Shown in pieces: positions 1 to 60,938 of a DNA stretch of 60,938 bases. This DNA comes from Armatimonadia bacterium. GTDB lineage: Bacteria > Armatimonadota > Zipacnadia > Zipacnadales > UBA11051. Position numbers and translations under genes: made by a program. The notes beneath the pieces were generated by a model. It was not told where the DNA came from, searched no databases, and saw only the letters and a list, made by a program, of their open reading frames with translations. The stretch's first letter is position 1. Every line of letters starts with the position of its first letter. The stretch covers positions 1-60,938 of the forward strand of contig JBDKRC010000234.1 in NCBI GenBank assembly GCA_039683575.1. The letters are read 5' to 3'.

Positions 1-291
1 GTAGTAATACTGCGCCACCTGCGTCTCGACCCTCGGAAGACCCGGAGGGGAGAAGGGCGCGGCAGTCAGTTCATCCTGACGCTCGGAGCGGAACTGCGCC
101 ACGAATTCCTCGACCATCCGTCGAGGAAAGCGCGCCCGCTGCTCTGCCATCTCCACCTGTGCCCCCGCCGCGCGAAGGGCCTTCAGAAGGGTATCGTTCT
201 GGCAGAGAATGCCAACCTGCTCCAGAACCGTCATCACCCCATCGGCCAGCGGCTCGATATGCTCATCACGGACGAGGTATTGCTGCAGCAT
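1..291 (-). CDS. Trimethylamine methyltransferase (MttB) family protein, N-terminal part (runs off window)
   Basis: Manually translated: MLQQYLVRDEHIEPLADGVMTVLEQVGILCQNDTLLKALRAAGAQVEMAEQRARFPRRMVEEF. The LE.VG...GA.V...RFP..VEE pattern is typical of MttB N-termini. GGAGG RBS upstream. Confidence 0.65.
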   Translation of the reverse strand, partial: MLQQYLVRDEHIEPLADGVMTVLEQVGILCQNDTLLKALRAAGAQVEMAEQRARFPRRMVEEFVAQFRSERQDELTAAPFSPPGLPRVETQVAQYYY

Positions 292-326
292 CGGCGTCCT
301 CCAGTGGTGACAAGGCCTCACCAGGC

Positions 327-1130
327 TCAGTGGGCGGCAATGAAGTCGCGAATCCACTCACACTCGGGCACTGCAAGGTCGATGGCGTTGGCGGAGAGGA
401 TGTTGTAGCCGTCGATGCGCCCCTCGCGCCAGAGCCGGTACATGGTCTCATATTGCAGCTCGATCTTGTCCAGCGGGTTGGGGCGCTGGGCGAGGTAGTC
501 GCGAATGTAGCTACCGACGCAAATCTCCTTGCCGGGGAAGACCTCGCGGCAGCGGTCTACGTGGCGCTCCAGGTTTGGGATATCGTCCACGCCCATCCAC
601 AGGCTGATGACGTCCACGAACGGCAGGAAGGGCTCCCAGTAACCTTCGTCAAGCTGGGTGACATAGACGACAATCCACAGCTTCAGGTTGGGATTGGCCG
701 AGTGCAGGGCGGCGCGTATCTGCTCGGGGACCTGCGTGCTGTAGCTGCCATACTCAAACATGCAGGTTGTGTCATCTATGAACCCGCCAGTGACGTTGGG
801 GAAGTCGACTGACAGGCGGCTCAGGAGATCAGCCTCTGCCACGGCGACTTCGGGGCGGCTGTCACGCTTGCTGTGCCAGGCGACGTGGTAGAAGTCCTCC
901 GACAGCCGGTGCTCTTCCCACACCCATTTGGAGATGTCGACTGCTACCTCGGCCTTGTCGGAGAGCTTGCGCAGGGCCAGTGCAGTGGTGGGATGAAAGA
1001 GGAAAATGGAGCGGTTCACGCCGAAGAAGTCGGCGGCCTCGCCAACGCCAAAGATCGAGGGCGGCACTCCGGGATCGGTTGCCTGCCCCTCCCAGGTCCA
1101 GCCAACATCTGCAAAGCGCGGTTCAGCCAT
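327..1130 (-). CDS. Hypothetical protein (possible TIM-barrel, GGFIDD motif)
   Basis: Protein-like ORF; start MAEPR follows a GAGGAG RBS; co-oriented with the MttB-like gene. Confidence 0.7.
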   Translation of the reverse strand: MAEPRFADVGWTWEGQATDPGVPPSIFGVGEAADFFGVNRSIFLFHPTTALALRKLSDKAEVAVDISKWVWEEHRLSEDFYHVAWHSKRDSRPEVAVAEADLLSRLSVDFPNVTGGFIDDTTCMFEYGSYSTQVPEQIRAALHSANPNLKLWIVVYVTQLDEGYWEPFLPFVDVISLWMGVDDIPNLERHVDRCREVFPGKEICVGSYIRDYLAQRPNPLDKIELQYETMYRLWREGRIDGYNILSANAIDLAVPECEWIRDFIAAH

Positions 1131-1174
1131 GCTTGAGCTCCTCGCATCGTGCTTATGAACTGTCCCTGCAGGCA

Positions 1175-1227
1175 TTCCACAGCCGAGAACGCAAACCTGC
1201 GGCAGGTTCCACGCGCTAAGTCGGGAA
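1175..1227. promoter_or_regulatory. Back-to-back sigma-H-like promoters (AGG-N18-GAA on each strand)
   Basis: Minus: GCAGG-N18-GAATG (1198-1175). Plus: GCAGG-N18-GAATA (1204-1227). Both lie between divergent genes. Confidence 0.55.
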
Positions 1228-1261
1228 TATGCATGAAAACATCCGAGAGGCCGGTTTGAAC

Positions 1262-2296
1262 ATGTTGCCAGTGAAGATGCTCACGCAGCCGCCAGACGAT
1301 TACGACCTTGCCAGCCACCCGCTACCGCCGCTGGAGATCGGTCCGACGCAACAGAACTGGGAGAGGCAGCGCCAGGCCCTGCGGCAGCTTTGGCTCGACT
1401 ACCTCGGCGAGGGCCCCGAATCCGTGCCGCTGGAGCCCCGTACTGTCTTCAGCGAGAACGTCGGCGCCATCACGCGGACGCTGGTCAGCTACCAGGTTGA
1501 ACAGGTCTGCCGTGTCTATGCCTATGTGCTCAAGCCGCAAGGCGAGGGCCCCTTCCCCGCTGTCCTTGTCTATCATCCCACCACTAACGACACCATACTG
1601 CAGCCAGCGGGCCTGGCGACGCAACCTGAGAAGCATTTCGGGCTGCGACTGGCAGAGCGCGGCTATGTCGCGCTGTGCCCACGGAACTACCTCTGGGAGT
1701 ACCGTGGCCGGCCGGGACCGCAGCCTGACTTCGGAGCCTTCACTCGCCTGGCCGAAGAGACGCTGCTGGGGAGGTATCCGCGTTGGACCGGCATGGGCAA
1801 GATGGTGTGGGATGGTCTGCGGGCCGTTGACTACCTGCTGACGATGCCAGAGGTTGACGCCTCGCGGCTCGGCTGTGTAGGGCACTCGCTGGGGGCCAAG
1901 GAAGTGATCTACAGCATGGCTCTGGACGAGAGGCTGGCGGCGGGCGTGTCGAGCGAGGGCGGTATCGGCCTCCCGTTCACCAACTGGACGGCGCCGTGGT
2001 ACCTGGGCAAGGGCATTGAGCAGCGGCCGGACCTGGAGCACCACCAGCTCCTGGCGCTGGCAGCGCCGCGGGCGTTGCTGGTGCTGGGCGGCGGGCTGCT
2101 GCCAGCGGCGGAGGATGCCCGGCCGGGGGCGGCGGACCCGGTGCAGGACTGGTCATACCTGGAATCGGCGCGCCCGGCGTATCGACTATTTGGCAAGCCC
2201 GAGAACCTCGGGCTGCTGCTCCACAATCACGGCCATGCCGTACCGCCCGAAGCGGAGAAGACACTGTATGACTGGTTTGACCATTACCTGACGTAG
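1262..2296 (+). CDS. Alpha/beta hydrolase (dienelactone hydrolase / acetylxylan esterase-like)
   Basis: GHSLG nucleophile elbow, RAVDYL, LALAAPR and a C-terminal HGH. The ORF is open from 1229; 1262 chosen because it lies downstream of the promoter motif. Confidence 0.85.
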   Translation: MLPVKMLTQPPDDYDLASHPLPPLEIGPTQQNWERQRQALRQLWLDYLGEGPESVPLEPRTVFSENVGAITRTLVSYQVEQVCRVYAYVLKPQGEGPFPAVLVYHPTTNDTILQPAGLATQPEKHFGLRLAERGYVALCPRNYLWEYRGRPGPQPDFGAFTRLAEETLLGRYPRWTGMGKMVWDGLRAVDYLLTMPEVDASRLGCVGHSLGAKEVIYSMALDERLAAGVSSEGGIGLPFTNWTAPWYLGKGIEQRPDLEHHQLLALAAPRALLVLGGGLLPAAEDARPGAADPVQDWSYLESARPAYRLFGKPENLGLLLHNHGHAVPPEAEKTLYDWFDHYLT

Positions 2297-2326
2297 AGCC
2301 TTGAGTAGTCTCGGAACGGAGCTGAA

Positions 2327-3235
2327 TTGCGTTACATTCTTTTGTGGCTAAGGGCTGTGCGAGCCCCGTTCTTCACCGGGAGCGTCGCCCCCATAATGGT
2401 TGGCACCGCCCTCGCGTACTATCATACCGGACGCGTGGACTGGCTGCTGGCAGTGCTGGCAACGGTAGCGCTGACGCTGCTTCACGCCTCGGCCAACCTG
2501 TCCAATGATTTCTTCGACCATCTCACCCGCACTGACGACCTCAATCGGAGCTTCGCCTCGCCCTTCACTGGCGGGAGCCGGGTAATCCAGGAGGGCTTGG
2601 TGCCGGCATGGCAGATGCTCGTGGCGGCGCTCCTGACGATGGGCGCAGGAGCACTGATTGGTTTCTACCTGGTTTGGGTGGCCGGTTGGCCGATCCTGTG
2701 GCTCGGCGTAATCGGCGGCGTGACCGGGTTCTTCTACACCGCGCCGCCGTTTCGCTTCGTCTATCGTGGAATTGGCGAACCCTTCATCTTCATCGACTTC
2801 GGCCTGCTGCCGGTGCTGGGGGCGTACTTCCTGCAGGCGCGGTCCTTCCCCGCTGCGGCGTTTCTCGCCGGCGTGCCGATGGGGCTGCTGATCATGGGAG
2901 TGCTGTGGATCAACCAGTTTCAGGACTCCGAGGCAGATGCCGTGGCAGGCAAACGGCACTGGGTGGTGCGGCTGGGACGGCAGCGGGCGGCAAAGGTTCA
3001 TGTCGCGGTATTGGCGCTTACCTATGTCAGCGTGTTTGTAGGCATAGCGCTTGGGATGTTCCCGCCGCATACGCTGGTGGTGCTTCTGAGCCTGCCCTTG
3101 GCCGTACAGGCTGGCAAGGTGGTGCTGGCAAGTTACGACGACTTGCCCAATCTGACCCCGGCCAACGCGGCCACCATCGGGACACATTTTGTTGTGAGTT
3201 TACTTCTGAGTCTGGGATTCGTCCTGGCGAGATAG
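2327..3235 (+). CDS. menA: 1,4-dihydroxy-2-naphthoate polyprenyltransferase (UbiA family)
   Basis: NLSNDFFD and NQFQDSEAD..GKR aspartate-rich motifs, GGSRVI, FYTAPPF...GIGE; multi-TM; TTG start. Confidence 0.85.
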   Translation: MRYILLWLRAVRAPFFTGSVAPIMVGTALAYYHTGRVDWLLAVLATVALTLLHASANLSNDFFDHLTRTDDLNRSFASPFTGGSRVIQEGLVPAWQMLVAALLTMGAGALIGFYLVWVAGWPILWLGVIGGVTGFFYTAPPFRFVYRGIGEPFIFIDFGLLPVLGAYFLQARSFPAAAFLAGVPMGLLIMGVLWINQFQDSEADAVAGKRHWVVRLGRQRAAKVHVAVLALTYVSVFVGIALGMFPPHTLVVLLSLPLAVQAGKVVLASYDDLPNLTPANAATIGTHFVVSLLLSLGFVLAR

Positions 3236-3257
3236 CCGGGCGGGAAGAGGCGACACG

Positions 3258-5336
3258 ATGAGTGCTGACGAGGCTTTGCAGCCGGTGATACAGGCAGTTC
3301 TCCCGGATCTAGTGGTTTCGGAAACGGCCAGCCACATCATCCTTGAGTTGCCCCACGAGCGGTTGTGCCTGCGAAAGGTGACGCTCGCGGACGATTGGCC
3401 GACATGGGCGGCCCCGGCCGAACCGGCCTTCTATGATCGACTCCAGACCGATCCAAAGGACCTGCTGGCCGAACTGGTGCTCCAGGCTGGCGAACCGAGC
3501 TTCGAGAGCGTCGCGGCAGCGCTTCCGCCGGTGCGCGACGTCACGCTACTGGGCGTAGAGACCGAGATACAACGCTTCGAGGTGACAGCCGAGGGACAGG
3601 CGGCGGTACTGGGCGACGGGCCGCTGCCCGAAGGCTGGCGTCTGCTGCGCGTTGGCCTTCTGGACGGCTACCTGCCGGTGTTGTGCCACCTGTACGACAC
3701 TCCGGAGGGGACGGTCGAACGCTTGACGTTCGCGAGCACGAGTAAAGACGGCCCGCTGCTGCGCCGCAGAGTTCGCGTCATCGGCGATGAACTGACCGCG
3801 GCGGCCCGATATGAGTGCGCGGCGGCGACTTCCGCGGAGGTGCCGGAGTTCTGGGACAGCCTTCTGGAGCTCGTGCAGCGCTGGCGGACCTTCTTCGATG
3901 CAGGCGTGGAACTTGAACTCCCCGAGCCTGATCTGCTTGCGGCAGCGCGAGGGATGCTGGCGCAAGGCGTCCTGAGCTTCCGCGGACTGCTGCCACGGTA
4001 CGGCATGGGCTGGTATGATCTTGAGCAGCACAACAGCTTTCCGCCCGCCCTGCTGTTCCTGGTGCAGGCGCTGCTGGCGTGGGGCCAGATAGACCGCGCC
4101 GGGGACATTCTCAGCCACTACCTCTCGCGCTATGTAAAGCCAGACGGGACAATCGACTACTATGGACCGGCCGTCGCTGAATACGGCCAACTGCTGACGC
4201 TGGTGGCCGAGTACGTTGCCCTGAGCGGCGATAGCGAATGGCTCGCGCGGCGCGTGACGCTGCTGCGCCCGCTGTGGGAGCGCCTGGTGGACCTGCGCGA
4301 GGAGTCGCTGACGGAATATCCGCAGGATGACCCGCGGCGCGGGCTAATACCGGGCCTGCCTGAGGCGGACTACCATGGGCAGGAAGAGGAGTGGAAGCGC
4401 TTCTACTACTCCGGAGACGTGTGGGCGGCCAGGGGGCTGGAGGAGATCGGCAAGGCGCTGTTGCGAGTTCCGGTGCAGGGGCTGATCGAAGAGGGGCGGG
4501 AGCTCGTGGCCGAGGCGAAACGGTATCGCCAGGCCATCGTGGCCTCGGTGCGGCAGGGAATCGGCGAAACGGGATATGTGCCAGTCGGGCCTGACCAGCT
4601 TGAGCCCATTGAGTACCTCATCGCCGACCGCCCTGCCTCGTACTGCAACTACCGCTACTTCCCCGAGATGGTATCGGCGGGAGTGCTGCCTCCGGAGCAG
4701 GTGCAGGGCATACTCGACTGGCGGCATACCCATGGGGGCGAACTGCTCGGAACGACGCGCTTCGACCATCGCCTCGATGACTGGCCGGCACTGCACCATG
4801 CGAGGGGCCTGCTGGAACAGGACGAAATAGACAATTACCTGCTACTCATGTACTCGCACTGGGCCCACCACTGCACCCAGGGCACCCTGGCCGCGTACGA
4901 GATGGTGACCCTGCGTCCCGACGAGACCGGGGCGCGGCGGCTGGCAGCCGGACAGGTGGTGCCCTGCGAGGTCATGGTGCCCACCATGCTCCGCTGGGGG
5001 CTGGTCTACGAGGAGAGGGATGCAGACGTCCTGTGGCTGTGCCGGGCGATGCCGCGACGGTGGCTTGAGCCCGGGCAGAAGGTGGTGGCGAAGGGGGTAC
5101 CAACCAGATTCGGCGAGGTCGGCTTCAACCTGAAGACTGGAGGGCAAGGGACGAAGATCGCCTTGCGGTTGCCGGGCGAGAGCGCTATCGCCGAAGTCCG
5201 GCTACGCCTGCGCGGCCCGCGCGACCGCCAACTGCGACAGGTCCTGTGTGACGGCCAGCCAGTGCCGTTCGAGGGGGACACCGTGCGGCTCGTCAACCCG
5301 CGCGGGAAGCTGAAGCTGCAGGTGGAGTGGGAGTAA
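3258..5336 (+). CDS. Putative six-hairpin (alpha/alpha)6 glycosidase-like protein
   Basis: 692 aa; helical repeats and a C-terminal P..W.....PTRFG.V beta-sandwich pattern typical of (alpha/alpha)6 glycoside hydrolases; family not assignable by eye. Confidence 0.55.
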   Translation: MSADEALQPVIQAVLPDLVVSETASHIILELPHERLCLRKVTLADDWPTWAAPAEPAFYDRLQTDPKDLLAELVLQAGEPSFESVAAALPPVRDVTLLGVETEIQRFEVTAEGQAAVLGDGPLPEGWRLLRVGLLDGYLPVLCHLYDTPEGTVERLTFASTSKDGPLLRRRVRVIGDELTAAARYECAAATSAEVPEFWDSLLELVQRWRTFFDAGVELELPEPDLLAAARGMLAQGVLSFRGLLPRYGMGWYDLEQHNSFPPALLFLVQALLAWGQIDRAGDILSHYLSRYVKPDGTIDYYGPAVAEYGQLLTLVAEYVALSGDSEWLARRVTLLRPLWERLVDLREESLTEYPQDDPRRGLIPGLPEADYHGQEEEWKRFYYSGDVWAARGLEEIGKALLRVPVQGLIEEGRELVAEAKRYRQAIVASVRQGIGETGYVPVGPDQLEPIEYLIADRPASYCNYRYFPEMVSAGVLPPEQVQGILDWRHTHGGELLGTTRFDHRLDDWPALHHARGLLEQDEIDNYLLLMYSHWAHHCTQGTLAAYEMVTLRPDETGARRLAAGQVVPCEVMVPTMLRWGLVYEERDADVLWLCRAMPRRWLEPGQKVVAKGVPTRFGEVGFNLKTGGQGTKIALRLPGESAIAEVRLRLRGPRDRQLRQVLCDGQPVPFEGDTVRLVNPRGKLKLQVEWE

Positions 5337-5354
5337 AGGTTGGCGCCGTGACGC

Positions 5355-5379
5355 GTGGGTGGGTTCGTCTCGAACCCAC
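5355..5379 (+). repeat. REP family A copy
   Basis: GTGG-GTGGGTTCG-TCT-CGAACCCAC palindrome; same family at 45506, 53082 and 54702. Confidence 0.8.
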
Positions 5380-5384
5380 ACCAT

Positions 5385-6914
5385 CTACCGCAGGAAATAC
5401 CCCTGCCGGGTAGGTGTCGCGTCGGTCGTCATGACGATTCCCAGCTTGCGGAGCCCCGTCTCATCACCCGGCCCCGGCTCGTGCGTCAGGTGCATCTGCG
5501 CGCCGCGTAACTGGCTCAACACCTCGACACCGGCTTTCGCAGCGGGGTTGTTGGCAGCGCTGATGCCAAGGGCCACCAGCAATTCCTGGACATTCAAGCT
5601 GGGCGCGCTGGAGCCCAAAACGGTGCTTTTGAACTCCGTCAGGCTCTCGACCATCGTGGCCGGAAGCAGGTGTATCTGGTCCGGAATGCCCGCGAGATGC
5701 TTGACCGCATTAATGAGGGCCGCGGAGGCCGAGTGCAGCAGCGGGGAGTTCTTGCCAGTGATCATGGTGCCGTCGGCCAGGGCGATGGCTGCGCCGCAGC
5801 AGAGGCCTTCGCTGCCGCCACCACTGGTCTCCGCACTCTTTGCGGTGTCCCGCGCCGGCTGAACCACCGGGCGGTCGGTGGGCGAAAGCGACAGCCGCAG
5901 CATGAGCTGTTCTGCCCGCTCATGGACCTCAGGCGCCACCAGCCCCCGCCGCGCTTCCCAACGATGGCGGAAGAACCGGCGGATGATCTCCTGCCGCGAA
6001 GCCTCACACACGACCTCGTCGTCCACGATCCCCGCTCCAGCCCGGTTGACGCCCATGTCCGTCGGCGACTGATACATCAGCGTCGTAGGCCGAATCTTGT
6101 TGATACGGTCCAGAATGGCCTTGAGAATGGGGAAGCTCTCGATGTCCCGGTTGTAGTTGGCGACTGTCTTCCCGTACGCCCGCAGATGGAACGGGTCGAT
6201 CAGCACGCGGTCGTTGAGGTCAACGGTAGCCGCCTCGTAGGCGACATTGACCGCGTGGTCCAGCGGGAGATCCCATATCGGGAAGGTCTCGAACTTGGCA
6301 TAGCCCGAAGGCAGGCCGCAGCGGTGGTCGTGATACAACTGTGACAGACAGATCGCCATCTTGCCGCTGCCGGGGCCGGGGCCGGTAACCACCACGAGCG
6401 GCGCATTTGTCTCAACGCAGGCGTTGCGGCCATAGCCCTCATCGGAGACGATCAGGTCCACATCATTGGGGTAGCCCGGTATCGCCGACTGCTTGTACAC
6501 CTCAATGCCCTGCTGAGTTAGCTGCCGGATGAAGCGGTTGATGTTGGCGCCCTCCTGAAAGCGCGTCAGCACCACTGCCTTGACCGGGATCTTCCATTCG
6601 CGCAGATCGTCCAGCGCGCGGAAGGTGGCGACATCGTACGTCACCCGGTAGTCGCCACGGATGCGCCCTTCCTCGACGTCTGCGGTGTGCACGGCGAAAA
6701 TGACCTCAACCTGGTCCCGCAGCCCCTGCAGCAGGCGCATCTTGACGTTCGGATCATATCCGGGCAAGACGCGGGCGGCATGCTGGTCATCGGTGAGCTT
6801 CCCCCCGAACTCCAGGTATAGCTTGCCCTCGGCTCGCTGAACTCTGTCCAGGATCGCGGCCGTCTGCTCCCGCAGGTATTTGTCATTATCGAAGCCGATG
6901 GCGAGGTTGGTCAT
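5385..6914 (-). CDS. DUF1846 / UPF0371 family protein
   Basis: IGFDNDKY, KLYLEFGGKL.DD.HAARVLPG, GPGPGSGKMA.CLSQLYH, YAKFETFPIW, SPTDMGVN. Confidence 0.9.
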   Translation of the reverse strand: MTNLAIGFDNDKYLREQTAAILDRVQRAEGKLYLEFGGKLTDDQHAARVLPGYDPNVKMRLLQGLRDQVEVIFAVHTADVEEGRIRGDYRVTYDVATFRALDDLREWKIPVKAVVLTRFQEGANINRFIRQLTQQGIEVYKQSAIPGYPNDVDLIVSDEGYGRNACVETNAPLVVVTGPGPGSGKMAICLSQLYHDHRCGLPSGYAKFETFPIWDLPLDHAVNVAYEAATVDLNDRVLIDPFHLRAYGKTVANYNRDIESFPILKAILDRINKIRPTTLMYQSPTDMGVNRAGAGIVDDEVVCEASRQEIIRRFFRHRWEARRGLVAPEVHERAEQLMLRLSLSPTDRPVVQPARDTAKSAETSGGGSEGLCCGAAIALADGTMITGKNSPLLHSASAALINAVKHLAGIPDQIHLLPATMVESLTEFKSTVLGSSAPSLNVQELLVALGISAANNPAAKAGVEVLSQLRGAQMHLTHEPGPGDETGLRKLGIVMTTDATPTRQGYFLR

Positions 6915-7135
6915 GAGACGAAACTCCGGGTGGTGGAAGATATTGCGCCATCAGTGTTCGCCAGGCAGGAGCGAAGGACCTCCGGGAGGGGCTGCGGTTA
7001 CGTCTGGCACCAAACGTATAACCCCATGTCCATTGGTTGACGCGACGCTGGAGGCTTCTTGAACCCATCCTGAGTGTCATGCGCTATAGTATGGTAGCTT
7101 CCCGCGAAGACGCAACCAAGAAAGGGGGCGGGGGC

Positions 7136-7300
7136 ATGGCTCGAAAGCCATGGGTTAAGCCGCAGTTGCGGGAAGTGTGTCCCTTGCAGAGGCCGGATCT
7201 GCTGGAGGCACTGCAACACGATGCGACCGCTCCAGAGAAGCAGCCAGCGGCCGCCAACGAGAGTTTCCCTTCCCCTCAGGATCAGCCCGCTCAGGGCTGA
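7136..7300 (+). CDS. Small protein (54 aa) with a WxKPxL N-terminal motif
   Basis: MARKPWVKPQLREV...; purine-rich RBS-like tract and TATAGT (7085-7090) upstream; 3' end overlaps the convergent gene by 10 nt. Confidence 0.45.
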   Translation: MARKPWVKPQLREVCPLQRPDLLEALQHDATAPEKQPAAANESFPSPQDQPAQG

Positions 7301-10251
7301 AGCTCCAGTATCCTCGTCTCAGCCTTCTTCATCTCCAGCTTCACTGTCTGCCCTTGCACCCGGACCGGCTTGCCAGTCAGGGCATCTGTCACCTGGCACT
7401 TGCGCGGCAGGTCGATGGTTTTGCTCCCCTCACTGGCCGCGTGAATGGTCACCAGCCGGTTATCGGTGCAGAACGTGTCGTCACTGTCCACCCAGATATG
7501 GCACCCCGCCTGCCGTGCCACATTCCGCACCAGCGCCGGCGGCAGGCCAATCGCCGAGGAGTAGACAGCGGTCCAGGCGCCGTTGCGCTTCATGACGAGG
7601 CCGGCCTTGTCGGTGCCAGCAAGCTTGGCCAGCACCTGTGCCTGCGGATCGTCCGCATAGAAGCGCGGCGCCACGGTCGTCTCCGCCCCCACAGGCTGCG
7701 TAGCATCCATGCCTCGGGCAATCGCGCTCCCAGCCTCCAGCGCCAGCTGCGCCTTGCCCTCCGTCTGCTCGGACCCGAACCGGATCCCCGTCAGCCCCTG
7801 CATGTTACGCAGCGAACCTTCGTCGCCCTGGAAGTACCCCGGCGCATAGAAGAAGAGCGCGGTCGCTTTGCTGCGCTGCAGCTTACTGCTGACGACTTGG
7901 CGCATCTGTTCGCTGACCTGCACGGGATTGAGGAACACGTAGAGCCTGTAGTCTGGCATCCACGGCTGGCCCAGATCGTTCAGCAGGCAGTAGTCGAAAG
8001 GCACCCCGGCCTGCGGCATGGCGACCAGTTGGTTGCGGACCATCGCGCCCACAGCCTCCGTCGCCCGCAGGTAGATGAAGCTGTCGGGATCGACCACAAG
8101 GCACACTTCGGGGCGGAAGGGCTTCCGCTCAGGCAGGCTCTCTGTAGCGAGACGAACCGCCTTCCCCAGGTTCGATAGCAACTCCGGGCCTGAGTACCAC
8201 CCTCCGGCCATGTCGAAGTAGCTCACCGCCGCGCGCTTGGACTGCACATAGCCGAACTCGCGCCAGAAGACCCCGACCGTGTCTGGGAGGTTGTCACTGC
8301 GGCCAAACCCGGCGGAAGGATCGCTCAGGTAGGTACGATTGTCGGCCTCATCGAGCCACAGCTTGCCGCGCATCCGGAAGGAGTCGGTGGCGGACATGAA
8401 GGTGCTCGTTTCACCAGCGCGGCGGTAGGCATAGTTAGGCGGGCTCATGAGGAAATCAATGTCAGGAGAGTCAAACACCCGCTGAGCCTGAAGATGGCCT
8501 GAATCGATCTGGTTGGCGCCATGGGCCGACAGATAGCCATAGTAGGTGCCCACAAGCAGCTTTCCCTGGGTCGCTTCGCGGGTTACGTGCGCGAAGTACA
8601 GCAGGGCGTCCGCAGTCATGTTCTGGATGAAGTCATAGTAGTCCATCGCCTGCCGCTCGGTCCGGGGATCACGCAACACCTGCGACCCGCCGGGGCGGCG
8701 CTTGGCCCAATCCGGCGCGGCAGCCGTCTGCAGCGTCACCTGCGGGTCCGCCCACGCCGCGCGCAGCTTCTCGTCGTTGCCGTAACGCTGCTTCAGGAAG
8801 GCGCGAAACGCTCGCAGCGCCGGCTCGCTGTAGTCGTCACGGTGCTGCTGCCACGTGCCCCACATCTGCCATTCGGCCGTATAGCCGCCGTAGAAGACGA
8901 TGCCGATGATGCGGTCCGCGTACGGGGATTTCTGCAGGTACGCAACCAGCTTGCGGAGGTCCTCGCCGCTCTCCTTCTTCCATAGCTCCGAGGCGAAGGA
9001 ACTCGGGCCCTTGCGGCCATCCGCATAGACTGTCCGCTCCTCGGGGTGAAGCTCCTGCCACCAGATCGGCGCAACCACGCCAATGTGCGGCAGGAAGAGC
9101 GCGTCTGGATCAGCCTCCAGAACCGTGGCAAAGTACCTGTCAAACTCAGCATAGTTGTACACGTCTGGCTTGACGTGCCCCAGGTCGGATCCGATCGAGG
9201 TTCCGAACCAGTCGCTGAACAGGTGCACGCCGGCCTGCCCGAACTCCTGATGGAGCTTGCTGGTATCTCCTCCGTGGATCGAGGTCATGAGCCCTGGGAA
9301 GGGCTTGCCATTCAGCATAATCGCCGCATCGCCGCCCATTTTCTGGAGCTTGACGGTGGGGAAGGCCACGCCGTCGGCCCGGGGGTTGGCGACCTCAACC
9401 TGCGCCGACGCCAGGACGCTGTCCGGCGCCGAATCGAGTTCATACGTGCCCACCTGCACCGTATACGTGCCGGGGTACCAATACGACGAAAGTGGAATCT
9501 CGCCGGCAACCGCGAGGAACGTGTTCTTCGGATCGAACTGGGTTGCGATCTCCCCGCTGAACATGACCTGCTCGCCACGGAGCAGGCGGATGTACGAGGT
9601 GAGCTGCTTCAACCCGGTCGGGCCCTCCACGTTGAACTCCGCCCGCACGGACAGCTTCTCCCCCGCCTTGGCCTGAGGCTTGACCTCGAGCTTGATGAAC
9701 TTCTCGGTCCCTCGCGGCTCTTCCGTTACACCCTCCTGCGCGCCCTCCGGCCTGGGCATCAGCTTCACCCAATCCACCATCACCCAGCGATTGGCCTCAT
9801 TCCCCGGATCGAGGCGCAGTGAGATGACACGCTTGCCCGGCCCGCCCCACTGCCGGGAAACATCCCCCGTCTGGGTCTCGCGCCACTGGTTCTGCGTCAG
9901 GTCTATCCGGTAGATCGCCCAGCCCCGCGCGATAGGGAACTTGCCGCCGAGGCACCAGCGCCCGTCAGGACTCTTGTAGTAGATGTCCAGCACATCAGCC
10001 GGCGCGGAGGAGTACAACCGCACCTCAAGCCACGTCAACTCGTTGGCGTCGATGCCTTCGCGCGGCAGTTGCACATAGAAATGCGGGTCCCATACGGTCT
10101 CGCCCGAGAGCTTGCCGTCGGAGACGCGTCCCGGCTGGAGATTCACGTTACTGCTCACCTCAGCCTGCGCATCGAAGTTCCACTCCAGCGGCGCGGCGAG
10201 GGCCGTCGTGGCAGTAATCAGCGTGGCCAGTAGCCAGAGGTGGTGTCTCAT
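7291..10251 (-). CDS. Secreted multidomain glycoside hydrolase (beta-galactosidase/GH42-like) with N-terminal carbohydrate-binding-like modules
   Basis: Signal peptide MRHHLWLLATL..ALA; DYSEPALRAFRAFLKQRYG...LRAAW motif; trimerisation-like C-terminal region; AGGAG RBS. Confidence 0.7.
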   Translation of the reverse strand: MRHHLWLLATLITATTALAAPLEWNFDAQAEVSSNVNLQPGRVSDGKLSGETVWDPHFYVQLPREGIDANELTWLEVRLYSSAPADVLDIYYKSPDGRWCLGGKFPIARGWAIYRIDLTQNQWRETQTGDVSRQWGGPGKRVISLRLDPGNEANRWVMVDWVKLMPRPEGAQEGVTEEPRGTEKFIKLEVKPQAKAGEKLSVRAEFNVEGPTGLKQLTSYIRLLRGEQVMFSGEIATQFDPKNTFLAVAGEIPLSSYWYPGTYTVQVGTYELDSAPDSVLASAQVEVANPRADGVAFPTVKLQKMGGDAAIMLNGKPFPGLMTSIHGGDTSKLHQEFGQAGVHLFSDWFGTSIGSDLGHVKPDVYNYAEFDRYFATVLEADPDALFLPHIGVVAPIWWQELHPEERTVYADGRKGPSSFASELWKKESGEDLRKLVAYLQKSPYADRIIGIVFYGGYTAEWQMWGTWQQHRDDYSEPALRAFRAFLKQRYGNDEKLRAAWADPQVTLQTAAAPDWAKRRPGGSQVLRDPRTERQAMDYYDFIQNMTADALLYFAHVTREATQGKLLVGTYYGYLSAHGANQIDSGHLQAQRVFDSPDIDFLMSPPNYAYRRAGETSTFMSATDSFRMRGKLWLDEADNRTYLSDPSAGFGRSDNLPDTVGVFWREFGYVQSKRAAVSYFDMAGGWYSGPELLSNLGKAVRLATESLPERKPFRPEVCLVVDPDSFIYLRATEAVGAMVRNQLVAMPQAGVPFDYCLLNDLGQPWMPDYRLYVFLNPVQVSEQMRQVVSSKLQRSKATALFFYAPGYFQGDEGSLRNMQGLTGIRFGSEQTEGKAQLALEAGSAIARGMDATQPVGAETTVAPRFYADDPQAQVLAKLAGTDKAGLVMKRNGAWTAVYSSAIGLPPALVRNVARQAGCHIWVDSDDTFCTDNRLVTIHAASEGSKTIDLPRKCQVTDALTGKPVRVQGQTVKLEMKKAETRILELQP

Positions 10252-10274
10252 AGCAGTCTCCTGTAACTGCAAGC

Positions 10275-12950
10275 TCAGCGCTTGAGCGCCAGCGCTTTCT
10301 GTAGTTTGCTCATGTCGTCACTGTTCAGATAGGTGAGGGTGCTGCCGAGCGCGGAACCAGCCGGCAGCGGGTTGCCGAACAGGTCTATGAGCTCGACACC
10401 CTTGTCGCGCGGCAGCTTCCATTCGGTCTTTCCGCTGGCGCGACTGATTACCGCTACAGCCCGTCCCGGCCCCGAGAAGAGGTAGGCATAGACGCCCTCG
10501 ACCAGTGGAACAACCTTCACGAACTTGGTGTCTTCGAGCAGCCACGCGATGGTCGAGTGCGCGGCCGCATTGGGGTGCGGATAGCCGTCGGACGTGACGA
10601 ACACCGTCCACTGGCTGCTGCCGCCAAAGAAGCTGTGGCCGTGCATCGTGTACAGGAACGTCTTGGCCTCGCCCGTAGCCCGCTGGCTCAGCACGTAGCG
10701 CGCCAGGCGGTCGGACAGCCGCCAGACGTCCTCCTTATTCTCATAGGGCAGCGTGTATTTGTAGAAGCCATCGCCGGTCGCCCCGGCTTGCGGGTCGCCT
10801 TCGCTCATCCACACCGGCTTCGGCACTCTCCCGAGCTTGTCGATGATTGGTCCCACCGCATAGTTGTAGGCTTTCCCGCCGCTGTCATCCTGTGAGCCCA
10901 TCAGATCCGACGAGTAGTGGTGATAGGAGATGACGTCGCAGGTATCAAGCGCACCAAAGCCCACCAGGTCCTGCGTCCACTTGCGCCCGCTGTCGCTCCC
11001 GTAGGTGTTGAAGCCCACGATGGTCAGCTTGGGATCAACGGCATGCGCGGCCTTGAAGGCGGTCTCCTGCAGCCGCGCATAGTCAGCAGAAGGCGTCTCG
11101 CTGGGAACAAAGTGAGCGGTATAGCTTGCGCCGGCCTTGGGATCAAAGGTCAGGCTCCAGAACGCCGATCCCCACGGCTCATTCCAGACTTCGTAGCTGT
11201 CTATCACGCCCCGGTAGCGCGCTGTCACCACCCGGACGTAATTGCCGAAGTCAGCGAAGTTCTTCGGCTCCATGTAACGTTCGAAGTAGCCAGTAGTTGG
11301 CTTGCCCCAGTTCGTCGCCCAGCCGGGCGCCGTTGACAGCAGCCCCAGAATCCTCAGGTGGTGGCGACGGTAGCGCTGCAGCGCCTCATCGCGAAACTGC
11401 CACTGGCCCTGCTCCCGTTCCAGATGCGCCCAGCCAATGTACTCTGTGCCGGCATCATGCAAGCGCACCCAGTTGCTGCCAACCGCTTTGGCCATGAGCA
11501 AGTGCCGGGTGGTCGAGAGCGTATGGGTCCCGAAGCCCGAGTTCGGGGCATCCTTGCCCCAGTACCGCGGCCGGCGCAAGCGCTGCAGCACGAGTTCGTT
11601 GTAGGTGCTCAGGCGCTTGCCCGCCGCATCGTCCACCCATGCTTCGAGACGGTAGGTCCCAAACGGGTAAGCTTTGAATGGCTCGTAACGCAGCGTTCCG
11701 CTGTTCAGGAAGCCCTCCCCGAGTTTCACGGGCGGCAGCAGCTTCTCTTCGCCGCTGACGTGCACCAGACGCGTTTTGAGCAGAGCGCCAGGCGCCTTGC
11801 CGGTGACGCAATACTGCACCGCCGCTGGCTCATCAGCAAACTGCACACGCGCTGCCGACGCCTCCGACCCCGGCAGCGCCAGCGACACCTCCAGCGGCGT
11901 CTGCGGGGCATAGGCAGTGGCCACCGCCCCGCGCTCCACCTGCATGGCATCAATCCACAGCGTCCCTTTGCCCTCGATCCGCAGACCGTGACAGTTGGCC
12001 ATGAGCACTGGCTTGAAGGGCAGTTCGACCCGCTGCCAGTCGGTGCCCGACAGCTTCAGGGCCTTCTCAGCCCGCTGCTCAACCTTCCCGCCCACCACCA
12101 CCAGCTTCCCTTCCCAGTCCCCGCGCACGCTCAGGCTTGCCACGTGCTGCTCAAAACTCCACGGCACCGCAAAGGGTGCCGTATACAGCTTCACACCCTC
12201 AGGAGCCTCGATACGCAGCGCGGGCGCACCACTCGGCCCCAGCACCTGCGGATCGCTCACAACCCGCACCTGATCGCCATCGGAATAGTCGCGGTCAATT
12301 GACCAGCCGCTCTGCAGGCCCAGCGGGAAGCGCGAAATCCGTACCAGGTTGCCCTGCGCCGCCTCTGGGTACTTCGCCTTCAACTCCGCAATCAGGTCCG
12401 CCTCGGACAGCTTGACCAGCTTGAGCTTCTGCAGGTCCATACTACCATCGGCGGCGAGGTAGACATACAGCCCGATCTCCTGCGGCTGCGCGCTCACTCT
12501 CAAGTCATATGAGAAGTCCTGCCACTGGTCCGTAAGGCCGGGCGTGGCTTCCCAAACCGTGGCATAGGGGGCGCCCACGAACCGCAGAGCGAAGCTGCCG
12601 CCAGTGACACTGCGTGCGGTGAAAGTCAGACGATAGTAGCCCGCGGTCTTCTCGACTCCCGGCAGGCTATGGGTGAACTGCGCGCCGCCGCCGGACTTCT
12701 GAAGCACCCGCACGAACTTCCGTCCCGCTTCCTCAAGCGGCTGGTACTCGATGACCGTGTTCTTCTTCCAGCCGGTGTTATCCGACCAACCTTCGGGCAA
12801 AGCGCCGGTGATGCGGTTGCCGGCCTCCGGCTTCAGGTCCTCGAAGACCTTGCCGGGGCTGCCGAAGTCGGTGTCCACCAGCACCTCAGGCTCAGCGCCA
12901 GCCAACAGCGGCAGCAGCAGGAGAACAAACGCCAGGAAGCAGACCTTCAT
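10275..12950 (-). CDS. Secreted clan GH-A glycoside hydrolase (GH39/GH5-like) with CBM-like domains
   Basis: Signal peptide; YEVWNEP acid/base and PVWMSEG nucleophile motifs. Confidence 0.75.
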   Translation of the reverse strand: MKVCFLAFVLLLLPLLAGAEPEVLVDTDFGSPGKVFEDLKPEAGNRITGALPEGWSDNTGWKKNTVIEYQPLEEAGRKFVRVLQKSGGGAQFTHSLPGVEKTAGYYRLTFTARSVTGGSFALRFVGAPYATVWEATPGLTDQWQDFSYDLRVSAQPQEIGLYVYLAADGSMDLQKLKLVKLSEADLIAELKAKYPEAAQGNLVRISRFPLGLQSGWSIDRDYSDGDQVRVVSDPQVLGPSGAPALRIEAPEGVKLYTAPFAVPWSFEQHVASLSVRGDWEGKLVVVGGKVEQRAEKALKLSGTDWQRVELPFKPVLMANCHGLRIEGKGTLWIDAMQVERGAVATAYAPQTPLEVSLALPGSEASAARVQFADEPAAVQYCVTGKAPGALLKTRLVHVSGEEKLLPPVKLGEGFLNSGTLRYEPFKAYPFGTYRLEAWVDDAAGKRLSTYNELVLQRLRRPRYWGKDAPNSGFGTHTLSTTRHLLMAKAVGSNWVRLHDAGTEYIGWAHLEREQGQWQFRDEALQRYRRHHLRILGLLSTAPGWATNWGKPTTGYFERYMEPKNFADFGNYVRVVTARYRGVIDSYEVWNEPWGSAFWSLTFDPKAGASYTAHFVPSETPSADYARLQETAFKAAHAVDPKLTIVGFNTYGSDSGRKWTQDLVGFGALDTCDVISYHHYSSDLMGSQDDSGGKAYNYAVGPIIDKLGRVPKPVWMSEGDPQAGATGDGFYKYTLPYENKEDVWRLSDRLARYVLSQRATGEAKTFLYTMHGHSFFGGSSQWTVFVTSDGYPHPNAAAHSTIAWLLEDTKFVKVVPLVEGVYAYLFSGPGRAVAVISRASGKTEWKLPRDKGVELIDLFGNPLPAGSALGSTLTYLNSDDMSKLQKALALKR

Positions 12951-12983
12951 TGGTGAAAGCCCCTCTCGCGGATGATGCGTTGC

Positions 12984-14540
12984 CTACTCCGGGTCCGAGT
13001 ACACTTCAAACTCTACAATACTGGCAATGCTGTTGACGGAGTTGTGCAGACAGGTGAAGCGCACGTACTTGGCCTCACGCGGTGCGAAGCGGTCAACCTG
13101 CCAGCCGCGCCACTCGCCGGTGTCCTTGTTGACGGCCGGTTCCCAGTTGGCCTTGTCAAGCGAGGTCTCAACGCGATAGCGAAAGAACCGCCCGTCCAGG
13201 TCGAAGAACATCGTCTGCGTGCGGGCCACAGTCGCCTGCTGCGGCAATTCGACGGTGAAGCTGCCGGGGATGTAGAAGGCGCCAAACCCGTTCATGCCCC
13301 CGTAGAGGTCAATGTCACCGTCGTTGACCTTATCGGGCCCAAGCTCGTCGCCCCATTGCGGCAGCTTCAGGATGCCCTCTATCTTTGCGCCCTTACCGGC
13401 CAGAATCAGGTTCTTGCTGTTGTCACGCGTGACGATAGGCAAACCGCTGAGGTCCCACTGCCCAGAGGGCTGGTAGGTGCCCTTCACGAACTCATACACC
13501 TTCCGGTATAACTCGCGCCCCCGCCCGGGGCTCGCCGCGAGCTTCAGCACGCCTCCCCCGCCCTCGTACCACCCGAGCAGCGAGCCCGTCATCCATCCGT
13601 AGAAGGCCCCGGCATCCATATACCCAAGCATGCGCTTGTACAACTCATCATTCGTCAGTGCGCGGGCATCGAACTCCATCTCGATGCCCGCTCCGGTCAG
13701 ACGAGCAGTCTTGGCAGTGGTCTGAAAGCGGTTCAGGGGTGGAGGCGTCTCGGGGAAGAAGTAGTTCGGCTGGATCATCATTCCGGCAAAACCCAGGCGG
13801 CGCCACTCCCGGATGCCCTGCGCGCCGTTGTAGGGGATCCAGTAGTGGTTCAGGCCCAGGCCTTTGAGATAGCCGGAGGTCCACGCCGCCAGTTCGCGAT
13901 CCTGCGGCGGGATCGACTCAGGCGTCCAGTAGAAGCCTGCCAGCTTGAGGTGCCGGTACTGCCGGGCGGCAAACTGCTCCCGCACGCGGTCAATGTACCA
14001 CTTCAGCGCCGCCTGCCGGTCCTGGGGCTTGCTGAAATCCAGCTTGCCGCTCCGGCCGGGCAGCGGACCGAAGGCCGTGTCCGCCTCCAGGGGCAGGGGC
14101 AGTGTGATGACGACCGGCGACTTGCGATCCGGTTGCCCAAGCGCCTTGCCGGCCTCGGCCGTGGCGGCCTCCAGCCCGTCCAAGCCATTGCCTGGCCGAA
14201 ACCAGGCCTCCGCCAGCCAAGTCCAGTCCGCCGCCGTGGGCAGACGCTTGTCCTTCAGGTGATGGTGGATATACACGCCATCATCGGTAGCGAATTCGAT
14301 GAACAAGAAGCCGTCGAATAGCCAGTCCTGCGGCCGGCCCTGTTCGTCAACATACGCCACATAGGGCAGCAGGTTCTGCTTGTTCCACTCCGGCCGGTTC
14401 TTCGTGCCGTGGTAGATCAGCACCAGATTGCGGATGCCATCCACCTCGGCAGTCCCCGGCGGCAGGAAGCCCGGCAACTCCGCCCATAGCGGCATTGCCG
14501 CGAGCAGACCTGCCGCCACGGCCAGATGCAGCGCTCTCAT
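12984..14540 (-). CDS. DUF4855 domain protein with C-terminal discoidin (F5/8 type C)-like domain
   Basis: LPYVAY.D...DWLFDGFLF, LAGFYW..E, WIPY, QPNYFF, GIEMEFD; signal peptide; C-terminal AKYVRF...VEFEVY. Confidence 0.8.
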   Translation of the reverse strand: MRALHLAVAAGLLAAMPLWAELPGFLPPGTAEVDGIRNLVLIYHGTKNRPEWNKQNLLPYVAYVDEQGRPQDWLFDGFLFIEFATDDGVYIHHHLKDKRLPTAADWTWLAEAWFRPGNGLDGLEAATAEAGKALGQPDRKSPVVITLPLPLEADTAFGPLPGRSGKLDFSKPQDRQAALKWYIDRVREQFAARQYRHLKLAGFYWTPESIPPQDRELAAWTSGYLKGLGLNHYWIPYNGAQGIREWRRLGFAGMMIQPNYFFPETPPPLNRFQTTAKTARLTGAGIEMEFDARALTNDELYKRMLGYMDAGAFYGWMTGSLLGWYEGGGGVLKLAASPGRGRELYRKVYEFVKGTYQPSGQWDLSGLPIVTRDNSKNLILAGKGAKIEGILKLPQWGDELGPDKVNDGDIDLYGGMNGFGAFYIPGSFTVELPQQATVARTQTMFFDLDGRFFRYRVETSLDKANWEPAVNKDTGEWRGWQVDRFAPREAKYVRFTCLHNSVNSIASIVEFEVYSDPE

Positions 14541-14555
14541 GGTCCACCTCTGCGG

Positions 14556-16319
14556 CTATTCGTACGCCCGCACCTCATACACTCTCGCCTGCGGGTCGCC
14601 ATTGGTGCGCAGGATCACGATGCGGACGGCCTCGACGGGCTCGCCAGACAGGCGGTGCACCAGCTTGCGCTGGTAGTTGTCCACCACCCGTAACTGCTCG
14701 CGCCACTGCCCGCCGCTGCGCACCTCGACCACGTAATCGCGCACCGTTTCCGGCTGCGCCCCGCGCACGATGCGGGAGTTGAACGAATCGCTCTGGGTCA
14801 ATGTCAGCGGCCGTGCGAACCCGGTGTCGAAAGTCAGGTGCAGCTCCTTCAGCCAAAGGCCGCCCCCAAACTCGAGTTCCAGCCAATGCGGCCCTTTCTG
14901 GCCCTCCGCCGATACCCACTGGTGCAGATCGCCGTCGCGTAGTCGCGTCACGCCGTCGATGACCTTCTCCGGCGGGCAGTCGGGCGCCGCTGAACTGGCG
15001 GTAACGGTGGCGTTGCGGGCCACGTCGCGCCGGTCCTCATTCACCACATTCGGGATGAACTGGTCATCGCGCAGGAGAGTCTGCTGCAGTTCGGCAGCAT
15101 GATCCGCTGCCACCTGTCCCGGCAGGCACTTCTTCTTCAGCGACAACGCGGCGGCCGTCCCTGCGGCCTGTCCCATCACTGCGCCAGTCGCCGCGACGCG
15201 GGTCGAGGCCATGGCCATGTGCGTGGCGGAGTGACAGCGGCCCGCCATCATGAGGTTCTTCACATCCCGCGCGATGAGGCAGCGCAGCGGGATGCCGTAC
15301 ACATCGGGAGTGTTCAGATGCTTGCTCGGCGGCTCGGTGGAGTGGATGCCGGCCGGCGGATGGGTGTCAATGGACCAGCCGCCGTGGGCAACCGCGTCGG
15401 GGAACTGCTTGAGTTCCAGCAGGTCCACCTCGGTCAGCAGGTGCTCTCCCACGATCCGGCGGCTTTCACGCTTGCCAGGAACGAAAGAGAACCACGTCAG
15501 CGCCCAATTCTCCGCCCCGTGCTTACCGCCGTTCTTCACATGGTCCCACAGGCCCATCAGGCACGCCAGCAGGTGGTCGCGGATCTGCTCCGCATCTTTG
15601 ACGATATCAAGCTCGCCGCCATACTCGATCCACCAGTGCCCGTGGCTGAGCTCCATATGTCCCCGGTGCGGCAGCGTCTCGTCGGTGAACTTGTACGCCC
15701 ACTCCGGCGCTTTGAACGGTACGGGCACGCCCATGTCCTTCGCGATGAACATCAGCGAACAGCCCATGGTCTTGTTGTCCGGCCCCTCGGCATCGGGTTC
15801 GCCGAACTCGTCCTTACCCTCGCGGCCATAGCGGAACTCAGCCCCCGCCTCGGCACCCAGACGCCCGTCACCGCTGCAGTCTATGAAGACCCTAGCGCTG
15901 ATCTCGAACTGGTCCTCGGTGCTCTCGCGGGCTACGCGGATGCTCTTGATGAGGTTGTCTTCGACCTCGGCCCCGATGCAGGTGCTGTTGAGCAGCAAGG
16001 TCAGGTTCTTCTCCCGCGTTACAAAGTCCCACAGCACCAGGTCCCACACCTGCCCGCACCGCTGCGGGTTGCGGATGGCTTCTTCCAGCCGCATCTCCTC
16101 GAGAATGCCGCCCTCGCGGGCATGTGGCCGCCCACCGGAGCAATCCGCCCCGGTCGCGTGTACCTGTATCTCAGACGAAGTATTGCCGCCAAGCACGGGA
16201 CGATCCTGGATCAGAATGACTTTGGTTCCGTGGCGCGCAGCGGCGATGGCGGCACAGACTCCTGCAAGACCGCCGCCGACGACGGCGACGTCAGTGGTGA
16301 GGCTCGTTAGTTTGGACAT
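14556..16319 (-). CDS. FAD-dependent oxidoreductase with C-terminal discoidin-like domain
   Basis: DVAVVGGGLAGVCAAIAAARHG, LGGN.SSE, DCSGDG, KRESRRI.G; C-terminal ARVYEVRAY. Confidence 0.9.
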   Translation of the reverse strand: MSKLTSLTTDVAVVGGGLAGVCAAIAAARHGTKVILIQDRPVLGGNTSSEIQVHATGADCSGGRPHAREGGILEEMRLEEAIRNPQRCGQVWDLVLWDFVTREKNLTLLLNSTCIGAEVEDNLIKSIRVARESTEDQFEISARVFIDCSGDGRLGAEAGAEFRYGREGKDEFGEPDAEGPDNKTMGCSLMFIAKDMGVPVPFKAPEWAYKFTDETLPHRGHMELSHGHWWIEYGGELDIVKDAEQIRDHLLACLMGLWDHVKNGGKHGAENWALTWFSFVPGKRESRRIVGEHLLTEVDLLELKQFPDAVAHGGWSIDTHPPAGIHSTEPPSKHLNTPDVYGIPLRCLIARDVKNLMMAGRCHSATHMAMASTRVAATGAVMGQAAGTAAALSLKKKCLPGQVAADHAAELQQTLLRDDQFIPNVVNEDRRDVARNATVTASSAAPDCPPEKVIDGVTRLRDGDLHQWVSAEGQKGPHWLELEFGGGLWLKELHLTFDTGFARPLTLTQSDSFNSRIVRGAQPETVRDYVVEVRSGGQWREQLRVVDNYQRKLVHRLSGEPVEAVRIVILRTNGDPQARVYEVRAYE

Positions 16320-16353
16320 GGCAGGCTCCCTGTCAGTGATTGCAGAGGCAGAT

Positions 16354-16427
16354 TTCGCCGTCGGCACGCAAGGACCTGTGCCGCCAAAAGCCGACCCAGG
16401 GCAGGTCCGCAGCTTCCCTGACGCGAA
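16354..16427. promoter_or_regulatory. Divergent sigma-H-like promoter pair
   Basis: Minus CAGG-N18-GAA (16377-16354); plus GCAGG-N19-GAA (16403-16427). Confidence 0.55.
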
Positions 16428-16468
16428 GTACCCAGCCGTTGTGAACGGGCCAGGAGATGAACGAACGG

Positions 16469-17371
16469 ATGCCAACTTTTGATGTCTGCGCCCTCGGGTG
16501 CGTTTGCTGGGACTATGTGGGGATTGTTGACGAATACCCGGAGCTCGACGAGAAGGCCCTTCTGACCGATCTCATCCAGATGGGGGGCGGCCTGTCAGCT
16601 ACCGCGATGTCCGCTGTGGCGGCGCTCGGCGGCAAGGCCAAGATCTTCGGCCGCATGGGGGACGATGACTTCGGGGCCAAGATCGCGGCGGCTTTCGACT
16701 CGGAGGGCGTGGACCACTCGGGGATCGAGGTGCTGCCGGGCATCACCTCCCAGTTCGCCTTCTGCGTGGCCCACAAAGCCAGCGGGCGGCGGACGATCTT
16801 CTGGAAGCCCGGCACCTATGAGCGAATGCTGCCCGGCGAGGTTGACCTCGCGGCCCTGACCGACTGCCGCTGCCTGCTCATAGACCACCATCACCTCCGC
16901 GCGGCCGTCGAGGCGGGGCATTACGCGCGCGCTCACGGCGTGCCTGTGGTCTCCGACATCGAGCGGGTGCAGCCGGGCGCCGAGGAGTTCGTGGCCGCCA
17001 GCGACTACCCCATCGTGCCCCGCCACTTCGCCCGCGACCTCACCGGCGAAACCGACCTGCGGTTGGCCGCCGACAAGCTCCTGGCCCTCGGCCCGCAAGT
17101 GGTCATCATCACCCAGGGCGAGGAGGGCGTCACCGCCTTCCTGCGCCAAGGCGAAATCCACCAGCCGGCCTTCCAGGTGGAACCGATAGTGGACACGACG
17201 GGGGCGGGCGACGTCTTCCACGGGGCGTTCGCCTATGGCCTGGCGCTGGGACAGGCCCTGCCGGAGGCCCTGCGCTTCGCGGCAGCCGGAGCGGCTCTCT
17301 CCTGCCGCGGCCTGGGCGGCCGCGGGGCGCTGGCGACGCAAGACGAGGTAGCGGCGCTACTCCGGCTGTAG
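16469..17371 (+). CDS. PfkB family carbohydrate kinase
   Basis: GGG..ATA, G.MGDDDFG and VDTTGAGDVFHGAF signatures. Confidence 0.92.
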   Translation: MPTFDVCALGCVCWDYVGIVDEYPELDEKALLTDLIQMGGGLSATAMSAVAALGGKAKIFGRMGDDDFGAKIAAAFDSEGVDHSGIEVLPGITSQFAFCVAHKASGRRTIFWKPGTYERMLPGEVDLAALTDCRCLLIDHHHLRAAVEAGHYARAHGVPVVSDIERVQPGAEEFVAASDYPIVPRHFARDLTGETDLRLAADKLLALGPQVVIITQGEEGVTAFLRQGEIHQPAFQVEPIVDTTGAGDVFHGAFAYGLALGQALPEALRFAAAGAALSCRGLGGRGALATQDEVAALLRL

Positions 17372-17463
17372 GGCGGGGCTTGGCGATGTCCGCATCGCAG
17401 CTCGTACCCCGCCGCTTGGGTGGTCGTAGATAACGGCCGGCGGGGTACGAGCCCCCGCCCTAC
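17368..17463. repeat. REP family C inverted doublet (REPIN-like)
   Basis: GTAGGGCGGGG[~20-nt hairpin insert]CTCGTACCCCGCC followed by the inverted GGCGGGGTACGAGCCCCCGCCCTAC. Confidence 0.75.
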
Positions 17464-17483
17464 AGAGGACAGGCCTGCGCCGC

Positions 17484-18218
17484 CTAGTTGAACCCCAACG
17501 ACGCCTCCAACCTCCCCGCTACCTGCGCGCCGATGATATCCCCCGCCCGCAGCGCCATCCGGTCCAGATCCCCCGTCTCCTCGCCAATAGTGAACAGCAT
17601 CACCAGTGCCGACGGAAATCCCGACGCCACCAGGTATGGTGCCAGTGAGGTCTCCCCCTCTCGCAAGCCCTCTCTGGCCTTCATGATCCCCTCTGCCTGC
17701 CGCTCTGGCAGCACTTCCGCCGCCACCTGCATCGCCTGCAGCAGCGGCACTCCGGAGAGGAGCATCGTCCCGAACATGTGGCAAAAATACTGAATTAGCA
17801 GGTCATCCGCCACCTCCTCCAGCGCCTTCTCATACTGCCCCACTGTCTCCTCTCCCAGCGCCGCTGCCGTGGCGTATAGCGTGTACCGCTGACGGCGGTA
17901 GTCGAGTTGCTTCTGATAGAAGTCGGCGGCCCGCCGCATCGTCTCATCAAGCACTCCCCCGACCTCTCCCGCCCGCACCAGACCAATCAGGAAGCTACTG
18001 AAAAGCTCGGGATGGGCGCACATGGACTTCGAAAGCGTCTCGCCCCCTTCCACCGCGTCCATGATCTCCTTATTGGCCTGTCGCAGTGGCTCATAGGTCG
18101 TGCTCTGGTCGAGTATGTGCATGCACCGCATCAGGCTCACGCCCGACTCGATGAGCATGGCGTAGACCCGCAGATACACCGTCAGTTCCACCAGTCCGAC
18201 CGGCTCTTTATCGTGCAT
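17484..18218 (-). CDS. Type II secretion F / PilC family protein lacking transmembrane segments
   Basis: Two T2SSF repeats (SGVSL...VEGGETLS...GEVGG.LD and SGVPL...GEETGDLD) joined by a short hydrophilic linker. Confidence 0.8.
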   Translation of the reverse strand: MHDKEPVGLVELTVYLRVYAMLIESGVSLMRCMHILDQSTTYEPLRQANKEIMDAVEGGETLSKSMCAHPELFSSFLIGLVRAGEVGGVLDETMRRAADFYQKQLDYRRQRYTLYATAAALGEETVGQYEKALEEVADDLLIQYFCHMFGTMLLSGVPLLQAMQVAAEVLPERQAEGIMKAREGLREGETSLAPYLVASGFPSALVMLFTIGEETGDLDRMALRAGDIIGAQVAGRLEASLGFN

Positions 18219-18801
18219 TTTCCCATTCCTCCTCGGTAATCGGCGCCAGCGGCTGCAGCGACCTCCGCAGCCGCGCTCTCGCCCGGTGAATGCGCACCGC
18301 CACGTTCGTAGCCGTCAAATCCAGCGCCTCGGCAATCTCGGTCTGGCTCGTCTCGGTCAGCACATGCATCAGCAGCGCCAGCCGCGATTTCTCCGGCAGT
18401 TCCTCCAGCGCCCGCTGCAACTCCCGCCAGGTCTCCCGCCGCGCCGCCTCGGTGAAGGCATCCTCATGCACCAGACGCCGGTAATCCTGCCCGGGGTCAA
18501 CCGTCTCCTCCGGGTCGCGCCGCCACCACCTGCGGCAGCGGTTCAGCGCGATTGTGCGCAGCCATGCCGGGAAGGCCCGCGGCTCGCGCAGGCCCGGCAA
18601 CCCCTGCATCACGTCCTGCAGGGCCTCCTGGGTCAGGTCTTCGGCGACTTCGGGTTGGTGGATACGGTCGAGGATGAGCGCGTAGAGGATGGGCCGGGCC
18701 CGCTGCAGCAGTGGATTCAGCGCCGTTGGCCGTCGCTGGGCCACAGCGGCGAGTTCGGCCAGAGAGACACGCTCAGGTTCTGCGGCTGCGACGGCGTTCA
18801 T
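18208..18801 (-). CDS. ECF sigma-70 factor
   Basis: AEDLTQEA, F.AWL..IA.N (sigma2); LPEKSR...EIAEAL....V..RIHRAR.RLR (sigma4). Confidence 0.92.
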   Translation of the reverse strand: MNAVAAAEPERVSLAELAAVAQRRPTALNPLLQRARPILYALILDRIHQPEVAEDLTQEALQDVMQGLPGLREPRAFPAWLRTIALNRCRRWWRRDPEETVDPGQDYRRLVHEDAFTEAARRETWRELQRALEELPEKSRLALLMHVLTETSQTEIAEALDLTATNVAVRIHRARARLRRSLQPLAPITEEEWENAR

Positions 18802-18808
18802 TGATTAG

Positions 18809-18837
18809 TAAGATGCCCGCTGCGGACGGTTCTTACA
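18809..18837 (-). promoter_or_regulatory. Putative ECF-type autoregulatory promoter, leaderless
   Basis: TGTAAG-N16-CATCTTA ending 7 nt before the ATG; no SD sequence. Confidence 0.45.
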
Positions 18838-20236
18838 GCCCCCGCTCACATTCCTCCCAAATCGCGTCCAGTGCCCGCTGCTGGTCGTCCGGCAGATGGA
18901 AGTCATGCGCCGCGATGCGGCCTCGCGCGGTCTCGCGCAGGCGCTCTCGCAACTCCTTCGCCCCGTCCGCCTGCCATGTCTGCAGCATCCGGTGGTCAAA
19001 CAACTCAGGCTCCCAGAACGCCGTACGGTAGTTGTCGAGGGTGGTATCGTGCTCGAGGAACGTCCCCTTCTGCGCCACTTCCCGAATCGCCTCGACCGCC
19101 AGCGTCTCCTCAGAGAACTCGAAGCCCCGCAGCGTTGCCTTCGCGTACTGCACGATCTCGTAGTCCAGCACGACCTGCTCGGGCGAATAGATCTCGTCCA
19201 CGCTCAGAAGCCCCGCGTTGGTGAACAGCCGCGCGCCCGCCAGCGCCGCCGCCATCGTGTGCGCCGACTTCTCCGCCGCCGCATGGGCATCGGGCTCGCG
19301 ACTGGCGGTCAGGAGGGATTTGGCACATACCGGAATGCCGTAGCGCCCATTCAGTTGCACCTGAAGCAGCGTCGCCCAGAGGTCCTCCGGCGAGCCATAC
19401 ACAAAGCTCCCATAGCGCATGTCGAAGGGGTAAGCGCGGACGCTGTCAATGACGGAGCAGTACACCGGGACGCCGCCGCCGATGACATGCAGCAGCGTGA
19501 GACCGGCGAATAGCTCGGCGAGGCTCTGGACGTAGGAACCGACGGGGAAGACTGGTGAGGTGGCGCCCATGATCGGCATGGTCGCGATCCACAGCGGACA
19601 GCGCCGGTGGAGATGATGGTGGATGACGTTCAGGTCATCGTCATTGATGCGGAAGGGGCTGATGACCCACGCGCCCAGCGGAATCTCCGCGCCAACGACC
19701 TCCGCCATGCGGAAGACCGCCTCAGCGACCTCAGGCGTCGCGCGGGGATTGGCATCCAGCGCCGGGACATGCTTGCGCGGCGCGACCTCAAAGACCGCCT
19801 TCTGCAGCGCAATCTCCTGCAGCGGCCCCGGCAGGTCCCGTGGCAGCACCGGGGCGGAACCCAGCATGCCGTAGGAGTCCGCCAGCTTGGTCAGGTCATA
19901 CAGGTCGGCATGGGTAGCGGGCCGAATCCGCCCGTCCTGCAGGTCTGTCACATTCAGACAGTACGCGCCGGACACGATGTCGAAGTCACACTCGAAAAGC
20001 CCAGGCGGGTAGCTTTGCGCCGCGATGGCCTCTTCGACCAGCTCAGCCTCAAACGTCAGCCGCCCGCCGTGGTCCGTAACGCCCCGATTCCGCGCCGCCA
20101 GCTCCCGAATGGGGCCATGCCCCACCTTCATCCCCACAGTGCCACACAGGCCCAGCATCGCGCGGTGCATCTGCTCGGCCTGGTCCGTTGAGAGCCCCCC
20201 CTGCAGGCTGTAGCTGATCTTCCCAAACTGGCTCAT
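18833..20236 (-). CDS. Trimethylamine methyltransferase (MttB) family protein, non-pyrrolysine
   Basis: GATSP, DMRYG...GSPE, PDAHAAAEK, AGLLS....SPEQ..LD.EI, LAVEAIREV...FL..D.T; no in-frame amber codon. Confidence 0.88.
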   Translation of the reverse strand: MSQFGKISYSLQGGLSTDQAEQMHRAMLGLCGTVGMKVGHGPIRELAARNRGVTDHGGRLTFEAELVEEAIAAQSYPPGLFECDFDIVSGAYCLNVTDLQDGRIRPATHADLYDLTKLADSYGMLGSAPVLPRDLPGPLQEIALQKAVFEVAPRKHVPALDANPRATPEVAEAVFRMAEVVGAEIPLGAWVISPFRINDDDLNVIHHHLHRRCPLWIATMPIMGATSPVFPVGSYVQSLAELFAGLTLLHVIGGGVPVYCSVIDSVRAYPFDMRYGSFVYGSPEDLWATLLQVQLNGRYGIPVCAKSLLTASREPDAHAAAEKSAHTMAAALAGARLFTNAGLLSVDEIYSPEQVVLDYEIVQYAKATLRGFEFSEETLAVEAIREVAQKGTFLEHDTTLDNYRTAFWEPELFDHRMLQTWQADGAKELRERLRETARGRIAAHDFHLPDDQQRALDAIWEECERGL

Positions 20237-20248
20237 GTCGTGTCTCCG

Positions 20249-22345
20249 TCAGCGCGGCGAGATGACAAAAACGGGGTCCACCGTCACTGTTACCGTCCCG
20301 GCCGCCTGCAGCGGAGCCCCAAACATGGTCTCCACTCGCCCGCCCGCCGGCACCGGTACATTCAGCTTCTGCCCCGGCTCCGCGGCCCAGAGCACCGTCA
20401 CGAGGCTCTTGCCATCATCAAGCACCGTCCGCCACAGCCCCTCCGGCGTCACTTTCTGCTCGATCACCTTGCGCCCGTGCAACAGCCGGATCAGGTTGGC
20501 ATAGGCCACATACGCGGGCTTGGGCGCGAAGGCGTAGTCATCGTGGTGCACCAGCCCGAAGTTGTGTTCGTTGTACTCCGGCTTCAGCCCATCGTCCTTG
20601 AAATCGTACCAGACGATCTTCTCGACGCCGCTGCCCAGCGCGATGACCATCATCCGCACGAGGCACCGCGCCTGGTGCAGCCAACCGCTGCCATTGCCGC
20701 CGCTGTTGGTCGGCCACCCGATCTCCGTGATCCACAGCGGCAACGGCTTCCCGGCCGCCTCCTTGGCAGCCTCCGTATCCTTCAGGAGATGCTCGCGGAA
20801 GCCCTGTCCGGGCAAAGAGGGATACATGTATGGGTGCATCGAAAACGCGTCCATGGCCGCTCCCGCCCCGCCTGACATCATCCCCTGCAGGTTCCTGCGA
20901 TCCCACTCGCCCCCGATGCCGACTACCATAGCTTTCGGACTGGCCGCCCTGATTGCCTTGCTAGCCTCGAGAAACAGGGGCGCATACTCCGCCGCGACGC
21001 CCTGCTTGCCGTTCATGCCGCAGCCGCCACACCATTCGTTCCAGATCTCGAAATACCGGATCGCGGGCAACTCCCGCGCCAGCGTCGCCGCATACCGGGC
21101 AAATCCCGCCCGCGCCTCCGTCGACACTGGAAACCCGCCTCCGTCGTACAGCCTGTTCCCATAGTCCACGATGATCAACGGCTCAAGCCCCTGCCGCGTC
21201 CCTTCCGCCAGGTACGCGCGGTACTTGTCAGGCACGGTCAGGACGCCCTTTTGCGCCTCGATACCGCCCCAGTCCCAGTACATTTCGTCGCGATAGAACT
21301 TGATCCCGGCGCGGGCCATGAGAGGCATGGCAGGGGAGGTTGGCCAGCTCTGGCCGAAGTGGGTGGCAACGCCGAAGGGCCTGGCGTCATCTTGCGCAGG
21401 GGGCGTGGGCAGCAGCGCAAATCGCAAATCCGCCCACGGAGCGTCGAGGTCGTTTTCCTTGCCAAGGGGTCGCAGCCGGAGGTCATACGCTCCCGGGGCT
21501 GGCGGCGTGACCTGCAGCGGCACCGGCTGTTCGCCGGCCACTACCACGGTGGTCGTCTGGAGGATGTTGCCGAAGGGGTCGACAAGCTGCGCCGCAAGGC
21601 GCACGGGCAACGAGCCAACAGTGGGATCCTTTGGGTCAACCCCCACCGCCAGCCGCACCGGTGTCTGAGGCTCGTAGACCAGCAACGTCTGGGCCGGCGG
21701 GATGAACACCTTCACGCCATGCGGCCGCGCTCGCTCCGGGCGCATCTCGTAGACCCCAAGTTCCGCAAATGTCAGCGCGCCGGTGGCCTTGTAGTGCGAC
21801 CCAAGCTTGTCGAATAGCAGCGAGGCGAGCCGTAGCGGTGGGTCCGGCTTGCCGTTCTTGTCCCCTCCCCAGTGATCGTTCGGCTGGTCGAGGCTCGCCA
21901 CACCCAGCGTCCACTCGTCCGGCACGAGCGGGCCCAGATTGTACTGGAAGCACTCGCCGCTGGCATCCAGCAACCGCAGCCGCGCGGGCAGCGTATGCCT
22001 GCCGCCGCGCATCCATAGCCCCAGGACCTTCACCTCCGGACCAAGCGGAAGCGACCGCTCAAGCTCCAGGTACTCCAGTCCGTCACGGCCCGCGAACTCA
22101 TACTCCACTCGTATGGCCTTCTGCCCCGGCTCGCGCCCCTCCGCCGCCGCCACCCTTCCCCGAGCGGTCAGATCATACGTCGCGGGCTTCCACTGCTCCG
22201 GCTGGTCGAGCGGGTCCAGCGGCGTCACCAACTGATACCTCGTACTGATCTCCCACCGCGTCGGAGGAGGCTTGATTTCCCTCCATTCCTGCCCGAACGT
22301 AGCAGCGGCCGACAGCAACAGGCATAGCAAGCAAAGCTCGCGCAT
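20249..22345 (-). CDS. Secreted clan GH-A glycoside hydrolase with N-terminal CBM-like domain
   Basis: Signal peptide; FEIWNEW, HPY, LWITEIGWP, WYDFKDDG, NFGL..PKPAY. Confidence 0.8.
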   Translation of the reverse strand: MRELCLLCLLLSAAATFGQEWREIKPPPTRWEISTRYQLVTPLDPLDQPEQWKPATYDLTARGRVAAAEGREPGQKAIRVEYEFAGRDGLEYLELERSLPLGPEVKVLGLWMRGGRHTLPARLRLLDASGECFQYNLGPLVPDEWTLGVASLDQPNDHWGGDKNGKPDPPLRLASLLFDKLGSHYKATGALTFAELGVYEMRPERARPHGVKVFIPPAQTLLVYEPQTPVRLAVGVDPKDPTVGSLPVRLAAQLVDPFGNILQTTTVVVAGEQPVPLQVTPPAPGAYDLRLRPLGKENDLDAPWADLRFALLPTPPAQDDARPFGVATHFGQSWPTSPAMPLMARAGIKFYRDEMYWDWGGIEAQKGVLTVPDKYRAYLAEGTRQGLEPLIIVDYGNRLYDGGGFPVSTEARAGFARYAATLARELPAIRYFEIWNEWCGGCGMNGKQGVAAEYAPLFLEASKAIRAASPKAMVVGIGGEWDRRNLQGMMSGGAGAAMDAFSMHPYMYPSLPGQGFREHLLKDTEAAKEAAGKPLPLWITEIGWPTNSGGNGSGWLHQARCLVRMMVIALGSGVEKIVWYDFKDDGLKPEYNEHNFGLVHHDDYAFAPKPAYVAYANLIRLLHGRKVIEQKVTPEGLWRTVLDDGKSLVTVLWAAEPGQKLNVPVPAGGRVETMFGAPLQAAGTVTVTVDPVFVISPR

Positions 22346-22395
22346 ACCTAGTCAAACCTCGATTCGTGGTTGGACGTGCGGGAGGGCGTGCTTCT

Positions 22396-23577
22396 CTACA
22401 GCGGCGGCACCTCGACAACCTTCCCTGTCGCCGACGACTCCAGCGCCGCGAACGCCACCGCGCCGGACATATACGCATCCATGATCCCCTTGTGCGGATC
22501 GTCGCCCTGCTCGATGCGGTCCAGGAAATGCTGCGTCAGCGCCATGTCATGGTGCTGGTGGCCGAAGCTCTGTGGCTTCGGCACTTCGATGATCTCCGTG
22601 GGCTTGTCGGCCAGCGGCGTGTACTCGATCCGATAGCTCGACAGGTCGCACCGTATCTCGCCCTTGTCGCCGATGAAGGTCAGCCGCCGCTCGCCCTTGG
22701 GCGATACCATGGTCATGGTGTACGACAGCTTCATACCATTGGTGAACTCCGCCGTCAGCGAGGTCGTGTCCGAGGTGTCCTTGTCGGTGTTGTACACGCA
22801 GATATCCTCAGGCAGCACCTGCGGCCCCGCGGTGTTGTAGAACCGCTCGCGGTACTCCGGCCCCTGGTCGGTATAGTAGATACACTGGGACGTGACCGCG
22901 CACTCTTTGCAGAACGCCGCTGCGTCGCTGCGGGGCTTGAAGACCTCGGTGCCGGCAAACGACGCCACGCGCTGGGGGTAGGCATCGCTGATGAAGTTGA
23001 TGATATCAAGCGTGTGGCAGCCCTTGTGGAGCAGCATGTCGCCGCTCATCTCGCGGAAGCGGTTCCAGCGCCGCATGTACGTCGAGCCATGGAACCAGCC
23101 CACCGCCTCGTGGGTGATGCATGCGATGACCTTGCCAATCGCCCCGCCGGTAACCATTTCCCGGAGCTTGATCGCGCAGGGGTCATACCGCAGCACAAAC
23201 CCGAGGTGCAGGAGCTTGCCGGACTCGATGGCCGCCTCACAGATCGCCCGCGCGTCGTTGGGGGTCGTGGCGAGGGGCTTTTCGACCAGGCAGTGAAACC
23301 CCGCGCCGAAGCACTTCTGCGCCGGCTCGAGGTGGGCATAGTCCGGCGTGCAGATCAGCACCGCATCCACATCATCGCGCTTGACCAGGTTGTCCACGCC
23401 AATGACCTGCGGGACGTCGGTGAGTTCATTGTCAGCGCAGAACTGGCTGACCGTGCTCTCCCGGCGACCGCACATTGCCGTCCACACCGCGCGAGGCTCC
23501 GTCATCCGGTTCAGGACGTCCACATAGATCTGACCGCGACCGCCAGTACCGAGCAAAGCAAAACGAACAGGAGCCAT
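22396..23577 (-). CDS. Gfo/Idh/MocA family oxidoreductase
   Basis: G.GGRG, ICTPD..H, VEKP, H..H.LD. Confidence 0.92.
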   Translation of the reverse strand: MAPVRFALLGTGGRGQIYVDVLNRMTEPRAVWTAMCGRRESTVSQFCADNELTDVPQVIGVDNLVKRDDVDAVLICTPDYAHLEPAQKCFGAGFHCLVEKPLATTPNDARAICEAAIESGKLLHLGFVLRYDPCAIKLREMVTGGAIGKVIACITHEAVGWFHGSTYMRRWNRFREMSGDMLLHKGCHTLDIINFISDAYPQRVASFAGTEVFKPRSDAAAFCKECAVTSQCIYYTDQGPEYRERFYNTAGPQVLPEDICVYNTDKDTSDTTSLTAEFTNGMKLSYTMTMVSPKGERRLTFIGDKGEIRCDLSSYRIEYTPLADKPTEIIEVPKPQSFGHQHHDMALTQHFLDRIEQGDDPHKGIMDAYMSGAVAFAALESSATGKVVEVPPL

Positions 23578-23646
23578 TTCGTTACCTCATGAAATAGTTG
23601 AATAGTGATATGGTTACGCAAAGCCAGCGCTTACCGCACCAACTCA

Positions 23647-25656
23647 TTATACACTGGAACACCGTTTGGCAGAAATCGGACGACAAGCACTGACAACTAA
23701 CAGCACCAGCAGCGCCAGCGCCGACCCGAGGCTGACGGCGACGCCAGCCCGGAAACGCGGCTGGACGTAGCGAAGCTCAACGACGGATCTGCCGTCGGGG
23801 ACCGCGATGGCAGTGAAGGCGAGGTTTGAACGAACAGCCTCCGTCGGCTGCCCATCAATCGTCGCCTGCCACCACGGCAGCCACGTGTACGGCAGTATCA
23901 GATAACAGACGCGCGATGCGAGGCATTTGGCCACCACTCCCCTGGATGACACCAAGAGGACTCTGGCAGTGCCCAGTGCCGGGCTCACAGGCCCCCTGAA
24001 CTCCTCTGGTCTCGGGTTCTCCGCCAGCCACGCCGACAGAGGCTGCGTTTCGTACGTGGACACGTCCGCGCCCACCTGCCGAAGCTGCCACGCCGGGTTC
24101 ACGTCCCGTCCCGGAGGCGCCAGCAGCCACTGAATCCCGCTCGCCCCGGCGGCCGCAGGATCGAGCCAGTTCACCTGCTCCCTCAAACGCTGGAAATGCG
24201 CCAACTGCAGCGGCATGTAGCCATCAGCGGTAGAGAGACCCCACATCATGTTGAGGTTGGGGATGACAAGCTGCCTGCCGAACAGCAACGTGTCCCGCGG
24301 TGATAGGTCCGAGCGCAGCGCGTGGGCGGTGGTGCTGATGATGCGCCCGCCGGTCAGCATCTCTGCTGACGCCGGTGGCTTGAGCAAGTCCGGATCTGCC
24401 AGGGGGTTGTAGCGCATCCCAAACCACGCCGTCTCCGCCAGCAGAATGGCCGCCAGCGGCAACTGCAGCCACTTGAGCCGCCGCAGGATGGTCAGCCCAT
24501 ACGCCGCGAGCAGTGACAGGCAGGCCGAGATGATGAGCAGCCACCGTGCCGCGCAGCGCAGGCCGCTTAGCAGCGGGAGATGTACGAAGAGCCGGTAGAG
24601 CGGGTTGACGCCCGCCATGCCCATGAATAGCGATATCAGGATGAGGGCGGCCAGCAGGTTGAGAAGCGGTCGGTTGCGGCCCCGGATGAAGGCGAAGAAG
24701 GCGAGTGCCAGCGTGCTCAGACCAGCGAAGGCCTCGTATTCCCAGGCATCTCCGACGTTCAGGTGCAGGCCCAGGAAGGTCTTGAGGCTCTCCTTTGACA
24801 GCGCGTATGAGGTAACGAAGGAGAGGGAGGGCGCGCTGCGAGCCGACAGCCTGAAAAGACTCAGCATGGGCAGGAGCGTAACCCCGGCCAGCCCGGCGCC
24901 CAGCACGGCGGCGAAAACCAGAAAGAGCCAGCGACGTAGTATGAGATGGCCCGGCTCGCGGGGCTGAGAGGGGGGAACAATGACTTCGGCCAGCGCCAAC
25001 AGCGCAAAGCCCGACCCAAACGTCAGCAGCCAGATCTGGGGCTGACCGGCCAGGAGTTGAGCAGCGGAACACCACCCCAGAAGCAGGAGATACCGGGGTG
25101 CGCCTGCGCCACCATTGGGGTATCGACACGACAGCAACGCATACCAGGCCCACGGGAACCATGCCGCGGCGGTGATGATGGCGACATGGTGCAGGTGGGC
25201 GATCATGAAACCGGTGGTGGTGAAGACCGCTGCGGCGCAGAACGCGGGGAGGCGCCCTGCGCGCAGGCGCCGCGCGACTGTGAAGACCCCGGCCGCCGCG
25301 ATGACATAGTGCAGCCACAGCAGCCAGCCGATCATCTGACCAATCGGCAGCGGAATCGCCAGCAGCAGGTTGAGCGGGTACCACACGCCCGTCTGCGGCT
25401 CGGCGGCGAGGGGATAGCCGCAACTGACCAGCGGGCACCACGGCAGGCGGTTGCCACCCCACAGCTCATACCGCAGGTAGTCGTGCACCGGCAGAAACCA
25501 CGCCCACAGGTCGTCGTGGAAGTAGATGGCGCGGCCCAGCAGTACCGGGGAGTGCAAGCCGCCCAGCAGCAGCGCCAGCCCGAGCACGTACACCCAGTCA
25601 CCGCGCCGGACGGGCTCCGGGCTGCTCTCCTCGCTCTGAAGGGATAGCTCACTCAT
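23647..25656 (-). CDS. YfhO family membrane protein (GT-C-type glycosyltransferase-like)
   Basis: LPWCP...GYPLAA.PQ...YPLN, many TM helices, C-terminal PWW.A.IDG...V.LRY; start MSELS sits 10 nt downstream of a promoter motif. Confidence 0.8.
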   Translation of the reverse strand: MSELSLQSEESSPEPVRRGDWVYVLGLALLLGGLHSPVLLGRAIYFHDDLWAWFLPVHDYLRYELWGGNRLPWCPLVSCGYPLAAEPQTGVWYPLNLLLAIPLPIGQMIGWLLWLHYVIAAAGVFTVARRLRAGRLPAFCAAAVFTTTGFMIAHLHHVAIITAAAWFPWAWYALLSCRYPNGGAGAPRYLLLLGWCSAAQLLAGQPQIWLLTFGSGFALLALAEVIVPPSQPREPGHLILRRWLFLVFAAVLGAGLAGVTLLPMLSLFRLSARSAPSLSFVTSYALSKESLKTFLGLHLNVGDAWEYEAFAGLSTLALAFFAFIRGRNRPLLNLLAALILISLFMGMAGVNPLYRLFVHLPLLSGLRCAARWLLIISACLSLLAAYGLTILRRLKWLQLPLAAILLAETAWFGMRYNPLADPDLLKPPASAEMLTGGRIISTTAHALRSDLSPRDTLLFGRQLVIPNLNMMWGLSTADGYMPLQLAHFQRLREQVNWLDPAAAGASGIQWLLAPPGRDVNPAWQLRQVGADVSTYETQPLSAWLAENPRPEEFRGPVSPALGTARVLLVSSRGVVAKCLASRVCYLILPYTWLPWWQATIDGQPTEAVRSNLAFTAIAVPDGRSVVELRYVQPRFRAGVAVSLGSALALLVLLVVSACRPISAKRCSSV

Positions 25657-25728
25657 CAGGGGGAAGTTCCAGCACCTGCAGTGGCAAACCTGCCAGACGA
25701 CACAGACCGGGTGGGCATAGGACCTCTC

Positions 25729-25882
25729 GCCGCTGGTAGGAGCGCTCCCCTGAGCGCGACAGTACGCCGCTACCGGTCGCCGAGATCGCGCTCGGGGGAT
25801 GCCGCTGGTAGGAGCGCTCCCCTGAGCGCGACAGTATGCCGCTACCGGTCGCCGAGATCGCGCTCGGGGGAGCGCTCCTACC
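25729..25882. repeat. REP family D: 72-bp tandem duplication ending in an inverted REP
   Basis: GTAGGAGCGCTCCCCTGAGCGCGA in units starting at 25729 and 25801, then the inverted TCGCGCTCGGGGGAGCGCTCCTAC. Confidence 0.85.
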
Positions 25883-27278
25883 CCCGAACTGACGGCCGCC
25901 GCGCCAGCACAAACCCCACCACTGACACGATCAGCCCCGGATACATCGGCTCGAGCCCCACCGGATACGTCGGCCAGCCGTCCACCAGGTGCAGTTGCCC
26001 CCACACCAGCCATGACAGCGACGCGAGCGAGGCGGCGACCATCAGCACGGCTGCGGCCCGCCGACGGACGCGCAGCGCAGGCCAGTACGCCGATAGCAGC
26101 GGTAGGAGCAGACCGGGGATGAAGGTCGTGCCGATCGAGTACCACAGCTTGACCACCGACGGTACCCACAGCGCCAGCAGCAGCGCGATGACGGTGGTGA
26201 GGCTGAGCCCGAGGGCGGTGCGAATGCCGATGCGGGCGTCGGGATCGCCACCTTCGAGCCGCCAGACGAAGTCGCGCGTGAAGGTCACGCCGCACAGGAA
26301 CAGGTAGCTGACCAGCGTGGACATGACTGTGGCGAGCATGGCCACGTAGAAAAGGCCCTTCCAACCGGCAGGCAACAGATGTTCGGCGAGCAGCGGGTAT
26401 GCCATCACGGGGTCAATATGTGGCAGCGCCGCCCGGGCGTACAACCCCGCCGTCGTGGTCATGAAGTCGAAGATCATCCAGCACAGGATGCTGACCAATA
26501 CGCCGCGTTGAGCCGTCTGCGGGGTTTTGGCCGCGTAGCAGCGCTGGTGGAAGCCGGGGTCCACGAGCGTCCACAGCGCAATGAAGAACCAGGCGATGAC
26601 ATACTGGGCGGAGTTGCCGCCGTTCCAGGTGAGGTGGGTGGCAGGGAGCGCGGCGCGCAGGGCTTGTAGCCCGCCGATCTTGCTGAAGCAGAAAGGCAGA
26701 ATGACCGCGAAACCAACGAACATCAGGATGAACTGGACGATGTTCACGCGCACGTCGGCACGGAAGCCCCCGAAGTAGACGTAGATGGTGGAGATGATGA
26801 CCCCGAAGATCAGTCCCGGTAGCAGCGGCCAGCCGAAGATGAGCTGCAGTAGCGTGCCCAGCATGAGCACGTACGGGGCCGGGGTGGTGAGGCAGTAGAC
26901 AAAGCCCGCGGCGATGACGCTCGCGGTTTTGCCATAGGCTTCGTCAATTTTGTCGGGGATGGTGTACAGCTTCGCCTGGCGTATCTTCGGCGCCAGGAAA
27001 AACGCGAAGAAGGCGGCGAAGAAGTAGTAGGGCACGCCGAAGACCAGCCAGGCCGAGAGCCCGTTCTGGTGGGCAAACTCCCCTACGCCCAGAATACCGC
27101 CATACCACGTCGCGACCAGAGTCGCCACGAAGGCCGGCAGCGTGAGCGTGCGCCCGGCCAGAAAGTAGTCGTCGGAGGTCTTCCCGCGCCGCATGCAGCA
27201 CAGACCGACGATCAGCAGCGCCAGGAAATAGCCGCCGATGACGAGGTAATCAGGTGTGGCGAAAGTCATCCGCGGCAT
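25878..27278 (-). CDS. Sodium:solute symporter (SSS) family transporter, probable thiamine/precursor uptake
   Basis: DYFLAGR, ATWYGG, YTIPD, QRCYAAK, ATVMST; roughly 13 TM segments; last gene of the TPP-riboswitch operon. Confidence 0.9.
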   Translation of the reverse strand: MPRMTFATPDYLVIGGYFLALLIVGLCCMRRGKTSDDYFLAGRTLTLPAFVATLVATWYGGILGVGEFAHQNGLSAWLVFGVPYYFFAAFFAFFLAPKIRQAKLYTIPDKIDEAYGKTASVIAAGFVYCLTTPAPYVLMLGTLLQLIFGWPLLPGLIFGVIISTIYVYFGGFRADVRVNIVQFILMFVGFAVILPFCFSKIGGLQALRAALPATHLTWNGGNSAQYVIAWFFIALWTLVDPGFHQRCYAAKTPQTAQRGVLVSILCWMIFDFMTTTAGLYARAALPHIDPVMAYPLLAEHLLPAGWKGLFYVAMLATVMSTLVSYLFLCGVTFTRDFVWRLEGGDPDARIGIRTALGLSLTTVIALLLALWVPSVVKLWYSIGTTFIPGLLLPLLSAYWPALRVRRRAAAVLMVAASLASLSWLVWGQLHLVDGWPTYPVGLEPMYPGLIVSVVGFVLARRPSVRG

Positions 27279-27280
27279 GA

Positions 27281-27895
27281 TCAGGCGACTCCGGTAGCGG
27301 TAATGACGGCGAGCAGGCCGGAGTGCAGGTCAATGAAGACTTCCTCCGCAGTCGCTTCGTTGCTAAGACCCCGCGTCCCCTGTTCGAGGGCGCCGTGCAG
27401 CGGCCACCGGAGGCCTTCGGTGTCAAGTGTGACATCGCAGGTCAGTGGCACCAGCGAGACGAGGCTGCCGGGCTTACATGAGAGCGTGTAGGGCTCGGAG
27501 ATGACCCGCATTTGGCTGAAGTCGTCAACCAGCAGCAGGTCGGCCCGCCGGTGATAGCGCGCGATCAGCCACATGTTGCCCAGCGTGTGGTCGAGCCGCC
27601 GTCCCGTGGCCCCGAGCACCACGATTCGCTCGGCGCCACGCTCCAGCGCCAGCAGGACGGCCTTCTCGGCGTCGCTGTTCTCCTGCTCCCCATGGGGGCC
27701 GGAGTTGATGACCTCACACTCCGGCAGCATCCCAGCCGAATCCATGTCCCCGATGACAATGTCCGGGCAGCAGCCGGTCGCGCCGACCCACCCCACCGCC
27801 CCGTCTGTGCAGACGATCAGGCTCGTCTGCTGCAGGTGATGAAGCAGCAACTCTCTCGAGGGTGGCTCGCCGTCACAGAGGATCAGTGCCATCAT
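27281..27895 (-). CDS. thiN: Thiamine diphosphokinase
   Basis: TDGA, PD..IGDMDS, SD.EKA, GATG.R.DH..GN, GL.WPL, GLSNE; ATGA overlap with the upstream pilin-like gene. Confidence 0.92.
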
Positions 27896-28623
27896 GGCGT
27901 CTCGTTTCCCGGATCGGTAGTCAGGCCTCCAAGCGTAAGGACGTCGGACGAGGTCGCGCGGAGCTTGTACCACTTCGCATGACCGTCGGCAAACATGAAG
28001 TTGTCGCCGCCGTTATGACGCCCCCGCAGCAACTCTCCATCGAAGCTGGTGGCCCAGTCGGGGCTGTCGAGGGTGTTGTAGCGCGCCGGCCAGCCGCTGG
28101 CAGTCCAGTCCGAGCTGTCATCCCACAAAATCACACACTGAGCCGGAGCAGCAACACCGCCAATGGACAGGGTCAACGGATAGACGGTCGCAGGGGTCCG
28201 GTTCCAGGGGTCCCAGCCGGAGGTCAGTTCGAAGCCAAAGTTGGCGTTCCAGGCATAGCTGAGCAGGATCGTATGACAGCCGGCAAAGTCCACGTTCGGG
28301 GCGCGGCCATCCGAAGGGCAGCGAAATATCTGGTTGTTCTTGACGTATGGCAGGATGCGGTTGGGCCAGGTGTACGGGATCTGAGTGGCGTCTCCAATGC
28401 CACCAGCGTTATCGTTCTGGTAGGAAATCGGATATAGTTCGTCATAGTCCTGCGCATACATCAACACGCTGGTACCAAGCTGCTTGAGGTTGTTCAGACA
28501 ACTCGCCTGCCGGGCCTTCTCACGGGCCTTGGCGAACACCGGAAAGAGAATGGCGGCCAGGATCGCAATAATGGCGATCACGACCAGCAGCTCAATCAGT
28601 GTGAAACCTCGGGTACTCCTCAT
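27892..28623 (-). CDS. Prepilin-type N-methylation / DUF1559 / H-X9-DG protein
   Basis: [58 protein letters not shown]. Confidence 0.92.
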
Positions 28624-28651
28624 CTCATTCACCCGTTCGGGCGTGGGACCG

Positions 28652-28682
28652 AAAAAAGCGCAACAGATATAATCCGTTGCGC
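28652..28682 (-). terminator. Intrinsic terminator (riboswitch expression platform)
   Basis: Minus strand GCGCAACGGAT-TAT-ATCTGTTGCGC-TTTTTT between the aptamer and the first gene. Confidence 0.85.
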
Positions 28683-28700
28683 CGCGGTGATAGAACTCAT

Positions 28701-28807
28701 CGCTTCCCTACGCCGGTATTATCCGTTTCAGGTATGAGCAGTGCGAACTGCTCGAGGGTTGGGCACCTTTGCCCTCTCAGCCGCCTTACCTGGCAGCACC
28801 CCTAGCG
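28701..28807 (-). ncRNA. TPP (THI-box) riboswitch
   Basis: Minus strand CGCTAGGGGTGC...CTGAGA...ACCC...ACCTGAAACGGATAATACCGGCGTAGGGAAGCG carries the hallmark THI-box blocks; it lies upstream of thiN. Confidence 0.93.
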
Positions 28808-28826
28808 GGTATTCGATTGTGTTCAT

Positions 28827-28855
28827 AGAATAGCCCATTCGACGGGGCAGGTCAA
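28827..28855 (-). promoter_or_regulatory. Sigma-70 promoter of the TPP operon
   Basis: TTGACC-N17-TATTCT, about 20 nt upstream of the aptamer. Confidence 0.7.
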
Positions 28856-28969
28856 GGTGTACGTGAGGACGAAGACGCGCTCCAAGGGCGACGCCCTGAG
28901 CACCCGCGGGGCTTCGCGAAGCTCGCCGGGAGTATTTGGCCGAAAGCCTTACAGGGCAGGGAGTACATT

Positions 28970-30031
28970 GTGACCTCACGTGAGCGCCTCAGATTGACAC
29001 TGCACCGCCACGAGCCTGATCGCGTAGCCATGGCCGAGATCGCCTTCTGGCCCGAAACTGTCACGCGTTGGCAGCAGGAGGGACTGCCGGCCGATCAGAC
29101 GCCGGCGGACTACTTCGGCCTCGACCAACTGGCCCTCGGCGGCTGCGACTGCTCGCTGCAGTTGCCGGTTGAACTGCTTGAGGAGACGGCGGAGTGGAAG
29201 CTGGAGCGCGACGCGGACGGGACCGTGCACAAGGTCTGGAAGGAGCACTACGCCCCGCCGTCGGAGATTGACCACCTGATCAAAACGCGCGCGGACTGGG
29301 AACGCTACCGCGAGCGCCTCACGCCATCTGACGACCGCCTCGCGAAAACGCTGGTGAGCTACTACCAGAATGCGGAGGAGAACGGGCAGTTCTCGACCTT
29401 CAACCCGACCGAACCCGTGTGGTGGACGCTAAGGACGCTGGGGATGGAGCGCGCGCTGATGACGCTTGCCGAGGACCCAAAGTGGTTTGAGGAAATGGTG
29501 GCGACGCAGGCGGAGATGTCGCTGGAACTGATCCGCAAGCTGCTCACGAGGGGAGCGAAGCCGGATGCGGTCTGGTTCTTCTCGGACCTGTGCTACCGCA
29601 ACGGCATGCTCTTTTCGCCGCGCGCCTACCGGCAGATCATGATGCCGTACCACAAGCGCTACGCGGAGCTATGCCACGAAAACGACATGTTCCTGATTCT
29701 TCACTGCGATGGGGATGTGGGGGAATTCATACCACTGCTGATCGAGTCGGGGTTCGACTGCGTTCAGCCGCTAGAAGCGCGGGCGGGGAACGACGTGCGC
29801 GACCTCAAGCCCCTCTACGGCCAGCAGATCAGCTTCTTTGGCAACATCAACATGGATGTGCTGGCCACCGGCGACCGCGAGGCTATCAAGCATGAGGTGG
29901 TAACCAAGGTGCAGGCGGCCAAGGTAGGCGGCGGGTACATCTACCACTCCGACCACTCCGTCCCCCCAACCGTCAGCTTCGAAGCCTACAGCTACGCGAT
30001 AGAACTGGCGCGGCAGGTTGGGAAGTACTGA
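28970..30031 (+). CDS. Uroporphyrinogen decarboxylase / MtaA-CmuA family protein
   Basis: MTSRER....PDRV, HCDG, QPLE..AG.D, GGGYI..SDHSVP; GTG start with GGAG RBS. Confidence 0.88.
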   Translation: MTSRERLRLTLHRHEPDRVAMAEIAFWPETVTRWQQEGLPADQTPADYFGLDQLALGGCDCSLQLPVELLEETAEWKLERDADGTVHKVWKEHYAPPSEIDHLIKTRADWERYRERLTPSDDRLAKTLVSYYQNAEENGQFSTFNPTEPVWWTLRTLGMERALMTLAEDPKWFEEMVATQAEMSLELIRKLLTRGAKPDAVWFFSDLCYRNGMLFSPRAYRQIMMPYHKRYAELCHENDMFLILHCDGDVGEFIPLLIESGFDCVQPLEARAGNDVRDLKPLYGQQISFFGNINMDVLATGDREAIKHEVVTKVQAAKVGGGYIYHSDHSVPPTVSFEAYSYAIELARQVGKY

Positions 30032-30044
30032 GGGTCGCCCTCCC

Positions 30045-32219
30045 CTACCTCGCGCCACCGGTCTTGGGGTGCGACGCGAAGAAGTCCCAGAGCGCCTGAC
30101 TGGCCGACAGTCCTGTCTGCGGCGTCGGCCAGTTGTGGTTGCAGTTCCCCACTACCACCAACTCGACCTCAGTCCCATTCCTGCCACCTGAGTACAGCGT
30201 CCGCGTCACGCCATTCCCGGCGTCGGGCGTGTCCTGGCCCGGCGTCGCGCACCCATTAGCCTCGACGAAGAACTGAACGCAGTCCAGCACCGACTTGTAC
30301 AGGTTCTTCGGGGCCTGACCGCCCTCATACTTCACCACGCCATCCTGCCTGCCGCAGACGTGGATCAGCGAGACCGGAGCGACCGGCGCAGGAATTGCGG
30401 ACAGGCAAGGCGTGCCATCCACTGACTTGATCCCCAGCGAGCCGTTGACGATCCCCACCGCCGCTACCAGATCGGACAGCTCCACGGCCACCCGGTAACT
30501 CATGTAGGCGCCCGCAGAGTGCCCGCAGACGAATACCCGGGCCGGATCGGTGTTGTAGGTCGTGTGCAGGGACTCGATCAGGGCTCGCATGAAGGCGATG
30601 TCGTCAACCTCATCGGCGAGGATCCCTTCGCCGCCAGCGACCTTGCCAAAGAGCGCGTTCCACGTGCGGTCACCGGCGATGCCATCCGGATAGGCGGCAA
30701 TGAAGCCGCAGCGGTCAGCCATCGGATTGAAGCCTGTCGTGCCCGCCATACCTTTGCCATTCCCGCGGGCGCCGTGCAGGGAGATGACCAGCGGCCAGGT
30801 CTTGGCGGGGTCGTAGCCTTTGGGGAGATGCAGCCAGCATGTGCGGGTCTGGCCGCCGACTTGCAGCGTGATCTGCTGATCCCCCGGGACCACCTGAGGC
30901 GCGGCGGCGGTCCCGGCCTCAGGCAGGTCGGCCGCCGCCCGCAGCCACTTCTTCACTGCCGGGTAGCTCGCCGGAGGGAAGCCATGCTGGCCGATGTCCT
31001 CATAGATCAGCGTCGTCTGCGCCCCGGCCGCTTTCGCTGCTTCACTGATCTCAGTGGCTCGCGGCAGCGACTTGGCGTTGCTCGACAACATCAGGAATGG
31101 CTTGCCCTTGAGGAGATCGTACCCCGCCAGGCCCCCGCCGCCCTCGACAAACATGAACGCGGAGAACATCCGCGCCACTTCGCCATCGGAGCCGTCCAGC
31201 AGCGCCGCCGTCGCGTGGGCGCCGTTGGAGAAGCCGCCGAGAATGCGGTGGTTCGGGTCTATGTTTGGCACCAACTGCTCGAGCCGGGCCAGCATCGTGC
31301 GGTAGAACGGCCAGGCATACTGGCCGTCCGGCGTGCGAACAATCATGAGAGGCTTGCCTGACCCGGCGGGATCAAGGTTGACCTTGAACAGCGGCAACGC
31401 CACACAGATGAAGTCCTGTTCGTCGGAAAGCATGCGAGCCAAGCCCGGATTGCTGGCGTTGCCACCGTCCGAGCCATTGAGCAGGATCAGCAAGGGGTGT
31501 TTGCGCTGAGGGTCGTAGTTGCGCGGCAGGAAGACGGTCATCTGCGCGGGATCAGTCCTCTTGTTCCACAGGGCGAAGAGAGTCGGCGGCATTTCTGGGA
31601 AGGCAATCGTGAACCAGCCGCCCGGAGTAAGACGCGGCGCCGTTGCCGCTGCCGCTGCCGCCGGGGTCGCCGCGCCATCGACAAGCCCGGCGGCCGCCAA
31701 CATCGTCAGGAGGTCAGCCCCCTGTGTCTGCGGGGTGGTGTTCCTGTTGATGCCCAGCAGGTTGCCGTCAGGGCCAATGAGGAATGTCCAGCGCTCGGAA
31801 CTGCCGTCGGCTCTCAGGCAGCCATAGGCCCGTGCGACAGCCCAGTTGGCGTCGGACAACACCGGGAAGCTGTACTTGCCGCTTTGCCCGAAGGCGGTGG
31901 TGACGTCCAGCGCCGCCGTGCTGCAGCCGAATACCTGTACCTTGTCCACCGGCAGGCGTGCCATGACGCTCTCCAGGGCAGCACACTGCGCCATAGCGCC
32001 CTTGCTGCCGGCTCGCGGAAACCAGCAGATGGCCACAGCCTTCTTGCCCGCAAACTGCGACAGCTCGTATTCCCTGCCGTCCGAGCCCTGGAGCTTGAAG
32101 TCAGGAGCTTTGTCACCGATCTTGAGGTTGCCCTGCGGGGCCTGTTGAGCCCTCAGAGACGCGACCGGGACAAGACACACAACACACAGCAGCGCGATAC
32201 ACCTGGCGGCAGAACCCAT
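30045..32219 (-). CDS. Secreted redoxin (BCP/AhpC-TSA-like) fused to two alpha/beta esterase domains (C-terminal one PHB-depolymerase/LpqC-like)
   Basis: Signal peptide; GDKAPDF.L...ERWTFLI; GFSNG; LHG..G..YPDG..W..DD.AF..GHSAG..H.WP..LWDFF. Confidence 0.8.
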   Translation of the reverse strand: MGSAARCIALLCVVCLVPVASLRAQQAPQGNLKIGDKAPDFKLQGSDGREYELSQFAGKKAVAICWFPRAGSKGAMAQCAALESVMARLPVDKVQVFGCSTAALDVTTAFGQSGKYSFPVLSDANWAVARAYGCLRADGSSERWTFLIGPDGNLLGINRNTTPQTQGADLLTMLAAAGLVDGAATPAAAAAATAPRLTPGGWFTIAFPEMPPTLFALWNKRTDPAQMTVFLPRNYDPQRKHPLLILLNGSDGGNASNPGLARMLSDEQDFICVALPLFKVNLDPAGSGKPLMIVRTPDGQYAWPFYRTMLARLEQLVPNIDPNHRILGGFSNGAHATAALLDGSDGEVARMFSAFMFVEGGGGLAGYDLLKGKPFLMLSSNAKSLPRATEISEAAKAAGAQTTLIYEDIGQHGFPPASYPAVKKWLRAAADLPEAGTAAAPQVVPGDQQITLQVGGQTRTCWLHLPKGYDPAKTWPLVISLHGARGNGKGMAGTTGFNPMADRCGFIAAYPDGIAGDRTWNALFGKVAGGEGILADEVDDIAFMRALIESLHTTYNTDPARVFVCGHSAGAYMSYRVAVELSDLVAAVGIVNGSLGIKSVDGTPCLSAIPAPVAPVSLIHVCGRQDGVVKYEGGQAPKNLYKSVLDCVQFFVEANGCATPGQDTPDAGNGVTRTLYSGGRNGTEVELVVVGNCNHNWPTPQTGLSASQALWDFFASHPKTGGAR

Positions 32220-32283
32220 GCGTCGAACCCTCCTTCGCTAACATGCTACTTAGCCTACCCCATAAGCGACCGCGCTACACCCT

Positions 32284-33288
32284 TTACCACAGCTTTTTGC
32301 GAATGTGACACGCCCCGCCGCGCCCCCTACTCTTGTAGTAGTCCTGGTGATAGTCCTCCGCCGGCCAGAATTTCGGCGCCGGCGTGACCTTCGTCGCAAT
32401 ATCCATCCCCCGTCCCTCTAGCTCCGCGATCAGCTTCTCCGCCACCTGCTTCTGCTCGTCGGTCGTATAGAAGATCTCCGACCGGTACTGGTCGCCTATG
32501 TCCGGTCCTTGACCGTCATGCTGCGTAGGGTCATGGCACTCGAAGAACACCTTCGCCAGCGCCTCGAAATCGGTCCGCGCCGGGTCGAACAGCACCTCCA
32601 CAGCCTCTGCGTGCCCGGTCGTATGGCTGCAGACTGTCTTGTAGTCGGGATTCTCAGTGGTCCCGCCGATGTAGCCGACCGTGGTTTCAATCACGCCCGG
32701 CTGCTCCTGCAGGATCGCCTCGACGCCCCAGAAACACCCGGCGGCGAAGATTGCGCGCCCGTACTTGACTTCCTTCTCCGGGATGAACTCGAGCGAGATC
32801 GAGTTCACGCAATGCCGCACGTTCTTCTCGGTCTGCTGCTCGCCGGTGAAGACATGCCCCAGGTGCCCGCCACAGTTGGCACAGACGATCTCCGTACGCC
32901 GTCCGTCAGGATCGGGATGGCGCTCGACCGCACCGGCGATCTCGTCATCAAAGGCCGGCCAGCCGCAGTGGGCCTTGAACTTGTCCTCCGACCGGTACAA
33001 CATCGCCCCACATTGTCGGCAAGCGTAGACGCCGTTTTCGAAAAGGTCGTCGTACTTGCCCGTAAAGGGCCGCTCCGTCCCCTTTTCGAGAATCACATGC
33101 GCCTCTTCAGGGGTGAGCGCCCGGTACTCGGTCTTGTACACCTGCTTGGCCATTACCGCCTCCTTGTCCTGTGCCGCGGGCGTCTGGGGCTGGGCCGCCA
33201 CAGGCTGCGGGCGCAGCAGCCACACAATGGTCAGGCATGCCGCCAGCAGCCCCGCCGACAGAATGACGTATTTGAGCATGGTTTGCAT
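32284..33288 (-). CDS. msrAB: Bifunctional methionine sulfoxide reductase MsrB-MsrA with N-terminal membrane/signal segment
   Basis: GTERPF, CGWPAF, HLGHVF, RHCVNS (MsrB); GCFWG, AEDYHQDY (MsrA). Confidence 0.95.
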   Translation of the reverse strand: MQTMLKYVILSAGLLAACLTIVWLLRPQPVAAQPQTPAAQDKEAVMAKQVYKTEYRALTPEEAHVILEKGTERPFTGKYDDLFENGVYACRQCGAMLYRSEDKFKAHCGWPAFDDEIAGAVERHPDPDGRRTEIVCANCGGHLGHVFTGEQQTEKNVRHCVNSISLEFIPEKEVKYGRAIFAAGCFWGVEAILQEQPGVIETTVGYIGGTTENPDYKTVCSHTTGHAEAVEVLFDPARTDFEALAKVFFECHDPTQHDGQGPDIGDQYRSEIFYTTDEQKQVAEKLIAELEGRGMDIATKVTPAPKFWPAEDYHQDYYKSRGRGGACHIRKKLW

Positions 33289-33432
33289 CTGGGTATTGGC
33301 AACCTTCGTTGTTGACGATTCGCAACCCCGCGCGGTTATGAAACGGGGTTACTCTTCATCAATAAGCCTATCATGCCCCTGAAGGTTCCTGACTGACACG
33401 GTTCCGCCGTGAATCCGTAGATTGAGGGCAGC

Positions 33433-33457
33433 AGGAGATGCCTGGCCCTGTGCCGAA
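33433..33457 (+). promoter_or_regulatory. Sigma-H-like promoter
   Basis: GCAGGA with AGG-N19-GAA spacing upstream of the DUF1559 gene. Confidence 0.55.
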
Positions 33458-33529
33458 ATACGTAATGACACCGCACGAATCTGGTAAGCCGCGCCGGCAG
33501 GCGCGGATCTACGAAAGGTGGCGTCGGTC

Positions 33530-34210
33530 ATGCGAAAAGGTTTTACGCTCATTGAGTTGCTGGTGGTCATTGCCATCATCGCGATCCTGGCCGCGATCCT
33601 GTTCCCCGTCTTCGCTAAGGCGCGGGAAAAGGCCCGCCAAACCTCCTGTCTATCCAACCTCAAACAGATTGGCGTGGGCCTGCAGATGTACTCGTCCGAC
33701 TATGATGAGCAACTGGTCCGGTATTCGGGCAGTGATTATCTGTGGGTTGAGAAGATCATGCCTTACGTCAAGAACCAGCAAATGTTCAAGTGCCCCTCCA
33801 GCAACTCCGGCTGGGGTGTCTCCAACACCGCCCGCTGTTCCACTGTCCATCCGCCGGAATCCGGCTGGAGCGCCCGTGGTGGCTACGTTACCTATGGCAT
33901 GTGCACCATTACCGAGAGTGCCACCTACCGTGACTTCAATGACGATGGTGATGTAACAGACAACCTCGGATACGGCATGGGCTGGGCCGAGGCTCAGGTC
34001 CAGCTTCCCGCGGAGAAGATTGCTGTGGCCGAGTCCTCCTGTCCGCGCTTCCGCGGCCGTGACCACTACGATCTCTATCGCGCCGGCAATGCATCGTTCG
34101 CTGTTCACAACGGCGGCATGAACTGCGCTTTCGTGGACGGCCACGCTAAGTGGACCAAGGATGCCAAGAAGGGCAACTTCGACATCGCCTCCGCCACGAT
34201 ATACAACTAG
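33530..34210 (+). CDS. Prepilin-type N-methylation / DUF1559 / H-X9-DG protein
   Basis: [15 protein letters not shown]...[32 protein letters not shown]. Confidence 0.92.
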
Positions 34211-34238
34211 GCGCACCGATAGCCCCACTGAATAACAA

Positions 34239-34269
34239 ACGGGCGGCACCTTCTCCGGGTGCCGCCCGT
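34239..34269. terminator. Hairpin between convergent genes
   Basis: ACGGGCGGCACC / GGTGCCGCCCGT 12-bp stem. Confidence 0.7.
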
Positions 34270-34274
34270 GTCTT

Positions 34275-35408
34275 TCAGTACTGCCCGTAAGTGCGGGCCG
34301 TCTCAATCATCGCCCTCAGATTACCATCCGGCGTATCCCGCCCGCACTGGTCCCCTGTAGACAGGATGAAGCCCCCGCCATCACCCGCGTCATCTATTGC
34401 CTGACGTGACGCCGCTGCCACCGTCTCCGGCGTTCCCTTCAGCATCACCTCGGTGGTATGCAGATTACCCATCAGCCCGATCCTGCCACCGAACTCCCGC
34501 TTGATCTGTCGCAGGTTGCAGTCCCCCATCGGTGGTATCTCAAGCGGATTGATGCTCGACAGGTCGCTCTCCTCCGCCGAGACCTTCACGAGGTCATACT
34601 CAGGCCCGCAGCAGTGGATCTGGCTCGGCACCCCCGCTTCTTTGCATATCGCCGTCACCGCCTGCAGCGTCGGCAGACTCAACTGGCGGAAGATCGGCAG
34701 CGGGTTGCTGATCATGAACCCCGAGATGCCGATCAGGACGAAATCCGGCTTCAGTTCGACGAGGCCCTGTATCCGCCGCACGATCTGCTCGTGCTGCCGC
34801 TCGCACCGCTCGATGACGGCGGATCGGTTGTCGTACCACTCATAGATCGCCTGAGGTTGTAGCCCCAACCCAGGCAATCCGACTCCCGGCCCGACGACGC
34901 CATCCTCCCCCATCATGGCCTTGGCCGCCTCAAAGGCCTCCAGCCCGCCATATTGCGTCCGCGGCGTCACATCCTCCCAGTCCCTCGGCGGCCCCTCCGG
35001 CAGACCCGCTTTGTGCAGCGGCACTGCCCCGGTTGGCGGATCGGCGACGTAATAGACGGTACAGGTGTCCGTCCACTCCTCCTGCCCGTCAACCCGAGCA
35101 TGGCGCCGCGTGTAGAGGCGCTCCGGCGTCCGTGCCACAATGGCTTCCTGCCACTGCGGTCCCTGCGCCGCTTCCGCAAGCTCATAGTCAAGCTGCAGCG
35201 GCACCGAAGGCAGCCAGCCATCGAACCCGAAGTGCTTGCAGCAGTGAATGTAAGCCTGCCACAGTGGAGGGTCCTGGTACAGGTAGATGTCCCAGAAGGG
35301 CTTGCCGGTCAGCCGGCAGGGGATCATGTTCGAGGTGTCGGGCGCGACCGGAACCATGTCCGGCTGGCCATTTTGCATCGCGACGATCATGCGCTGGCGT
35401 GAGGTCAT
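34275..35408 (-). CDS. Uroporphyrinogen decarboxylase / MtaA-CmuA family protein
   Basis: MTSRQR..PDMVPV, HCCG, NPLE.PP.GD, GGGFILSTGDQC. Confidence 0.88.
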   Translation of the reverse strand: MTSRQRMIVAMQNGQPDMVPVAPDTSNMIPCRLTGKPFWDIYLYQDPPLWQAYIHCCKHFGFDGWLPSVPLQLDYELAEAAQGPQWQEAIVARTPERLYTRRHARVDGQEEWTDTCTVYYVADPPTGAVPLHKAGLPEGPPRDWEDVTPRTQYGGLEAFEAAKAMMGEDGVVGPGVGLPGLGLQPQAIYEWYDNRSAVIERCERQHEQIVRRIQGLVELKPDFVLIGISGFMISNPLPIFRQLSLPTLQAVTAICKEAGVPSQIHCCGPEYDLVKVSAEESDLSSINPLEIPPMGDCNLRQIKREFGGRIGLMGNLHTTEVMLKGTPETVAAASRQAIDDAGDGGGFILSTGDQCGRDTPDGNLRAMIETARTYGQY

Positions 35409-35422
35409 CTCTATCCCAATCC

Positions 35423-35484
35423 TAACAAACGCTTCCGTTTGTTGTTTTGAGCTAATAAACGATTTTTGGTGAAAACGTTTATTA
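35423..35484. promoter_or_regulatory. Three putative LacI-family operator sites
   Basis: TAAYAAACGNTT at 35423 (+), 35453 (+) and 35484-35473 (-) in an AT-rich spacer. Confidence 0.55.
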
Positions 35485-35493
35485 GACGGCGTC

Positions 35494-37647
35494 CTACACC
35501 TCCCCAAACTCCGTCCGCGCAATCACTTCCTCCTGCATCTGCTCGCTCAGCCCCACGAAGTAGTCGCAGTACCCGGCGATTCGCACCACCAGGTCCTTGT
35601 ATTCCGAGGGGTTCTCACGCGCCGCCAGCAGGTCCTCGCGCCGCACCACGTTGATCTGCGCCTCCTGTCCCCCCAGCCGCAAGTACGTCTTCAGGAGCCC
35701 CGCCAGCTTCTCCTGGCTCTCCGCCGAGTCCACCGCCGAGGGGCTGAACTTCAGGTTCAGCACCAGCCCGCCCAGCATCGGCGTATGGTCCCAACTGGTG
35801 GTGGACTTCACCGCCCCAGTTGGCCCGCGCCGCTCCCGGCCCTGCGCCGGGCCGGCTCCATCGGCAAACGGGAACCCCGCCTTGCGCCCGTCGGGGCTGG
35901 CGCCGGTCTCTGCTCCAAGCCGCTGGTGCATGATCCAGCAGAAGAACCCGGCGTAGTACCCGTCGTCAAGCAGCACCCGGTACCGCGCGCACTCCTCGGC
36001 CACGAAATCCGTGAACTCCCGCGCCAGCGCATCCACTTCCGGCTCGTCGTTGCCGTACTTGGGCTCGCGCAGGCAGCGCTGGCGGAAGTCCTCGCACTCG
36101 CAGAAGTCCGCCTTGAGCCGCTCCCGCAACTTCCGCAGCGTGACCTCGCGCCTCTCCAGCACCAGCTCGCGGATCACCGTGAGCGAGTCCACGAGGTTCG
36201 CCAGCCCCACGAAGCTGCACTCGATCCAGTTGTGCCGCGCCCCGCCCCAGTCCAGGTCAAGGCCCCGCTTGAGGCAGTCGTTGATGAAGCAAGACTGCAT
36301 TGGGAAGCCGCCGAAGCGCCGCCGGGCATGTCTCGCGGTGTTCTGCTCCTGCACCGCCCGCTCGATCTGCCCGGCGAGGCGGCCTTTGTATACAGTATAC
36401 AATTCGTCCAGTGACCACGCGGGCGCCGCTTCATCGTTGTATGGAAGCTCCGGCACCTCGCCCGCGAGGATCTCATCCACAAGCTCCAACAGCAGCCCGG
36501 TGGTGTTGAAATAGGGACTCGCCACCCAGACGTTGCTCCCCCCGACGGGCGTGATCTCCACGCAGGTCGAGTTGGTATACAGACACGCTTCAGACGCGTC
36601 ACAGCCAGCCCGCCTGAGGCCCTCGCCGATCACCCGGTCGTTGAAGACCGCCGGGTTGGCCTTGCCCAGCGCCATGACCTGGCACCCGAACCGTAGCAGT
36701 TCCTCCGGCGTGCCCTCGTGCCAGCAGATCCCGACGCTCGGATACGCCAACCCCACATCCTCAATGGCCTGCAGGCATAGATAGCTGACCTCATTGGTCA
36801 CATCATTGCCCTCGGCATCGGTCCCGCCGACCATGACCCCGATGGCGAGGCTCGGTGGCACGTACTCGTTCATCAGGATGTAGTAGCAGTCAATCAGCTC
36901 CTGCGCCCGCTGCGGCGTCAGCCTTCCGGCTGCAATGCCTGCGCGGTAGAAGTCCCTGAGCCAACGGTCCATCCGGCAGGGGTTGAACAGCGGCGGCCCC
37001 TCGCCATACACCATCGCAATGGTCAGGAAGTGGACCGACTGCAGCGCCTCATGGAACGTGCGCGCCGGATACGCGGGGACCCGGTCGCACACCGCCGCAA
37101 TCTCCAGCAACTCACCCCGCCGCGCCGCGTTACCTTCAGCTTCAGCCTGTTCCCGCGCCATCTGCGCATAGCGTCGCCCCAGCGCCATCAACCCTTCCAG
37201 GCACTCCAGGCAGGCCTGGTAGAAGGCATCTTTCTCCAGGTTCTCCGGGACGTTGAGGTCCAGCTTCCGCCGGTACTGCTCCACCTCCGCCTTCACCCCC
37301 AGAGCCCCCAGCCGCACCATTTTGGCGTTGTCCACCGCCATGTGGCACGTCTGCCCGGACACGCGCGGCTGGGGCGCCATGAACTCATCCGCCAGCCGTA
37401 GCCGTTCGGCCTCCGCCTGCCCCGGCGGCGCCAGTGAAGCCCTCCCCACCAGTAGCTCGTCAGCGCCGAGTTCGAAGGGGATATTCTCCAGCACATGTCG
37501 GCAGGCCACGCCCTTGCGACGTATCCACCACAGGTCCCCCGCCGTCTCACGCCAACTCTCCCCCCAGAGCATCCGCCGCGTCCAGGGAGCGGTCACCTGG
37601 CGTTCCAGCGCAATCTGCCGCAGCCGCTTTATCCGGTCAGAGGCCAT
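35494..37647 (-). CDS. Glycyl radical enzyme (PFL superfamily, uncharacterised clade)
   Basis: VPAYPARTFHEALQ, STCVE cysteine loop, KYGND, A.PDGR, L.VRIAGY glycyl motif. Confidence 0.9.
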   Translation of the reverse strand: MASDRIKRLRQIALERQVTAPWTRRMLWGESWRETAGDLWWIRRKGVACRHVLENIPFELGADELLVGRASLAPPGQAEAERLRLADEFMAPQPRVSGQTCHMAVDNAKMVRLGALGVKAEVEQYRRKLDLNVPENLEKDAFYQACLECLEGLMALGRRYAQMAREQAEAEGNAARRGELLEIAAVCDRVPAYPARTFHEALQSVHFLTIAMVYGEGPPLFNPCRMDRWLRDFYRAGIAAGRLTPQRAQELIDCYYILMNEYVPPSLAIGVMVGGTDAEGNDVTNEVSYLCLQAIEDVGLAYPSVGICWHEGTPEELLRFGCQVMALGKANPAVFNDRVIGEGLRRAGCDASEACLYTNSTCVEITPVGGSNVWVASPYFNTTGLLLELVDEILAGEVPELPYNDEAAPAWSLDELYTVYKGRLAGQIERAVQEQNTARHARRRFGGFPMQSCFINDCLKRGLDLDWGGARHNWIECSFVGLANLVDSLTVIRELVLERREVTLRKLRERLKADFCECEDFRQRCLREPKYGNDEPEVDALAREFTDFVAEECARYRVLLDDGYYAGFFCWIMHQRLGAETGASPDGRKAGFPFADGAGPAQGRERRGPTGAVKSTTSWDHTPMLGGLVLNLKFSPSAVDSAESQEKLAGLLKTYLRLGGQEAQINVVRREDLLAARENPSEYKDLVVRIAGYCDYFVGLSEQMQEEVIARTEFGEV

Positions 37648-37715
37648 GATAGAAACTCCACTGAGTAGTACCAATAGAAGACGTTTCGCCCTCGGAGATA
37701 GCACCCCCTTCCGGG

Positions 37716-37751
37716 AAAAAGCAAAGACCGGCCCGCAAGGCCGGTCTTTGC
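37716..37751 (-). terminator. Intrinsic terminator after the caspase gene
   Basis: GCAAAGACCGGCC / GGCCGGTCTTTGC 13-bp stem followed by TTTTT on the minus strand. Confidence 0.85.
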
Positions 37752-37786
37752 ACAATGGTCAGTGGCGCGGTTGCGCCCGTTCGGTG

Positions 37787-40114
37787 CTACTTCCTGAGCG
37801 GCGCAATGCAACTCGCGCTGTTGCCGTCCTCATCGGTGGCCTGCAGGCGAACGAGGTACTGCCCCGCCGGGACCTTCGAGCCATGCGAGTTCTTGCCATT
37901 CCAAAGCAGAGTGCTCAGCCCTGCCTCGAGGTCCTGATTCGGCAGCACGGCTATTGTGCGACCCGCGAGGTTGGTAATGACTGCCGACACGTTCGCGGCC
38001 GAGGTCAGGTTCACGGTGATCTGCGTCAGGTCACCCTTGGTCGGCACGGCGGCAGCCTGCACGCCCAGTGCCGCCGCCGTAGTGGCGACGGTCGTGAACT
38101 TGAAGCTCTCGCTGTACCAGAAGGCCGGGCCGGTGAGCGGTTGCAGACCCGCGCGTGCCCACACCGTGTATTGGGTGTTCGCCGCCAGCGTGGGGCTCGG
38201 GTTAAAGATCATGACCTTGTTGGCCGTCGGCCAGGTGAAAGTCCCGCTGATTGTGGTGTTAGACGGGTTTCTCAGGGCGAAATGGCTCTGCGCGCTTGCC
38301 TGGTTCACAGGATACCGGAAGGTGATGATGATGTTCACGGTCCGGCTGACGCCGGTGGCGTTCAGAGCTGGGCTTGTAGTCTTCATTATGGTCTGCAGCT
38401 TGGCGAAGTTCAGCGACCCCGAGTACCCGTCATACTTGATCACCGTCTGCTCGGGGTTGTAGGCACTTACCAGTGGCGCGGCATAGGCATACAACTCCTC
38501 CGCGCTGAACCATTTGTCCTTGTTACCGTCAGCCGCCCCGCTGTTGAGGCCCTGGATCACGTAGTAAGCAAATACCCCGTTCTGCAGGCCGGGGCTCTCC
38601 TGCGAGTACTCATCGGCGTCCGAGGCCGTGATGACCACGCCTGCGGCATTGTCGTCGAGGTCGCGGGTGCCGATTTCGCCCTTCGTGCCGCCCTGGACAA
38701 CGTCAGGGCCGAAGTCAAAGGTCCGAGCGCTCTTGACCATCCCGCCGGAGAAGCACGTATCGATCAGTACCACGTACTTCTTGGTCTTGCAGTTGGTGAA
38801 CCACACTCCAAGCTCATCATCGCGGATCTCGGTAGCCGTGCTGGTGGTGCTGTCATAGGTGCAGAGGTACTCGTCATAGCCGTCTGTCTCGTCCAAGGGG
38901 GCCATGTCGGTGCTCTGGTCGCCGTGGCTTGACTGGAAGAACAGTACCACGTCATCGGCATCTGCCAGCGCCAGCTTGGCGTCAAGCGCAGCCTTGATGC
39001 CCGCCTTCGTCGCCTGGCTGTCCTTCAAGATGGTGATATTGCCTGATTCCCAGCCACAGGCAATCAGCGAGTCGCGCATGTCCTCGGCATCGGCCACGCA
39101 GTAGCTCAAGTCGTTGATGTACTGATACTGGTTTATGCCAACCAGTACAGCATAGTAGCGCACCACGCCATCCCCCGTGGCCGTGGAAGCGGTGAAATTG
39201 GCATTAACATAAGTGCCACCCAGAGTGACGGTCCGTGAGGCCGGTGTGAAGACCAGCCCCGGCTTCTTAGGCGTAAGGGTGTACGTGCCGGCGGGAGGCG
39301 TCAGGCGTGCCTTGCCGTCCGAGCCGGTGTAGGCATAGAGGTCGCTACCGGAAAGCGTCAGGCACGCGCCTGAAACAAGCGAGCCGGAAGTGGTCCTGAC
39401 TAGTGACCTGATCTGGGGCAGCGCCCCGGAACTCAGGTCGAAGTCGTCCACATAGGCGCCCTCATAGTGAACGCTGTCGTCGCTGTGGAACCAGAAGCTG
39501 AAGTACACCGAACTGGCGCCGAGATAGGTGTTCGTGAAGGCCGGGTTGTTGAGCGGGACTTCCGCCGTGATCCAGCCACCGGAGTTGCCGCTCCACTCCA
39601 GGCCCTCGTAGTTCACATCGTTGAGTGACCAGCCGGCCCTCATCCAGTCGTAGCCTTCTTCAGTCTTCACCCAGATCCTGAAGGTGGCGCGTCCCTCCGT
39701 CACCCCTGTCAAGTCGAAGGGGCCGTACGTGACCCAGTTGGAGTTGATGTTGTCCGGATACCGGTGCAGGCTGGCCTGGTTGGCCGGCCCAGTCTGTCCG
39801 CAGAAGAGGCTCTTGCTGCCGCTGTATTTCCTGTACGTGGTGGGGCCCCAGTTCGGGTCGTGCGCCGCATCGTTGTTGGCCAGGTACCAACTGCCAGGAA
39901 AAGCCCCCTCGAAACCGTCAGAGAAGATCGACAGCTTGGTGCCGGTTTGCTTCGTGTAGAGGGTCTTGGCCGTTGACGGCTTCACCCACTGGACCGGGGC
40001 CGTCCTCAGGGTCGAGCACATGCCCTTGGGGGTGGCGCCGAAAGCCGCGCCTGCAGCCGAGAAGCAAAATAGCCCTAACGTTGCTACGAGAAGATACCTG
40101 GCTCGAATACTCAT
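37787..40114 (-). CDS. Secreted caspase-family (C14) peptidase with beta-sandwich, Ig-like and FlgD-Ig-like domains
   Basis: Signal peptide; YAVLVGINQY..L.YCV.DA, SSHG, DTCFSG dyad; C-terminal WNGKN..G..V..G.Y. Confidence 0.85.
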   Translation of the reverse strand: MSIRARYLLVATLGLFCFSAAGAAFGATPKGMCSTLRTAPVQWVKPSTAKTLYTKQTGTKLSIFSDGFEGAFPGSWYLANNDAAHDPNWGPTTYRKYSGSKSLFCGQTGPANQASLHRYPDNINSNWVTYGPFDLTGVTEGRATFRIWVKTEEGYDWMRAGWSLNDVNYEGLEWSGNSGGWITAEVPLNNPAFTNTYLGASSVYFSFWFHSDDSVHYEGAYVDDFDLSSGALPQIRSLVRTTSGSLVSGACLTLSGSDLYAYTGSDGKARLTPPAGTYTLTPKKPGLVFTPASRTVTLGGTYVNANFTASTATGDGVVRYYAVLVGINQYQYINDLSYCVADAEDMRDSLIACGWESGNITILKDSQATKAGIKAALDAKLALADADDVVLFFQSSHGDQSTDMAPLDETDGYDEYLCTYDSTTSTATEIRDDELGVWFTNCKTKKYVVLIDTCFSGGMVKSARTFDFGPDVVQGGTKGEIGTRDLDDNAAGVVITASDADEYSQESPGLQNGVFAYYVIQGLNSGAADGNKDKWFSAEELYAYAAPLVSAYNPEQTVIKYDGYSGSLNFAKLQTIMKTTSPALNATGVSRTVNIIITFRYPVNQASAQSHFALRNPSNTTISGTFTWPTANKVMIFNPSPTLAANTQYTVWARAGLQPLTGPAFWYSESFKFTTVATTAAALGVQAAAVPTKGDLTQITVNLTSAANVSAVITNLAGRTIAVLPNQDLEAGLSTLLWNGKNSHGSKVPAGQYLVRLQATDEDGNSASCIAPLRK

Positions 40115-40191
40115 GGTGCGCCTCCCGGGGAATTCCTCTGCCTGTGTCACAATACGATGTTCCATCAGCAGCGCCCCACCCATCGCTGCCC

Positions 40192-41232
40192 TCACGCTTT
40201 GTCGTCCTGGCCTCCGCGGCCGTCCTGCAGAACCGCTTTGAACAGTCTGTAGGCTTCCTCACGCGCCGCCTTCGGATACTCATGATCGCCCGGGTGTTCA
40301 TGATAGATGAACTTCTGGCGACACCCGAGCAGGTCGTACAGCCGCCCCAGCTTCAGCATGTCCTCCGCCACCGCCCGCCCTGCCGGATACACGCTGTCCT
40401 CCAGGGCATATGTATAGTGGAAAGCGCGCGGCGCAAGCAGTGCCAGCGCCTCCACCCACAGGAACGGCGGGTGCTCGCCCCGCTCAAAATACCCCTTCAG
40501 CCCCGGCAAGTAGTCACCCCATCGCTCCGGGTTCTCATCTGCGGCAAAGGGGGCATAGGCGCAACTGGCGCCGGCCACCTTAACCCGGTGATCGAAGGCT
40601 GCCAGCATGATCGCGTTCTGTCCGCCCAACCCATGCCCGATCACGCCCAGCCGGTCCGAGTCCACTGCGTCGAGCATACACAGGAAATCCAGCGCCCGCT
40701 GGTGATCCCACAGCATCTTGCCCATCAGACTGCTGGATGGATGCTGCTCGTAGTAGGGCGTCGCCTCAAACGCTCCCCGTCCCGCATACACCCGCTCTCC
40801 GGCTGTGAGGCAATCCGGGGCGAGACAGACAAACCCCCGTCCCGCCAGTTCCTTCGCCAGCGCGAGTTGACGGTGTCCCTGCACTCCTGCGAGCTCATCT
40901 TTGCCCCGCTCCACCCTCTGATGGCAGCACACGATGGCTGGCTGGCGATGAGCCAGCGGCCGCGGCATCAGCAGCCACGCCCGGCAAGTCTCCCCCGCCT
41001 CGACCCTGTACTCCACCTTCTGCAGCAGGTATTTGGGCTCATCGGTCTGCCCCAGCACCTGCGGCCGCAGCGGTGGCGCCTCGGCGGGCATCTGGCCTAG
41101 CAGAGGCTCCAGACGCCGGATGATGTCGCGGCGCTTGGCGGGCCACTGGCGGCTCGTCAGAATCGCGCTGTCTTCATCGGCGCTGCGCAGGGCCAGAAGG
41201 TCTGGCAGATCACCGGTATCCAGTCTCGTCAC
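40192..41232 (-). CDS. Alpha/beta hydrolase fold (dienelactone hydrolase-like) protein with Gly at the nucleophile position
   Basis: GKMLWD..RALDFL, GVIGHGLGG, LALLAPR; paralogue of 1262-2296. Confidence 0.8.
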   Translation of the reverse strand: MTRLDTGDLPDLLALRSADEDSAILTSRQWPAKRRDIIRRLEPLLGQMPAEAPPLRPQVLGQTDEPKYLLQKVEYRVEAGETCRAWLLMPRPLAHRQPAIVCCHQRVERGKDELAGVQGHRQLALAKELAGRGFVCLAPDCLTAGERVYAGRGAFEATPYYEQHPSSSLMGKMLWDHQRALDFLCMLDAVDSDRLGVIGHGLGGQNAIMLAAFDHRVKVAGASCAYAPFAADENPERWGDYLPGLKGYFERGEHPPFLWVEALALLAPRAFHYTYALEDSVYPAGRAVAEDMLKLGRLYDLLGCRQKFIYHEHPGDHEYPKAAREEAYRLFKAVLQDGRGGQDDKA

Positions 41233-41467
41233 TTTACCCAGGCTCTCTCATGGGGGATGCAGAAGCGGCAGGAACTATAACGTTAGAGCGTTGTGAAATG
41301 GTCCAGACGTTCTGCCAGGCTTCGCTCTTTAGTGAGGGGCCCGTTTGTGTTCATTATGCGACAAAACAGGCCCCGCTAAAGGCAGGAATCGTTCAAGATT
41401 TCCGCTACATTGGGAAATGCTGCCGAGTTGAGGCGGCTGAGTTCGCACGTGCAGCGCGAAGATACAT

Positions 41468-44329
41468 TTAGTTCTGCTCTGCCTCCGGCAATCCTCTGAC
41501 TGCCAGACCCAGTAGCAGCAGCTTCGCCGCCTGCGTTCCCGGCTTGAACGCGATCGTCTTGACGCGCCGTTCCGGCGATAGCGGCGGCAACTGCACCAGA
41601 TACCCCACCTTTGGCGTCCCGCCAGCCGCCACCGTTGCCGTCCCCAGAGCGCCGAAAGCCTGCTGGAACTCATCCTCTGGCTTTGTAGCGCGCACATGAT
41701 ACCCGTATCTGATGGGCAATGCCAGCGTCTGCCCGTCGTCCAGCGTCAAGACGAGCTCCCCGAGGACCACGCCCTGCCAGTTCTCCTTCTTCTTGAACTC
41801 ATCGTAGAACGCGGTCTGCAGCTTCTCATCCTCAGGCAACTGGGCCGCCAATAGCGCATAGGCCGCCACAGCAGGCTGCTCCACCGTGAAGGACTTCTCT
41901 TCCGCCACGGGCGCGGCAAACGGCTTCAGCTTCATCGCGGCCACAGTCACAGTCGTCTCGCCGGGCTCCAACGATACAATGGCCTTCCCCGCCCCCGGCG
42001 CCGGCAACTCCGCCATGCGCCATTGCAACAGCGGCCGCTTGGCGAAGTACTTCGAGTCCAGCGGCACGCCATCGGCCATCAGGTCGGGGTATGTGTTCCA
42101 ACTGTACTCCGCCGCCACCGTCTGGTTGACGTACGAGTAGCCCAGCGCCTGCCAACAGGACTCTGTCAGCCACGGCACCCGGCTCCAGATCCCCCACATG
42201 TTGCCCGCCACGAACGGCAACTGCGCGTTGTTCACGCCCCGTGAGTTGCACTTCCATACCGTGAAGCCCCTGTCATCCAGGTCCCACAGCGACAGCGGTG
42301 CCACCGTCGCCGACCAGTCGCACATCACGACGTCCTTCGGTAGCCGGTCAACGGTATCCGCCAGATTGAACGGCGGCCCGCCGTTGTGCTCCCTGATCAC
42401 CATGTCCGCCCACATCAGCATCTGCACATTGCGAGTGCCCGCATACTCATCCAGCCACCGCACCTGCTCGACAAATAGATCGCGCTTGTCCAGCCCTGCA
42501 CAGAGCTTGCAGCGCTTTTCAGGCGCCACCTTCAGCGTTTGCCACCGCACCTCATCCAGCCCAAAGTGGATGCGGCGCGGCTGGAACACGTCCAGGACCT
42601 CGTCATAGACCTCCGTCAGCATCGGCCGCGTCGCGGGGTTGCGGGTACACAGCGTATTCTCGTCTCCATCCTCCCGCAGCTCCGGGTGCGGTATGACCAG
42701 CCAGTTCGCATGGCCGAGTGAGTTCATGATCGGAAAGACTTCCACCCCGTTATCCTTAAGGAACGTGACAATCCGCCGTACTTCATCTTTCGTGTACGCC
42801 GACGGCCCCGCAATCTCGGGATGCTTGTCCAGCTTCATCCCCTGGGAAATCTCCAGCCCCACGCAGTTGATCTTCTGCTCGACGACAGTGCGCCGCAGGA
42901 AGTCGATGAAGAAGTCCGCCGGCACCGGCGCATCGTTCGGATAGCCCCAGCGCATCGTCGGCAGCCCAATGTTCACCGCCCGCGTCTTCAGTGTCGGCCA
43001 GTCGAAGACGGTCATCTGCGGCAGCCGCACCAACCCCGAGCTTGCCACGCTGCTGCGCAGGGCCTGCATGAGCGTGATCACGCCATTTCGCAGTCCCGCG
43101 TCGTCCAGCGCCGCCAGGGCCACTCCCTGATCGCCCACATGCAGCACATAGCCCTGCTCCTTGAGCTCGCCCAGCCGTTCGCGCACCTCCTCGGGCACAA
43201 TCGGCTCGTCTTCCCAGGCAGGCGCCAGTAACAGTATAGTCGGCGTCAGCTTGTAAAGCTTGACCGGCTGATACCGCACCCGCACCCCGAACCACTTGGC
43301 CAGCTCCTCCTCGGCATACTTCCGTCCCACCTTGGCAATGTCAGGGTTGGAGATCTCATGCGCGCGAAGCTCCGGCGGCAGGTTGAAATATCCGGGGTGG
43401 TATCGCAGGTCCTTGGGCCTCGGCACCAGCGCCAGTTGGTCCGCCTCGGCACCAAACACCGGGAGCGACACCGGGAAGGTGAACCTCCCCGCGAAACATC
43501 GCTGACCAGCAGGCTCCTTGAGCTGCATTGTCAGCTTCCCCTGTCCCTCCGCCTCGGGCGCCCCCGTAAGCTGCAGCCAGGTCTCCTCAGTTGCCGACAG
43601 CGCCGGAATCGTCGCAAGCTGCGTCTGCGCCCGCTGCTCCGGCCATTGCACCGTCACTTCCGCCTTCACCATTGGTTCAAGGACAGCCTTGGGATCAAAA
43701 TGCAGGAAGTACTTGCCCTCCGCGTCCGCATAGAGCTCCGGCGAGACCGCCGCCGGCCCCGGATTGTCGGTCGCAGGCAAGGGCACCCGTCGCAGGGGCC
43801 GCAGCAGCGTCACCTGGTCAATCAGCACGTCATGCGTGCCCCCTGCCCCAAAGTAGAGCCGCTTGAGGTCCTTGAGCGCAAACGGCTTGCCCTGCCGGTT
43901 CCAAAGCGTATCGAACTTCAGACAGAACCGTCGCCACTGCGTGCTATCAAGCGGTATCTGCCCGGAGTGAGTCGGCGACAGGTCCCCCACTTCGGAGGCC
44001 AGAACCACGCTCAGAAAGCTCTGGGTGCCATCGCCCTTGACCCACAGGCAGATGCGATCATAGTCGCCCGTCCGCCACGCCGCGTCCTCCGGCAGGTAAG
44101 GCGAGATCATGTTGCCGCTCTGCGGGATGTTAACATACCGCGCGCGGAGCGCCCCATTGCCATACTTCGCCTCAGGCGCAGCCTCGACAAACCCCTGCCC
44201 GCCGCTCCAGGGATTGGCCCTCCAGTCCCCCACGCCACTCTCGAAGTCAAACAGCGTCACCGCCTGGGGAGGCTGGGCAAACGCCGGTACAGCGCACAGG
44301 ATCAAGCCAACGAGCCACCATCGGAACAT
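41468..44329 (-). CDS. Secreted GH20-like beta-N-acetylhexosaminidase with N-terminal CBM-like domain
   Basis: LVPRPK, QGY.L, DWP, SLGH, HFGLDEV, MWADM. Confidence 0.82.
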   Translation of the reverse strand: MFRWWLVGLILCAVPAFAQPPQAVTLFDFESGVGDWRANPWSGGQGFVEAAPEAKYGNGALRARYVNIPQSGNMISPYLPEDAAWRTGDYDRICLWVKGDGTQSFLSVVLASEVGDLSPTHSGQIPLDSTQWRRFCLKFDTLWNRQGKPFALKDLKRLYFGAGGTHDVLIDQVTLLRPLRRVPLPATDNPGPAAVSPELYADAEGKYFLHFDPKAVLEPMVKAEVTVQWPEQRAQTQLATIPALSATEETWLQLTGAPEAEGQGKLTMQLKEPAGQRCFAGRFTFPVSLPVFGAEADQLALVPRPKDLRYHPGYFNLPPELRAHEISNPDIAKVGRKYAEEELAKWFGVRVRYQPVKLYKLTPTILLLAPAWEDEPIVPEEVRERLGELKEQGYVLHVGDQGVALAALDDAGLRNGVITLMQALRSSVASSGLVRLPQMTVFDWPTLKTRAVNIGLPTMRWGYPNDAPVPADFFIDFLRRTVVEQKINCVGLEISQGMKLDKHPEIAGPSAYTKDEVRRIVTFLKDNGVEVFPIMNSLGHANWLVIPHPELREDGDENTLCTRNPATRPMLTEVYDEVLDVFQPRRIHFGLDEVRWQTLKVAPEKRCKLCAGLDKRDLFVEQVRWLDEYAGTRNVQMLMWADMVIREHNGGPPFNLADTVDRLPKDVVMCDWSATVAPLSLWDLDDRGFTVWKCNSRGVNNAQLPFVAGNMWGIWSRVPWLTESCWQALGYSYVNQTVAAEYSWNTYPDLMADGVPLDSKYFAKRPLLQWRMAELPAPGAGKAIVSLEPGETTVTVAAMKLKPFAAPVAEEKSFTVEQPAVAAYALLAAQLPEDEKLQTAFYDEFKKKENWQGVVLGELVLTLDDGQTLALPIRYGYHVRATKPEDEFQQAFGALGTATVAAGGTPKVGYLVQLPPLSPERRVKTIAFKPGTQAAKLLLLGLAVRGLPEAEQN

Positions 44330-44365
44330 GTTCGAGACCCCCGGCGCAGATTAGATACTACTATC

Positions 44366-44453
44366 TTCTACCACGTCTACATCATCCCCTTGTTCAAATG
44401 TGGCAAAACAAGCGTTATCGACCTCTGCAGGAGAACCCCCCTCTGCTTGCGAA
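44366..44453. promoter_or_regulatory. Divergent sigma-H-like promoter pair
   Basis: Minus AAGG-N19-GAA (44390-44366); plus GCAGG-N19-GAAT (44429-44453). Confidence 0.55.
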
Positions 44454-44465
44454 TCATCCCCAACC

Positions 44466-45509
44466 ATGACCACCTCCCGCGAGCGGGTGCTGCAGGCCCT
44501 CAATCACCAGCGTCCTGACCGGGTCCCGCGCGACTTCTGGGCCGAAACGCCCGCCCTGCGCCGCCTGCTCGACCACACCGGCCTGCCCGACGAGGAGGCG
44601 CTGCTACAGCGCCTGCAGGTGGACCTGCGGCATCTGAACGCAATTCAGCCTGCTGATGTGGAGATTGCCCCAGGGGTATGGCAGAACTACTGGGGAGAGC
44701 GCTTCATCCAGAAACCGACGCCATGGGGGCCCATGCGCGAGGACCTGCCGGGGGCGCTGGCGGACGTCAAGGGCGACGGGGACGTTCCCGAGGCTTTCGA
44801 GCAGTTCCCGTGGCCGACGCCCGACCTGTTTGACTACTCCGGGCTCGCCGCCCAGGCCGCTCAGCACGCCGACTACGCCCTGATCTATGGCTTCGCCGAC
44901 GTCTGGCAGCGCCCCGCCCTGGTGCGCGGCTGGGAGAACATGTTCCTCGACATGGCCGCCCGGACCCACTGGGTACACTACCTCTGCCGCAAGTTCACGG
45001 ACTTCTACAAGGACGACTACACCCGCGCCGCCGAAGTCACCGGCGGGCGCATTGACATCTTTCTGCTGCTCTCAGACCTCGGCAGCCAGCATGGCCCGCT
45101 GGTCTCGCTGCCCATGTTCCGCGCCCTGGTCGCCGCCTACCTCAAGGAGATGGTGGACTGCATCCACGCCCTCGGCGCACGGGTGATGTTCCACAGTTGC
45201 GGCGATGTCAGCCGCTTCATCCCCGACCTCATCGAGATGGGCGTAGACCTGCTCGACCCCATCCAGCCAGTCAACGAGCGCATGGCCCCGGAGGCGCTGC
45301 AAGCGCAGTTCGGCGGCCAAATAGCCTTCCACGGCGGCCTCGACATGCAAGGCGTCCTCCCCTTCGGCACCCCCGAGCAGGTAAGGGCCGAAGTCACCCG
45401 CTACTCCGACCTCCTCGGCCAACACGGCGGCTACATCCTCGCCCCCACACATCTCTTCCAGCCCGACGTTCGTCCCGAAAACGTACTGGCAATGTACCCT
45501 CCCGCGTAG
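44466..45509 (+). CDS. Uroporphyrinogen decarboxylase / MtaA-CmuA family protein
   Basis: TSRERV...PDRVP, HSCG, DPIQP, GGYILAPTH. Confidence 0.88.
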   Translation: MTTSRERVLQALNHQRPDRVPRDFWAETPALRRLLDHTGLPDEEALLQRLQVDLRHLNAIQPADVEIAPGVWQNYWGERFIQKPTPWGPMREDLPGALADVKGDGDVPEAFEQFPWPTPDLFDYSGLAAQAAQHADYALIYGFADVWQRPALVRGWENMFLDMAARTHWVHYLCRKFTDFYKDDYTRAAEVTGGRIDIFLLLSDLGSQHGPLVSLPMFRALVAAYLKEMVDCIHALGARVMFHSCGDVSRFIPDLIEMGVDLLDPIQPVNERMAPEALQAQFGGQIAFHGGLDMQGVLPFGTPEQVRAEVTRYSDLLGQHGGYILAPTHLFQPDVRPENVLAMYPPA

Positions 45510-45572
45510 GTCGGTTCGTCCCGAACCGACACCGTTGCCATCGCGCTGTGGGTGCGAGACGCACCCACCTAC
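45506..45572. repeat. REP family A inverted doublet
   Basis: GTAGGTCGGTTCGTCCCGAACCGAC ... GTGGGTGCGAGACGCACCCACCTAC. Confidence 0.85.
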
Positions 45573-45584
45573 GCGACGACACCG

Positions 45585-46058
45585 CTACACATACGGCCGC
45601 CGATCAAGAATATACTCCAGCGAATGCGGGTTGTGCCGCAGCCCCAGACCGCTGTAGAAGCCTTCCTCCACGTCCTGCAGGCAGTTCACAGAGATGAAGA
45701 ACGCCCCCATCCGCTGCAACTCCGCCAGCAGTGCCTCCCCGACCCGCTTGCCCACACCAAAGTCGTCCTTCTCAATCAGCGAGCCATTGTCATACTCCAG
45801 GTCCGGTCCCTGCCACTCCGTCGCCACGCAGAACTCCACAATCTGACCCGCCAGCCCATCGAACATCGCCCGCGCAATCGCGACCATCTCCTCCCCCACC
45901 ATCGCCGCCACGATCAGGCTGGAATGCGAAAGAGGCCGGGCAGCGATCTCTTCGCTGTACCCGGCCTCACAGATGTCATTCTTCACATAGAATTCGAAAA
46001 GCTGACGCGGCGTGATCCTGGGGCTAATCTCAATCGAGATGTCGGCCAGATCAGGCAT
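45585..46058 (-). CDS. GNAT-like acetyltransferase
   Basis: V...WQG...GVG motif A split by an insert; FY..LG; GGAGG RBS. Confidence 0.65.
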   Translation of the reverse strand: MPDLADISIEISPRITPRQLFEFYVKNDICEAGYSEEIAARPLSHSSLIVAAMVGEEMVAIARAMFDGLAGQIVEFCVATEWQGPDLEYDNGSLIEKDDFGVGKRVGEALLAELQRMGAFFISVNCLQDVEEGFYSGLGLRHNPHSLEYILDRRPYV

Positions 46059-46105
46059 CTGCAGCCTCCCGCACACTTTTTCAGCCTACTTCACCACCAC
46101 ATTCA

Positions 46106-46876
46106 TCAGGCGTCAATAAGGCCGCAGAGATATGCTTCGATGCGTGACTTGTTCGCTGGCAATGACGAGAACTGGCGATCAGCAACATCGGTGAACCGCG
46201 CCAATACCTTGCGGTTGATGCCCTCCTGATCCTCGAAAATCCCCAGCGACCGTACCTTGAGGCCCCAGCTATCATACCGGAGCAGGGATATGGTGGCATC
46301 TCGGGTGCGGTCGTCACTGGGCAGCGCATAGATCATCAAGGGGCGTTCCAGCGAATTGATCCGGTAGTCCGCCACATATTGCTGCTCCGGGTCAAGTACC
46401 GGATCGTGCCAATCCACGGTGAGACGATCCTCCGGCACGATATCTGTGATGAACCCCTTGAGGTCCTGAAGGAAGGTTGAGCGAGCCCGCTCACGGGAGA
46501 GGAAGGTGACGTCAGTGATTCTCAAAAGCGCCTGAATGAACGCGTAGAGGGCGTTGCCGAACTCGCCATCATCGACTGGCCGAACGAGCTGTCCATCGAC
46601 CTCATGAACCTCAAAGGCTGTGAGTGCATTGGAAATGATCTGTTGCCGGGTTCCTCTGGTAAAGTCGGCCTCATCCAGCTCATACGTCAGATGAAGGTAG
46701 GTATGACCCTCATCGGTCAGCAACCAACGGCCATCGCTGACGATCAGGAGTATCGATAGATGATCGCCATCGGTAAACCGGAACGGCGTGAGCACTCGGT
46801 AACGTTTGGCCCCCTCTGACCTCAGGTGGATCTGGTCACACACCTTGTCTCGAAAGTCGCGCTCGATACTCTCCAT
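46106..46876 (-). CDS. DUF1828 family protein
   Basis: TPF...DGD.L.I...W.LTD.G.T N-terminal motif; starts 1 nt after the upstream gene's stop. Confidence 0.75.
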   Translation of the reverse strand: MESIERDFRDKVCDQIHLRSEGAKRYRVLTPFRFTDGDHLSILLIVSDGRWLLTDEGHTYLHLTYELDEADFTRGTRQQIISNALTAFEVHEVDGQLVRPVDDGEFGNALYAFIQALLRITDVTFLSRERARSTFLQDLKGFITDIVPEDRLTVDWHDPVLDPEQQYVADYRINSLERPLMIYALPSDDRTRDATISLLRYDSWGLKVRSLGIFEDQEGINRKVLARFTDVADRQFSSLPANKSRIEAYLCGLIDA

Positions 46877-46877
46877 A

Positions 46878-47360
46878 TCACACCCCCTCTGAAAAGAGGC
46901 TCAACTGCTCTTGCGGCGGGCGTACGAAGCCGCAATCATCGAGGAGGCATTCAACGGCATCTCCCAACGTTGCGTACCGGGACGTTGGCTCTGCGTAGGC
47001 ATCCTCGGCCTGGCCGTGCTCCTGGTACCTCTGCGTCGCGAAATGGATGTGAAAGCCGTCCATCCGTTCGCGCTCCAAGGAGTTCGTGTGCTCACCGGTC
47101 TTACCGTTGTACCTGCGCAGCCGGAAGGCAGTATGACTGTCCGCGGGGACATGCGCGAGGATTGCGGAAAAGTCCATGGCATTCAGCCGGCTCTGCCGGA
47201 GAATGATGCGAAACTCATGACCATTGTCGCCCATTACGTCGAGACTTGCCTGTTTGGCCGTGCGTTTCTGCTGAACCTGTAAGGATCGCTCATAGTCGGC
47301 AGGCAGTTGCTTCGGCTCCTCCAGCAGGTCACTAATCTCCGCGTCAGTGAATCTCACCAC
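46878..47360 (-). CDS. Hypothetical protein (typical DUF1828 partner; RYN..H.N..HIH; C-terminal QLSLF)
   Basis: 160-aa ORF directly upstream of the DUF1828 gene. Confidence 0.75.
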   Translation of the reverse strand: MVRFTDAEISDLLEEPKQLPADYERSLQVQQKRTAKQASLDVMGDNGHEFRIILRQSRLNAMDFSAILAHVPADSHTAFRLRRYNGKTGEHTNSLERERMDGFHIHFATQRYQEHGQAEDAYAEPTSRYATLGDAVECLLDDCGFVRPPQEQLSLFSEGV

Positions 47361-47408
47361 TTATTGAAGCCCCCCTGTGGGCGGATGCAGGATGATGTCC
47401 TCAGTGGA

Positions 47409-47438
47409 ATCGTATGACTTGTGGAGATCGTCTGTCAA
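47409..47438 (-). promoter_or_regulatory. Sigma-70 promoter inside the cassette
   Basis: TTGACA-N18-TACGAT. Confidence 0.6.
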
Positions 47439-47478
47439 TAGCTGGGAGCACCGATGGGCCTGCAGCCAAGCCGGGTTC

Positions 47479-50091
47479 CTACTTCACCACCACATTAACC
47501 AGCTTCCCGGGCACCGCTATCACCTTCACCACCTGCTTGCCTTCCAGATGCCTTACCACGTTCGGAAGCTTCAGCGCTTCTTCCTGAATCTGCGCCATGT
47601 CCGTCCCCGCCGGCACTTCCAGCTTGTCGCGCACCTTGCTGTTGACCTGCACGACGATGGTGAGCTTGTCCTCAGCGCTGGCGATCTCCAAGTCGGCCTG
47701 TGGCCACGGCTGGCGATACAGGAACCCGCTCTTACCCATGCCTTCCCACATCTCATCGGCGATATGGGGAGCGATGGGCGAGATGACCTGCACGAGGTAC
47801 TCCAGTGCCTCATCCAGCGCTGCCGACCGCTTGCCGGGCTCCAGTGCATTCGAGACCTCATACATGGCGTTGACCCACTCCATCAGCGCGGCCACGCCGG
47901 TGTTGAAGCGGAAGTTCTCGAGGTCCTCGCCGATCTTGATGATCGCGCGATGGGTCTTGCGCCGCAGTTCCAGTTCTTTGCCCTCCGCCTCCCCTACCTT
48001 CGCCTGCCACGCCTCGGTACTGAAACCCTCGGCATGCTGGCCCACCAGCCGCCACACACGCCCCAGGAACCGCACGCAGCCACGGATGCCCTCATCACTC
48101 CACTGCACGGTGTCCTCAAAGGGCACTACGAACATCTCGTAGACCCGCAGCGCGTCCGCCCCATACTGCTCCGCCGCCTCATCGGGCGTGACGGTGTTCC
48201 CGTAGCTTTTGCTCATCTTCACCCAGCGCCAGATCCACTGCTCCTCGGGAACCGTCTCGCGTTCCTCCGGCCGCAGCACCTTCCAGTCTTCGATGGGCGC
48301 CTCGTCATCCTCGCCGCCAGCCTCATCCGCCGTAACCTCCCGCCCCGGCGTGTACGCCAGCATCATCCCCTGGTTGCGGAGTTGCTTGAAGGGCTCGCTG
48401 AAGCCCAGCAGCCCCGCGTCATACAGCGCCTTTGTCCAGAAACGCGCATATAGCAGGTGCATGACCGCATGCTCGGCCCCGCCCACGTACATGTCCACGG
48501 GCAGCCAGTAATCCACAGCTTCCCGCGAGAAGGCCTCGTTCTCGTTGTGCGGGTCGGCAAACCGCAGGAAGTACCACGACGAGCAGGCGAATCCGCCCAT
48601 CGTGTCTGTCTCCCGCCGCGCCGGGCCGCCGCAAGTCGGACAGGTGGTATCCACGAACTCCGGGATGGTCGCCAGCGGCGACTCTCCGGTGCCCGACGGC
48701 TGGTAGTTCTCAACCTCAGGCAGCTGAACCGGAAGCTGGTCCTCCGGCACCGGCACTTCGCCACACTTGGCGCAGTGGATGATCGGAATCGGCGCGCCCC
48801 AATACCGCTGGCGGGAAATCAGCCAGTCACGCAGCTTGTAGTTGACGACGCCCTTACCAATCCCCCGCTCCTCAATCCAGTTGATGACCTTAGCCACAAT
48901 TCGCTCGTCGTCGGGGTCGCCCACGAATGGCCCGACCACCGCCACGCCCTGGTGGATGGTCGCGGCCGGCATCTCGTCGCCGGAAAGCGCGTTGTCAGGG
49001 TCCTGGAAGACCGGGACGATGGGCAGCCCGAACTTGCGGGCAAACTCAAAGTCGCGCTGGTCATGCGCCGGAACCGCCATGATCGCGCCGGTGCCATAGC
49101 CCATGACCACATAGTCGGCCACCCAGATGGGGATGAGCTCATCGTTGACGGGATTCTTCGCATAGCCGCCAGTCCAGACGCCCGTCTTCTCCTTGCCCTC
49201 GGCCAGACGGTCGATCTCGCTCTGGCGCTGGGCCCGGCTGACGTAGGCCTCAACCTCCGACCGCTGCTCGTCCGTGGTAATCTGCGCCACCACCGGATGC
49301 TCCGGCGCCACCACCATGAAGGTCGCGCCCCACAGCGTATCCGGCCGCGTCGTGAAGACCCGCAGCGGCTTCTCAGCGCCCTCTACCGCAAAATCAACCT
49401 CCGCACCCTCGCTGCGCCCGATCCAGTTGCGCTGCATGGCCTTGATGCCGTCAGGCCATGCCATGCCCTCCAGATCATCAATCAGCCGCTGCGCATACGC
49501 CGTGATCTTGAAGAACCACTGCGGCATCTGGCGCTTCTCTACCATACTGTCGCAGCGCCAGCACCGCCCGCCGACCACTTCTTCGTTCGCCAGCACGGTA
49601 TTGTCCACCGGGCACCAGTTCACCGGCGCGGTGGCGCGATAGGCCAGCCCCATCTCGTACAGCTTCAGGAAGATCCACTGCGTCCAGCGGTAGTACCCCG
49701 GATCGCTGGAGTTGATCTCCCGGTCCCAGTCGTATGAGAGCCCAATCAGGTCCAACTGCCGCCGGTAGTTGGCGGCGTACTCAGGAACCATCTCGCGCGG
49801 GTTGCGCTGCCGCTTCAGGGCTTCATTCTCGGCGGGCTGCCCGAAGGCGTCCCAGCCCATCGGGTGGAGCACATTGTAGCCCCGCATGGACTTGTAGCGC
49901 AGAAACGCATCATTGGGGGCATAATTCTTGAAATGCCCGACCGACAGCCCCGCCCCGCTGGGATAGGGGAAGAACTCCAGCCCATAGAACTTGGGCCGGG
50001 TGGGGTCGGTGTCCGCACGGAACAGCTTCGCCTCCCGCCAGCGCTCCTGCCACTTGCGCTCGATCTCGGTGAAGCTGTAGTAGTCGTTCAT
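47479..50091 (-). CDS. leuS: Leucine--tRNA ligase
   Basis: FPYPSG.GLSVGH, GWDAFG.PAEN, TTRPDT, GTGAIMAVPAHDQRD, ISRQRYWG, KMSKS. Confidence 0.98.
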   Translation of the reverse strand: MNDYYSFTEIERKWQERWREAKLFRADTDPTRPKFYGLEFFPYPSGAGLSVGHFKNYAPNDAFLRYKSMRGYNVLHPMGWDAFGQPAENEALKRQRNPREMVPEYAANYRRQLDLIGLSYDWDREINSSDPGYYRWTQWIFLKLYEMGLAYRATAPVNWCPVDNTVLANEEVVGGRCWRCDSMVEKRQMPQWFFKITAYAQRLIDDLEGMAWPDGIKAMQRNWIGRSEGAEVDFAVEGAEKPLRVFTTRPDTLWGATFMVVAPEHPVVAQITTDEQRSEVEAYVSRAQRQSEIDRLAEGKEKTGVWTGGYAKNPVNDELIPIWVADYVVMGYGTGAIMAVPAHDQRDFEFARKFGLPIVPVFQDPDNALSGDEMPAATIHQGVAVVGPFVGDPDDERIVAKVINWIEERGIGKGVVNYKLRDWLISRQRYWGAPIPIIHCAKCGEVPVPEDQLPVQLPEVENYQPSGTGESPLATIPEFVDTTCPTCGGPARRETDTMGGFACSSWYFLRFADPHNENEAFSREAVDYWLPVDMYVGGAEHAVMHLLYARFWTKALYDAGLLGFSEPFKQLRNQGMMLAYTPGREVTADEAGGEDDEAPIEDWKVLRPEERETVPEEQWIWRWVKMSKSYGNTVTPDEAAEQYGADALRVYEMFVVPFEDTVQWSDEGIRGCVRFLGRVWRLVGQHAEGFSTEAWQAKVGEAEGKELELRRKTHRAIIKIGEDLENFRFNTGVAALMEWVNAMYEVSNALEPGKRSAALDEALEYLVQVISPIAPHIADEMWEGMGKSGFLYRQPWPQADLEIASAEDKLTIVVQVNSKVRDKLEVPAGTDMAQIQEEALKLPNVVRHLEGKQVVKVIAVPGKLVNVVVK

Positions 50092-50209
50092 TGCCACAGT
50101 AGTCGCGCCTTTCGGGTACAAACGTCAAAAGGGCCGCCGATGGCGGCCTGGAAGCACTGTTGATATTACATCCTATCGCGTGAGCCTGCAAGCTCGCAAG
50201 GCTATGCGG

Positions 50210-50257
50210 TTGACACTCCCGCCTTGCTGTAACACAATGTATTACAATGTAACACAG
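50210..50257 (+). promoter_or_regulatory. TA promoter with three tandem 10-bp operator repeats
   Basis: TTGACA at 50210; TGTAACACAA-TGTATTACAA-TGTAACACAG at 50228-50257. Confidence 0.65.
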
Positions 50258-50274
50258 AAGGAGCGTGTGCAATC

Positions 50275-50571
50275 ATGGGGATGCTGAATGTACGACTGGA
50301 CGAAGACCTTGAGAAGCGGCTGGCCTGGGAGGTGAAGCGTCGCGGCCTGCGGCGCAGTGACATCGTACGTCAGATACTGGATGGCGCCCTGCCCACCGAG
50401 GAAGAACTGCAGGCCGCTCATGACCGGTTAGAACGCATCAGGCCGTTCCTTGGCTCCATTGACTCGGGTATACCGGATCTGGGGACAAACCACTCTAGGT
50501 ACCTGAAGGAGATTATGGATGCCAAGCGTGCGGACACTATGGGACACAGGTCCTCTGATCAGTCTGATTGA
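50275..50571 (+). CDS. CopG/ribbon-helix-helix antitoxin (VapB-like)
   Basis: LNVRLD..L..L......RSDIVR; GSIDSG.PDL...H..YL. Confidence 0.8.
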   Translation: MGMLNVRLDEDLEKRLAWEVKRRGLRRSDIVRQILDGALPTEEELQAAHDRLERIRPFLGSIDSGIPDLGTNHSRYLKEIMDAKRADTMGHRSSDQSD

Positions 50572-50938
50572 CTCCAGTGAAGCGCACCATGAAGAGTGCA
50601 TGGCAGCCGCTCTGGAAGCGTCTGTCAATCCAGTGACTACGGAGGCTGTCATTACAGAGGCCTCCCACCTGCTTGGCAGGACTACCGGGGGAGCCGTCCG
50701 GCTGCAGAGCATGCTGATAGCCTTTCGGGACCTGGAGGTAATCGAGATCACACCGCGTTTGCGTAAGCGCGTGCTGAACTTGATGGTGCAGTACGCTGAT
50801 GCACCAATGGATTACGCTGATGCCACTTTGGTCGCTATTGCCGAGGATTTCGGTATCGCCCGCATCTTCACGCTGGATCGACGCGACTTCCTCATGTACC
50901 GGCTCTACGGCCGTGAAAGCTTCAGAATAATCCCCTAG
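50519..50938 (+). CDS. vapC: PIN-domain toxin (VapC family)
   Basis: DTGPL, V.TE, DYADATLVA.AE, FTLD.RDF..YR. Confidence 0.88.
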   Translation: MPSVRTLWDTGPLISLIDSSEAHHEECMAAALEASVNPVTTEAVITEASHLLGRTTGGAVRLQSMLIAFRDLEVIEITPRLRKRVLNLMVQYADAPMDYADATLVAIAEDFGIARIFTLDRRDFLMYRLYGRESFRIIP

Positions 50939-51121
50939 CTCTGTCTCCCCCGGTCAACTGCCGCGATACTAAAGCCCTCAGGCTAAGCTGCCGAATTCCC
51001 GGGTGAAAAACTAAGCAGGTGCCTGCGGCACAACGTGGAAGTAGCTGGCAAGCTATGTTTCCGGTCAAACGTGCCGAATCCGTAGCTCAATGCTTTGATC
51101 AGACTGAGGAGGCAATCGACC

Positions 51122-51802
51122 GTGCGCAGAGGATTTACACTTATCGAGCTGTTGGTCGTCATCGCCATCATTGCCATTCTGGCGGCCATCTTGTTCCCGG
51201 TATTCGCCAAGGCCCGCGAGAAGGCCCGTCAGTCGAGTTGTCTGAGCAATGTGAAGCAGTTGGCGATAGCTTTCCTGCAGTACGCGCAGGACTATGACGA
51301 AATGACGCCGATGAACACCTACGGCACCGTTCAAAGCCGTTGGCACTACACCATGCAGCCATATCTGAAGAATACCCAGGTAATGATCTGTCCGAGTTCC
51401 AATACCGAGTTCGGGTATGCCCAGGGCTACTACTGGGGCTACTTCCACCTGTTCACCCGCGGTGTGACAAACCTCTATGGCGGCAGTGTGCCGCTGGGGG
51501 CGATTCCCTACCCGGCGGAGACGCACTGCTTCATTGAATCACATGGGCTCGGCAGTGACGCCACGGGCCAGTCCCTGCTTATGTCGCTCAACGCTTTTGG
51601 AAGTTGCTCGCGGCTATCAGCCAACATGTGGAACTATGCCGTCTGGGCTCCTGACCGGCACAACGACGGCATGAACATCGCCCTGTGTGACGGTCATGCC
51701 AAGTGGTACAGCAAGAGCTATTGCGAGGCGGAGTGGGCGAAGACCACGACCGGAGCACCGGCCGGTACCGCCTCCGGCGGTCGCCTCTTCGGCGGCTGGT
51801 AG
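51122..51802 (+). CDS. Prepilin-type N-methylation / DUF1559 / H-X9-DG protein
   Basis: GTG start after [22 protein letters not shown]...; [16 protein letters not shown]. Confidence 0.92.
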
Positions 51803-51825
51803 CCGTCCTCCAGGTCAGCGCACTC

Positions 51826-51860
51826 GGCGCCCGCCCCTCCTCAGAGGCGGGCGCCTTTCT
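51826..51860 (+). terminator. Terminator-like hairpin between convergent genes
   Basis: GGCGCCCGCC ... GGCGGGCGCC followed by TTTCT. Confidence 0.65.
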
Positions 51861-53013
51861 ATTTCTCCTCCTCCGCCACCTCAACCAGCGCCAGAATATT
51901 CTCCGCCGGCACGTGCGGCGCCACCGAGCACGCGCTGCTGAGGATATACCCGCCGCCCGCGCTGGCTGCTGCAATCCGCTCCCGCGCCGACTGCCGGCAT
52001 TGCTCCGCCGTCCCCTTCAGCAGCACATTGACCGAATCGATGTTCCCCTTGAGGAAGATCCGCCCGCCCACTCGCTGCTTGGCATCGGCCAGTTCCGTAT
52101 CCCCCAGCGGCGGCGGGTCCATCGTGTCGATGCCGTCAATCCCCGTCGCCTCCATGAGTTCCAGCCGGTCCCCAATGGCCCCGCAGGTATGCGTATAGGC
52201 CTTGCAGCCCGCCCCATGGATCGCCGCCACCACCAGCTTCTCATACGGCAACACGAACTGCTCGTACATCTTCTTCGAGATGAAGCCCCCGCCCGCAAAG
52301 GCACTCGAAATCAGCACCGCATCCACCCCGCACGCGCCCTGCCGCTTCGCCAGCGCCCCTGCGCCCGCGGCGAACCGCTCCAGGATCGCGTGACACTTGT
52401 CCGCATCCGTCAAGAGCGCCATCAGGCCGTTCTCATAGCCCAGCCGTTCCATAAGCTGCGTAAAGGGCGAGAACACCTCGCCATGCACGCTCAGCCTGTC
52501 TCCCACCCGCGCCATGACGCCTTCGATGATTGCCGTATGGTACGCGGGAAACAGCCCCTCCTCCGACCACTCATACGGCTCCAGATCATAGTAGAATGGG
52601 TATTTGAGCCCGCCCAGCGTATGCGGATCATCATAGAACAGCTTCTCCGGCTCCAGCTCCTCCAGCGACACCCGCTGCTGCTTCAGTTCATGCGGCAGGT
52701 CATCCGCCGGGCACAGGCACCGGCCCCCGCGCTTCCAGCGGATCAGCTGCCCCTCCCGCGTCTCTTCGATGCTCTCCACCTGCTCATCCACCGCCGGCGT
52801 CCGCCCCGGCAGGTTGATCAGGATGCCATCAAAACGGTACCGCTCCGCGAGCTTCACAAAGCAGTCCACGATCACATCATTATGCAGCCAGTAATCCGCC
52901 GCCGACACCCCGCAGTTCACCAGGTAGTGCCCGATGCTGAGTTGGCACATCACTGGCACCCGGTCCGGCTGCTGCAGGTTCATGGCGGCGTTGATTCGTT
53001 CTTTGCCTGTCAT
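51859..53013 (-). CDS. Uroporphyrinogen decarboxylase / MtaA-CmuA family protein
   Basis: MTGKER..PDRVPV, HTCG, D..DPPP.GD, GGYILSSACS; perfect extended -10 TGCTATAAT at 53039-53031. Confidence 0.88.
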   Translation of the reverse strand: MTGKERINAAMNLQQPDRVPVMCQLSIGHYLVNCGVSAADYWLHNDVIVDCFVKLAERYRFDGILINLPGRTPAVDEQVESIEETREGQLIRWKRGGRCLCPADDLPHELKQQRVSLEELEPEKLFYDDPHTLGGLKYPFYYDLEPYEWSEEGLFPAYHTAIIEGVMARVGDRLSVHGEVFSPFTQLMERLGYENGLMALLTDADKCHAILERFAAGAGALAKRQGACGVDAVLISSAFAGGGFISKKMYEQFVLPYEKLVVAAIHGAGCKAYTHTCGAIGDRLELMEATGIDGIDTMDPPPLGDTELADAKQRVGGRIFLKGNIDSVNVLLKGTAEQCRQSARERIAAASAGGGYILSSACSVAPHVPAENILALVEVAEEEK

Positions 53014-53081
53014 TCAGATCACCCACGCCGATTATAGCATACAGCACGACGGCCCGGACAAGCCGGGCCGTCGATTACCGC

Positions 53082-53182
53082 GTAGGTGGGTTCGTCTCGA
53101 ACCCACATCATTGCCAACCGTTGTCGGTTCGGGACGAACCGACCTACGCGTGGGGGCAACATGGGACAAACCGACCCACGCG
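53082..53182. repeat. REP family A inverted doublet plus a degenerate third copy
   Basis: GTAGGTGGGTTCGTCTCGAACCCAC ... GTCGGTTCGGGACGAACCGACCTAC ... GGGACAAACCGACCCAC. Confidence 0.85.
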
Positions 53183-53192
53183 CTCAGAAAGC

Positions 53193-53957
53193 CTACTGCA
53201 CCAACCCCAGCCCCCGCAGATGCTCCGCGCACGCTCGCACGTTCTCCTCCATCTTGTCCGCACTATCCGCCGAGCCCGCAATACCCTCCAGCTCCATCGT
53301 CCACGGCCCGTCAAAGCCCACCTCCGCCAGCGCCTTACCCACGCCCGCGAAATCCACTATGCCCTCACCCAGATTCGGGAAATTCGGGTCCTTGAAGCCA
53401 CCCGGCGTGTCCTTGGCATGCACCGCCCGCACATACTTCGCCGCGAGACGCGCTTGCTCGACCGCATCGATATTCTCATTGTAATAGTACAGATTGGCGC
53501 AATCCATGTTCCACCCAACCGCCGGGTGGTTCACCTGCGACAGCGTCTCCGCGGCCTTCGTCCCATTCTCACACAGGTCCGGATGGGTCTCCATGGCAAG
53601 AAACAGCCCATCAGACGCCACGATGTCGCCCGCCTCGTGCAGCTTCCTATAGGCTTCCTCAAGCGGCACGTCGCCCGCCTTGACGCTCACGAAGATCCCC
53701 CGCGCCCCCAGTGCTTTGGCCAGCGCGCTGTTCTTCCTGACGCTATCGAGGAACGTCTCTTCCACCAGAGGCGTCAAACGACCACTGAGGGTCGAAACCA
53801 GCAGCCCATGCGGTGCCAGCGCGGCCTTCACGTCGTCGGCGGTCTGGCCATCAGGCACGCTGACCTCAAGGTACTTGATTCCCAGCCTGGCGATCCGGTC
53901 CAGCGGCAACTGCGGCTGGTTTACGTAGCCCATCCGGTAAGACAGAATGTTCGCCAT
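53193..53957 (-). CDS. Sugar phosphate isomerase/epimerase (xylose isomerase-like TIM barrel)
   Basis: METH, D.AN, HAKD, LGEG.VDF, GF.GP..ME.E. Confidence 0.88.
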   Translation of the reverse strand: MANILSYRMGYVNQPQLPLDRIARLGIKYLEVSVPDGQTADDVKAALAPHGLLVSTLSGRLTPLVEETFLDSVRKNSALAKALGARGIFVSVKAGDVPLEEAYRKLHEAGDIVASDGLFLAMETHPDLCENGTKAAETLSQVNHPAVGWNMDCANLYYYNENIDAVEQARLAAKYVRAVHAKDTPGGFKDPNFPNLGEGIVDFAGVGKALAEVGFDGPWTMELEGIAGSADSADKMEENVRACAEHLRGLGLVQ

Positions 53958-54066
53958 TGGTAGTCTCCCTTTTCGTACAATCACCGCATAATGCGGGGTG
54001 TCCTGGTTCCCGCGTGGGGCCGACACTCCGTGGCAGCCAGAGCCACCACGCAGAGCCTCTATCTTC

Positions 54067-54089
54067 GTGGGACGGGCGTCTGGCCCGTC
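54067..54089 (+). repeat. REP family F-like single copy
   Basis: GTGGGACGGGCGTCTGGCCCGTC, similar to the intragenic copy at 58579. Confidence 0.55.
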
Positions 54090-54138
54090 CGGCGTCACCT
54101 TCCGCCTCAGGCAGGAATCACCTCCCCGGGTACACAAC

Positions 54139-54705
54139 ATGACCAACATGGACAACGACTGCGCTCTTAGAGAAACCACAATCGAAACCAAACAGATCTT
54201 TAGTGGCAGAATACTAACCTTGACCGTAGACACGGTCCGCCTCCCAGACGGCCGCACCGCCACCCGCGAAATCATCCACCACAATGGCGCTGTGGGCATG
54301 GTAGCACTGACCGACGACGGCAACATCCTCCTCGTCCGGCAGTGGCGTCACGCCCCCGGCCTGGCCCTCCTGGAGATCCCCGCCGGAGCCATCAGCCGTG
54401 GCGAGGACCCCTGCGACTGCGCCTGTCGCGAGCTGGCTGAGGAGATTGGCTTCGTGCCGCGTCGTCTAGATAAGCTCACCACCATGTACAGCGCCCCCGG
54501 CTACGTCGGTGAGGCCATTCACCTGTACGTGGCGCGGGACCTGGAGCCAGAACTGGCCGACGGTGACGATGACGAGAACCTGCAGGTCGTGGCAATGCCC
54601 TTTGAGGACGCGCTGCAGGCCTGCCGCGACGGCAGCATCTGCGACGGCAAAACCATCGCCGCGCTAATGCTGGCCCGCGACTTTCTCGCCTCTGAATCCG
54701 CGTAG
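54139..54705 (+). CDS. NUDIX hydrolase (ADP-ribose pyrophosphatase-like)
   Basis: LVRQWR, LEIPAG...GE...A.REL.EEIG Nudix box, DGKT. Confidence 0.92.
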   Translation: MTNMDNDCALRETTIETKQIFSGRILTLTVDTVRLPDGRTATREIIHHNGAVGMVALTDDGNILLVRQWRHAPGLALLEIPAGAISRGEDPCDCACRELAEEIGFVPRRLDKLTTMYSAPGYVGEAIHLYVARDLEPELADGDDDENLQVVAMPFEDALQACRDGSICDGKTIAALMLARDFLASESA

Positions 54706-54726
54706 GCCGGTTCGTCTCGAACCGAC
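54702..54726 (+). repeat. REP family A copy
   Basis: GTAGGCCGGTTCGTCTCGAACCGAC. Confidence 0.8.
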
Positions 54727-54770
54727 ATCGCTATGGGATGCTTTTGCTCGAGAACTGGAGGACGCCCCTG

Positions 54771-56741
54771 ATGACCCGCTTCGACAACCTCTTGCTGCGA
54801 GATCTGGCCCACGCCCTGCAGCTTGAGTGGCTCGAGACTGATGGCCTCGGCGGCTTTGCCATGGGGACCGTCGTCGGCGCCAACACCCGCCGCTATCACG
54901 GCCTGCTCGTTGCCGCCACCCAGCCTCCCGTGGGCCGCCGTGTACTGGTGGCGAAGGTTGAGGACCGTCTGCAGACCGGCGCCTCGCTTTGCGACCTGAG
55001 CTGCAACGTCTATCGCGACGCAGTCCATCCCAACGGCCACGAGCGTCAGAGGGAGTTCCGCCTTGACCCCTGGCCCGTGTTCACCTGGAGCGACTGCGGC
55101 TGCACCCTCCAGAAGTCCATCTTCATGCCCTACAAGCTCGGGATCACCGTCATCCGCTATGACCTCCTGCAAGCGCCGGAGTCTGTCTGGCTGCACGCCC
55201 GCCCGCTCCTGGCGGGACGTGACATGCACCATCTGCAGCTTGCCAACAATGAACTCAACGACCTCGTCTCGATGCCGCTTCACACCGCCGTCATCCAGCC
55301 CTACGACCCCCCCTCCAAGATGAGCCTCTACTTCCCCGAGGGCGACTTCCGCCTCGACAGCCTGTGGTACTACAACTTCCGCTACTTCCGCGAGGAAGAG
55401 AGCGGGCTGGACTACCTGGAGGACCTCTACAGCCCCGGCGAAATCTCCTGGCTCATGCGCGAGGGCGACACGCGTTGGCTGGTTCTCGGCACCCAGACGC
55501 CTTCGGAGTTCGACGGCGAGCAGCTTATGGTCGACGAACGCCGCCGCCGCAATGCCATTCTCAGTTCCTTTGGCGAGGACCGCATCGCCGGACGCCTGGC
55601 CCTCGCCGCCGATCAGTTCATCGTAGACCGCACCGTAAGCGGCCAGCCCTCCAAAACCATCATCGCCGGCTATCCATGGTTCGGCGACTGGGGCCGCGAC
55701 ACCATGATCGCCCTGTTCGGCCTCACGCTCACCACCGGCCGCTACGCCGACTGCAGGGCCATGCTCCACACGTTCGTCTCCGGGATGCGCAACGGCCTCG
55801 TACCGAACCTCTTTGCCGAGGGCAACGGCGATGCCTGGTACAACACCGTGGACGCCACCCTCTGGCTCTTCACTGCCATCAAGCAGTATGTGAAGGCCAG
55901 TAAGGACCTTGACCTCGTCCGCGAGCTGTGGCCCGCCCTGAAGACTTCCCTCGAAGCCCACATCGCCGGCACGGACTTCAACATCCATATGACCGAAGAC
56001 GGCCTGCTCCATGCCGGTGACGAGACGACACAACTGACGTGGATGGATGCCAAGGTCGAGGACTGGGTCGTCACGCCCCGCCATGGCAAGGCGGTTGAGA
56101 TCAACGGTCTGTGGTACAATGCGCTCAAGATCGGGGAGTATTTCGCCAAGAAGCTCGACGACGCCGAAGCCGCCACACGGTATGGCCGTTTCGCCCGGCG
56201 CACTTGCGTTGGCTTTCAGAAGTTCTGGTCGCCGGAAATGGGCTATTGCCATGACGTGTTGCGCGACGAGGAGGCCGACGAGTGTCTGAGGCCAAACCAG
56301 CTCATCGCCTGCGCCCTGCCCTATGGCCTGCTCACCCTCGACCAACGCCGCAGCATTGTCCAGAAGGTGAGTGAGCAGCTCCTGGTGCCCTATGGCCTGC
56401 GCACCCTCGCCTGCTGTCACGACGGGTACTGCCCGGTCTACGCCGGTGACCGTTGGGCCCGCGACGCCGCCTACCACCAGGGAACAGTCTGGCCCTGGCT
56501 GCTCGGCCCGTATCTGAACACCTATTTCGACGTCATGGGCGCCACCGAAGAGAACCGCCGCCGGGTCCGCGCCCTGGTGCAGCCGCTGGTGGACCATCTC
56601 GATCAGGCCGGTCTGGGCTCGATCTCGGAGATATTCGATGCCAATGAGCCTTTCGCGCCCCACGGCTGCATCGCCCAGGCCTGGAGCGTAGGCGAGTTCC
56701 TACGCTGCTGGGTACAGTACAAGCTGGGCGAGCTCTCCTGA
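54771..56741 (+). CDS. Glycogen debranching enzyme (amylo-alpha-1,6-glucosidase, archaeal type)
   Basis: EWLETDGLGGFA, TRRYHGLL, AGYPWFGDWGRDT, TWMDA, AYHQGTVWPWL, QAWSV.E. Confidence 0.93.
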   Translation: MTRFDNLLLRDLAHALQLEWLETDGLGGFAMGTVVGANTRRYHGLLVAATQPPVGRRVLVAKVEDRLQTGASLCDLSCNVYRDAVHPNGHERQREFRLDPWPVFTWSDCGCTLQKSIFMPYKLGITVIRYDLLQAPESVWLHARPLLAGRDMHHLQLANNELNDLVSMPLHTAVIQPYDPPSKMSLYFPEGDFRLDSLWYYNFRYFREEESGLDYLEDLYSPGEISWLMREGDTRWLVLGTQTPSEFDGEQLMVDERRRRNAILSSFGEDRIAGRLALAADQFIVDRTVSGQPSKTIIAGYPWFGDWGRDTMIALFGLTLTTGRYADCRAMLHTFVSGMRNGLVPNLFAEGNGDAWYNTVDATLWLFTAIKQYVKASKDLDLVRELWPALKTSLEAHIAGTDFNIHMTEDGLLHAGDETTQLTWMDAKVEDWVVTPRHGKAVEINGLWYNALKIGEYFAKKLDDAEAATRYGRFARRTCVGFQKFWSPEMGYCHDVLRDEEADECLRPNQLIACALPYGLLTLDQRRSIVQKVSEQLLVPYGLRTLACCHDGYCPVYAGDRWARDAAYHQGTVWPWLLGPYLNTYFDVMGATEENRRRVRALVQPLVDHLDQAGLGSISEIFDANEPFAPHGCIAQAWSVGEFLRCWVQYKLGELS

Positions 56742-56744
56742 TCG

Positions 56745-56809
56745 CGTGGTAGGCATGCTCCGCATGCCGGAACTCGCGAACCTGATTCCGGCATGCGGAG
56801 CATGCCTGC
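56745..56809. repeat. REP family B inverted doublet
   Basis: GTAGGCATGCTCCGCATGCCGG ... CCGGCATGCGGAGCATGCCTGC; 32 bp are identical at 60840-60871. Confidence 0.85.
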
Positions 56810-56843
56810 TGCGTGACACCTGGATGAAAAGGGGTTGTCTCAC

Positions 56844-58931
56844 ATGTCCGTCTTCCTGCCCACCTCCGCCGTCGGCAATGGCCGCGTGATCTCAACCCTC
56901 GGCGGCGCCGGCGAGATCATGACCTTCTTCTACCCCCGCCTCGATTTCGCCCAGAACATCGAGGAATGCATGCCGATGCTGTACCTCGGCGACCCCGGCC
57001 ACGGCCGCATGGTCTGGACCTTCGATCCGAGCTTCTCCCGCGACCAGTATTACCTGCCCGACACCAATATCCTCGTTACCGAGCTTCTGCAGCAAGACAC
57101 CCGCCTGCGGATCACCTTTACGGATTTCTGCCCCCCCGGCAGCACCGCACTCGTCCGCCTCGTTCGGATTGAGAACAGCAGCGAGCATGAGTTCGGCGGC
57201 GCCTTCGGCCACTATTTCGATTTCCGTCTCGGCGAAGTCTGGGGCAAGCAGGCCGTTGGGTATGACCCCGCCTGCGGGTGCTTCCTGCAATACTTCCGCG
57301 GCACCGCTGTCGCCGTCGGGGGCACCGCGCCCGAGGGGTGGCGCGTCGGCAAGTCCATCCGCCACGACCTGCGTAGCGCCAAGCAGGACCTGGAAGACGG
57401 CCACCTGTCCGGTCAGTCCGAGGACATCGGCCGGGTCAACTTCGCTGGCCTGCGCCGCCTGCACTTGCAGCCTGGCGAGACGGACAGCTTCTGGATTGTC
57501 ATCGCCGCCGGGTCCTCCCGCGAGGAGGCCATGGCGGAGCTACGCCGCCTCAAGGACCTCGGCCCCGATCGTCTGCTCCAGACTACTATCGACTACTGGA
57601 CCCACTGGCTCAGCCGCCGCGAGCCCCTGCACCTTGATCCCGAGTTCGAGTACGCCTACCGCCGCGCCCTGCTCTCGCTGGCGATGCTGCAGGACGAAAC
57701 CACCGGCAGCTTCATCGCCGCTCCGGAATTCGACCCGGGCTACGAGCGCTGTGGCGGTTACGGCTACTGCTGGCCGCGCGACGCCTCCGAATCCGCCGAA
57801 GGCCTGGCCGAGGCCGGATACCCCGAGCACTTCCATCGTCTCTGCGAGTGGTACAGGCTCGCGCAGCTTCCCAACGGCCTCTGGGGCCAGCGGCACTGGG
57901 CCGACGGCCAGGTGGCCGCTTCCTGGGCGCTCCGGACCGGATTCGAGCAGCTCGACCAGACCGCCGCCGCCCTCGTCTCCATCTGCCACTACATTACCTC
58001 CGCGCCCCAGGAGCAACGGTCCCAGCGCCTGACGGAGTATTGGGAGGCGATCGAACGGGGCGCGCGAGGCCTGCAGGCAGACGTCGACGAGCGGGGCCTG
58101 CACCGTCATGCCTGCGATTTGTGGGAGACCTACTGCGGTATCTTCGTGTATACTAACGCTGCCTTTGCCCGCGCTTTCGTCTCCGCCGCGGCGTGTGCCC
58201 GTCTCGCCGACCGCCAGCAACTGGCCGAGGAATGGCAGCACGTGGCCGGGCGGCTCAAGGAAGCCTGCAAGAACCTTTACAATGGGGTCTACTTCCCTCG
58301 GGGGTTCAAAGAGAGCGGAGCCCTGGACGACGCGGTGGACACCTCTTCCCTCGGCCTGGTCGAGCCGTGGTGCGTTCTGTCGCCCCACGACCCGCAGGAG
58401 CGGCACATGATCCTGACCAACCTCCAGGAAATCGAGCGCCGCCTCCGCCAGCCCGTCCCGGCCCAGTACCCGCCCCCGTACCTCACCCGCGGCGTCTCCG
58501 CTCTTAGCGCCTCCCCCGACCCGCTTAGTGAGGGCTTGGCGGTGTCCGCACCGCACGTCTCGCCCGCATCCAATCCGCGTAGTGCGGGCGTCTCGCCCGC
58601 ATCCGAGATGATCGGCCTCCGCCGCTTTGAGGGAGACGTCTACCTCGACGGCGTCGTCGGCTGCGTGAACACCCTCTGGGCCGCCCAGATCTACCTCCGC
58701 CTCGCCCAGGCCGAGCAGGGCGACAAACCCGACGAGGCCCGCGACTTCCGCAACCGCGCGATCGACTACATCCGCCTCAGCCTCGCCCGAGCCACACCCA
58801 CGGGCCTGCTTCCCGAGCTAATCGGCCTGCAGCCCGACACGCCCTACTGGGCCATCCCGCACGGCTGGGCCTCATCCCTGATGGTGCACTGCCTGCACCT
58901 GCTCGACGCCACCCGCGCGCTGGAGACGTGA
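56844..58931 (+). CDS. Glycoside hydrolase family 15 (glucoamylase-like)
   Basis: GNG..FYP, G.FIAAP, Y.YCWPRD, QLDQT, DLWE, GLLPE; about 50-aa low-complexity insert before GLRRFEGD. Confidence 0.88.
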   Translation: MSVFLPTSAVGNGRVISTLGGAGEIMTFFYPRLDFAQNIEECMPMLYLGDPGHGRMVWTFDPSFSRDQYYLPDTNILVTELLQQDTRLRITFTDFCPPGSTALVRLVRIENSSEHEFGGAFGHYFDFRLGEVWGKQAVGYDPACGCFLQYFRGTAVAVGGTAPEGWRVGKSIRHDLRSAKQDLEDGHLSGQSEDIGRVNFAGLRRLHLQPGETDSFWIVIAAGSSREEAMAELRRLKDLGPDRLLQTTIDYWTHWLSRREPLHLDPEFEYAYRRALLSLAMLQDETTGSFIAAPEFDPGYERCGGYGYCWPRDASESAEGLAEAGYPEHFHRLCEWYRLAQLPNGLWGQRHWADGQVAASWALRTGFEQLDQTAAALVSICHYITSAPQEQRSQRLTEYWEAIERGARGLQADVDERGLHRHACDLWETYCGIFVYTNAAFARAFVSAAACARLADRQQLAEEWQHVAGRLKEACKNLYNGVYFPRGFKESGALDDAVDTSSLGLVEPWCVLSPHDPQERHMILTNLQEIERRLRQPVPAQYPPPYLTRGVSALSASPDPLSEGLAVSAPHVSPASNPRSAGVSPASEMIGLRRFEGDVYLDGVVGCVNTLWAAQIYLRLAQAEQGDKPDEARDFRNRAIDYIRLSLARATPTGLLPELIGLQPDTPYWAIPHGWASSLMVHCLHLLDATRALET
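58556..58604 (+). repeat. Intragenic REP-like element (family F), in frame in the GH15 gene
   Basis: CGTCTCGCCCGCATCC twice (58556, 58589); GTAG-TGCGGGCG-TCT-CGCCCGCA at 58579-58601. Confidence 0.75.
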
Positions 58932-58943
58932 GCGCGTCCCGCC

Positions 58944-59064
58944 GTACGAGCGGCATCCTTGCCGCGAGATGACGCCAACACAGCCCGGCTTCCAGCCGGG
59001 CGACCATCTGATGACCAACACGTTTTCTTGAGTCGCTCCCACAGCGGCAGGATGCCGCTCGCAC
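58944..59064. repeat. REP family E inverted doublet
   Basis: GTACGAGCGGCATCCTTGCCGC ... GCGGCAGGATGCCGCTCGCAC, with an inner GCCCGGCTTCCAGCCGGGC palindrome. Confidence 0.7.
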
Positions 59065-59092
59065 AACCTTCAACCAAACCACGAGGCCACAA

Positions 59093-60829
59093 ATGAGCCA
59101 ACCCTTCGGCGCCCTCTGCTTCATCCTTCACGGCCACATCCCCTACGTGCTCGGACACAGCACCTGGCCTCATGGCAGCAACATGATCTACGAGGCCGCC
59201 GCCGACACGTACATACCGCTGCTGTGGGCCGTCGAGGAACTCGCCTACGAGGGCATTCCGATGAACATCACCCTCGGCCTCACGCCGATCGTGATGGAGC
59301 AGCTTGATGACGACCGCTTCAAGCACTGGTTCCCCGACTATCTCGAGCACCGCTGCTGGAAGGCCAGCGACAACATCGAGGAGTTCCGGGGCCGCGGCGA
59401 TGAGCACCTCGCCTGGCTGGCCGGCCGCTGGCAGCAGCACTTCGAGGCCCTCCTGGACTCCTACCTCAACCGCTACAACCGCGACCTCCTTGGCCAGTTC
59501 CGCATGCACCAGGACGCCGGCAACCTCGAGATCATGGGCTCAGCCGCCACGCACGGCTACCTGCCCCTGCTCCACGAGGATGGCAGCATTCAGGGCCAGA
59601 TCATGCAGGGCATCGCCACCTACGAGAAGTTCATGGGCCGCCCCCCGCGCGGCTTCTGGCTGCCCGAATGCGCCTACCGGCCCCGCTGCATGTGGGCCTC
59701 ACCCCTGCCCGGCGACCACGAGCAGCCTTACCCCCGCAAGGGGCTCGAGGAGTTCCTTGGGGAGAACGGTGTGGACTACTTCGTCGTGGACAGCCACATG
59801 GCCGAGGGCGGCGGCGACCCGCTTCCCGTCCGCGTCGAGAAGGAAAACACCCTCGGCAAGGCCTGGAGCCGCATCTACCGCACCGGCGACTACGCCGAGC
59901 CCAAGACCGTCCACCGCCCCTACTTCGTCGGCAGCCGCTTCGAGGACCACCCGCCGGTAGCCTGCCTCTTCCGCGATCCCGGCACCTCGAAGCAGGTCTG
60001 GAGCGGCGACATCGGCTACCCCGGCGACTACAACTACCTCGACTTCCACAAGAAGCACCTGCCCGGCGACCACCGCTACTGGCGCGTCACCGACGCCGAG
60101 GCCGACCTCGGCAGCAAGGAAGTGTATGTCCCGGAGTGGGCCGACGAGCGCGTCAAGCAGCACGCGGGCAACTTCCTGAACGCGGTCAAGGAGACCCTCC
60201 GCAATGCCCCGCACCACGGCGGCAAGCTCCCGGCCGTCATCGCCCCCTTCGACGCCGAGCTATTCGGCCACTGGTGGTTTGAGGGCCCCCGCTGGTTGAC
60301 CCACGTCGTCCGCTGGATGCACCACGACCCCGACCTGAAGGTCATGACGGGCAGCAACTACGTCCGCGAAGAAGAGCCCAATGCCGCTCTCGCGCTCCCC
60401 GAGGGCAGTTGGGGGGAGCGTGGTGGCCACTTCGTCTGGAACAATGACCGCACCGAATGGGTCTGGCACCGCATCTACGATGCCGAGCAGGACTACCAGG
60501 CCCTCCTGCGCGACCACGGCCCCGGCCACGACTGCGCCATGTGCGAACTCGTCTCCATGGCAGGCCGCCAGTTGCTCCTGCTGCAGGCCTCGGACTGGCC
60601 TTTCCTGATCAACAACGGCACCGCCATCGACTACGCGTCCCAGCGCCTCGTCCACCATCACGACGACTACAAGCGCGTGGCCGACATGGCCCGCCGCTAC
60701 GGCCGCGGCGAGTACCTCACCCAGGAAGAGTGGGACTGGTTCGGCGACCTCAAGGACCGCGAGCGCCCCTTCCCCGACCTCGACCCGTGCAACTTCGGCC
60801 AGGTAAAGAACCCGGCCCACGACGCCTGA
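59093..60829 (+). CDS. GH57 1,4-alpha-glucan branching enzyme (DUF1957 type)
   Basis: LH.H.PYV, ATHGYLP, GFWLPECAY, PFDAELFGHWWFEG, QASDWPF. Confidence 0.93.
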   Translation: MSQPFGALCFILHGHIPYVLGHSTWPHGSNMIYEAAADTYIPLLWAVEELAYEGIPMNITLGLTPIVMEQLDDDRFKHWFPDYLEHRCWKASDNIEEFRGRGDEHLAWLAGRWQQHFEALLDSYLNRYNRDLLGQFRMHQDAGNLEIMGSAATHGYLPLLHEDGSIQGQIMQGIATYEKFMGRPPRGFWLPECAYRPRCMWASPLPGDHEQPYPRKGLEEFLGENGVDYFVVDSHMAEGGGDPLPVRVEKENTLGKAWSRIYRTGDYAEPKTVHRPYFVGSRFEDHPPVACLFRDPGTSKQVWSGDIGYPGDYNYLDFHKKHLPGDHRYWRVTDAEADLGSKEVYVPEWADERVKQHAGNFLNAVKETLRNAPHHGGKLPAVIAPFDAELFGHWWFEGPRWLTHVVRWMHHDPDLKVMTGSNYVREEEPNAALALPEGSWGERGGHFVWNNDRTEWVWHRIYDAEQDYQALLRDHGPGHDCAMCELVSMAGRQLLLLQASDWPFLINNGTAIDYASQRLVHHHDDYKRVADMARRYGRGEYLTQEEWDWFGDLKDRERPFPDLDPCNFGQVKNPAHDA

Positions 60830-60839
60830 CCCCTCTCCA

Positions 60840-60871
60840 CGTGGTAGGCATGCTCCGCATGCCGGAACTCG
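60840..60871 (+). repeat. REP family B copy
   Basis: Identical to 56745-56776. Confidence 0.85.
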
Positions 60872-60938
60872 TCGCGTCCACTGCCTGCCACGCGACCGAT
60901 CGAACCCTAGCCGCCGCTCAGGTGTTCTCTAACACAAA

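Follow-up and report, generated by a model that had tools for sequence, protein, structure and literature searches.

A TPP riboswitch was found in front of a type IV pilin-like gene in a thiamine operon of an Armatimonadia bacterium. The riboswitch-pilin pairing recurs among related bacteria and points to a previously undescribed pilin-based step in vitamin uptake. With a probability of roughly 55%, we read the pilin-like protein as a thiamine-repressed envelope component dedicated to vitamin B1 acquisition, standing in for an outer-membrane vitamin receptor. TPP repression of the operon is inferred, as are the location of the pilin-like protein, its assembly into filaments, its binding of a ligand and its part in uptake. 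The comparative-genomics logic of riboswitch control is the one by which other thiamine transporters were first identified.

Riboswitch and genes of the operon

The window is the whole stretch of 60,938 nucleotides that was analysed (Armatimonadia bacterium, GCA_039683575.1, contig JBDKRC010000234.1, positions 1 to 60,938, forward strand). The host is a soil-type bacterium of the phylum Armatimonadota. All the elements listed in an earlier sequence-only reading of this DNA, namely a promoter-like site, an aptamer, a terminator, the pilin-like gene, the kinase and the SSS transporter, were found on the minus strand:

28827..28855, minus strand: sigma-70-like promoter, TTGACC-17 nt-TATTCT (9 of 12 consensus positions)
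28688..28813, minus strand: TPP riboswitch aptamer (THI element), with an extra 6-bp hairpin unusual for the lineage (RF00059, 47.9 bits)
28651..28683, minus strand: intrinsic terminator, the predicted expression platform (12-bp stem and T-run)
27892..28623, minus strand: prepilin-type DUF1559/H-X9-DG pilin-like gene, 243 aa from ATG (profile matches, orthologues)
27281..27895, minus strand: thiamine pyrophosphokinase, thiN/TPK (TIGR01378, 121 bits)
25878..27278, minus strand: SSS transporter, probable thiamine importer (PF00474, 105.5 bits)

The promoter is a consensus match only, because two such sites were seen in the 3.4-kb region and 0.7 were expected in shuffles. The aptamer was confirmed as full-length by the RF00059 search that the sequence-only reading had proposed (model positions 1-105, E 3.4e-8, permissive scan), though its 47.9 bits are below the Rfam gathering score of 54.3 bits. 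A default RF00059 scan of the window, which applies the gathering score, returned no aptamer for this reason. Alignment with 16 Rfam-verified relatives located an 18-nt insert at 28736-28753, between P3 and the ACCUGA core, which forms a perfect 6-bp hairpin (GAGCAG-uucgca-CUGCUC) and accounts for the sub-threshold score. The conserved core (CUGAGA, ACCUGA, CGUAGGGAA) and the P1-P5 architecture were intact, with the invariant columns common to the 16 verified relatives. Orthologous aptamers in relatives scored 59-79 bits with RF00059, and the window aptamer scored 83.6 bits with the lineage covariance model R1. It was the sole TPP riboswitch detected in the window's genome, where 150 of 366 first-look candidates were scored.

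The terminator has a 12-bp stem with 6 G-C pairs (28683..28657), followed by TTTTTC, and the folding z of the leader was -3.8. By a crude criterion, 31 of 56 related loci had a comparable hairpin and T-run between the aptamer and the start of the pilin. The pilin-like ORF is open over 27892-28632 from a GTG, and the ATG at 28623 is the likelier start.

The kinase matched TIGR01378 above its cut-off of 76.4 bits, and both PF04263 and PF04265 were found. Its start was placed at the ATG at 27895 because alignments with relatives begin at residue 23-30 of the long ORF. By coordinates, this ATG overlaps the pilin stop as ATGA, and a 2-nt gap separates the kinase stop from the SSS start. The arrangement is beyond chance, since relatives repeat the same order. 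The SSS transporter also gave a panF-like match of 67.6 bits, under the cut-off. It is the third gene of the TPP riboswitch operon and the kinase comes before it, so the substrate is probably thiamine rather than HMP. An SSS orthologue was present in 117 of 401 genomes sampled across the phylum.

Wastewater metatranscriptomes from one study contained short exact contigs inside the kinase and SSS genes, none of which spanned a gene junction with at least 31 letters on each side. A depth peak on the 5' end of the pilin gene consisted of partial matches with loose ends, which come from other paralogues or organisms that share the conserved N-terminus.

Recurrence of the riboswitch-pilin pairing

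Aptamers in related loci were located with Rfam and model R1. The 118 SSS loci of Armatimonadota held 56 TPP aptamers, and every one of them sat 31-183 nt (median 101) 5' of a pilin-like gene; none was directly ahead of the kinase or SSS gene. The 56 pairs span 11 families. At the Rfam gathering threshold, an aptamer was present in 12 of 13 pilin-bearing loci and in 0 of 7 pilin-less loci. These placements support the earlier claim that the riboswitch governs the pilin-like gene. The proposed riboswitch-pilin-thiN-SSS synteny recurs in relatives but is not universal, because neither pilin nor riboswitch was adjacent in 42 of the 99 assessable SSS loci.

Where the kinase and SSS genes occurred without the pilin, the only TPP riboswitch detected preceded a clade B orthologue of the pilin elsewhere in the genome (5/5 genomes). 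These unlinked orthologues scored 296-401 bits, and paralogues scored at most 170. The next gene was convergent in 7 of 10 unlinked riboswitch-pilin units, which leaves the riboswitch in those seven with no gene but the pilin to control. Fifty TPP riboswitches were also examined, namely the 30 best-scoring and the 20 lowest-scoring of 131 from 151 genomes. Seventeen preceded this pilin, 32 preceded canonical thiamine genes (Thi4, ThiG, ThiC, ThiE, ThiD, ThiM, a ThiL-like gene or a CytX-type permease) and one was unassigned.

The window's genome contains 181 pilin-like ORFs, by a rough estimate about 3% of its genes, and two further copies lie within the window itself. Such numbers would suit a hitch-hiker, that is, one of some 180 mobile, fast-duplicating pilin-like genes that landed between the riboswitch and thiN and has no thiamine role. 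This explanation is strongly disfavoured and extremely improbable, given the 56 of 56 aptamers before a pilin-like gene in 11 families and the survival of the pairing after unlinking from the kinase and SSS genes. Orthologues of the window pilin were 64-66% identical in 5 relatives, whereas the best in-genome paralogue reached at most 53%. Among nearest relatives, conservation of the pilin (64-66%) equalled or exceeded that of the kinase (44-65%), and the orthologue clades are conserved with short branches, which also argues against a chance arrival. Judged from these comparisons, the pilin is not a chance insertion despite its 181 paralogues. The sequence-only reading had named chance insertion as an outcome that would refute it; for the riboswitch-bearing operons, the 56 aptamers and the five unlinked genomes speak against such an insertion and place the gene in the thiamine regulon as a conserved member.

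The thiamine-linked pilins formed two clades with support of 100 and 99 and stems of 0.52 and 0.64, both with short internal branches amid long-branched paralogues. The window pilin belongs to clade A. A free quick tree search separated the two clades on a weak backbone; forcing them into one gave a better likelihood (+79 lnL, p-AU 0.95), and a single origin was not rejected. A profile from clade B alone ranked the window pilin 4th of 182, and whole-sequence profiles across clades did not single out the orthologue. About 4 clade-specific conserved positions were common to both clades, with 48 columns specific to A and 25 to B. Heads that otherwise differ this much are not what a single common thiamine pocket would obviously predict. 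The results suggested that the thiamine-linked pilin is a specialised orthologue and not a random paralogue.

A second vitamin showed the same pairing. A cobalamin riboswitch followed by a pilin-like paralogue was found in 5 of 5 genomes tested. The pilin was the first gene in 4 of 9 cobalamin riboswitch loci, and a fifth locus had it some 950 nt downstream. In genome G230 the order was cobalamin riboswitch, pilin, BtuF-like protein, CobU, CobS, CobT and BtuF-like protein. The suggestion that the paralogues are a nutrient-receptor repertoire thereby gains a second case, with ligands that are putative.

The pilin-like protein and its possible roles

The pilin-like protein matched PF07963 N_methyl (37.1 bits), TIGR02532 (33.5 bits), TIGR04294 H-X9-DG (22.2 bits, cut-off 19) and PF07596 DUF1559 (58.9 bits, cut-off 23.3), the last over profile positions 2-65 of 268 only. 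The features of a class III signal peptide were present: a short basic leader, a G|F cleavage site, Glu at +5 and a hydrophobic N-terminal helix.

The structure prediction suggested in the sequence-only reading gave a pilin fold in the clade B model, while the head matched no solved binding domain in structural comparisons of full-length models. The clade B orthologue was modelled with a pLDDT of 90.8 and a pTM of 0.81. Its matches were type IV pilins and pseudopilins only, at modest Z (PilA4, Z 5.1, rmsd 3.7, 122 aligned; EpsG, Z 4.6; PulG, Z 3.9), apart from weak VIA rows for inositol monophosphatase-like chains (Z 2.1-2.8). The model of the window protein had a moderate pLDDT of 66.6 and the same layout. 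The predicted architecture is thus a pilin fold, in which a long N-terminal helix packs against a beta-sheet. Foldseek searches with both full-length models gave no match at E ≤0.001, and an SBP fold was absent from the 50 VIA rows listed and from the Foldseek rows. Complex prediction for the SSS transporter with the pilin head (residues 30-243) scored 0.00, and the tool made no call.

The following mechanism is proposed. At high TPP the aptamer would bind TPP and the adjacent terminator would end transcription; at low TPP, read-through would allow the pilin-like protein, SSS transporter and kinase to be made. The pilin-like protein would be processed by prepilin peptidase, after which a type IV pilus or type II secretion-like machine with a secretin would present it in the periplasm or outer envelope. 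Its specialised head would capture thiamine ahead of the inner-membrane transporter. The SSS transporter would then carry thiamine over the inner membrane, where the kinase would trap it as TPP. The pilin would thus do the job of the TonB-dependent OMthi in Bacteroides, or of BtuB for B12. Thiamine is small enough for general porins, which is a point against such a receptor.

The protein could instead be an inner-membrane-anchored periplasmic binding protein that forms no filament, for which the prepilin-type N-terminus is no more than the anchor, and that passes thiamine directly to the SSS transporter. TRAP transporters, which use a binding protein, offer a parallel; SSS transporters are not known to use one, and this counts against the idea. 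A direct hand-over would fit lineage f26, where the pilin lies directly before the SSS gene with no kinase between, and the Pfam name of PF07596, 'SBP_bac_10'. It would also fit the class III signal peptides described, in the cited passages, for archaeal sugar-binding proteins (PMC3047682). However, the pilin stands alone and far from the transporter in 7 of 10 unlinked units, no SBP fold was among the structural matches, and two canonical Peripla_BP_2 binding proteins lie behind the pilin in the G230 B12 operon. Overall, an anchored binding protein seems unlikely. The same operon weakens the earlier placing of the pilin in the solute-binding-protein slot, as periplasmic binding proteins are already present there; an outer-envelope receptor slot therefore fits better.

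H-X9-DG lies at residues 206-217 (246-aa numbering), and His206, Asp216 and His218 were invariant. This invariance, together with co-regulation with salvage genes, could indicate an envelope enzyme or chaperone that makes thiamine phosphates or degraded vitamers transportable, with the His and Asp of the motif in catalysis or metal binding. Such a function is quite improbable. The motif was kept in 98-100% of 180 paralogues and was found in the scanned B12-linked paralogues too, so it seems to be part of the family scaffold rather than an active site specific for thiamine. No enzyme fold appeared beyond the inositol monophosphatase-like rows.

The preferred reading, an envelope component for thiamine capture, was also considered against the physiology of the host. 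The window's genome gave 7 secretin and 2 prepilin peptidase (Peptidase_A24) matches, and no pilus-assembly genes were found within the operon. Abundant secretins, the pilin fold and the class III signal peptide would suit a pilus subunit that is induced by starvation, serves to adhere or forage, perhaps by attaching the cell to vitamin-producing neighbours, and itself binds no vitamin. The regulation of different paralogues by two vitamins would fit a general 'hunger' appendage. On the other side, separate tight B1 and B12 paralogue clades are more easily explained by ligand specificity, and the ATGA overlap couples the pilin tightly to the kinase in translation. We regard an appendage of this kind as highly improbable.

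A Plug-domain (TonB-dependent receptor) search of the window's genome gave 0 matches. ThiC was also absent, and tblastn with proteins of relatives found no Thi4, ThiG, ThiC, ThiD, ThiM or CytX in this genome; among the genes sought in this way, a ThiE-like and a ThiL-like gene were the only ones present. The host appears to be a thiamine auxotroph with no de novo pathway, to judge from its gene content, and the operon may for that reason be essential to it. These absences are provisional because the assembly consists of 352 contigs and is 96% complete. Several operon-bearing genomes are single-contig assemblies. Genomes G230 and G081, in which the operon is also found, nevertheless gave 7 and 4 Plug-domain matches, respectively, and both have ThiC. 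Therefore, the pilin is not simply a substitute for missing TonB-dependent receptors or biosynthesis.

In Armatimonadota, and perhaps in other phyla rich in DUF1559/H-X9-DG proteins, a ligand-specific pseudopilin repertoire might serve as outer-envelope receptors for scarce nutrients, either instead of TonB-dependent receptors or beside them; type IV filament machinery would display or retract these pseudopilins through secretins. This generalisation is tentative. If it is true, the B1- and B12-linked clades would be the first of the repertoire to which ligands can be assigned, and the mechanism would resemble competence-pilus DNA uptake, for vitamins. The DUF1559/H-X9-DG families are very large, and riboswitch control ties one slow-evolving subfamily to thiamine and others to cobalamin; for the first time, there are candidate ligands with which the family can be tested. 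The link also suggests that bacteria can use a type IV filament system to take up small-molecule nutrients. If so, porins and TonB-dependent receptors would be joined by a third route over the outer envelope, which would help to explain vitamin scavenging by organisms with few or no TonB-dependent receptors.

Comparison with known systems

The window protein bears all three signatures of the DUF1559/H-X9-DG family, in which the thiamine-linked clades are slow-evolving, riboswitch-tied subfamilies. No paper that assigns a function to the family was found, and those that mention DUF1559 concern planctomycetes by their titles. No TPP riboswitch-pilin link was found in titles and the starts of abstracts; supplementary regulon tables could list such genes.

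E. coli BtuB is a TonB-dependent B12 receptor behind a cobalamin riboswitch. The monocistronic riboswitch-pilin units are likewise stand-alone envelope genes right after a vitamin riboswitch, although the architecture and energy coupling of the protein are wholly different. The window's pilin-like protein, with 243 aa and a pilin fold, does not have the Plug domain and 22-strand barrel of TonB-dependent receptors. The pilin is likened to OMthi and BtuB by role only, as an analogy and not as membership.

According to the passages cited, OMthi, pnuT and tnr3 of Bacteroidetes are usually grouped in one TPP-riboswitch operon, which is sometimes split (PMC5613172). This operon of Bacteroides thetaiotaomicron and other gut Bacteroidetes resembles the present one in that a TPP riboswitch heads genes for an envelope uptake component, for transport across the inner membrane and for thiamine pyrophosphokinase (PMC5613172). 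In split operons of Bacteroidetes the riboswitch is described as mostly retained and sometimes duplicated (PMC5613172); here it stays with the pilin. Unlike that operon as described there, the first component here is a pilin-like protein of 230-280 aa and not a TonB-dependent beta-barrel, and the transporter is SSS and not PnuT.

ThiV, the SAR11 SSS transporter for HMP or thiamine, is another SSS protein in a TPP riboswitch regulon (PMC11452348). The part of that source cited here presents thiV as the sole route to the thiamin requirement and mentions no accessory protein (PMC11452348). The likeness is one of family and regulation; unlike the thiV arrangement described there, the SSS gene here is third, after the pilin-like gene and the thiamine kinase.

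The Sulfolobus bindosome is described, in the passages cited, as sugar-binding proteins that carry class III signal peptides and are assembled by the type IV pilus-like BasEF system (PMC3047682). It resembles the proposed role in that proteins with pilin-type signal peptides are placed by a type IV filament-like machine for nutrient uptake (PMC3047682). However, its proteins are canonical ABC-transporter binding proteins of an archaeon without an outer membrane (PMC3047682). Here, by comparison with that account, the whole protein is predicted to have a pilin fold, the host, a bacterium, has secretins, and the proposed partner belongs to the secondary transporters.

Genes and control elements of the operon

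The sequence-only reading described six minus-strand elements, and all six were seen using the ORF list, profile matches, a permissive Rfam scan and a promoter/terminator search. The aptamer and the three genes were located as follows.

28688-28813, minus: TPP aptamer (RF00059, full model, 47.9 bits, E 3.4e-8, permissive scan)
27892-28632, minus: pilin-like ORF (ORF list; PF07963, N_methyl; PF07596, DUF1559; TIGR04294, H-X9-DG)
ORF end 27281, supported start ATG 27895, minus: thiamine pyrophosphokinase (TIGR01378, 121 bits; cut-off 76.4)
25878-27278, minus: SSS transporter (sodium:solute symporter; PF00474)

The PF07596 match of the pilin-like ORF covered only the N-terminal part of the profile. 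The kinase start at ATG 27895 was backed by relatives, which align only from residue 23-30 of the long ORF onwards; this ATG and the pilin stop overlap as ATGA, and 2 nt lie between the kinase stop and the SSS start. The aptamer was flanked by a promoter-like site (9 of 12 consensus positions) and a strong terminator with a 12-bp stem and a T-run.

No RF00059 match was obtained in the window by the default Rfam scan. The claimed THI-box held up as a full-length match with an intact core, but it scored under the gathering threshold of 54.3 bits. When aligned with 16 Rfam-verified aptamers of relatives, the window copy kept every invariant core position and alone carried an extra 6-bp hairpin between P3 and the ACCUGA core. 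From this alignment, we take the window THI-box to be a genuine TPP aptamer with a lineage-specific insertion. By a crude criterion, 31 of 56 loci have a terminator-type platform separating the aptamer from the pilin, so the switching mode may differ among lineages.

Directly 3' of the SSS stop codon, a 72-nt unit occurs in two exact tandem copies (98% match; 25729-25871), within an over-extended 905-aa ORF (23647-26364, minus strand). The divergent neighbour at 28970-30031 (+) encodes a URO-D/MtaA-like methyltransferase-family protein (PF01208, 69 bits), whose NCBIfam matches were all below cut-off.

Loci counted from the transporter and from the riboswitch

The genome of the window (6.23 Mb, 352 contigs, 96% complete) contained at least 160 matches to the window pilin in one search and 181 pilin-like ORFs in a profile search. 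Because the genome is so rich in pilin-like paralogues, conservation decides whether the gene is a chance insertion. The SSS orthologue was found in 7 of 60 near relatives. The order pilin, kinase, SSS was present in all five of those whose contig extends far enough, with the TPP aptamer in four and the contig end too close in the fifth. The pilin was 64-66% identical to these orthologues, versus at most 53% for the best in-genome paralogue.

Across the phylum, 117 of the 401 genomes sampled carry the SSS orthologue. The sequence upstream of each match, together with one extra relative, gave 118 SSS loci, of which 19 could not be assessed owing to contig ends. ORFs were classified with profiles built from these loci. 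For aptamer detection, Rfam was applied to 20 representative loci, and a covariance model made from 17 verified aptamers to the full set.

Table. Arrangements at the 99 assessable SSS loci
Riboswitch, pilin, kinase, SSS: 50
Riboswitch, two tandem pilins, kinase, SSS: 2
Riboswitch, pilin, SSS: 3
Riboswitch, pilin, pilin, SSS: 1
Distant pilin-like gene, no riboswitch: 1
Kinase, SSS: 31
SSS alone: 11

The conserved synteny that the sequence-only reading suggested looking for was found in full at 50 loci, with tandem pilins at two more. Among the 118 loci, a pilin-like gene lay 31-183 nt downstream of the aptamer in all 56 cases, an aptamer directly before kinase or SSS in none, and the covariance model found no aptamer in the 42 pilin-less loci. 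At the Rfam threshold, an aptamer was detected in 12 of 13 pilin-bearing versus 0 of 7 pilin-less loci, the thirteenth scoring just below threshold. At L091 (genome G262) and L078 (G085), the thiamine-linked pilin occurs in two tandem copies behind one riboswitch, with no kinase between the pilins and SSS at L078.

The TPP riboswitch goes with the pilin, not with the transporter. In five genomes of lineages with a pilin-less kinase/SSS locus, the single TPP riboswitch detected in each was upstream of a pilin. These five pilins scored 296-401 bits with the profile of clade B, one of the two clades of thiamine-linked pilins; window-genome paralogues scored at most 170. The next gene was convergent in 7 of 10 unlinked riboswitch-pilin units, which leaves the pilin as the only regulated gene there. 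In one genus, the unlinked unit has two pilin-like genes, with unrelated genes behind them. Chance insertion of the pilin is strongly disfavoured by the 56 of 56 aptamers before a pilin-like gene and by the pairing kept in 5 of 5 genomes when unlinked. The pairing is thus constant as seen from the riboswitch, whereas linkage to kinase/SSS is not, given the 42 pilin-less loci among 99.

RF00059 gave 131 matches in 107 of 151 genomes, and downstream genes were classified for the 30 best- and 20 worst-scoring.

Table. First gene downstream of RF00059 matches (top 30; bottom 20)
Thiamine-linked pilin orthologue: 16; 1
Thi4: 7; 8
ThiG: 3; 0
ThiC: 2; 4
ThiE: 1; 3
ThiD, ThiM, ThiL-like, CytX-type permease: 0; 1 each
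Cut off by contig end: 1; 0

One of the three bottom-20 ThiE loci (L315) was assigned because its ORF layout exactly matches that of a same-genus locus that was scanned, and the ThiL-like gene of L317 is the second ORF, behind a 103-aa first ORF outside the profile scan. In this sample of 50 of 131, the pilin was the only non-canonical and the most frequent single TPP-regulon target. Many of the remaining 81 coincide by coordinates with riboswitch-pilin loci already counted (two by arithmetic, the rest by eye). At L299 (G138) and L304 (G224), both of family f33, Thi4 is the first gene behind a TPP riboswitch and a DUF1559 pilin-like gene the second; the pilin-like gene scored only 75-78 bits with the clade B profile, and the locus ends within it.

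Phylogeny, structure and cobalamin-linked paralogues

A tree of 91 rows was built from 32 operon pilins (at most four per family, others omitted for size), 30 window-genome paralogues and 29 more taken from four distant genomes. The operon pilins formed clade A, which includes the window pilin (f1, f5, f8, f26; support 100), and clade B (f18, f24, f25, f34, f35, f37, f45; support 99). In both, the stem is long and the internal branches are short, and the surrounding paralogues are long-branched. The clades were not joined in a free quick tree search. A constrained search placing all 32 operon pilins together was 79 log-likelihood units better (p-AU 0.95), so a single origin is not rejected, and is favoured. 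Two findings temper the single origin. A clade B-only profile placed the window pilin 4th of 182. Clade-specific columns numbered 48 for clade A and 25 for clade B, and the clades share only about four such positions: Y71, D108, P112 and G236 (246-aa numbering). The scaffold (N-terminal helix, two Cys, QDYDE-x-P, H206...D216-G217-H218) was near-invariant in the 180 paralogues compared; H-X9-DG therefore marks the family as a whole rather than a link to thiamine. The window holds two more pilin-like paralogues, at 33533-34159 (+) and 51125-51715 (+), with 47-48% identity to the thiamine-linked pilin.

The window pilin model (33 orthologues) had a pLDDT of 66.6 with low-confidence head loops, and a clade B orthologue model (40 sequences) had a pLDDT of 90.8 and a pTM of 0.81. 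Foldseek returned no match for either at an E of 0.001 or better. Nearly all top rows of a Foldseek-independent aligner were type IV pilins or pseudopilins: Thermus PilA4 (Z 5.1, rmsd 3.7, 122 aligned), ETEC type IVb pilin (Z 4.7), EpsG (Z 4.6) and PulG (Z 3.9). The models thus predict a real pilin fold bearing an elaborated head, for which no solved-structure match was found at this aligner sensitivity.

The sequence-only reading also suggested looking for other riboswitches upstream of DUF1559 genes. RF00174 gave 9 cobalamin riboswitch matches in 5 genomes, with at least one riboswitch-pilin case in each. A pilin-like gene was the first gene downstream in four of the nine loci; in one more locus, such a gene follows after about 950 nt. 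In the window's genome (contig C10, L255/L263), the riboswitch at 28008-28135 (82.6 bits) is about 150 nt upstream of a DUF1559 pilin at 28283-28966. G081, G230 and G199 show the pairing too, and G202 shows it with a wider gap. The order in G230 is cobalamin riboswitch, DUF1559 pilin, Peripla_BP_2 (BtuF-like), CobU, CobS, CobT, Peripla_BP_2; three other cobalamin-linked pilins appear to stand alone.

A thiamine-linked pilin acting as a tethered binding protein would suit the kinase-less order riboswitch, pilin, SSS (3 of 99 loci, plus 1 with two pilins). This role is less likely than that of a capture component or receptor, since most unlinked units regulate the pilin alone. Moreover, since the G230 operon already has a canonical periplasmic binding protein behind its pilin, the B12-linked pilin more likely acts before it. 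In E. coli, BtuB acts ahead of the periplasmic B12-binding step, and the likely position of the B12-linked pilin is that taken by BtuB elsewhere.

Thiamine need, proposed function and known systems

ThiC was not found in the window's genome, and relatives' ThiG, ThiC, ThiD, ThiM and CytX gave no tblastn match there at E < 1e-5. A Thi4 query gave a short FAD-motif match only; ThiE-like and ThiL-like genes were present. Scoring of 150 of the 366 first-look candidates revealed a single TPP riboswitch. With biosynthesis genes missing and one TPP riboswitch, the organism looks like a thiamine auxotroph, with the operon as its visible route to TPP. Because HMP kinase was not found, the SSS probably carries thiamine rather than HMP. 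The operon is not confined to auxotrophs: G230 and G081 have ThiC, with a ThiE match above cut-off in G230 and split and below cut-off in G081. The only ThiE-like gene of the window's genome (contig C119, 5270-5854, minus) and a tandem run of three pilin-like paralogues (2645-4905, plus) converge, which may be coincidental in a genome with 181 copies.

The window's genome gave no Plug-domain matches, and four comparison genomes gave 0, 1, 4 and 7. It also gave 7 secretin and 2 prepilin peptidase matches. Three of the secretin genes are on one contig (C231:6135-10032). For a diderm-type genome, seven secretins combined with no Plug-domain match make an unusual set of envelope genes.

Membership of the pilin-like gene in the thiamine regulon is strongly supported, and the role best inferred for it is in thiamine acquisition at the envelope. 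The pilin-like protein would be an envelope capture component or receptor for thiamine, ahead of the SSS. We give this model, with its putative ligand binding and assembly, a probability of roughly 0.55.

A link between a TPP riboswitch and a pilin was not found in the literature at the level of titles and abstract openings. Competence pili retract through a secretin and take up DNA, which is a further mechanistic precedent for pilin-based uptake. The archaeal bindosome is a known case of nutrient uptake dependent on proteins with pilin-type signal peptides (PMC3047682), and ThiV is a known riboswitch-controlled SSS (PMC11452348). The closest published system is that of Bacteroidetes, where OMthi (a TonB-dependent outer-membrane transporter), pnuT and the kinase gene tnr3 are under TPP riboswitch control, usually as one operon and sometimes split (PMC5613172). 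The Armatimonadota operon follows the same logic, with the pilin-like protein in the position of OMthi and the SSS in that of PnuT.
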